A stretch of 62,771 nt of DNA, the filler included, from Platydemus manokwari (taxonomy: Eukaryota): assembly GCA_037951405.1 (NCBI GenBank). It is 6 parts of 6 records of this genome, joined end to end, with 100 filler letters (N's around TTAATTAATTAA, not from the genome) between each part and the next. Parts side by side here need not be neighbours in the genome. Positions count along the whole stretch, not along the records: positions 11,550 to 20,763 come from JBBMOY011282206.1; 5 more parts are not named here. One strand, given 5' to 3'. The notes under the pieces are model-generated. The model did no database searches. It saw only the letters and a list, made by a program, of their open reading frames with translations, and was not told where the DNA came from. Each line of letters opens with the position of its first letter. Within the stretch, counting starts at the first letter, position 1. Shown here piece after piece: positions 1-62,771 of the stretch. The position numbers were made by a program, and so were the translations under genes.

Positions 1-889
1 TTGGAAAATTTATTAAATATAAAAAATATATTTGTTTATATGATGAAGCTTTATTTGTTTCTTCATGTAATTATTTTAATTTTAAAGTTAGTAATAATTT
101 TTAGCTTATAATGTAACGATTTTTCGTGAGTTATTCAATATTAAAATTTATTTGTAATAATATTTTAATGAAATTTTTACATAAAATTCAATTTTAGATT
201 AAAAAGGAAAAAACATTTCGTATGTATCATGGTTTCACAAACCTACAATTAAATAAAAGTATCATTCTAAATACGAAATTTATAGTTAACTTATATTTAT
301 TGCTTTTAGAGTCGCTGCACTTCGATTGTGAAATAGAAATAAGAAGCAATTCTTTTTTACTACATCTCTCCTGTCTTTCAATAAATCAAATACCATGTCT
401 TCGACGTCCGCTATAATATTTGGTCCCACCAAAATATATCTCATAAATTTATACGATGCTTTTATTCACAGGTATGGAATTTAAATAATTAATTTTAAAT
501 TAGTTTTATTTTAATCAAAAATGTCACCATTTACTAATTGTTGGTTAGCTTAGAGTTAATTTTTGCTAATACACTTTTTGTGTGAACCTTGTGCACCACA
601 AATACCTTATTCAGAATGCCATAAAAGGACAAGGCCGAATTGTTGTACCAAACCCTATTCGGACTCCAAAACTTATATATTTGTGGTATCCCCCTCCTTA
701 CGATTTATTTGATTTGGATGAAATTTTAATTTCTTTACAGCATCAACAGGTTTTGGATCAAAGTTTGCAATATATTAAATAGGTATTAGTATACTTGTGA
801 TAAAACACAAGCTCTTGGTCCCTGGCACTCCTCAATGATTAACAAGCCACTTTTTATTAAAAAACAACTCTAAAAGTCTTATTTATCAT

Positions 890-1154
890 TCCATTTGCTT
901 CTAATGTTAAAAAGGGTTCCTCGCTAATTGCATTTTGACTTACTTTGCCCCTTTTTTCAAATAATAAATTTTTAGTAGATTTTAAAAATCCTGCGTATAT
1001 AATATTTGATTATAAACAACCAATGTTTTTCTCAAGTACTTGAATAAAATATTCAAAATGTTTTTTAAAGAATTTAATTAAATAAGCTATATAGATTTTT
1101 GCAATACACTCAACAAATTAAAAATTTTATTTTATGGATTTTTTTAACTTTACC
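890..1154 (+). mobile_element. partial third copy of the Merlin-like MITE
   Basis: Shares TTTGCTTCTAATGTTAAAAAG..TCCTCGCTAATT, AAAGAATTTAATTAAATAA and TTTTGCAATACACTCA with 49640-49915. Confidence 0.7.
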
Positions 1155-4019
1155 ACTTAAATTTTGAATATGTTCTTCTAGAATTGTTTAATAATTGCTT
1201 GTAATAATTAGAGTATCATCAATACTCATAATTTATTGATTAGACTTTGGATTATTCAGATTTGAGGGTGTTTTTTAATGTTACTTTTATAATTTGAACT
1301 TTGATATGAAAAATAAATTATGTCTAAATTCGTTTGTACTTTTCCGATAACCAGCTTATTTATGCTAGGTTTATGTTAATATTTCATACTTATTTGTGAT
1401 TCTGCCTATGATTAATACCCTTCACATCTATCTTAGATAATTTTCCACTAATAACTGATGAGTTATGCGGTTAAGATTTATCATCATAACGTCTGAATTT
1501 TGTTTGACAAATTCATATGATTTTCTGTTTCTTAATATTTTATTATTCATATCGATCTCTACTAAAAAGCGAAAATCAATAATTGGATTAAATAATAATT
1601 ATTGTTAGAAATTAGATACAGAGGTACAGCTTTCACTTATTCACCCGCATATTTATCTATTTTCTAAATTAGTTATATCCACTTATCATTCAATCCTTCT
1701 ATTTATTTGCGGAAAATCCATGAGATGTGGGTTATATGTAGGAGAAAAAATAATGTGATTTTTAACACTGGATTTGAATATCTTAATATTTTTAAAATCG
1801 AATCATTAAACTATTAAACAAAATATTTGGTTTTTAGGTCGGCGGTTAATTTTATATTTTACTGGTTCTAAGGGCTTCAACAACTGGTATGATGATCGAG
1901 CTGCTGGAAAATAATTCGATTTTAAATTAATAATTGAGCGCAGAGGAACTGCGTTGCTCTGGTCTGAAAAATAATGAGGCGGTTATGAAACCTGCTTTAA
2001 TTAACAATTGATAGAATAACAAATTACAGATTTAAATAACGACGTTAGAATTTATAATATCAATCTTAATTATGATGCGACTATGTACCCTCTCACGATT
2101 TTGTGATGACGAAATAATAATTTCGTAATAACTATTGAATCAAAAGTCAAATGTAACTTTCACAATGTTTATTAATTAAGAAATAACCGAAAATTAAACA
2201 ATTAATATTAAAACGAACACCAAAAATATTATCCGTACCTCGCCTCAGCGATTAACAGGTTAATCCGTGTAACAGACGAAGATACTTAATTACAAAAGCG
2301 GAAGAAAATAATTGTCGACAGGTGATAACCGATTATCAATTTTACAATTAATCTAATATAACATAAATAGTTATCAATGTTACAATTAATTATTAGCTAT
2401 TAAAAGTAAGCGTTTAACGAAATGAGTGAAACTTTAATTCAAAGAAAAACTCTTACTTCGTTTTAAATTCCTAAGACGATCAATGGATCCGAGTAATTTC
2501 CGATAACGTCCAATGTATGCTCAGAGATATGTCCGCAAACAAAACTCGTATGATATCCGCAAATATTGAATTTCTTTTTCTATCTTAGTCCGTCAAAGTT
2601 TTCTTATTGAAAGTTTAATTTTCTAAAGTTTGATTCGTGTTTTCACTGTGGTTAATTTGTAGCAGTTCACCTATGACCAGCACTGTTATTTATAGTCGGC
2701 TGATCTTGCTTATTTTTCTCACACAAATGGACTGATGAATTTTTCGCATAATTCTATTTGATTTACTTTAATAGACTATTTTCTCATGATTTATTTGGCC
2801 CATTCCTTAACTTATTTAATTAGTTATTTTATTTTCTCACGATTTTTTTATTTAATCGTTTACTTTCCCATGCTTATTTTTAGTTAATCTACTTTAACTT
2901 TATTTTGCACTTTTATATTTTTATAATTCTTTATTTACTTATTTTATTCTCTTTTAATTTCGTATTTTACACTATTTAATTTTATTATTAATATTATTGT
3001 TAATTCGTTCTATCGACATATATCCCCCGCATTTGCTCATCTCGTCCGTACGCACAAATTTCTTATACAATTATTTATCATAAAAACGATTACACGCTTT
3101 TGTCAATTATCATTACATTACGTTCATTGTTTGATCAATTAAAAGTTCAAAATTGAATAGTTGTTTTGTGTCACAATTGGATTAAAGCTGCATCATCTTC
3201 TGCTGGCTATTTGTCATCCTCGGGCACGCTTTTTTTCGGTCAGTCTAATCTAGTTTTTCTATTGTTTATTTGGTAGGGTTATATATACTATGGTATACGT
3301 ATAGGTTGGGTTATATGGTGCTAAAATGCATATGTACAATATTTATAAAAAAATATTCAGGTTGTCATATGTGTTATGTCATATGTCATGGGTTGTCACA
3401 TGTCGTGGGGGGTCGTGAAGGTGCACCCAACAAAACCATATACATTTATATCTATTCCAATTCCTTTTTGGAATTTTAAATTATAATGCTAAATACAATC
3501 AAGTCAACGTTGTTCAATTTTTAAAATCGGATATTTATTTAATTTCATAACCCATCGTATTCTTTAAATTTCTCGAATATTTAAGTTATCTATAAAAAAC
3601 TTTCCAAGATCTTTAAAAATTGGTTAAATTATTTACGATATACGAGATTAATTATCTAACTACAAAAAATAATTTCCATTCATAATTTTGACCCCATATT
3701 CTCGCCTAGTATTTTTTATTTCTGATGAAAAGTAATGAAAAATAATTTTCTCAAATTATCTTAAAATCGGGTCAATTTTGTGATGGATTCACTGCAATTA
3801 CTAATGCGTTGAATCATGTGTCATTCTTGTTAAGTATATTGATAATCGCTTTATTATGTTGGAAAGACTTTCAGTTTTATCGATTACTTCGTCATTGTAA
3901 TGGATGTTGGTCAAGCTTGTGCCTATTTGTGAGTGGTTTGCTATTAAGATCATTTTCGAGGACTCCACGTTGAAAGAGGGTTTCTCCTGAACGATAATTA
4001 GTTTTTAGATATCGGTATC

Positions 4020-4450
4020 TTCAAGGCTCATAGTGTAGCATCTGGTTTATGTTTTGATTTCAGCCGCTATTGTCCGATATTTTTCAAAGTTCAGGAACCG
4101 ATGTTTCTCAAAGTTGTTCAAGATATCAAACTGTATCTTCAGGTCTATGATACAGGCATGTCTCTTGGTTTTGTTCCTGATAATCAGATCCGGTCACAGT
4201 CTTGTGTTTAGTTCCGGTGGGCTTGTATCAATATCGGTGTCCAGTCCGCGTGATTGTAAATAGTTGCCTAGGTGGTCAATGATTCGATATAATTTGAGTT
4301 GAGAAAATAAAGTGAGGTTGTCTCCATATTTTCTATATTTGCTGACCTTGATGAGAAGGTTTCACCAGTTTTTGATAGATCCAGGGGACATTACTTGCTC
4401 GATTGCTTATTTGATTGTCTTGTTGGTTGCTTTCGATATTATTCTGTAAC
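4020..4450 (-). mobile_element. R2-group (NeSL/R2/R4-type) non-LTR retrotransposon fragment, restriction-like endonuclease domain
   Basis: Minus frame reads RIIDHLGNYLQSRG..RL*PDLIIRNKTKRHACIIDLKIQFD..EKHRFLNFEKY, the (R)PD..D.K..KY RLE signature. A TGA replaces the Arg codon and there are further stops. Confidence 0.8.
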
Positions 4451-4560
4451 TTTGGAGTTTTAGTTTATGAATTATCTTGAGTAAGGTCAGCAAGAATAGC
4501 TCATTTCTTGTAATGTGATATTTGGGTCGATTTGTTTTTCAAATTTTGACTTTTTTGGTT

Positions 4561-4605
4561 TTGTGAATTTGGTCTTGTGAATTTTGGTCTTGTGAATTTT
4601 GGTTT
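4561..4605 (+). repeat. short tandem repeat, ~15-bp unit TTGTGAATTTTGGTC x3
   Basis: Directly visible next to the RLE retroelement fragment. Confidence 0.8.
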
Positions 4606-5206
4606 TTATGTACATTGTTGTTTGTGATTGAAAATTTTTGTTCGACCCACTTGTTTTTGATCAGTATTTATGATAATTTTTTGTGGACTTTCTTTGTTTT
4701 GAATCAGCCTTGTTAATACAGTTGTAGAAAATTTGGAATAATGAGAAAACAATTCTTGGAAGTTTTGATGATCAATAAACCCTCTAATGACTTTTGGGAA
4801 AGTATCTTTCTGAAAATTGAGCGTAGCATTATAAATAGAGTAGAATTTGCATTTATAGATTTTATAATGAACGATCTTGTGCACAAAATATGTCTTAGTT
4901 CAAGAAGTTCAGATTATTTAAATGCTTTTCTAGTAATTTACTGGTTAAAAACAATTATTTTCTAATTTGAATTGGCTCTGATAAATTCACAGTTTCTTAG
5001 CTTCAAATTATCTTAGTATTTCAAAGTTATATCTGGTTATTACAGCAAAGGCACTGTTAAATTATTATATATACTGGGTTGCTGAGCTTTTTAATGCCGG
5101 TTCAATTTCCGGTAATTTTCGATTATTGTTATGATTATTTTATAATTAATCACCTCGATGGTCTGGTTATAGATAAAATTGTAGCCGAATTGTCAGTATG
5201 GGTGTT

Positions 5207-5400
5207 AGCCGCTACTATTTTAAAAATCACACATTAAAAACGAACTGAAAAGTCAAGACACCACAAATCTATTTTAATACAAATATTTAAACAAATTAAT
5301 CTAATTTTATATAAATATGATTTTATATTAAATCCGAATTAAATTAGAATTAAAGTTTTAATTCATATTAAATTTAATTAATACAAAATTCAATTCATTT
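5207..5400 (+). repeat. unclassified dispersed repeat starting AGCCGCTACTATTTT
   Basis: AGCCGCTACTATTTT.AAAAATCAC..ATT.AAAACGA.CT.AAAAG recurs at ~27334 and partially at ~49250. Confidence 0.65.
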
Positions 5401-8400
5401 GAAATACCTCACAATGGGGATGTTATAGTTATCTATTATCTGTCTGTCATTTTAAGATAATAGATTAATTTATTATTTATATCCTAATTTATTCCTAAAT
5501 TTAACTAAATTTATATCTAAATTTTGATTAACAAAAACTCTTATAATTTCTTAGCTACAAACTTCTTGAGAAAATGAGAAAATTTTCGTTAATATAAGGA
5601 AGAGTTGTATTGATAAATTTAATAAGGTTTTCCCTTCCTGCATTAATATTACATATTTCTAAACTATTATTTGATTCCAAAAGAATCGAAGGTTATAATG
5701 CGTATTTTCATTAACACGTACTAATCAGTACGATACAAACACCTCAAAAACTCGACAAAACATCTCATTAAACGCAATCTAAAACTTACCTTTCGACTCG
5801 CAGTAGGTATTTATTCTTGAGATTTGTGTTTAATATTTGTATCATGTTTGTATCTCATTTTGATTTGATCTTTTATTTCTCAAGGTCCTATTTGATTTAT
5901 TGATTTTACATATTCTGGATTGGTCTAATCAGTCTAGAAACCTCTGATAATCTCTGAGACGCAATAACCCTCAAATTATGTTCTTTCTTCACCTCGACTG
6001 TGCACTCTCTTGTTTGAAGACAAGGAAGACAGTGTAATTGTGTATTAATTATTATTTGATACATATATATTGACTTAAGGATGTCATCATCACCAAAAGG
6101 TAATGAATGTAAATAAATTGATTATGATCCTTAAGCATATAACTGCTGGTAATCAAAACTATGTTTGTTTTAGTTTATTTTATGAGAAATTAACACCAAT
6201 AAATAATTGGTAACAATATAGATTTTATGACAATTATACTTGTACACACCGAGACGATAATGAAAGATTCTTGGACAATTATGATTCATTGTATTCTCTT
6301 AAAATCTGTTTGCTAGGATGATCTTTGCTCTATAAATATGAAATAAAAAGGATAGTATAACCGTAGAATGTTTTAAATTGAAATTATTCTCGCTTTAGTT
6401 ATGGCTTGGAATTGGACAACCTTTCAATAAAAACTGGGCATAAAACTTGTTTTTTTAAAATTATTTTGAACTCTGTAGATCTCAAAATATCTTTCAATAA
6501 TAAATTATGGGCTTCGTAGTTTCAAAGTAGGGTTATTTATGCTATTTAGAATCCACTTTAGAAATTGTTAATTAGCTTTTCGGGATTATTATTTGAAAAT
6601 ATGAAAATCTTTTGGGTTTTTTTGCGTCGGATTATTTTATATGTATGGGTTATTATAAATAATAATAATTATTATTTTTCCTACTAGCATTTTATGCCCT
6701 ATGTATTTCCTCTTTTAGATAATTGATTAATGGGTTTATTTATTCGCATGATATTTCTCTATGTTACTTCTTTAATTATTCCATCAATTATATTTATTTA
6801 AAATTATTGCTGATAATTAACAAGCTCATAGACTCCATTATTCACGACTATTTTAAATTGCTATGATAGTTGTAATTATTAAAATGTTTAAGATTTTTGA
6901 TAATATTTTATAGATTAAGTTCAAGTTCGAATTACAAGTGAAAAATTTGTAAAAATATTGTAAAAAACTAACGTTAATATCAGAAGGATTTTGGTTTGAA
7001 TTAATTCCATATAATAATATTTTACCATAATCTTTAACTTATCTGGATTCCACAGATACGGTTGTTGCTGCAACTAACCTTTCGTTGTACTAATAAATAA
7101 TATTTAAAATATTTTTGGGGTTTTATAGTGTTGTATGATTTATGTCTTATTTATAATTAATTACATTTACTAAAAGAGATCAAAACTACGATATTTCTAT
7201 TAATTCTTTAAACCCGACAATCTTAAGAAAATAACTTTGATTTTGCACCCAACTCGACTAAGCTCTTATAGATTTATTTATAGCGACTCCAAAAGACGTC
7301 TCTAGTTAAAATTATAAACGAGATTATTAGAATAATTTAGTAACAATAAAATAGATAAGATTCTAATTTAGATAACAGACTGTAAAAATAATTGCAATAA
7401 TACAACTTGATGATTTATACAAATAACTAGCAAATTAGAAGAGTTATTATTATATTTTTTGTGAATTTTTTATTAGACTCTGTTAAGATAGAATTGATAG
7501 CTTAGATGAGTTCTTATAACTTTGCCGGTAATAATCCTCACAATGATTTTATCGGTGGTTAGGCCTAATGGCGCCATAACCACTAAACTTGCTTTGTGTC
7601 TGAGTTTTGGATTTTAATTTATTTTAGCTTCTAGTGGATTTGTCTTCAATCTATAATACGTATGTAGGTAGATATAATTTATTCCGTTATAATTAAAATA
7701 ATTTATTATTATGAATAAGTGATTAAATTATTTATTATGACCAATATAGGCCTTTAAAAAGTTATTCTTTAATCAAAAGCTTTACGATACGTGATCTATA
7801 AACTATAATTAAAATGTGCTTACTAATTTTACGATACGATGAAGAATGATTGATTCGAGTTCCGAGTCGATAATATTCCAAATCCTAAATATATTCAATA
7901 TATTTTGCGTATATTAATTTCGATTGCGTTAAGCAGAAGACCGAAATATATTATATGTATTTGGTTTAGATCCGGTCTTGTATCCTTGTAATGAATAGTA
8001 GCCTGAATTATAATATGGTTGGTTCAGGCAACAAAGTTCTCTATTCCTTTTGAATATTTCTATAGTAATCCAATATTTTCAATTCTTTTTTTTCTGTTTA
8101 TTGGTGATTTTATATGAGCTGATTTATCGACTCAAAAGATTGAATAATCTGAGTGTCAATTTTCCGAAATGTTTGTAGTAAATATTGATTTACTGTCTGC
8201 GTTATTAATTCGCTTCTGATTTAATAGTCTTGTTATCAAATATCGACTTGCTGATAATTAGATTCAAATAATTGATTGTCTTATCTGGTGAACTTAATAA
8301 ATAAGTTACCACCTTTATATCAATAATTTCTGATAAATTTTAAAATTTTTAATATTTTGATTATTTTAAGGTTTTATTATTGTTATTTTCATCTTTTTTA

Positions 8401-8899
8401 TTATCATGTAATTATTTTTAGTATTTTTATAAATTTGTTCCTATTCTAGGATTTATTTCAATCTATTTCAGATAGCTATTTTATGTTTAGTTTTATAAGT
8501 CATATTTGTGAAGAAATTACTGAAAAACTTTTATTTATTATTATATTAATTATTATTATTCCTTTTTTCAGGGTTATACCCAACAATATAAATGATAAAA
8601 TATCAAATGTAAAACAATTCAATAACAATAAAATTGATTTGATTATTTAGAAGAAAAAATTATAACACAAACGATTAATAACGTAAATGGAATATCATAA
8701 ATAAAGTGGGGCACTAAAGAGCAGTGATTTATTGGATTTCAAAGGACCACAAGGCTAAAACTAGGAGTTGATCTTAAATTAATGAAAATAGCAAATAAAA
8801 ATTGACCTATTGTAATGTCGGGATAAAAATTCGAATAAGCTGGGACTGAGGATCGCAAATAAATCTTCGCAATTAAATAAAATTTAAACAATTGTACAG

Positions 8900-10900
8900 A
8901 ATTAACTTTCGCAATAAAATAATTTTGAAAAACTTTGCCCGTCAGAATTGTGCGTCAACTGACTATTTGCAAGGGCTTTTGTAATGTTTTATGTGTGTTG
9001 TATAAGTGATTCAACAGATTGCCTACATTTGTTCTCCAATAATTTCATAATAGAAAAACGCCTGCTCTTGTGTAATCGTAAGACATAATTGAGAAAACTT
9101 AACTATAATTTTGAGAATAACTGTATTATATTTTTATTTCTTATTTTCGTTAATTATGTTTTGTCTTGTGTTATTGAGTTCCCTATTTTGCCTTGAAGTG
9201 CTTTATCTCTTGCATTTCTTACATAATTTTACTTTCCAAGAATTGTCTACCCAAGATTTTAGCAATTATAATAACTATTTATATGCGGATATGTAATACC
9301 TTTGTACACTTAATTACTACAAATTTGATTTTTAGACTTTTAAAATGTTTCAAATCTCAATAGTACTGAAAGTGTTGAAATAGACGTGTCCTCGTGTCTC
9401 ACTTTGTTAAATTGCTGAGAATTCACATAACTGTTTTTGATAATCGGTCTATTCTTGCTTTTGCAGTTGAATCTCTGATTTTGTCTAAGCTTTTTGGTTC
9501 ATTTCACCCACTGACTTTTACTGATATCTACTTTCCAACATTAGTGGTTTTTGATATAATATTCTGGTGCCAAGTTTAGAGTTTTTAATGATTTGTTTTA
9601 TATGTGATTCTCGAATTCTTCCTACAGATACTGCTCGGGGCATTACTAGAAGTTTTCCCATTAATTTTAATCTGCCTTCCGTTACTTAGTGGCTTTCTTT
9701 AATCTACTCACTCAAATACATTTTCAGCTTTTTTAAATAATTGATCTTTACTCAATTTTTCTGCTATTTTGCCATATTGATTATCTCGTTTTATAATTTT
9801 CTAATTTCTTATAGATTTCAACGATTGCCAAGATTTCATCAGAGTTGTCATTTATTATTTTCATTCTCTTATTCATCATCGCTCTGTTATTTTGTTTTGT
9901 CCTAACCTGCTGTTTAAATTTTATTTTCTCATTCGGTTTATTTAAAATTTTCTACTGGGATACAGCCTTCACATTTCTATGATATTTATTGGTTTTCTTG
10001 CAATGATATGATGGATTTAAAATTTTTTTTTGCTGATGAAAATGCTTAGTTCTCAATTTCTTTGTCTTTATATTTTATCTTCATTACCGTCTGTGTAGTC
10101 TGGATAAGGAATTGTGTGGTTGGTATAACGGGATTTAAAAATTTCTTTACGATGAATTTGGACTTGTCTCTGGAATTATATTTTAAAGTTATCCTTTCTT
10201 TTTGACCCAATATTCAGGTTATTTGGAACATCTATTAACTGGACTAATGTTCTTTCTTCCTTTTCAACATTTTTCGGCGTAAAGCCGTCCGGAATAAAAT
10301 TATTATCAAATTTAACTGGTTTCAAATTAGTAGCACTTTGTTTACCAGACTCAACGTTCTAATTTTTTTTCATTTGTTGAAAGGATTAATTATTCATTTT
10401 TTATCCAAACTTTTTCTATACGCGTTTACCAGTTACTGACCAGATTTTCTCCTTGCTCAGGTATTTATACGTTTAATTTTATCGAATTTGATCTTCATTC
10501 GAGGATATCAGTTGTTAATTATTTGTTCATACGTAAAATTTTATTATTCTCAAAATTCTATTAGCCTCTAAATCAATTTTCGTTCTTTGATCACGTATCT
10601 ATACTTTGAAGCTTTCAATTCATAATTAAATGAAAAATAAATCATATTTTGATCTATTATAAAAATATAATGGGTCATCTTTCCGTTTCCTTGCTAATGA
10701 ATTGCTTTATTGACATAAAGCTTTTCTATAATTCTTTTAACTTTTTCTGTCTGTTCTGCAAGTATTTTTTACAATAAATGTAAATATTTGAATTATTAAA
10801 AATAATTTCATCCTCATCAGCACTATCTATTCCAAATTTTGAATGCAGTTTTCTATAAAATATTTTTTATTTATAATCCATTTAATAAATTCTTTCACAC
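8900..10900 (-). pseudogene. possible highly decayed LTR-retrotransposon gag-protease region
   Basis: A-rich minus strand with broken K/E-rich frames and a frameshifted DTGAxVS-like remnant (D.TRAGV) near 9055-9085. No intact motif. Confidence 0.3.
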
Positions 10901-11039
10901 CTTGAAATAATTTACTTTAATTCTTAATCAAATTTTCGTACCTTGAAATTAATTTGAAATAAATACATGATGGAATTTGTTTATTTAAAACTTTTGTTAA
11001 TCTACCCTTAATATAATTTTTTTTCAATATCAACACAAT

Positions 11040-11449
11040 GTTAAAATAAAATAATAATATTAAATAATTAAACAAATATAATTTTGTTTATTCAAACTGA
11101 ATTTATACTTGATAAATAGTTTACCAAATTAGATATAACTGGTAATTATTCACTTGACATTTTTTGAATCGGTTGGAATTGTTGTACAGTGATGCAAACA
11201 AAATAATGTAAAAAGATATGATAGTCAGATGAAGACTGCCATAAGAGAAAGTCGGATAAGAAGAAATTTACGATTGTAGTAATTTATAATTATATTTCCA
11301 TTCTAAGTAAATTCGTAAAAGTATTTACGAATATTGGTATTGTTTTATAATATTGTATTAAAGGTTGTTCAAAATAGTTATTGCGAACGTTGGTAAAAAT
11401 GAATATTATAGTAAAAGTATCTACTATCGCCATAATAAGATTAGGAGTA
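11040..11449 (+). repeat. dispersed repeat shared with ~46150-46600
   Basis: Collinear blocks TTTACCAAA.TAG, TAGTCAG.TGAAGACTGC.AT and ATTCGTAAAAGT.TTT.CGA occur at both loci. Confidence 0.55.
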
Positions 11450-11549
11450 NNNNNNNNNNNNNNNNNNNNNNNNNNNNNNNNNNNNNNNNNNNNTTAATTA
11501 ATTAANNNNNNNNNNNNNNNNNNNNNNNNNNNNNNNNNNNNNNNNNNNN
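11450..11549. other. assembly linker N44-TTAATTAATTAA-N44
   Basis: Identical 100-bp spacer with a six-frame stop palindrome. Confidence 0.99.
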
Positions 11550-11684
11550 GCCCCCAGATTTTTATGCCACTGGAATTACTAAACTTTTGTCTCGTTGGCA
11601 GAAATGTATCGAATCCAATGGGCTTTTTTTAGTCTTTTAAAGTTGCTGTTAGATAACGGCCATTATTTTTGCACCAACCTAATA
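11550..11684 (+). mobile_element. 3' end of a mariner element with right TIR and TA target site
   Basis: Reads PDFYATGITKLLSRWQKCIESNG (mariner C-terminus), then ACGGCCATTATTTTTGCACCAACCTAA-TA. Truncated by the assembly gap. Confidence 0.9.
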
Positions 11685-12758
11685 TAATAATAAAATTAAT
11701 ATGAATTGATAAAATACATTAATGAAATAATTAAAACAAAAATAATGATTGCCTAAAGTGTTATTGTTAAATAATGGTGAATGTGAACAATGATTATATT
11801 ATATTTTTCCATTTAGTAAATTGTGGAGTATTTATGACCATTGTGCGATTTTAACAGAAAGAAGAAAGAATAATAAAATACAATAAACGATAGGACCAAA
11901 TATTCATTTAGGATATTATATAAGTCAACTGTGTAATCATAATTTTCGTCCTTGTTTCCGCTTTTGGTAATGCAAACCAAGTTTCAAGCATTTGGAAATA
12001 ATAAAATAAATTGTATTTAAAGGAAAATAACAATAGAAGGTAGACAACAAAATGGTAAAACGAGAAAATTGCTATAAAATTGATGAAACAATTTAAAATA
12101 AATAGACAGTGATTGGTAACATTAGTTAAAAATAATTTGTAATGATAGTACAATTTATTGCATTCTCTTACCAAAAAATCTTGTACTTACGAGAGAACAC
12201 GACTGACCTTAAAATGATATATATTTTTGATCGTCCAAGGATTTTTTCAGACTGAATAAATTATTAATTTGTTATCATAGCTAACATAACATTTAACATC
12301 AATATTCAATTAATTGGAATAAAATTTCATAATTAACTCGTAACATTAGAAAATCCATTTTGATTTCTAATCTTTCTCGCGTGGATCTTAATCAGCTATC
12401 TACCTGAATATTGCACAGCGCATTTTAACAACTTTTGTGTTGTTTCGTATCTTGTTGAATTACAATGTTACTTTAAACAACTTTATTAGCACATGGTAAT
12501 TATTATTCATCTCTACGTGAATCAAACAATAATATTAATATCAGTTGACTAATGTGTACATTCAGTACCGAAATAATTTTCAACAGCCTGACAAACAATC
12601 TTTGTTACAATAATTAATCCACGTAGCTTAAAATCTTTAGATAATTCAGTTACATATTCTTGTAGAATTGTCGTCATGCATGTTACTGTAAGTTAAAATC
12701 AAACATCTAACCACACTTTGTAATAAATGTATTTGTGAATTCTCTTTCAAGAACAAAC

Positions 12759-13595
12759 CTAAAATTGTAGATCCATAACTAGTGAATCATCGATATATCC
12801 AATTTTATAATCATAGTAAATGGTTAATTCCAAAGGAAAAAGTTTAGAACCTCCTATAAATCCAAGATCTTTGAAACTTGCGTTGAGATCAATTTTGAAT
12901 TCTGGTGCTGCATTTGAAGTGCTATAAAGTGTGAAATTTGTTGTTGCAAAGTCTAACATTTTTTGAATTCTTAAAGCTACTATATCCAAGTTGATATTAT
13001 CAGGGACATCAATTTCAAAATTTCCAGGGTGTTCAGGAAATCGTTCAAATTTAATCATTTTAATGTATAAGTGCAGCCATCCTTCTTCAGAAAGACCGCA
13101 TGTTAAAGTTACATTTTCAGGTTTTGCATCCGTAAAATCTAAAATTTTCTTCACTTTTTCAGATTTACTAGATGTTTTTGATGACGATTGTGAAATACTT
13201 TTTCTTTGATCGCGATATAAAGACTTTTTCATCAAGACGATCTCTAAATTCAGATAAGAAATAGTTCCCGTATTGCGTGGATCAAGAAGTCGTGCTAAAA
13301 TATGTCTTTCAAGTTCATTGCAAGGTGCGTTAAGATCAATTAATGCAGCAATATAATTTTCATAAGTGACATTTTCTCGAATAGCATGAAATATTTGATT
13401 GTAAACAAGTTTAGTCTTTGGATTGGAATACCAAAATTCAACTCTTTGAATAAATTTTGCATATAATTCTGTTTCCAAGATGTAGTCCACCATTTCTTTG
13501 TCAAGATTCACTATATCTTTCTTTATAAGTTTTTTAATTGCATTAATACCTCCTTTTCCTTTCTTATCTTTTGAAACTTTATTGCTAGCTGACAT
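12759..13595 (-). CDS. uncharacterised 278-aa protein; degenerate EF-hand (LLDPRNTGTISY) and possible ubiquitin-like C-terminal fold
   Basis: 837-nt uninterrupted ORF in highly AT-rich DNA with protein-like composition. Lys-rich N-terminus and a helix-loop-helix with a DxxxxGxI loop. A TTATTTTAG acceptor (AG at 13613-13612) lies 16 nt upstream of the ATG. Confidence 0.85.
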   Translation of the reverse strand: MSASNKVSKDKKGKGGINAIKKLIKKDIVNLDKEMVDYILETELYAKFIQRVEFWYSNPKTKLVYNQIFHAIRENVTYENYIAALIDLNAPCNELERHILARLLDPRNTGTISYLNLEIVLMKKSLYRDQRKSISQSSSKTSSKSEKVKKILDFTDAKPENVTLTCGLSEEGWLHLYIKMIKFERFPEHPGNFEIDVPDNINLDIVALRIQKMLDFATTNFTLYSTSNAAPEFKIDLNASFKDLGFIGGSKLFPLELTIYYDYKIGYIDDSLVMDLQF

Positions 13596-14445
13596 TTAAA
13601 AATTTTTTAACCTAAAATAATCTTTATTATATTGTATATGAAAATCAATATTGGAATTTTATCAATTCGATTTTGTATTAATTTGTATCTAAATTAATTT
13701 GATAATTTTAAATTTGAGTTCGTTATTTAATTTGTTCCTATTTCTATCAAAGTTCTTAATTATTCGTATATTTGACATTTCACATTGTTAAAATAACATT
13801 CGAAGTTAGAAATATTTTATAGTAGGCGTGTGCTTAAATATTAATAGTTGAACAATAAATAAATCGAAATCACGAACTTGAATCTTGAAAATGTTATTAC
13901 CAGCTGATTCGAATCGAACAATACAATGGCGAAAAACTAATGACGAAAGCTAACTTTGCAAAAAGGTGTTCGAATCTTTAAGCTTCTGTTGGGTTGTATC
14001 AAATTAGGACAGAGAATTTAAGACATTTTTCCTCCGAATTTAGTGCTGTTCAGGTCTTTTAATTCAATAAAATATACAAATACATATATAAAATATACGT
14101 ACATTAATAATCATATAGATACAATTTACTGCCAAGCCTACATACACCCGAGCTCTTTTAGATTTATAAATTTATCTTACAAAATCTTCATAAGCTCTAA
14201 ACAATACATGCCAACATAATCATACACGTATTTACTGGGCAACATGAACAATGCATCATACCTACAGAGACTTTGGAATACACCTCGAAAGTGTCGATAC
14301 ACAAATACTTGATGAGCGTGCATGTCAATTGCCATTCAGATGCCTCCGAAATATGAATCCATTACTATTGTTACAAATAAAACGTTTAAAACTGAATAAT
14401 TTATTTAATACAATAACGATGTTAAATACATCATTTTATTATTGG

Positions 14446-14990
14446 TGATGTAATAACATCTTGGGAGGTTTATTGGATTTAGCAACTGACAATTGTGCGA
14501 TCACTAATCAACATGCAATCAAACAACATACACACGTCATACATACCACATTCACATTTCCATTTACGAATCTCCCTTACAACTATAATTCGATCGTGAT
14601 TTAGTGCACATCAACAACAGGCAACAAACATCAAGATAAGCCAATGGAACGAGATTTAGAACAGAATCTACTAATAAACTAGTATGTAGATGGTTCTAAT
14701 TAATAAAAGATCAAAGCTATAAATCATTAATTGAACCTGCACGATAAATAGGATCTCACGAGCAACAACCAGTCTTTTTATCGGTAGCTATTACTCTGTG
14801 TGAATATTAAGTGATTTTTCATGGCAGTTTTGTAGTTTTCTCCTACCAAGTATAAAAACTTTAAATTACTCTTTCCATCCTGAGTGATATCACTTGTTAG
14901 TTTATTATGATTTTTAATTGTATTCATTGACTGGTTGGATTTGTAATTCATTGTGATTCAAATTATTTTTTTCAGCATTCAACTTCAACA
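14446..14990 (+). mobile_element. solo LTR-like repeat (same family)
   Basis: TGATG...CAACA termini with AAGATAAGCCAATGG and CCAGTCTTTTTATCGGTA family motifs. No clear TSD. Confidence 0.6.
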
Positions 14991-15030
14991 CCATGTAGAC
15001 AAGATTGAATTCATTCGTTAATAACTGATA

Positions 15031-15560
15031 TGTTGAGTGTGAAACAAAACCAAATCAAGATACCTATGAAAAACACTCAAAAGGTTGAATCACACAGACT
15101 CAATAAGCACATTTACCAAGAGCCAATTAGATACCTCCAAAATATCAATCCTTAAATACAATTTGATTATCAATTGGAAAACATCAATAAGAGGCAATAA
15201 GCACTAAGATAAGCCAATGGCTCGAGAGTTAGATACCCTACTAATTAACTAATAGATAGACTATTTTAGAGAATAGAAAAGGTTGAGGTAATTGGTAAAC
15301 AGACAACGATCAATAAAAGGAGTCACATCTGGGTAGTAACTACCAGTCTTCTTTGATCGGTAACTTTAACCTAACTTACTATTTACTTTATCATTCTAAT
15401 GGCCAATCTATTATGATTATTGTTTATATTTCTGTTTTATCTTTCCAATGATCATGCACTCGAGTCTGTTTAAAGAGCGATTATTAACAGATTGATTTTA
15501 AAGTCTATTTTGTGTTTAAAATTAGATTTTATGGTATTTAACGTTCGTGGATATCAAGCA
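15031..15560 (+). mobile_element. solo LTR-like repeat (same family)
   Basis: Starts TGTTGAG and contains CCAATTAGATACCTCCA, AAGATAAGCCAATGG, CAATAAAAGG and CCAGTCTTCTTTGATCGGTAAC. Right end approximate. Confidence 0.6.
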
Positions 15561-17971
15561 GGTGATTATCGGATAGATTTCTTTATAATTTTGAAGAATG
15601 AATTTTTGAGTAAATTAAACAAGTTTAATATCGATTTTACAGTTGATTAATAAATTTCTCTCTTAAATTATTCAGAATTTTCAAAATGACTTAGGTATCT
15701 ATTAGTTATTATGAAATAAAGAATTTGGTGATAATATTGATTCATCATCATCGAAATAATTAATTGTGAGCTTATCAGTAAATCTCGCATATCTATTTTC
15801 ATTTTCCTGGGCCATAATAATATGGCGTTATATTTGCGATGATCAAACATGTATATTTGTGGAATTTGCAAATATTTTAAAACATAATTGTAAAACACAA
15901 TATGCGGTATGTGGTTTCTAATTATAACTTGTGATTTTGTCCAATAACCTCCTTGAATGTTATTGATTACCTTTTTTTATAAGAACTGTTTTTATCATTA
16001 TCTGATTCGGAAAACATTTAACGATTTAACGCATTAATCAATTGTAAATATCTAGAGCAGCTTACAAAAATGGATTATTTTTACAGTAAACTATATCACC
16101 GATTATATTTAATGATATTAGTAAAATCATTTTAAATTTTAGCAATTTTATATGACAGTCGAGATAAAATGTATTTGTGATGGAGTACTACAACAGTTCG
16201 GTTTATATGTTGGAGTTTCCAAAAAATGACTCTTTACAAACATTTATTGCATAATTTCTAGTGATTTGCTGTATATAAGTAGTAGCGTATAATTTTTATT
16301 AAGTGTTTTGAAAAAACTTTTGGCATGATTGTTTGGAATATTAATTTTGGTTTTTTACTTTCATTTTCCTCAATGTGAAATTACCCCAAAATCTGGAATT
16401 AAAAGAATAAATAATAATTCAATATAATAATAAGAATTATAATAATTTTGGTTGGCAATATTAATATTTTTAATAAATTTAAACACCATTTAAATAAATG
16501 GTAATTTATTATAATTTAATAATAATTTTGAAGTGACATTAAAATTTACTTAAATAAAATAAATTGGTTTAATGATAATTAAGTCCATATTATTGTTACC
16601 AACTTAAACTATAATAAATAAACCCATTATCCCGAGAATAATAGAAGAATTAAAACGCTTAACAAATGAAAAAATCAATAACAATAAACCGAAATTGCTG
16701 CCCTCGATTTAAATTGCAACCCATTATTTCTTTTGACTAGGTAGTCCAGTATATAAGATAGCCAAAAGAAACCACAAAACCCTTGTATTATTCGAGAAGA
16801 ACATTTATTCTTGAAAAACCGAGCAGTTTTATTTGCCTCGTAATTCTTCAGGAAGAGAATGGAAATGGACGACTAAAGATCGAAGTAAGATAGTTCATGT
16901 AAAACCTCATATAATTATCTAAACGCCGTATTCTTCATATTTATTGAGCAAAGCTCAAATTCCTTGAAATAGACACTTCCCCGATATCGAATAATGGGTT
17001 TGCTTGGTCTACGATCTTTCACCCTGAATTTCACATTGATTTGCAACGTTTAAGTTTATAGCGTAGTGTTGAGTGAGATGAAATTCTGCAAAATGAAAAA
17101 CGAAATTACACCTTGGAACCCTTTAACTTATATTGTGTTTAGTTCATTTGACTTTTCACATAGTTGGTTATTAACGTAAAATATGAGATCAATTTGTTTA
17201 CGATTCGATCGTAAACCTTACCTTGTGACCAAATCAAAGCTTTCAAATAAATCAAATACTTATATTAACGATTTACCACAATTTATATAATTACCAAATC
17301 AAGTGTTATGTAATTATTTATCAAAAACTATAATTATATTATCACAGCTTTCTTCAAATTAATCTCACTGACTATTAATGATCCACCAATTTTCACTTTC
17401 ATTTTCATTAACTTTTCAACTTAATCATCTGACATAATCAATTATCGATCAGTTTCCGAATTTACTATTTTTTAACTTTTCAGATTAGTCAATTATCAAC
17501 TCTGCTCTATTGGAGATTTTACTTTAGACTTGCTTTAATTTTCAAGTCTGATTTTCTGGTTGAAATGTTCCACTGTATACTATATCTTACTATATTTGTA
17601 GTGGTCAATTGGTACCAGTTTATTTAATTATTTTATATTTATCGTATAAATTAAATTTATTTGCTTATCAAGTTTCTTTTTTCAAAAGCTTTTCTATAGA
17701 TTCCTGTAAAAATTATTGCGACAAATGTTAAGGTTAATTCAATTTACAATAATATTATTAATTGTTTTCAAGCAGTTTCATTTTTATGATTGCTCACATA
17801 GTTCAAGATAATTATTTCAATAATGTGAATTGATCATTCTAACATTTTACTTTTTATATATTAAGTTCAATGTTCACTCTGCAATTTAAACTTGAAGCTT
17901 GTTTTAATTTATGATTGTTTAAAATTGACCTTGATAAAAACTTTGAATCATTTCAAAATTTGAAATATTTA

Positions 17972-19524
17972 ATGGCTGAAAATGATGATATTTTCTTCTT
18001 TACTTCTGAATCTGTTGGAGAAGGACATCCAGGTTAAAGTTCGTCATGTAGGCTCATATCTTTAATCTTTTTAATTTAGATAAAATGTGTGATCAGATTA
18101 GTGATGCTATTCTAGATGCTCATTTGAAACAAGATCCAAAAGCTAAAGTAGCATGTGGTTGCTATGTTATTATCAATTTCTATATTTAAAAATATTTGTA
18201 GAGGCATTTACTAAAACCGGTATGGTATTAATTGGAGGTGAAATAACTTCCTCTGCTGTCGTTAACTATTCAGAGATAGTTCGTAATACTATCAAACGAA
18301 TAGGATTTGACAGTTCAGAAAAAGGTTTAGACTATCGAACTTGTAATGTTTTGGTGGCAATTGAGCAGCAAAGTCCCGATATAGCTAAAGGTGTCCATGC
18401 TCAGCGTTCGGATGATGATATTGGGGCTGGTGATCAGGTAGAACAAATAATAATATTATTATATTACTGGATTAAATTACGAGGGTCTCATGTTTGGATA
18501 TGCAACAGATGAAACAAAAGAGTTCATGCCTCTTACATTAACTTTAGCTCACAAAATTAATCAACGTCTGGCTTACTGTCGAAGAAATGATATTCTTCCA
18601 TGGTTGAGACCTGATACAAAATCACAGGTTAATGAATTAATACAGTATAGAGATTATGTGAAAATCATATTATTCAATTGAATATTAGGTTACAGTAGCA
18701 TACAAAAATTATAAAGGTGGATTAATACCACTTTATGTTCACACAATAGTGATATCAGCTCAACACGATGAAAATGTCACACAGGAACAATTAAGATCGG
18801 ATTTGATGGAGCATGTAATCAAAGTAGTAATTGATAAGAAGATGCTGATTCCTGAAACTATTTACCATTTGAATCCATCGGGACGATTTGTTATTGGTGG
18901 CCCTCAAAGTGATGCTGGGCTAACGGGTCGGAAAATTATTGTCGACACTTACGGTGGCTGGGGAGCACATGGTGGTGGAGCATTTTCAGGCAAAGATGCA
19001 ACAAAAGTTGACAGATCTGCTGCATATGCAGCCAGATGGGTTGCGAAATCGTTAGTGAGTGAAGGTTTATGTAAACGAGTGCTAGTTCAAGTAATTATAA
19101 TTGTTATTCATCAATTTATGATTGGTTTTAATGCAGATATCATATGCTATTGGAATTGCTGCTCCTCTATCTATCTATGTGAACAGTTACCATTCTAGCT
19201 TGAAAAGCGATTCGGAATTGCTAGAAATCATTAATCTGAATTTTGATTTACGGCCTGGTATAATTATGAGGTTATAAAGAATGATTTCTTGTTTTAATTG
19301 AGATGATTTTGATAGATGCAATCAATTTGTTTATATTGTAAACAAAATGTTTGTTTTATACTCATCTTACATTATGTTTATATTGATTAATTATGTTAAT
19401 AAAAGGAAATCATATTTCTAGGGACTTGAAATTGAATGAGCCAATATTTGAACGAACAGCAACGTATGGCCATTTCGGGAGAGATGAATTCTTGTGGGAA
19501 ATTCCAAAAAAACTTAAATTTTAA
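17972..19524 (+). CDS. MAT2A: S-adenosylmethionine synthetase (methionine adenosyltransferase), 7 exons, 385 aa
   Basis: Exons 17972-18032, 18080-18157, 18202-18437, 18484-18627, 18689-19090, 19137-19270, 19422-19524 (1158 nt). All introns are GT..AG (47, 44, 46, 61, 46, 151 nt). Splicing gives an uninterrupted frame with [28 protein letters not shown] and the TYGHFGR..WE C-terminus. Confidence 0.98.
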
Positions 19525-20763
19525 TAAATAGAATTTTTAACTGTTTTTTTATGTGTGCAATCATTTTTAAAAATCATTGTGAGAATATTGATTATGTAAT
19601 TTGACTCAAAGATGTATGTAAATAATAAATGTATAATAGATGTTGTGAAATATCTCATATGTCCATTATATTTATACACTGACCTTTTAAATAAGCATTT
19701 TTACTGTGAACTTCAATGTAGAATTTTATATTTTTGGATAAACTTAATTTTAAATAATATCAAGCAATTTTTTTAATATCAAAATTACAAATAAATATTG
19801 TTTGGCCATTCCATGATTTCTTTTCGAAAAACTGAAATCATATAAAACGACATTTACGTTATTCAATAACTATTTATCGAATTAATTTTGAACAAATGAA
19901 AAAGCACTGCATTTACTTAATTTAAAAAATATTAAAATTACATATATCATCTTATCACTATTAAAATTCTGTTTGAAATGACAACGGTTGCAAATTGTAA
20001 TTTAAATCAATATACTTTCAAATGAAGATATAAATTTAAAGAAACTATTTAATTATTCATATTCTAATATATGAATGTGTAGTTAGTTACAACACACATT
20101 AATCATGATTATTCAAATATGTTAACAATAAGTTAAATGAAAATGATGTCTGTTTATTTGAAAACTACTATGCAGATTTCTCAAATCACATCAAAATAGG
20201 AAAATTTAAATACATGCTTATCAAAATGGAAATATTGTCCATGTTACGTTCTATTAAAACCTTTTAAAATATACACCAAAATTTAACCACTTTTTGTGTT
20301 TTAGAAATCAAAAACATACCTAATCGCAGATCTTTTAAAAGTAACCAAAAATTCTAAAAATTTAATATACACGTCTTCTAAAAAATTACATGAAAGAATA
20401 TCAATATTTTTATTTTTATTGGATAATAATTATAAATAAATCACTTATAAATTTTGTTTTTTATTAGATCTTATTTGCTTTATTTTAGTTATCATTTTTT
20501 CATGTTTTTAATACCTCTTGTGTTGGTGAAAGTCTTATCTAACTATTTTCGATATTTGACTACTTCTTGGATTATTTACATATTTGTTTCCTTATTATTG
20601 AAATCTTGAAACAAAATGGGAGCGGGTTTTAACAAGAATGTTTTGGAAATATTCCATCGGAAAATAGTTTTGTATGTTTGATCATCAAACATAAAATTTC
20701 AAAACCAGTCATCGTCACATTTTTCATATATTCACATTAACCACTGAGGAATAAATTATCTTC

Positions 20764-20863
20764 NNNNNNNNNNNNNNNNNNNNNNNNNNNNNNNNNNNNN
20801 NNNNNNNTTAATTAATTAANNNNNNNNNNNNNNNNNNNNNNNNNNNNNNNNNNNNNNNNNNNN
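20764..20863. other. assembly linker
   Basis: Same 100-bp spacer. Confidence 0.99.

Positions 20864-20937
<74 letters not shown>
20864..20937 (+). repeat. (TAA)n microsatellite at contig start
   Basis: About 24 perfect units abutting the gap. Confidence 0.97.
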
Positions 20938-21295
20938 TCGGCTTAAAGATTTTTGGTGCGAATATCAAATAAAAACAATGGATTCAAATTTACCAAACTA
21001 AATAAAGATCAGCAATAAACACACTGGCTAGAAAAATATCGCCAAATCCGAATGATACATTGTCAATTAAGACCTACTTTATTTCTCAATCAGAAATCTT
21101 AAATAATAATCGATTTTTAAATTATATGAAGGTCTTTGAAATCATTTACAGATATTCAAGGTAATGTTGTCATGACAATCATGATTTTTAAGGCATGCCA
21201 TTATTAATATAATAATAACTATTATTATTAAAAATGACAACTAAAACCATTAATTTAACTGAAATAAATTCTATAAAAAATAATAATTCACGCAC

Positions 21296-21531
21296 CTGAC
21301 AAAAGTTTGGATAATTCGTAGAAATAATGTTGTGGCATCTGCGAAAGCCAGAGCATTCATCAGAATGTAAGTAGCATTTGATATTCCGATTCGAATGAAC
21401 AGAACGAAATTGAGGAAATTCAATATCGATCCAACCATACAAATCGGTAATTGCAGATAAATCGATAACAAGTCGATCATTGCCTGATACGAGGTACTGT
21501 TGTCATGGGTGACCAAAAGCACTTTTCGCAT
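21296..21531 (-). CDS. rhodopsin-family (peptide-receptor-like) GPCR, exon encoding TM1-TM2; gene incomplete
   Basis: LQLPICMVGSILNFLNFVLF (TM1, GxxxN) followed by SNATYILMNALAFADA (TM2, LAxAD). The exon ends at an AG|GTGCGT donor (21295). The frame stays open ~26 codons upstream of the Met. Downstream exons were not found before the contig end at 20864. Confidence 0.8.
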
Positions 21532-24500
21532 GTCTATTATTAATTCTCTGTCAGAGGTGTTTTGCGTATGTAACGATTTATCACGGATTTCCTTGAAAGA
21601 AATCGATTGTTAAATAATATTTTTATGAATTTTTTGCAATTATTTTTCTTTCACTCACAATCTAATGGCCATTTTACCCAATTATATTTATATTATGTAA
21701 AGAAACTTTTATTTCAAACATAAATATCAATATTATATCGATTTCAAATTTAAGAAAACTTCAATATCGATAAATTATTAAAAATTGATTATTTAAACGA
21801 GAATGTCAGTTACGACAAATGTCTATAAAAATTGCATTGATTGTTTCAAAAATAAAAGATTTATAAAAAAGAATTGAGGTATCTTTTGTTTTCTCTGAAA
21901 ACTGTAATTTTCCCAGAATGAATGTCGAATAAAGTTGTCCCCATTCAGTCACTCTCGTCAATTAATGGGCTATCTTAAAGCAGAATGGAATAAAAGGTGG
22001 TGAAAGGAAAGTTCAACTGGTTTAGATTTGATTTGAAAAAAGAAGAAACGCTGACATTATTATCGATTTACATCTTCAAAAAAGAGTCTGCTACACTAAT
22101 CTGCTACACTATTGGATGGCTAACTATAAACATTCTATCCTCATGCGAAAATTTAACATCACCAGCTGCTTCCGCCATATTGTAATAATGCAACTGATTA
22201 ATAAGAAATAAGAATATAAAGTACATTAATCAGTGAATAATAATTAATATCAATTAGTATAAATATATGAGTATAAATGATATTGTGTTTTGTTGTTTTA
22301 TTTTAGTTTTAGAGACGGAGACTTATGAAACACACGATAGATTTTATCAATAATATTTTATCATATGGGAAATTTAATCGACCTAACAATTCTTCACAGT
22401 TCAATACTTGAATTACTGGTAATTTGTCTTACAGAATCGATTTCTGAGGTAAAAATAAGCCAGAAGAAAATTGTAAGGCATTGCTAAATTTCTTATAAAG
22501 CACAGAGAAATTCATATTCAATCTCACCTAACGAACGAAATCATCATATCATGTCAAAATAATAATTAAATTTTTTGATAAAGTCGAATCAAAAATTTCC
22601 CAATTTCATTTTCAGTCTCCTTTGTAGATATTGCAGATGAAAGATTTTTAGTTCATGGTTGAACGGTATAATTTGAGAATATCATAAAATATTATCGCTG
22701 CAAAATAACCAGAATTGATATTAATGAGATAGCGTATAATATCGAGTGAAATATGTGATTTACTATCTCACCAATCAGTTTTGCAATCAATGAAATAAAT
22801 ATTCAAAGTGATAGTTTGATAATCTTCAACGATTTGTTCACTAAAATTTTTCAATATTACTCTCATTATAATTGAAAATAAAAATAAGCGATGAAGAAAA
22901 TAAGAAATTATTATAAGAAATATGACTTGGGTTCCGAATAGCTACTGTCAATAGAGCGATCACATGATAGCGATTGTATTATAAGAGCTATTGTCATAAC
23001 AGCGATATATGGACAAATTTTGATATAAGCGAACTTACCAGATTAGTAAATAAAGGTTTTAGCAATATACAAATTTCCTCTAAATTAGGTGTTTCTGAAA
23101 CAAGGTATAAGACAAAACCGAAAAAATTTATGTTTTAAGGTATCCACAAATATTGGAGGGAGACCATGTATTCTAACGAAGAGAATAAATACGCATATTA
23201 CAACAATACGAATGTGACAAATTAGAAAATAATATTCTCGGTACTGTTTTGTGAGAAAAAAAATTTGAAAAAATTGTGTCGTCATCGTCAATTAGAAAAT
23301 AGGTTAAAGACTCTATTGAGCTTATCTCACAAAGTGAACACGAACAAGTAAAAATTAACTACCTAAAAAAAATTGTGCGACATTTTGAGTATTTTATTTT
23401 AAAATTATCTCAGAAAGTAAAACAACTAAACATGTAGATACCAACTCGAAAACACAAGCATTTGAAACATAAGCCTGGACCTTGTGACCACATATATCTC
23501 ATACTATCTGGTTGATAATAAATTCGCTAATGTTACAATCGCCATTATGACAGTCACTGATGTGACAGACCCTGTTTCATTAAAATCGCTATTGTGTAGT
23601 CGCTTTATTGACAGTCTTCGTTCTTACTATCCGGCTCGGATCCCAAGAAATATGTGGTCCATTGGTTTGGAAAATAAATTGTGGACGATCCAGATAAGAA
23701 TTTAAACACCGAATGTATTAGTGGTTTGTTCTTAAAGTGATTTATGAAAATATTTTTCCCAAAATGATCATCCAAGGGATTGATTTTTGGTAAGCCAATA
23801 ATAATATTGCTCACGAAACATGCATTAAAACTAATTGAAGTTCAGCACAATCAGCATTTTTTCCTGGTAATATATTTAAATTAATTAACTAAAATTTTAA
23901 AATCCTCATATATTGAATACTTAAAAAATTCAAATTACGTTTGAAATTTTAAACAAAAATAATTAAGGTTGTTTAACAGAGGTATTATCTGCTTATTGCC
24001 AAGATTATAAAATTTTTATAAATGATTTATAAAGTGGCTTTAATTAATTTATTTGAATATTGATATAGAAATATATTTATGGGCTGACTTTCTTAAAATC
24101 GTTTTCGATTCACATTTTATGGATTGGTAGGAGCTAACATGACAACAACGTATTCAGATTCTTTTCTTAAAATATGAATGTTAGAAAGTAAAAAGACAAA
24201 GACAAAAATGATAAAGACAAAATAGAGAATTTGATATAACTATCTGGAAAAAGAGAATTTAATAACAGGAGATGTAAAAATCTCAAATATTTTAATGAAA
24301 TGCTGAATTAACTTTTAATATCGTTTTAAATAAATGAACGATTTGAAATATTTTCAAATATTTTTTATATTTTCATTAAATATACTTTGTGGGTTGAACT
24401 TCATAATGTGTTTTGATGAAATACTAGCAGTTAAGATTTAAAAAATATTAATAATTGCTGTGTTTGGCTCATCTAGCAATACTTTTATCTCACTCCTTAT

Positions 24501-25459
24501 GGATCGGGTTCCCGTCGAGTATTATCAACACTGAACCGTAATTAATGATACAAATACTGAGATAATCGTGTCAGAATTTCATTTTTGCTTCAGAAAAACT
24601 AAAAATCCAATAAAATATTCGTTTATTATTCACTCAGAGTCTGTGTTCGATTTGTTTCGACCAGTTTCTGATCACTGGGAATATAAACATCGGTTAATCG
24701 TTTTTGTTCTTCAGACAACTTAAAATAAAATCGTGATCAAAATGATATTTTTCTCCTAATTTATTTTTGAATAATTATCCGAACCATTTCAATAATCTAT
24801 ATATTATAGATTTTATTAGTGCTATCAATTGATGTTTTAAATTTTATGAACATCCATTAGAAATGATCAATATTTATTCTAGAAAGTTTTGGCAAAATAT
24901 ATACTACTTGAAAAAATATTGTCAGTAGTATATGATTTAATTCTATCTTAAAGCCAATTATTGTTTTAGAATTTCTCAACAGTTTACTCTGGAAATTGAT
25001 GGGAAATAATTTTTCAATACCATTTGTTTGTCTTGTTATGTGATAGTACTTGAAAATTGCTGTGGAATTATAAATTTGTTCTCAAATTAAAAATATGTAA
25101 CACATGAAGATAGAAATCGAAAGAAAGTCTAAAGCAAAATTTTTAATGGATTCGCTGTAAAAATTAGATTTATCTATTTGTAACACATGATAATTCGATA
25201 TCGCGCTAAATAAGATTCTGAACCAGATTTGGGCGGCTTAATTCGTTTTTAACCGTATCGTTTTATCTATTTATTTATTTAATGATGTTCAAGATTCGAT
25301 AAATCCTCAACGATCAGTAAACTCTTTCAAAAGTTTTAGCCAAAAGCGAAAATATTTTTTTCCGAGGAATCTATATATCAAGGGATGTTCTTGATTAGCG
25401 CGTAGGTCTACTTCAGCATTTAATGGTGATAATTGTTTTTAGATTATTTTTCTAAAAAT

Positions 25460-36914: not shown

Positions 36915-39900
36915 TACAAATTCTAATGATAATAATAATTGTTGATATTATTGTTAATGATAATAATAATCATTAAAACTGGGGAAATGTTTCGAAATAT
37001 CATTAAGGTGGTATCTAAATAAATGCTTTATTAAAATATTAGAAATAACATTATAAAAATAAAAGCACAAAGCAAAGGACACATTATATTTTATCCCATG
37101 CATTTGTATTATGAATGATAAAATATTATAATATAATTAGTTTGTTTAAATATTTTCATTAAAAATAGTTTAGTGGGTTGAATTTCTTGAAACGCTTTGA
37201 AGTCAAATTTTATGAAATATCAGCAGCTAACAAGGTGACCACGAGTTTAAATTCGATTTATAAAACATCAATGCAGAAATGGAAAGAAGATATAAAAAAA
37301 TATTTTTTAACTATTTTAAACACAATAAATTACTGATAATAAACCCAAATTGAAAGTACAATAAATGCACCAGATCCAAATGGTATGTGAGAATGAATGT
37401 GAGTGCAAAGACCTTACGTTCGAATCCACCAATAAGAGAATAAGGATATGGGAATTTGAGATTCTATTCGAAATTTATCCTAACAAGAACCGGTCTAGCT
37501 TGTAAATATCCTGTTGTGGTTATTAATGATTCATGACCGGAAAACCCTCTCAATCATTAAAATGATATTAATGAAATTAATATTAATAACAATGTTATTC
37601 AACTTACTGAATTGCAACTTGAATTGAACTGTTCTAATGAGTGTTTTGCGGTTTTCTTTGGAAAATATTCTACAATAAAAAAGAACATCAATTTTTCTAA
37701 AATAATAACATAAAATTATAATGCAAATTCATTGGCATTTTGATGGACAATGCCACTATAGGCTTCATGGATTCTGTGGTATCCTCACTGTAGTTGGTGA
37801 TGTTTCCGTTCAGTGGTACCGAATTCAACAAATTGCTGTTATCGCAACAGTATTAAAACAAAGAATTACATTCGATTTATCACATTTTATTAATATAATT
37901 AACGAATTACAAGACGAAATAAAACTTCTTGTAAACTTCTTGGATTAATGTGGAATGTTTTCATTTATTTTCATAGCACAAAAAGTTATATAATGTTTCA
38001 AGGTCAGTTAATTATTTTTATTCGTAAAACAAAGAAGAAAAATTTCAAAAATTTTGAGTTTCGAAACAAAAAATTATAATCAACATACAAATAGAAAAAG
38101 CTATTCACAGCAATTATTCTTGTCACATTTTTCACGCTTCATTTGAGAATTTCCGTTGTTTCCTTTTTACTGACATCTATCTCCTCACACTCAGTGAACT
38201 TCATTGTCCTAGGGATGAGATTTTGTAAATTCTATTTTGATTTGGTTTGTTGTTGCTTATCGATCTCATACTTGCTAGTTTGTGATGTCTTAGACTTTGA
38301 GTTGATAAAGGATTTCTTTTCCACTTCCAGCATATAAATCCATAAATTTTATTTTTATTCTCATTATAATTTCTATCAATCGACAATTAGATAATAATTT
38401 ATATCTGATACATGGGATACTATTTTTGATATTTATGTAATCATTCACTTTATGAACTCCAATAACAGAATGCATCATAATATAATATGTGCTTATTACA
38501 TTATTATCAAATTTCCTTTAAGTTTGATAATGTGTTCGTCTATCTGTCTGGTAGGTATCGAATTACGCAATGTTTAATCTAATACTTATAGATTACTTAA
38601 ACGAAATAATAATGTTTCGATATATCGGACCCATATCAGAATTGATGCTATCATCTTGTGATTAACTTCTTTGGTTTCAAATCGATAAAAAATTGAAAAT
38701 CAAAGACTAATTTACGCTTTGATTTGTATATTGTCTGGTAAAAACAATAATTTTTGTGAGGAAAATTTAAAAAAACTAATAATAATTAAAAATGATAATT
38801 TTAATAAAAATAATTTTATTATTATTTTAATAATTTAACAATATTTTGAAATTGTGTTAAATTATTTAATATAAAGTAATTATTAAGTAATTTTAATATT
38901 TTATCTATACCTGATTAAAATTGATAGATAAAGCTCTCTAGAAAACATTTTTGAAAAAGGATTAAAATTTGTTTAAAAATAGTTTGATTGGTTTTTATTT
39001 AATGAAGTTAAGAATATCGCCATAGTGTCTTCTTTTATTGAACTCTATTTCAAGTGAAGTAGCAACTACTAACAATTTTAATAAAAGGGTCTTTTAACGT
39101 TATAATTTTAAATCAATTTCAAAATGAGGGATTTTGTCATTTTGAAAATACTTTTCTCTAAAATATTACTTTTCCCACAACACTTTATTTCGTTTGTCTT
39201 TGCTTTTATGTCATACTGTTTGATATTTTATTATTATTATAAACATGTTTGTCATGCTTCAATCAGTTGTGTAGTCTTTGTGTTTTGATAAAATTTTACA
39301 CTCACACACATACTCTCACACTCACACACTCATAAATATATTTCACCACCAACCTAAAATTATTACATATACGATAGGGAACCATGGTTTAGTGATCTAA
39401 ACAAACGAATTCAATTCAAGAGATTGTCGATTTAAAATGCATTTGCTATTCCTTGATCTGCGATGCTAATGCCATTCTTACTTTTTCATACGAAATCTAA
39501 TCATAATTCTTTTTCGCTGGTATTTCCGCCAACAAAACCATTCAATATCATTTTATATCAGTGAAAATATCTTCCAAAAAAACATTTACGAAAAATAATA
39601 ACACGAAAGATTTGTTGTTACTGGAAAATTATTTTCGACAAATTATCGATAATCGTTTTGGAGTTTGATTTTTACAGTTGAATGATTAGTTTGAATTGAC
39701 CGTAACCATGGTGATTATTACAAGCTATCACTAATTATATTCAATTATTAATGTGAATGTCTCAACGGCAAAATGTCAATATTATTTCGTTCTTTGTTTT
39801 AATGATTCGTATGGGATTAAATGAAGATTAGCAATATTTTAGCATAGTTCTGACAATCTCGCAACGTTGTATATCGTGCTAATAAATGCATTCATATTTT

Positions 39901-40732
39901 TTTGTTAATATTTTTTTGTTTTACTGGAAATATTAACGAAATATATTTATCGATTTATTAATCTATATTGATGGATTTGTTATGGAAAACAATCGAAATA
40001 TAAAACCATTAATTTATTTAGGAAATAGCAAAGAACGATTTTACGTGACAGAAAATGGGAAAATAAAATTGGCTTTCAAAATATTTATATATAATTAAAT
40101 ATAAAAATAAATAAATAAATATACTACTGATAAATAGTTCCAAACCGAAGACAAGAACAAATAATTGATTAAAACCAACTAAATTACACACGGAAAATGT
40201 TGATAAAAACCATAACCGAAAGTAATGAGTTGAATAGAGCAAATGTCTGCTGTCATCAGCTCAATATAAACAAATTCCACTGCAAAACTCCATTTTTTAC
40301 TACAGAATATTTGTCGATGAATTCAATGAAAACGGGAATATTTTTGTTTCAGTCATTAATAATTGATTTTTGTTTATTTGAACTCTTCATCTAGATTAAT
40401 CGATATTTTCCTATATATAATATATATAATAATCTAATACAAACAAATGTTATCATCGCACTTAACTATATCACTAACCACATAATCATGATTTATAGTT
40501 TTATTTATAAATTAGTTTGGGAAATTATTATTGTTAATCAAAAATATATAATTTTTTTTCAATTTTTAATTTTATTATTCATTATCATTATTGAAATTTT
40601 TTATGATATCGATTATTTTAACTGTTATTAATATTGTTAGTTTCATTATAAATATTATTATGATAAATATTACTATTACATTTTTAATTAATTATTTTAT
40701 CAATTATTAGTTTTATTATTATTATCATTGTC

Positions 40733-40754
40733 ATTATTATTATTATTATTGTTG

Positions 40755-40809
<55 letters not shown>
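40733..40809 (+). repeat. (TTA)n/(TTG)n microsatellite at contig end
   Basis: Directly visible, abuts the gap. Confidence 0.95.
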
Positions 40810-40909
40810 NNNNNNNNNNNNNNNNNNNNNNNNNNNNNNNNNNNNNNNNNNNNTTAATTAATTAANNNNNNNNNNNNNNNNNNNNNNNNNNNNNNNNNNN
40901 NNNNNNNNN
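40810..40909. other. assembly linker
   Basis: Same 100-bp spacer. Confidence 0.99.
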
Positions 40910-40983
40910 ATGTTTAAATGATTTGGTAAAACAAAAACTTTAAACAACTAAAAAACATGAATAACTTTTGACTCAGCCTAATA
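40910..40983 (-). mobile_element. terminus of a mariner-type element at the contig start
   Basis: Reverse complement starts TATTAGGCTGAGTCAAAAGTTATTCATG (TA + TTAGG mariner-type TIR). Identical over 70 bp to 51770-51839. Confidence 0.8.
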
Positions 40984-43900
40984 CAACACCATTTTAAAAG
41001 AAAATAACAACTCAGACACCTTACAAATTTCCACTGAAAAACAGCGTCACATCTACTCACATTAATCAAAACATGTTAATTTTTTGCATTAGTATTTTAT
41101 CAATTCAATTGGGTATTGGGATTTAGATGAGTCACACAGGGAAAGATTTATTTAAATCGAGGCAAAATTTAATTGTATGGTCATTATTTTTAGGCATTTT
41201 AATTAGAATTTTGAAGTAACTTGATTTGAAAAAAATATTCATTCCAAATCATTTTCATATTTCATCTTACGCCTAGATATGTTTAACTTATGATTTCTTT
41301 TTGTTGTAAATTTTGAGACTCAAATCATGGAATTCACCAAGTTGCAAAATACACCATTCTGTTATCAGTCAAGACTGATTAGTTGGTGATACATGTTGTT
41401 TCTACACCTAATTAAAATCCTTGACCAATAATGTCGAAGTTGGCAAGCATTATTCCACTTGTATATCTTTCAACGCTGTTATTTTTAAAAATATTAAATG
41501 CCAACGACTTAGTGTTTTCAAATAGAACATAATCGAACGAATTCCCCAACGTGAATACCATTTTATTGTCAAATGATTTCAATATTAATTAGATTTCTCT
41601 AGTCTTTATTATATTTTCACTGAAAAATAAATAATTTTTTAGATTATATAATCTAAATTTAGTTTGTCTAGTTATTTCCAAATGAAAATTTATGTTTAGT
41701 GTAATCTATACTGCTAAAATATGTTTTCGTTTATTAAAGAGTAAAAGGTCTTTATACATGTATTGATTTATCGATTATTATGTGAACATTTATTTTCAAA
41801 TAATTCGATATAATCGATTTTTAATATGATTATTTAAATAAATATGCTTGTTTTTATAAATCAACGCATGAATAAAGATAATGTTATTCTATAAATTTTA
41901 ATGCACTTTTTATGAACACAAAGGTTCCACTATGTTGCACATAGATAGTGCTCACACATTTCAATACTGTGTCGAAAGGGTTGACATTGGTTACAATGTA
42001 ATGTTATTTAAATTTATATTTGAAATGTATTGTTTAAGAGTACTTTTATCGTTTTTATCTCTCTTTTTTAATAATTATTTTTATAAAGTCTTAAGTACTT
42101 CATGAAATGGCTCATAGATTATACATGATGTCATTAATAGTAGGCTGAACGCATTTCAATACAAGATGCACTTACATCGAAAAGTAATTATTGCTAAATC
42201 CCCAGTGAACTTATGTGGAAGATTGAATTTTCAATAAGTTAATAACTTAGTAAGATGTTTCTAATAAAATAATTATAATAATTATAGAACCAAAATATTA
42301 ATTTTTTTATTCAACATAAAATTTATATGCACTCGAATTACATGTATCTTTTTAAATATTATTTTGTCTTTTTAACCATTATCTTGTCGTATTAAAAGGG
42401 GAATAAATCTTCAATTATTTCCTATATGATGTTTATTTTTTTTAATTTAATGATGCTTTTTATTATTAAATACATTCTCTTAATGCTTGTTGTAATTATA
42501 TTTATTAAACTTTCTACATAGGAGGCAAAAACGTATGGATTATGAATTGTAATTAATTGTTAGGGATGATAATACTGAATTTGTTCAGTTCGATTCATTT
42601 AACTGAGCATGTTTTATTTATCTACATTATGATGGTTTTATAAAGTATGAACCAGTTATATTTATTTTATGACCAGAACATATTGAGTGAATATAATAAT
42701 TGGATTTTAAAATACCTTAAAAATTGTTAACATATATCACGTTTTCAAATTAAAATGTTTTCAATTTTGGTATCTTTAAGATGATTTTCATTTGATCTTT
42801 CTCTTTGTTTTTCATTCTCTTCTTTCTTTTCTTACTCATTAGGAAAAAATTAAGATTCCAGTTGTAAATTCACGTTAATCGTCTAGTTTAAAATGTGAGT
42901 ATTTCTATTGTTTGATAAATCGAATGTTTAAATTTTTTTCGAATTATTTATTTTTTGATTGGCTTGCAAATGGAGAATTATTCTAAAAAAAATATTAATT
43001 AATTATTGAAGATTTTCTTTAGATGTCTTTGAGTTTTTTTTAAGAAAACTTTTCAATATTGGTGCATGTCAATCGAATTGGTTTTCAAATTTAGAATGAG
43101 CATTTCTGATCAATATAAATCTGAAAAACTTTTATCAGGGATTATCTCACCAGGGCATCATGAAGTATCGATCTTTTCATTCTCTGAGAAATAGGTTATT
43201 TTGTTACAAATCTCAAATCTAGTGTATTTTATTACAAATTTTAATCGTTATTTTTTAAAAATGATTTAATACGTTTTCATTTGATGGGATAATCTCTTTT
43301 TAAGCTAAAAGACTCATTGATTATAGTGCAGATCTTATTAGATATCAATTTTCAATTAAATTTCATTCTGATAGGTGGAGAAAATCTGATTAGTTTGTTC
43401 TGAAATGTTATAAACCGATTACATCATCAGTGTCTTTTGTTTTTAGTTGTCAATTTTTAAATATCAAGTTCGATTCAAATGAAAATTTCCGAATTTATTA
43501 AAACTAAATTACTCGATTCGTCAATTCGTTGGTTGAAAGAAAACAATTCAATTCGCTTTCGACAACTTTAACTTATTGGAAGAAGTAAACTGATGTTTGC
43601 AATGAAAGATTAAATCTTTAAAACACTTGAAACATCAAAACCAGGGTTGTACAACCAAATTGAAATTTCAAATATCTCTGGCTTATTAAGAACAATAAAT
43701 AAAAAGCTTATAAGAAATACAATACTTGTCGAATACTTTCTGGATATATACTTCCTAAAGTCTTTAATTTCGTGCTTCTCTTAGAAATAACTAGACTATT
43801 CATCCATTTACAACCGCTTGACTTGTTTCGAGATTCAACATGGCTTTCTAACATTAACAACCGATTATTACAATCAAGATAAACTTCAAAGTCGGGTTTT

Positions 43901-45040
43901 TATGGATATTTTAAAATTGTTGTATTCAATGAAATAAGAAAAAATATTAATGTAAAATCAAAGCTTTTTTAATTTTCATTCTTATCGACCGAAGGCTACA
44001 GCTAATATTTGCATGCTCTGATCAAGAGGAAAAAATTTAAAATAAATAAAATAAAGATCGACAATTGTTAGTTTAAAATGTAGAGATTAATTGATTATAG
44101 CTTTCCATTACTAGACAAAAATGAATGAGAAATAATAATGTTTAAAATCTGTAGACCGTTTTATGCTTAAGCAAACAATGGAACAACGCGGAATAATCAT
44201 GGAAACATTTCCGGAAAAACTTTTGATTTTCCAAATTAATTTTTATAATTAATATATTCAGAGAATTAAGTGCGGGATAAAATTTATCAATAAATCGGTC
44301 ATAATTGGTTTACGAAAAGGTTTTAATGGATTGGTTTTACTAGTTTGTTTTTACACTTTATTAAAATCTCGATTGGAGAGAGTAATTTTTCAAAAACAAA
44401 CATAAATAAAAAATAAAAGTGTTATTTGGGTGAAAGAAAATGTATGCTAGAAACAATTGGGAAACAATCGAGATTCTATTTTACCACCAAATTCTAGTGG
44501 AAAAGTGGAATTTCAAATTCGCCATTTCAAAATGAAGCAGATTTTAAAATCGTTTTTTAAAATGAAATTAAAAGCAAAATTAAAAGTTGCTTTCGATTTT
44601 ATCTGTGATGGTTAATTAATCGATTTCCAGTTTCGCATTTTCTGAGGAAATACAAATATGTGATGCTGTTTGAAAATCCTGAGTTAATAATAGCCTAAGT
44701 GGTTGTGGTTCAAATTGCTAAGCCTAACTAAAATCCAAAGATTCAGCACAATAGGAAATGTTCGTTGATTGATAATAAAAGAATTTATAAGTGTAATTCA
44801 TCGACTTCCTGAAAACAAATATAAAATAAATAAATAAGATTTTATGATGCTGCTTTATAATTTTCCCAAATATTGTCAAGATACTAAAGTGGTCGTGCAA
44901 GACAAATAGATGGTGGGTGAAAAAGTTATGAGTTAAGGTGCCTAGTAAATTTTGGAATAATGATACAATCATATCGAAACAGACTTGTTCCTGAATAAAA
45001 TTTACTATCCTACATAATGTTCGGATTGAAATTCAAAACT

Positions 45041-45990
45041 TTTGTTGGTGCATAAATTGGTGCAGTTTTATTTGTTGCAAAGAAAACAAACCAACTTCTT
45101 GTTTTTAGTTATTTGAGTTTTATTCATTCAGCTGAATTATCTGTTTAAATAATTTTAGACTAACTTTCACTTTCATTACCCTCATTAAAATAGAGTCTCA
45201 TGTAAATAAAATGGGACATATTCGGCATCTACTTCATTTCTATTTTAATCAAAATTTAAATGCTGGAGAAGCCACCGGAATGATTTGTTGCGTTTATAGA
45301 GAAAAAGCAGTCACTGAACTAACAGCGCAAAAGTGATTTTCGAAATTTAAGCTTGGACAAGCCATAGATTGTGATCACATTACTATTTTTCGACATCTCA
45401 AGAGAATGGGAAAAGTTCAAAAGCTTGGATCACGAGTAGCTCACCTTCCCAAAGGAAGTCACAAAAATCAACGTGTTACTATTCCTGCATCTTTACACTT
45501 TCGCCTCCAATCTGCTGTGCAGCAATATCAATCTTTCCTTTCCAAGATCATAATAGTTGATGAGAAATTGTGCCTGTATGTAAATTTGAAACACAAAAAG
45601 AGCTTGGGTAAGTCCTCAAAAGCAATCACAAGCACGTGCGAAACCCGAAGTTCACCAACGCAAATTCTTGCTGTGCGTTTGGTGGGACTGAGTTAGTGTT
45701 ATTCATTACGAAATCTTGTCAAGAAACCAATCAATGCCGAACTTTAGTGTGAATAACTCAAGCGAGTAAACACTGCAATCAACGTGAAGAGGTCCTCCAT
45801 ATTCACTCGACTTAGCCCCAACAGATTTTCATCTTTGCCACTTCATGTCGAACTATCTTTCTGGTCGCACACAACATCATGGATTAAAGAATTTTTCGAT
45901 CAAAAATCGCCAAGCTTCTTCAAATATGGGATTGACAAATTGCCAGAACGATGGAAGGAAGTGATCGATTGTGACGGAGAATATTTGTGA
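45041..45990 (+). mobile_element. decayed, internally deleted mariner transposon
   Basis: TIR-like GTTGGTGCATAAATTGGTGCAGTTTT near 45044. From 45211 MGHIRHLLHFYF..AQK*FSKFK (HTH), RVAHL (WVPHEL), IIVDEKLCLY (TGDEKW), a remnant of the YSPDLAP motif and C-terminal FFKYGIDKLPERWKEVIDCDGEY. Several stops and frameshifts. Confidence 0.93.
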
Positions 45991-48900
45991 CCGAGGTGTT
46001 TGTTTTTTTAATGATTTCATCAATGCATTTTATTTTATGAATTTTATGCATTTTTAATAATTGTAAAAAACTATAGTTGTAATAAAAGTGAGGAACTTAA
46101 CAAGTGAAAATGTTAATATAAATAAATTAATAAAAGCTTATTCAAATATTAAGTAGTTAAACATAGATAAATAAAATTAAAATAAACTAATAATTATCAA
46201 AAATAAATAAGAAAATAAAATAAGTTAACAAATAAAGATTTGGTTTATTAAATTATATTTATTTTTGATAAATAATTTACCAAACTAGTATTTAAAAGTC
46301 AATTATTGATTTGAAGCTTATTGAATATTCAGATTATGCATATAGAGTTGGTCGCATTGGTCCAAGCAAAACTGATATCTAAGCAATGGTAGTCAGTTGA
46401 AGACTGCTATTGACAAAATAATCGTAACTAATATGAAAGTTATTAGAATTTTCAAAGGAGTTATTTTCCAATGAAGCCGCCAAATTTTTTTTACTTAAAG
46501 AGTAACGTATTCGGACAACTTATTAAGAGTGCTGATAATTCTCAATTGTTATACAAATAGAATATTCGTAAAAGTTTTTGCGAGTGTATTAGTAAGGCCA
46601 GAAGCAGATTCTAGGTCACTATCTCGAAATTGTGCACTGACTTGTTCCTCTTTTAAAAATTAACAGAATCTTTGTTAAGGGATTGGTTCTCATATATCAA
46701 ATTTTGTATAGTGTGATGCTTCTTGGCATTTTTGTTACATTTTTCGTTCTTAGAGTTCATGCTTTATTGGTAATTTACGCTTTATTAGTTTACACGTTTC
46801 TGACTAAACAAACCAATAATATTGTAAACAAGGATCAATTAACTACTTGAAATGTTTGAAGGTTTGAAAAATTCATGTTTCAAATTGGTTTTATCATTTA
46901 TTAAAAATAATTATTATTTGATATTTTGCCATCCTCTATTAAAATAAAATTTCTAAATCACCTAATAAAAATCATATCTTAAATTTTAATGGATTACTGT
47001 TCATTATTATTATTAATGTTACTTATTATTATTAATGATTTTTTTTAATTAAAGCGGCCACTTTGAAGACTTTCGGTGACTATCTTTACAAATTTATTAA
47101 TTTACATAAGATGATTTTTTACTTAATTATCTTCTTTTTACGATCAATCTTTTTCAGTCCTCAGTATACTCATTCAATATATCGACTACATTGTATTCAT
47201 GCTTGTTTTAGTTCTCAAACTCATTTTGCCTATTAGCCTATATCATTAGGCTAATTAATTTTTTATCCGAGACAGTTAAAGTGCAACATATTGAGTTTAA
47301 TAGATTTTTAAATTATTAAGTCGTTGTCATATTCGAAAATTTGCTCTTCATTGAAATTATTTTATGGTAATCTGAAAAGATGTGGATTGATTTATAAACT
47401 AAATATTTTCAAACTAAATACATCTCAGATCTTCGGTAATAAAAAATTAAATCAGATATGAAAATCGGACGATAAAGAAGTTTTTTAATTGAAACTTCCT
47501 ATTCGAACTTATTTCCAGTTGAATGATGGACGGAAAAGTTTTAAGTAATACCACATTGATATTATAATCTATCTTTTCACATTCCATTTTGGTGACTCGT
47601 TTGAGAATTTTCCAAAACTTTCTACTTTAAACTTCTGTTTTGATCTCATTGTCAAAAGTTTCAAAGTTTCGTTTGGCTTAACTAACCGAGCAGGAGTAAA
47701 TGTCGGTTGATAATCATTTTTCTTAGTGTTCGATAAAAGTTATTTTGATTGAACTTTTGTGAAACTTGTCGTTGTTTTTTCTTCGAATACGTATTAATGA
47801 GAACACTGTACATGAAAATAAACGACATTAAAGATCGCCTCTAATACTCATGTAACAGAGAAATCTTGTGATTAATTTTCAAGATAATCACAGAATCATT
47901 TTGAGAATTAATTTGTCGACTGGCAATCTTACTCTGTCTCTTGAATTTTCCAGGTGACGTGGAAATTATATCTACTCTCTCATGAATTTAGAGACTTGAA
48001 ACGTTGTCTATTTGGAATTGATTATTGGTGGTAGTATTAAAAATTGAATCCTTTTATATGGTATCTATCTATTGGTTAAAATTATACAAAATGTGTTTCT
48101 TGATTTCATATTATACCGAATTCATTCATATATTCACCTTCCAATCAGCACTTTGGAAACAGATCTACAATACCATCTCAAATGAATTCCATCGGAATAT
48201 TTAAAGAGTTATCATGGATACCCGTGGTTTTCAGTGACAAATTAATATCTATAGATTCTAAATTATTGTGCTGAGTACCTTCTCGGTATAAAAACCAAAC
48301 AACAAGTGAAATGCGTAGAATTATTAATTGAATTGAGATGTAAATTTAGTTAAGATCTTGACGACTGTATTAGTTACATTAGAGAAGAAAAGCAAAATTA
48401 TTGTTTGTTAAGAGATGGTATTATTATATCACGAATTTTCCTAGATTAAAACATTAAAATACTTTATAATAGCTTATGGAATTTTTGTACAAATTGTGAT
48501 AAAACGTAACACAGAAATAATTACTTTCCAACAGAATATTTGTAATCCAAAAGCATTTCAGCTGACTCTAATTGATCTCGAGATTTCACCTTTGTAACAA
48601 TATTCTGTGTTTTTCTTGATGATTACCAACAAATAATTCTATGAATCAGCATTTGAACATCGAACGAATTTCAGTCTTTGTTATGACTTTCATTGGATAA
48701 TATGATGAAATACAGATTAATATAATTATTTATAATATTATTACGTATAACATAGATATATTTTAATATAAAATAATGCGCTTATATAACAAAATATAAT
48801 GTTCGCACTGTTCTTGAATGGAATATCATTGGTGGTATTTGAAAATATAATTTCTCTTTTATAAAAATAAATTCTTTCAAATTTTTTCTCTCAATAAGTC

Positions 48901-49326
48901 AAAAACATACAATGGGGAGACATTAACAACAGACTGAAAAGTCACTACACCTATTCATGTATATAAAGAAATTAATATAGTTTTATATAAAATTTGAATT
49001 AATTCTTTGAAGATTTAATTTATTTACAGATTCTCACATTCCCCTTTCTTTAAAATCCTTGATTTTTGTCCCTGTAACGAATACTCTACTCTTTATTCAC
49101 ATTAGAACTCTAATTCTTCTGACTTTTTAATATATTGTTTTATATCTCCATTAGATCTCTACAACTTCTTTACATGTTTCTTATATCTTCTTTATATAAT
49201 CTCAATATAGTCTCAGTATCTTCCTCCTTCTCTTTTGTAATTTTCAGTCATTGAAAACGAACTGAAAAGTTACGGCATCAAATTATGGATTTAAATACCA
49301 TTATTTAAACAAATGAATATAATTTT

Positions 49327-49915
49327 GGCTTAAGTTAAGAAAAGGGATCTTTTGACCTACTTTCGAAGTAATGAATTTTCGCACATGAGATAATTTTAAA
49401 ACTTAATTTTATATATAATTGCGATGTTTGATTTATTCGTATAATTCAGTTAATTATCTTACTTTTATGATGTCTAATAGGTATTAAACATTATTTATAA
49501 ACCAAATTCCCATTCTAATCACAACACTTCTATATTATTATTTTTATAATTATAAATCGAGTTAGTTAATTACAGATATGTTTAATAATATCATTTGCTT
49601 ATTTTTATAAAATAATTGTAAAAATTGAGAATATCTCTCAATTTGCTTCTAATGTTAAAAAGAGGTCCTCGCTAATTTGCAATAAGTTGCAATTCGACCT
49701 ACTTTGATCTGTTTTTAAAATAATCAAATTTCTGGAGACTTTGAAGCTCCAGTGAACTTAATATTTGATTTCAAACAACTAAAATTCTTTTTAAGAACTT
49801 AAATAAAAAATTAAAAATACTTTGAAAGAATTTAATTAAATAAACTATATAGAATTTTGCAATACACTCAGTAAATTTAAAATTTCATTTTAGGACCCTT
49901 TCGTTAACTTTAGCC
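49327..49915. mobile_element. 589-bp MITE, probably Merlin superfamily
   Basis: Imperfect TIRs GGCTTAAGTTAAGAAAAGGG / CCCTTTCGTTAACTTTAGCC. Flanked by 8-bp direct repeats ATAATTTT / ATAACTTT (7/8). Related copies at ~890-1154 and 29944-30490. Confidence 0.75.
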
Positions 49916-51511
49916 ATAACTTTATATGGCGGTTTATGGATGGAATCTATGGAACAACTTATAAACCAACATCGACTGACATGTTGAATTAAAAAATTTA
50001 ATCCCATATTAAACAAATCAATAACTTTTCAGAACAAAACAATTAAGTCGAAAAACAATTTAGCTGTGAAATGAAATTTCCCGGTATTTAATGTGGTAAT
50101 AAAAAGTAAAATTCAGGTGAAAATCAATTATATTTTGGTAATTTAATTTTTCATTAAACTGGATTTGTTTGTTTTTGTCTGTTTCGGTCACTAAAATATA
50201 TTTAACATTCTATTAACGAGAAAATTGTTTCCAATATCACAACGAGCTTCAGTTTGATTTTTGTTTCATGAGTGTGTATGTGCATGTGTGTGCGAACGAG
50301 AAATATTTTCAAATTCATAACTTATTAATTGGAAATGTTATTCGAATTGATTAATTAAAAGTATTGTAAAAATGACACACACACACAACATTTATTAATA
50401 ATCATGATCGATTTTTATGAAGGTTTTCAAATATGTACTAACTTTAACAATATCAATGAGATATATTATTTTGTTATCATTATTCATGGAGTCCAAAGAA
50501 ATGTTATTGATTGAGATCATGATTAATCCTATAAACACCGATGTAATATATTGACCAAGTTCGATTATATATATTATTAAAATAAATAAATAAATCTCCA
50601 ACTAACAAACCAAGTAAATAGAGCAATCCTATCATAGTAAATACAATCAATTAATAAGTCATGTAATTAACGGTATGCGCAACACATATCATCGGCTTTT
50701 GAAAGCGATATATCGGCGATAATATATTCTAATAATCAATCACCAATATGAGTCGTTATCGCCTATCATTAGAAATGCAATTACTAAATCACCACCGAAT
50801 AGAATCACCACAAACAACACTGTCATGAAACAAGTAACAATATTACTAACAACTACTGCTATCCAAAGCTGTCTGCTGATTGGTTTCACATCGATTATGA
50901 ATTCGTCCAATTCTGTGTTACACCAGTTGAATTTGATTTTTAGTCGATGGACAAGATTTTTAGTGGGAATTTAATGATGATCGTCATGCTTTATCTGTTT
51001 ATGCTTGCTCAATTAGCAATGGCAGGTGGGTTCTATTTTTGGATGAATTGTTTGTTTCAATTGTTATGTTGTTCATATTGTTTTTCACAACCTATCAATC
51101 CTCATCGAACTATTCCTGTAAATGATTATGTATATTGCTATTTTTGTCATTGTTTCATAAATGGAATTGTCGTTTTGATTATTTTCCACCGTATTCAAAA
51201 TGAAATTCCATCAATTTGTTTGCTTAGATCGATTAAAATTTTCAATGACAAATAATTGATTTTTGTGAAATTATTATTGAATTTTATGAGAGGAATAAAT
51301 TCAAATAAATTGATGTGATACGTTAATGTAGGTGAAGAATTTTTACTTATTACAAAATGAAAACAAATTAATCCAATAAAATCCATCAAATCTTCAAGCA
51401 CTAAAGAATTCGACAGCAATAAACGTTTTGATGTTATTTTATGCAATTTCTAGGCATATTATTTCAATATTTTATTGTTAATATTTTTAATTTTCTCTGT
51501 TGGAATTGTTG

Positions 51512-51546
<35 letters not shown>

Positions 51547-51769
51547 GAGAAAAATATTTTATTTTTAATAAAATGAGAAAAATGCCTTTCCAATCACATA
51601 TATTGATGAAATTGAAGTGAAAACAATGCTTGATATGTGTGAATATTTTATTGTTTTAATGAAATGAAATATTTTTTAAGTTTATTTTAAGTAAATATTA
51701 TTCCGCCACATTGACTGACGAACTGGGTTGCCATGGTGCAGCAAACTTGCACGAAATAATAAATTTATA

Positions 51770-51839
51770 TATTAGGCTGAGTCAAAAGTTATTCATGTTT
51801 TTTAGTTGTTTAAAGTTTTTGTTTTACCAAATCATTTAA
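51770..51839 (+). mobile_element. terminus of a mariner-type element at the contig end
   Basis: TATTAGGCTGAGTCAAAAGTTATTCATG... runs into the gap. Exact inverted copy of 40914-40983. Confidence 0.8.
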
Positions 51840-51939
51840 NNNNNNNNNNNNNNNNNNNNNNNNNNNNNNNNNNNNNNNNNNNNTTAATTAATTAANNNNN
51901 NNNNNNNNNNNNNNNNNNNNNNNNNNNNNNNNNNNNNNN
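51840..51939. other. assembly linker
   Basis: Same 100-bp spacer. Confidence 0.99.
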
Positions 51940-53267
51940 CTTAGGATATAACTTTAAACGTAATGAAAACTTTAAAAAATACAACATTTTCCACACTGAG
52001 TCAAGTAACAAGTAAGTAGTAAAGAATTGGCACAGCAACTTAAAGAACTAATTGATATGATATTAACCTGGTGATATTCTGATTTATCTGAGTGATATTT
52101 GGATTTATTTGTTTGAGCTTTACTATTTTAAAACATATTTTAAAAATATAAAGACGTAAGTAAAGGAAATGAAAATAATATACTAATTAATTACTAATTT
52201 ATAATTAGAACCTAATTAAAGTTTTAAGAAAATACGGAAACATTTTTAATAAATTGTTAGGGTTTTGACAAAATTATTAAATGAAACCAAATTTTCCTTG
52301 ACATTGTGACCTGACAATTTTTGGCCAGCTATGGTAAAATCAATTTATTAATAATGATATTTATAAAATGATATATTAAATATTTATAATCATTATAATC
52401 GGTAAATATTTAAAATAACAATATCGCCAAAACCCACCATAGAAAAATCCAATAAAATTTCCTCTACAATTAATCAATAAAATAATACAAATAATATGTA
52501 ATAAATAAATTGTCACATCACACAATAAATACATGCAATAAATAAAACATTCATTAAATTAGATTTAATCAAAGAGAATTTCTCTCTGCGATAAATAAAT
52601 TCTGGCATAAGAATGTAAAATACAAGGCTTTAAATTATAATCGTAAGGAATTTCTGAGAGTGATTTAGCTGTCTAGGTAGTAGTCACAGTTACCGTGGAC
52701 ACATTAAAACATTATTACCAGACATATTAAAGACGCAATCGTTAGAGAGACGTAATAATATCAGACGAAAAAGAGAAGATCGTTTTGAGTTGATGATCAG
52801 AATTTCAGTATTTTACTGGAAGATGCTACAGTAAGGTACATTTTCGTAAAATATGGATCGGTATAATGAATTTCGTATATCTACTATTATCAAGCTGTGT
52901 CTTAAATTTCTGAAGATTTCGCTCCAAGATTGTGGAGTCTAATAATCGTGGCTTGTTCTAAGAAGTTGTTAAGGTCGATTATAATGTTTGATGTATAGTG
53001 TAGAATTACAATCAATTTGTAATTTTTATTTTATATGGTAGTCAGTTAGTATCGTTGTTATTTAACAATAGATATTTGTAGTAAAACCATACCTATTAAT
53101 TAAATAGGGGTCAATAATTTTATTAATTAAAATAAGTGCATAAACTGAGATTGAAAGTTAAGATATATTGCTATTGTCACACTTATTGTCTTTATGCATT
53201 TTAGTTGGGCGGGGTGAAAATAATATTAATCATAAGGTTCAATACATCTGCGGTCTTAATCAAAAAC

Positions 53268-54320
53268 TCATTGAGACTGAGTAACAAAGTAACCATTATT
53301 CACAGTACAACAGTAAAAATAATTGGTCAATTTAATGGCAATATAAGATTTAAAAACTTCTAAGAGGTCGAATTCAGTAATAAAGGGCAAAATTATTAAT
53401 TGGGCATCAAGGATAAATTGAACAATCAGATGGGGAGAATTGGAACAAAGCATTTGTCGACAGTTAATTGCAATAAAACATGCATTCGATAATATGTCAC
53501 CATTAGACAAAGGTAGTAATATTAGCATATATATTTAAAATCCAATATTAAATCCAATTTTCTAATATTTCACATTGAAAATTTCCTCTTCATTGTAGTG
53601 CTGATTAATGTCTTTTCAGCGAACACAGAAGTAGATATCATCAACCTAGTTTAAGTTCTCTTAATCATATCTTTCCTGATTCTTATGAAGATGTCGTGGA
53701 ATCAAGAATAGTTTTTATCTATTAATGTGGAGTGTATTCTTTTGAGCTGAACTCATTAAATACACCTAACAAGAAAATTTCTGGATTTTCCAGAATATTT
53801 TTCGCTCATTTGGATTTAAATTATTCTGGAATATCATATTATTGATAATCCCATGAAACAATCATCGTGGGCAAGTAAAATTTTAAACGTGCAATTTGTT
53901 TATGCTAACTTGACGATGTTGAGTTTTCCATACCTTAAAGACAATGTAGTTCTTGAAAATTCAAGGACAATCTAATTCTCTTTCTCCTTGAACTTAGAAT
54001 TTTCCAAGAATACATATTTAGCAATATCTGAACTAGATTTCAATTGTTTCAAAAACATACACATGTCTGTATCGATTTTTTAATAATTTTATCAGTATAT
54101 TTTGTACAGACTTTATCTTCTTTCATAAGCTCAAAAGTCAATTTTTAAAAGTCGATATCTTTTGAACCTTTCATCGATGTATTTTCAACAATTAAAAGTC
54201 AGAACTTAAAAGATTGCTACATAAATTCATGTTTGTATCAATAATACAATTCCTGGAAACTTTGGTTCTTCTGTGAAATAAATGATCAATATATAACGCT
54301 TCTGGAATACACATCACTGA
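53268..54320 (-). pseudogene. possible highly decayed hAT transposase C-terminal region
   Basis: ORF 53268-53528 loosely follows hAT dimerisation-domain spacing (LLPLS..F..I...L.S..FD..EV), and a CPTRW-like remnant lies near 53870. Weak. Confidence 0.3.
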
Positions 54321-55419
54321 GTTACCAAACAATTATTACTGTTATATCTCCACAAGTTAATATCAACTCAACCACTAATCACATAAATACAGCAAATTAT
54401 AAAGAATTTAATGTTTACCAATATGTAATTTCGAACACAACAGTTACCAAATGCCTTCCTAGGTGTAAGTGTTTCAAATTCCTTTGCAGGAAATATATGA
54501 GAAAAAGCTTACTTAAAATTGACAAAACCTCACATGTGACTTATCGGAACATTATTTATCTTAAATTTACTTTCATTTTATAGCTTGATAAAACAATTGT
54601 TGTGAATTTACTCACTCTTCTTTATCATTGTCTGAAATGTTTTTGTCTTCTTATAGATAGTAGTAAATATGAAATATGTGCTATAAAACATATGTCCTGA
54701 ATGAGGTAACAATACCTTTTATATCGTTTATTTAATTTAGTGCTTATTAATCTTATTTTGACTTTTTTAAAAATTTATTTGCCTTTATTGTTTTATATCT
54801 ATTAAAATTATCTTGATTCTAATTATTTTAGAGCTAGTTCATAAAGTCTGAAATTATTTATCATTATTGTTCATTATTTCTTTTATGTCTGTGTAGAATG
54901 AAATAAAAGGCACCAAAAATCCTGATCAAAATCATTGGAACAAAATTCAAAAATTATGTGCACAAAAACACAATAAAAACGAGTGCTAGTAGCTAATCAA
55001 AAGTTTTATCAACACTGATCTGATTGCAAATTGCAATTGATACATACCTACATAATGTAACTATCATCGAAATGAACCAATGACAGCATGTAAAAGAGAC
55101 GACTCTCGAAAAGGATTTCTAGTTTTTTATTGTCGATAAACCTGTGACTGTTTCTTTTCTTTGAGTGATTATCTTTGATCTTTAGAAAATGTATTCTGTG
55201 ATCAGATCAATTGTATTTACTGATTTGACTCTGGCTGATTTATTATCGATACACACCTGATTATTATTAACCATTATCCTAATTTTTTTATTCGATTTTT
55301 AAGATAAAAATATTATCGATTTCCATTGGTTGAAAATATATTCACTGAAATAATCCATTTGCATTGGCCTTTACATCTTCATAGACTGTGTTAGATATCT
55401 ACTAACACTAAATACTCAA

Positions 55420-55915
55420 AATTATCATTATCAATCACATGGTACAATTTAAAATAAAATCAATAATGTTCTCAATATAAAGTTCTCAGTCAAAAGAAAA
55501 AGGTCAATTAATATTTCAACACCCAAAAATAAAGCATTGACAAAAATAACGATCATAAAAGAAGGGCCGTCAGAATACTCACACAAAGAATTACGAAAAA
55601 TAAAAAGCTATCGACGATGAAAGTCTTACGTCGACTTGTCATGTATGTTTACTTCTGTCTTTTAGTTTTAGTTTGTATTTGTTAGAACTGTCTACATACA
55701 TGTTCATTAGTAAATTCTTTTCTAACTCGCATGTCTTTGGCGTATCTTAGTGTTTATTGCTTGTTGTTGATAAGCGTTATGTAACAATCGAATTTTATTT
55801 TTGAATTGATATTTTAAGGGCATTGCCTGTGACACATGGGCTTATATATAACATATCGACCCTTCTAAGGTTTATTCTCGAGTATTTGTAGGTGTTGTGA
55901 TTATTTTTGTCACGC
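55420..55915 (-). mobile_element. solo LTR-like repeat (same family)
   Basis: Reverse complement ATCAACAACAAGCAATAAACACTAAGATACGCCAA..TTAGAA..TACTAAT..GTATGTAGA aligns by eye with 14610-14700 and 15183-15260. Boundaries approximate. Confidence 0.6.
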
Positions 55916-57550
55916 ATTTTACACGTAATCATCATTTCACCATATTTACACTCATCGTCATTCATCATCAATAAATGACATGTACACTCTCTAAAATCGT
56001 ATTCAATATCAATTGAGTGAATATAACTTTACAGCTACAGTTTAATTTAAACCATATTATATGACTTTCATTTATCAGGCTTTTCATTTTTTAAACTGTG
56101 TTGTGATCTTATTACACGTATTAGTTGGGGGAATTGCTGAGTTTTTGACCAATTTATCGACTATTTCATGATCCTTAAATCAATTTAAAATCATCTTGAT
56201 TCACCTTTTTTCCTCGACCAGAAATTTTTTTATTAAATTAAAACCGTGTTTGTTAAAGTTATCATTGAAAAATAATCGTAACAAGGAATTCATTGGTTTC
56301 TGTAGAAATACATAACATAACCTAAATAACTTCTGACATAATTTGTAATCACAAATTCGACCTCATTTGCTCTTAGAGCTTTAAGAGTGAAGTTTAGTAG
56401 TACTCATTATCGACATATTACAGAAATCTCAAAGTTTAGTGACTTAATTTATTTATATTTTCAAAATTTTTATTTAATGTAGTCAATTTTAAGTAGAGTT
56501 TGAAATGATAATAATTATTTATATCGGTAGTTCTCTTTAATATTTAAGCCGTGTGCATTTCGTGCATACAAATGAGTCGAAACTCATTTTCCATCTCTTC
56601 TGAGATTATAAAAATAAGTGTTTTCAAACTCTCTAAATTCAAGGAATTAAGTTTTTGTCTCAAATTGCCTTTGTGAATTTAACATACTTAATAGCGTGTT
56701 TATTATTCACGATATTCAATAAACAAAATAACGCTCATCAACAAGGATCGATAAATGATTTGGTTAGCTCAAATTTGCTTTAGAAAATACCAGTACCGAC
56801 TCCAATATTTTTTGTTTATCGCTTTGAAAATTATTTTCGAATTTAGAAGTGTGTCACGTAAAATGAAGAACCACTGAGTTAGTTCATATCACACATATTA
56901 AATCACCGTGCTAAGTGTGCGCCATTGGATAAATTGTTGAGATTTTCATAAAACGAAAATATCATTTGTTATAAATCATGCTTGTTTGAACCCAATAAGC
57001 AGATTTTTCTCAATAAAATCTTTCAAAAATATCTTCAAATAATATTTGATCAATTATTTTTGTTATCGATTATTAATTTCACTCCTACTACCGTGATTTT
57101 CAAGTTCAGAACTCATATGACCACAGTTATTTAATGATTTCATGATAACAATAACCCTAACCATTTAGGAATTTTAATATTATTATTTAATTATATTGGA
57201 TGCCAAATATTTATAAAAACATAGCACACGTGTCAGCGATAAAAAGTACCCGGCTTTTGAATTGTCAAGTTCGATAATAAATTCTGTCTGGTCAAATTTC
57301 AATATTCAATAAAAACATGTACCTATTGAATACCCACACGTTTGATTACGTAATTCAACAGTGCGACTGACTAGAGCTATCGACAATCAATCATTATCGA
57401 TTAACTGATAATATTCATAATAATGCACCAAGTCGTCATCAATAAAAATTTCTGATTCAACCAATTTATTCATAACTAAAAATAATAATTAACAAAATTC
57501 TATGTACATATCGAAAATAAATCTAAATAGTCAAATATGATATCAAAAAT

Positions 57551-60500
57551 TCAATCTCTAATGTGTAAGAGTTTGTTGAGTTGTATTTGCAAATAGTTTC
57601 TTAACGACTTTGGCAATTGGTTCATATGTTCATATCCACATGTTTTAATCATTTCATGTACGCACATATCTTGGAGCGATTTAACTTTATTCTGAAATTA
57701 AAAAAGGCGAAATAAATTCATTTTTTGATTTTTGTTGATTTTTACTCATCAAAGATGTAATGAAAAATATCAGATTATTGAGTAACAATAAACACTTTGA
57801 TCAGTTGTTTTCAAATAAACAACATGTTCAATTCAATTTCGAAAATCCATTTTATTAATATTCCATTATTAGTCATTGTTTAAATATACTAAATTTAACT
57901 CGCTACATGGGTTTTTCGATCCAGAGAAATGTTTCCGTGGGGTTCCTCTTCAGCAAAAAGGTTGAAAACCACTGACTTAGATAAATAAACGCTTCCCAAT
58001 TCAATGAAACAAGGTTAAAGAATTTAATAGCAATTTGTTTAACTGAACTACTAATTAACCAACAATGTCGATATATTTTATGAAATTCGCAAATAATTCT
58101 GTTTTCACATGCTAAAATTCTCTCACCAACTAATATGGGCGGTGCTGCATGATACTATTTTTAAATAACGAATTCTCTGACATTTCGAATTGTCTGCTCG
58201 ACAATTATCAAATCCCAATCGAAAAACAATAACAAGTGTTGTGAAAATCTGATATCAACTAGTTACGTTGTTATTGAGAAAATATTATTTACAATTTCTA
58301 GACATTTCCTTCCCCTTCAGACAAAATTATAAATCGATCATATAAATCATAGCTCAATTTTTTATATTAGAACAATCTCCGATACAAAATTATTGCTGGA
58401 AGAGATGAGAGACAATCTTTCATTGGTTCGATAGTAAAATTATAATTTGATTCGTTGACTTGACAAATCTATTTATAGTAATTTTAGAAAATGAAAAGAA
58501 AATATTGATTTTAACCAAGAAAGAAATTAAAGCTAAATAATTATAAAATCAACATTATTAAATGTTACTTGTTCGAAATTCATTATTTGTACACATTTTG
58601 TTGATCCATACACATCAACAATAGCTTTCACTTGAGGCAAATAATTATATGGATTGGTGTTTGTAAAATGCCCGGCTCCTGGTGGAACAACGTAAACGAG
58701 ATCCTATGTTAAATCATAACGATATTTAAATAATCACTACAAAAAGTTGAGATAACCTCATGCCGATTAACCTCCAATCCATTAATCAATACATGGAAAG
58801 TATATTTAAAGCAAATCCTTTCGAAAGACTCTGTATGACTAGGAATTTGGGCAGTACAATCAGATCCAATGAAATCTGGAGCTTGGATAACACAAACATC
58901 ATTATGATGTGTGTTTATATTAACAGTCTGTACATCGTAATAGATGCTTATGATACTTCCAATGACGCCCGGTTTATGAGAAATGCAGTTTCCGCCGTTA
59001 ATCTAAATAATTAATAATGATAATATTTTATATATAAATCGTGATTAATTATTAAAAATGCATTATTTGTTTCCGTACACAATTTCGTTAAACAAAATTC
59101 ATGACATGAATTGATTGCGGTAAATATAAATATTTATAAATAAAATCACAAAATTCCATCATCATCATCATCACCACTTACACTAAGACATTCTGACATC
59201 AGTTGATAGATTGGAATTGTTCCAAATGAAGTTGACAAACAACATTTGCATTGTTGATCAGATTTGCCTTCCAAATCAGACCCATCCAACGATTGATATT
59301 TCTCGAATTTGAATGATATCGGAGATTCACCTTGAGAATTCCTTTCCATTTCCACTTCATTATCAATAGCACAAATCCAAGTGCATCCTCTTTCACTCAT
59401 ATCTGGTATTGAATACCTTAATTTAGGAGATACGTGTATCACAAAGTAAAATAGCTGGCTATATATGGATATTTAAGTCAAACATAAGATTACATATATA
59501 TGTAAAACGATATCAATAATAAATCTATTTGACGATTCTGTGAAAAATGTTTAGTTTTTGTTCTTTTTAGAACCAAATCAAGTATTTCAGAAATGCTAAT
59601 AGGAACGACACAGGTCGTTCAGGTGCATAACCGTAGATTTTAAAATGAAATTTCCGTCATTAAAGCTCAATCACATTCAACAATTGTCATGGTCCCAACA
59701 AATTTCTGACAAATTATTAAAAAAAATAAATTGTGATTTAAAACCTTAAATCGTATTGAGATTGTTATTGAAATCCTATACGTGATGATAATATAATTAT
59801 CATTATTAGATGATTTATAATGGTTTTTGGAGTTATTTTTTCAATTTTTCAGTCTAAATTGTTTATCAAATTATCATTATTTACATCCACTACATCGAGG
59901 TAGATTATTAGAAATATTAAAATAAACAATCGATCGAATGAATCATGATAACCTTTTATTTCAAATGCGCTTACGTTCTGCTATTCACCAATGAGAATAC
60001 ACACGTCATCGTAATAAGAATATTTTTGAATTACCTTATCTACGTCATTTACTGTATCAGAAATTCGATTACATAATAGTTTTAGACGATAAAAATAATT
60101 ATGCAATTGTAGAAACAGGTCAAAATATATCACTCAATTTTAGATGGGGTTTGGTCATTACAGGACATTCGCTACATGGGCTTATTAGGTAAAAATATGT
60201 TTCAAACAAACTGAAAATAATTAACGTCAGGGTTATCATTAAAACAATTAACTGTAAAAAAGGCCAAAAACTTTGAAAAATAATAATGAATTTACAAAAT
60301 TAAATACGATATTCAATTCACAGAAATAACGTGTTTACTATTTATTTGAGAATGATTTAATTTTGTAAATGAATTTCAAATAAAAATCTTCAACATTCCC
60401 ATGATCACAACATGCTGAAATTGTTCACAATTTTAATGGCAACCAAATTTTTGTTATAAAATATAGAACTTTGTTTTACTATATCAAAGGTAGGTCATTG

Positions 60501-61242
60501 GGTAATTTTCTGTTTGAAACCAAAATATGTTTTCATATGACGATTTAATTGATATCAAAATTCATGAGATGAATATATTAAGCAATTCAAATAATAAGTT
60601 AACAACATAGATAATAATATATCAAAATTATTAGAAATATATATATATATATTGTAAATGGCATGAGAATATTCGATCTGTAAAATACTATATCAACTGT
60701 TCATCAATGTTAAATCAACGACCATGAAATTTTTGAAAGAAATTCATATGTGAATACAAATTCAAATAAATAAAAATTCATTTAAAAATCATCAGAAACG
60801 TTGGGAATTATCAAAAAATTTAAACCAGTTCGTAATTTTAAAAAATCATTGTCATTTGAAAATGTATAAAATCATTAAAGAAATAATAAAAAACCTAAAT
60901 TGTCTGATACCTTTAGAAAATACCTTTTATAATATCCTTTAGGGAGCTATTAGCATTCCAAATATAATTCTAAATCTGAAAATGTTAGGCAATAATAATT
61001 TTTCAACAATACCTTGCCAAAGGAAATAGAATACCATCAGGTAGTATGGTAAATCCAACTCGAAGATTTCCATCCCAAATTTGATCGACTTCTTCAACTT
61101 TTATTGAAAATAATTGACCAGGTTTGATTGATTCCCGAGTTGTCACAACTGAGTCGTTAAATTCTGAGATACGTTTCGCCATGTTTCTACATCGATTAAA
61201 AACCAAATTTGTACTAGCATGATCAATATCAAAAGTTAGCAT
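57551..61242 (-). CDS. NEURL2: Neuralized (NHR) domain + SOCS-box E3 ligase adaptor, NEURL2/Ozz-like, ~328 aa
   Basis: Coding exons 61242-61013, 59416-59182, 59002-58757, 58703-58569, 57691-57551 are phase-compatible (987 nt). NHR motifs: AKRISEFNDSVV, WDGNLRVGFT, YSIPDM..GCTWICAI, FHVLING, AIVDVYGSTKCV. SOCS box: VKSLQDMC...LPKSLRNYL. A 44-nt 5'UTR intron (61286-61243, GTGAGA..TAG) ends immediately before the ATG. Confidence 0.9.
57802..57974. mobile_element. 173-bp hAT (Buster/Charlie-type) MITE in the last intron of the NEURL2-like gene
   Basis: Termini CAGTTGTTTTCAA / GGTTGAAAACCACTG. 8-bp flanks ACTTTGAT / ACTTAGAT (7/8, central TA). Confidence 0.8.
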
Positions 61243-62771
61243 CTAAAGAGTAACAGTTAATTATAAACATTTAGGGAAAATCTCACCTAAATACGTGAAA
61301 ATAATTAATATTTGTCCTTGAAATCACGATAACTTTTAATGATGTTAATGAAGGTTATTTAATCGAATTGATCAAACAAATAGTATATTTTTAATATTTT
61401 ATGAATTGTGGATTTTTTGTTTGTTCATTAAATATTTTCTTTACAAATCACTCTTAAAATTCTTAATTTTGAATTTATGATTCATGATTTTTAGATTCTT
61501 ATATAATCAAAAAGTTGGATTTATGAATATCAATACAACTTTTTTTAATAAGAAATAAAGTGCATATAACATTTTTTAACTGTGAAACTTTATCGAGTCA
61601 TTAAATTTCAAAGTAACTCACAATGTTATATTAATAACAAAATTCTAGTGAAATTATCAAATATTAAAATTATTATATTCAAAAAGATCATTTTATTGAT
61701 AATTTTGCTGTTAGAACATTTCACTTGTTTATAATTTCTTGAAATTTCAACATACAATTTCAAAAAGGATTTTTAAATTTGAAAGCTGATTAAATAATAA
61801 GATTTTCACAGAATTCCTTTCCATTATTAACAATTTATAAGCACTCTATACACAATGAAATATTATTATTTAATTTCAAAATGAAATTTCTGACAATACT
61901 TCTAATAGGTCGATACTGCTAGTAATTTTTTCATATTTATCATAAATCATCATGCAGTTCGTTGATGAGAATTTGTTTTAGAATTAGAATACATTAGTGA
62001 TTAGAATACAGCATCATTATGACGCTTAGATTATGTTTTCGTACTTATGTAGTTTATCCAAAACATTGTTGTTCATTCAAGTCATGCGTGATCATTTGCA
62101 CTCTAATTCACAAATTTTAATTGATCTGAGTATCTGTTATACTCCGAGCCAATATGATTATGATGACATGAATTTTCAATAAATTATGTTATCATTCAAC
62201 CTTTTTAATTTTACTTTACAAATCATTTTGGAATTTATTAATGAAGCACCCAGAAAATTAAACTCGTATAATGACAATCTATTTTTATATTTTTCAACCG
62301 AATAATTAACCTAAAATATACAAACCGGAAATTTCAAGACAATTATTGCATAAGGAGTTTATAAGACACAAAACTTGATATTTCCAAAGTACAATATACA
62401 ATTTTAACAGAAATATTGAATGTTTAACACAATTAATATACACATACAAAAAAGGAAATCAGCTTTTAAATCACTAATTGATTATTATTATCAGGTAAAT
62501 ATTATAAAATAACTTTCTATAAATGTTAAACTTCAAGAGTGAAAGAAGTTAATAAGTTATAAATTTAATAGCTTTTTCGATCTTATTCTACTTTAGCAAA
62601 AGTAATTTATATTCAGAATCATTGTAAATTTTATATTCGGTATCATTGTCACATATCCAAACGATAATCACGTGTGATCATCAATATGAATAAGATTATT
62701 TAACCTTTAAATACCAGTAATAGAAAATAAATTTCTATGATACTTTATTTGTTTTCCATGTTATTTAAACA

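What the first reader, a model, noticed from the sequence alone, without database searches (positions are those of the whole stretch)
19271..19421. Last intron of SAM synthetase is enlarged and can adopt two mutually exclusive folds: candidate SAM-feedback splicing switch
Seen: five MAT introns are 44-61 nt but this one is 151 nt. Its ends can pair (ATGATTTCTT 19281-19290 with AGGAAATCAT 19404-19413, one G-U), placing a stem 10 nt from the donor and 8 nt from the acceptor, over the branch/pyrimidine region. Fold A nests TGAGATGA 19299-19306 / TCATCTTA 19362-19369, GATAGATG 19311-19318 / TGTTTGTT 19348-19355 (wobble-rich) and TTTGTTTA 19326-19333 / TAAACAAA 19339-19346. Because TGTTTATATTG occurs twice (19328, 19375), an alternative fold B pairs 19337-19350 with 19369-19382 (13/14) plus AATCAAT 19320-19326 / ATTGATT 19382-19388, which excludes the inner stems of A. 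Established: the phase-2 R|DL position matches the terminal intron of vertebrate MAT2A, whose retention is controlled by SAM through METTL16, and nematode sams genes are also SAM-regulated through splicing. No UACAGAGAA nonamer is visible here. Inference: a lineage-specific, structure-based retention switch. Caveat: AU-rich RNA pairs easily by chance.
Basis: partly seen in the sequence, partly recalled or inferred. Interest (0 to 1): 0.7.

Follow-up and report, generated by a model that had tools for sequence, protein, structure and literature searches.

The report
Enlarged hairpin-forming last intron of MAT
The last intron of this SAM-synthetase gene really is three times longer than its neighbours and folds into a long hairpin, but nothing here links it to SAM sensing, so it is most likely an ordinary intron carrying a self-folding insertion.

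Summary
The + strand carries a complete 7-exon, 385-aa SAM synthetase (MAT) gene. Its introns are 47, 44, 46, 61, 46 and 151 nt.

The intron folds better than shuffles (z about -2.6). An 84-nt central hairpin scores z -3.7 on the sense strand. About 3% of local 151-nt windows do as well as the whole intron, and a 10-bp terminal stem arises in about 10% of shuffles.

The real competitor for the intron's 5' arm is a perfect 10-nt complement in exon 6. The 8-mer GAAATCAT or its complement occurs five times, all within 19224-19841.

No METTL16 nonamer, SAM riboswitch or other Rfam family is present. The 5' arm is absent from the start of the same intron in the only close relative. Orthologous introns elsewhere are 56 and 491 nt. 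No RNA data or orthologous intron DNA could be reached.

Best reading (0.5): a constitutive intron enlarged by a lineage-specific hairpin-forming insertion. A regulated retention switch (about 0.15) and an intron-hosted small RNA (about 0.12) stay open.

The parts
17972..19524 (+). Complete SAM synthetase (MAT) gene: 7 exons, 385 aa, stop codon TAA at 19522-19524
   Evidence: Exon joins restore an uninterrupted MAT protein. Exon 5 hits PF02772/PF02773 proteins at up to 91% identity.
19271..19421 (+). Intron 6, 151 nt, GT..AG, phase 2 (R|DL). If retained, a stop follows after two codons.
   Evidence: An intron sits at the same position and phase in L009 (56 nt) and L011 (491 nt).
19223..19232 (+). 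Site a in exon 6 (codons for L-E-I-I-N): a perfect 10-nt complement of arm b
   Evidence: pair I5. Duplex energy -10.4 kcal/mol. A helix this long arises in 1% of shuffles.
19280..19290 (+). Arm b, the 5' arm of the outer stem. It can pair with a, c or e.
19295..19374 (+). Central long imperfect hairpin: 32 bp including 4 G-U pairs. It is present in every predicted conformer.
   Evidence: Sense strand MFE -19.3, z -3.73, 0/200 shuffles. Antisense MFE -11.8, z -2.04. Pair probabilities 0.84-0.99, about 0.99 in the stem cores.
19381..19401 (+). Small weak hairpin containing the likeliest branch-point motif (TTAAT, 19396-19400, 22 nt from the acceptor)
   Evidence: MFE structure. The branch-point assignment is inferred from its distance and the YURAY-like motif.
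19404..19414 (+). Arm c, the 3' arm of the outer stem, 8 nt from the acceptor
   Evidence: The b:c duplex is -10.9 kcal/mol.
19812..19842 (+). Short hairpin d:e about 290 nt past the stop codon. Its arms repeat 10 nt of arm b and 10 nt of arm c.
   Evidence: Its own fold is not unusual (z -0.63).
19523..19528 (+). First AATAAA, overlapping the stop codon. Further copies lie at 19624 and 19790.
   Evidence: Which one is used is unknown.

Best explanation
Intron 6 is an ordinary, constitutively removed U2-type intron at an ancient MAT intron position. In this lineage it was enlarged from the usual 45-60 nt by about 100 nt of self-complementary sequence. The extra sequence folds into a long hairpin (19295-19374). 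This keeps the donor and the branch point effectively close, as zipper stems do in long yeast introns. That is how such an insertion is tolerated in a genome whose introns are otherwise minimal. It does not sense SAM. Shown here: the intron, its size, the hairpin and its better-than-shuffle stability. Inferred: the insertion origin, constitutive splicing and the zipper-like effect.
For: Five of the six introns are 44-61 nt. The orthologous intron in another short-intron, AT-rich relative is 56 nt, and in a third lineage it is 491 nt, so length at this site varies freely. Removing 19291-19395 would leave a 46-nt intron, which is the typical size (sequence). The hairpin is stable in all contexts and lies between the donor and the likely branch point. 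The start of the same intron in the closest relative (P0001, 91% identical in exon 5) cannot contain the ATGA core of arm b, and exon site a is also changed there. This argues against a conserved device. There is no METTL16 motif and no Rfam family. Statistics are modest. About 3% of local windows fold as well. The terminal stem arises in about 10% of shuffles. In exon context the MFE is only about 1 sd better than shuffles, and ensemble diversity is not unusual. Zipper stems that shorten the donor-to-branch-point distance are documented in yeast (PMC2536676; PMC12350175).
Against: The five-fold clustering of one 8-mer in 620 nt is not expected by chance: 0/100 shuffles and 1/200 for 8-mers with at least 2 G/C. 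The perfect 10-bp match of arm b to exon 6 has p about 0.01. All four transition-type mismatches in the hairpin are G-U on the sense strand and none on the antisense, which hints at selection on the RNA. No target-site duplication and no second full copy was found to prove an insertion.
Confidence: 0.5

Rival explanations
1. A structure-based regulated (detained) intron. Arm b pairs either with exon-6 site a, leaving the branch point and acceptor open so that splicing proceeds, or with site c, burying them so that the intron is retained. Retention gives a transcript with a stop after two codons. A factor or metabolite, possibly reporting SAM, shifts the balance. The matching d:e hairpin downstream could take part.
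For: The a:b and b:c conformers differ by about 1 kcal/mol in ensemble energy. The branch-point region is 0.62 unpaired in a:b and 0.11 in b:c. The acceptor region is 0.41 against 0.22. Probabilities swing with context: a:b 0.70 and b:c 0.18 in one, 0.35 and 0.55 in another. Other support: the motif cluster, sense-strand-specific stability, and splicing-level feedback on MAT known in mammals and nematodes (PMC8208822, PMC9778287).
Against: There is no sensor element: no METTL16/METT-10 nonamer and no riboswitch model hit. The a and b sites are not conserved in P0001. Shuffled introns are equally or more conformationally diverse. No expression data exist.
Confidence: 0.15
2. The intron hosts a small RNA gene, most plausibly a pre-miRNA-like hairpin (19295-19374) processed from the excised or unspliced intron.
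For: The hairpin is 80 nt with 32 bp. It scores z -3.73 on the sense strand and -2.04 on the antisense. It has single-stranded flanks in the MFE. It sits in the only enlarged intron of a housekeeping gene.
Against: No Rfam miRNA or snoRNA family comes near threshold: best E 0.71, scores 16-18 bits against gathering scores of 50-95. The apical loop is only 3 nt. The intron has no CUGA box D and no ACA near a 3' end, so C/D and H/ACA snoRNAs are excluded by inspection. No small-RNA data exist.
Confidence: 0.12
3. The 151 nt are two ordinary mini-introns (19271-19315, 45 nt, and 19376-19421, 46 nt) flanking an optional 60-nt in-frame exon (19316-19375).
For: An AG preceded by a T-rich tract lies exactly 45 nt from the donor, and a GT lies exactly 46 nt from the acceptor. 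The exon-6 frame stays open for 39 codons across this part.
Against: MAT alignments show no residues between R and DL in any relative. The internal donor lacks the G at -1 that five of the six real donors have. The encoded peptide is only what T-rich sequence gives. Both internal sites lie in or next to the stable hairpin.
Confidence: 0.05

Closest known systems
Vertebrate MAT2A detained last intron controlled by METTL16 (PMC9778287; Pendleton et al. 2017 as cited there)
   Same: Same enzyme, and the affected intron is the last one. Retention would likewise give an unproductive transcript.
   Different: The vertebrate system depends on UACAGAGAA hairpins in the 3' UTR, which are reported only in vertebrates. 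None is present here. Whether the intron position is exactly homologous was not tested here.
Nematode sams-3/4/5 3' splice-site m6A by METT-10 (PMC8208822)
   Same: Splicing-level negative feedback on a SAM synthetase in an invertebrate, using a stem-loop at a splice site.
   Different: That mechanism needs the nonamer with the acceptor AG inside it, at the intron 2/exon 3 junction. None of the six acceptors here carries it.
Zipper stems and downstream stems of long yeast introns (PMC2536676; PMC12350175)
   Same: A stable stem between donor and branch point shortens the effective distance in an unusually long intron.
   Different: The organism is different and unidentified. The effect is inferred from prediction only. 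The outer b:c stem would enclose the branch point rather than help it.
Intronic pre-miRNA hairpins and mirtrons
   Same: A sense-specific hairpin of about 80 nt and 32 bp with a low z-score, inside an intron.
   Different: No family match, a very small apical loop, a branched whole-intron fold unlike a mirtron, and no small-RNA evidence.
MITE-like short palindromic insertions
   Same: Terminal inverted repeats of 10-13 nt, and a second short hairpin about 400 nt away with the same arms.
   Different: No target-site duplication. No other copy in the 9.2-kb piece. No other copy among the contigs of run X1 that were laid at 80% likeness or more (inconclusive).

Membership tests
U2-type spliceosomal intron | GT..AG ends, and removal restores the conserved reading frame | tested here: met
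   splicing 19270 to 19422 gives the conserved ...RPGIIMR|DLKLNEP... sequence. The same junction occurs in L009 and L011.
METTL16/METT-10 substrate (MAT2A hairpins, sams 3' splice site) | UACAGAGAA-type nonamer | tested here: not met
   No match within one mismatch inside 17972-19900. The two TACAG occurrences are followed by unrelated bases.
METTL16/METT-10 substrate (MAT2A hairpins, sams 3' splice site) | Nonamer placed at a regulated acceptor AG or in a 3' UTR hairpin loop | tested here: not met
   The six acceptors end in TTTAG, TGTAG, ACGAG, ATTAG, TGCAG and TCTAG.
METTL16/METT-10 substrate (MAT2A hairpins, sams 3' splice site) | Splicing or retention responds to SAM level | not testable with these tools
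   No RNA run holds the locus.
SAM riboswitch classes and other Rfam families | Covariance-model match | tested here: not met
   Nothing in the intron at E <= 1 across the piece. In the focused scan the best hit had E 0.71 and 16-18 bits, far below gathering scores, and none was a riboswitch.
pre-miRNA | Hairpin of about 60-80 nt that is much more stable than shuffles | tested here: met
   z -3.73, 0/200 shuffles
pre-miRNA | Discrete small RNAs of about 22 nt from the arms, or membership of a known family | tested here: inconclusive
   No known family matches. Small-RNA data are not available.
Box C/D or H/ACA snoRNA | Boxes C and D with a terminal stem, or H and ACA boxes with two hairpins | tested here: not met
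   The intron has no CUGA and no ACA 3 nt from a plausible 3' end (sequence). No Rfam snoRNA hit of note.
MITE | Terminal inverted repeats | tested here: met
   Arms of 10-13 nt (pair I3)
MITE | Target-site duplication and many genomic copies | tested here: inconclusive
   No duplication is visible at the arm boundaries. No second copy in the piece. No piece of X1 contigs was laid on the intron at 80% likeness or more, but the run's own contig was filtered out too.

The most novel reading that the evidence does not exclude
A METTL16-independent autoregulatory device in an invertebrate MAT gene. Exon-6 site a and intron site c compete for intron arm b and so open or bury the branch point and acceptor of the last intron. 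A matching hairpin downstream of the gene acts as a further partner. This would be a structure-based counterpart of the vertebrate MAT2A detained intron, evolved independently at the same intron.
Probability: 0.1. Interest if true: 0.75.

Novelty: new member of a known kind. Interest (0 to 1): 0.3.

Why it matters
SAM synthetase is feedback-controlled through splicing in mammals (last-intron detention) and in nematodes (3' splice-site m6A). Whether other invertebrate lineages do this, and how, is open. A structure-only switch at the same last intron would show convergent evolution of metabolite feedback on splicing without the METTL16 motif. As the evidence stands, the locus mainly illustrates something more ordinary. 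In a genome with minimal introns, the one long intron of the gene is the one whose extra sequence folds on itself.

Tried and rejected

The contig of the closest relative, P0001, could not be read, so no covariation test was possible.
- The look-up of sequencing runs found one run, not RNA.
- Read laying on that run laid only short pieces under 95% likeness from other organisms, on conserved exon parts. The run's own contig was filtered out, so the result says little.
- The metagenome scan gave no relative above 73% in exon 6. Most hits were intronless, either cDNA-like contigs or MAT genes without introns.
- The GTDB genome scan gave only bacterial MetK at 53% or less.

**Searches with negative results**
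- Tandem Repeats Finder found nothing in the intron, so it did not grow by tandem duplication.
- The Rfam scans were negative, and ARAGORN found no tRNA.

**Ideas rejected**
- Box C/D and H/ACA snoRNA readings, by inspection of the sequence.
- A resemblance of the hairpin's 5' arm to the bantam miRNA. I recalled this from memory only. It has a seed mismatch and no Rfam support, so I did not pursue it.

**Left unused**
- The third word-based protein search. The a and b sites were already seen to be unconserved in P0001.

**Organism**
- It could not be named. A feature search of the neighbouring ORF points to Rotifera. That ORF has a single homologue in 5.8 billion proteins.

Full report
**1. 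What is there**

The piece (11550-20763) is AT-rich, with 21-38% GC. On the + strand it carries a complete SAM synthetase (MAT) gene. Seven exons give an uninterrupted 385-aa protein with all the hallmark MAT motifs:
- 17972-18032
- 18080-18157
- 18202-18437
- 18484-18627
- 18689-19090
- 19137-19270
- 19422-19524

The six GT..AG introns measure 47, 44, 46, 61, 46 and 151 nt. Exon 5, searched by reference, hits PF02772/PF02773 proteins. Intron 6 (19271-19421) is phase 2 between R and DL. If it is retained, the frame stops after two codons and the last 33 residues are lost.

I joined the exons only inside sandbox scripts, from window coordinates. I did this to check the reading frame and to run a local tblastn against loci already fetched. 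Database searches used single exons or ORFs by reference.

**2.

B1 has one mismatch. The repeated 11-mer is real.

In the thermodynamic ensemble of the isolated intron:
- The outer stem, stem A1 and stem A3 have pair probabilities of 0.72-1.00, about 0.99 in their cores.
- Fold B has probability about 0.005. Enforcing it costs 4.6-5.0 kcal/mol.

So the proposed A/B pair is not a balanced switch.

**3. Is the structure more than chance?**

| Test | Result |
|---|---|
| Whole intron, sense strand | MFE -29.9 kcal/mol, z -2.54, 0/200 shuffles |
| Whole intron, 400 shuffles | z -2.65, 5/400 |
| Whole intron, antisense | z -1.27 |
| Central hairpin 19293-19376, sense | MFE -19.3, z -3.73, 0/200 |
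| Central hairpin, antisense | MFE -11.8, z -2.04 |
| 151-nt windows across the piece, both strands | 5/182 reach z <= -2.5; 10/182 reach z <= -2 |
| Terminal helix of 10 bp or more in shuffles | about 10% |
| Intron shuffled inside fixed exons | MFE only about 1 sd better; ensemble diversity not unusual |

All four transition-type imperfections in the central hairpin are G-U on the sense strand and none on the antisense. That is a weak hint (about 1 in 16) of selection at the RNA level.

Overall the hairpin is real and moderately non-random, and the outer stem taken alone is not.

**4. New observations**

*A competitor in exon 6.* Arm b (19280-19289) has a perfect 10-nt Watson-Crick complement in exon 6, site a (19223-19232) (pair I5). 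A helix that long between exon 6 and the first 30 nt of the intron occurs in 1% of shuffles.

*Near-equal conformers.* Duplex energies are -10.4 kcal/mol for a:b and -10.9 for b:c.

| Conformer, folding 19137-19525 | Ensemble energy (kcal/mol) | Branch-point region 19395-19401 unpaired | Acceptor region unpaired |
|---|---|---|---|
| a:b forced | -84.6 | 0.62 | 0.41 |
| b:c forced | -83.7 | 0.11 | 0.22 |

The donor region is unaffected. The populations depend on context. In the exon 6 to exon 7 context, a:b is 0.70 and b:c is 0.18. With 375 nt more downstream sequence, they are 0.35 and 0.55.

*A motif cluster.* The 8-mer GAAATCAT or its complement occurs five times in the whole window, all within 19224-19841. 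The expected count is 1.36, and 0/100 shuffles reach five. Among 8-mers with at least two G/C, a cluster of five in 650 nt appears in 1 of 200 shuffles of the piece.

Two of the five copies form a short hairpin, d:e (19812-19842), about 290 nt past the stop codon. Its arms repeat 10 nt of arm b and 10 nt of arm c. Its own fold is unremarkable (z -0.63). Removing 19291-19395 from intron 6 would leave a 46-nt intron whose b-loop-c core resembles d:e. Whether d:e is transcribed with MAT is unknown. AATAAA occurs at 19523 (overlapping the stop), 19624 and 19790.

**5. Tests against known systems**

- The METTL16/METT-10 nonamer is absent. There is no match within one mismatch in the gene. None of the six acceptors carries it. 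The two TACAG occurrences are followed by unrelated bases.
- The literature confirms two points. Nematode regulation needs the nonamer in a stem-loop at the intron 2/exon 3 acceptor. The vertebrate 3' UTR hairpins are reported only in vertebrates (PMC8208822; PMC9778287).
- No Rfam family matches, including SAM riboswitches, miRNAs and snoRNAs.
- The intron has no box D (CUGA) and no suitably placed ACA box.

**6. Comparative evidence**

The intron position is old.
- L009, a genomic contig with 31% GC and short introns, has a 56-nt phase-2 intron at the same codon.
- L011 has one of 491 nt.
- ORF fragments P0003-P0006 end right after the equivalent codon, as a GTAA-type donor would cause. One of these clusters contains a Rodentolepis nana protein.

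So the length at this site is free to vary.

The only close relative is P0001, 91% identical in exon 5. It is an ORF that reads through its intron 5 and ten codons into its intron 6. From its residues, the first 34 nt of that intron cannot contain ATGA, the core of arm b. Its exon-6 residues (D-I-V where this gene has E-I-I) rule out site a as well. At least these two elements are therefore not conserved at the same places.

The metagenome and GTDB scans found no closer relative.

**7. Expression**

One public run holds the locus and it is not RNA. Laying its contigs gave only short pieces under 95% likeness, from other organisms, on conserved exon parts. The run's own contig was evidently filtered out. 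The only usable point is weak: no extra copies of the intron were laid at 80% likeness or more. This speaks, inconclusively, against a high-copy repeat family.

**8. Interpretation**

*Most likely (0.5).* This is an ordinary, constitutively spliced intron at an ancient position. It was enlarged in this lineage by about 100 nt of self-complementary sequence. The resulting hairpin sits between the donor and the likely branch point. It would shorten their effective distance, as zipper stems do in long yeast introns (PMC2536676; PMC12350175). That explains why a threefold-longer intron is tolerated in a gene whose other introns are minimal.

*Rivals.*
- A regulated retention device using the competition of a and c for b (0.15).
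- An intron-hosted hairpin RNA such as a miRNA precursor (0.12).
- Two mini-introns of 45 and 46 nt around an optional 60-nt in-frame exon (0.05).

The motif cluster and the a:b match keep the regulatory reading alive. The lack of any sensor element, the lack of conservation in P0001 and the modest statistics keep it a minority view.

**9. Organism**

The organism is not identified. MAT exon 5 is most like metazoan MATs: 74% identity to an oyster protein and to a cluster that includes a cestode protein. The neighbouring 278-aa ORF has only one homologue in 5.8 billion proteins. Its nearest feature-space neighbours are rotifer and EF-hand clusters. This is a lead only.

**10. Verdict**

The SAM-switch interpretation is neither supported nor excluded. 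Its specific A/B form is rejected, and a different competing pairing was found. Interest is modest until RNA data or orthologous introns are examined.

Noticed in passing
window 19812-19842: A short hairpin about 290 nt downstream of the MAT stop codon. Its two arms are identical over 10 nt each to the 5' and 3' arms of the intron-6 outer stem. Together with the exon-6 site, this makes five copies of one 8-mer within 620 nt.
   Followed up: partly
window 12759-13595 (-): A single-exon 278-aa ORF with an EF-hand-like loop. It has no Pfam hit above cut-off and only one homologue (P0126, 59% identity, a Logan contig) among 5.8 billion proteins. Its nearest feature-space neighbours are EF-hand and rotifer clusters.
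   Followed up: partly
window 14350-14800: These windows fold well beyond shuffles. In the 25-shuffle scan, 14350 (+) scored z -3.5 and 14650 (-) scored z -4.5. With 200 shuffles 14650 (-) scored z -2.9. No Rfam hit, tRNA or long inverted repeat was found there.
   Followed up: partly
window 19523-19528: An AATAAA overlaps the MAT stop codon, which would give a 3' UTR of only about 20 nt if used. Alternative signals lie at 19624 and 19790.
   Followed up: no
window 20640-20690 (-): A weak match to the box C/D snoRNA family sn3071 (26 bits against a gathering score of 40, E 0.054), in the region where a new + strand ORF seems to start (ATG at 20617).
   Followed up: no
window 19316-19375: The exon-6 reading frame stays open for 39 codons inside intron 6. 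An AG lies 45 nt from the donor and a GT lies 46 nt from the acceptor, so the intron could in principle be read as two typical mini-introns around a 60-nt in-frame segment.
   Followed up: partly
run X1: The only public run holding the locus also contains several MAT fragments under 95% alike from other organisms, so it is a mixed sample.
   Followed up: no
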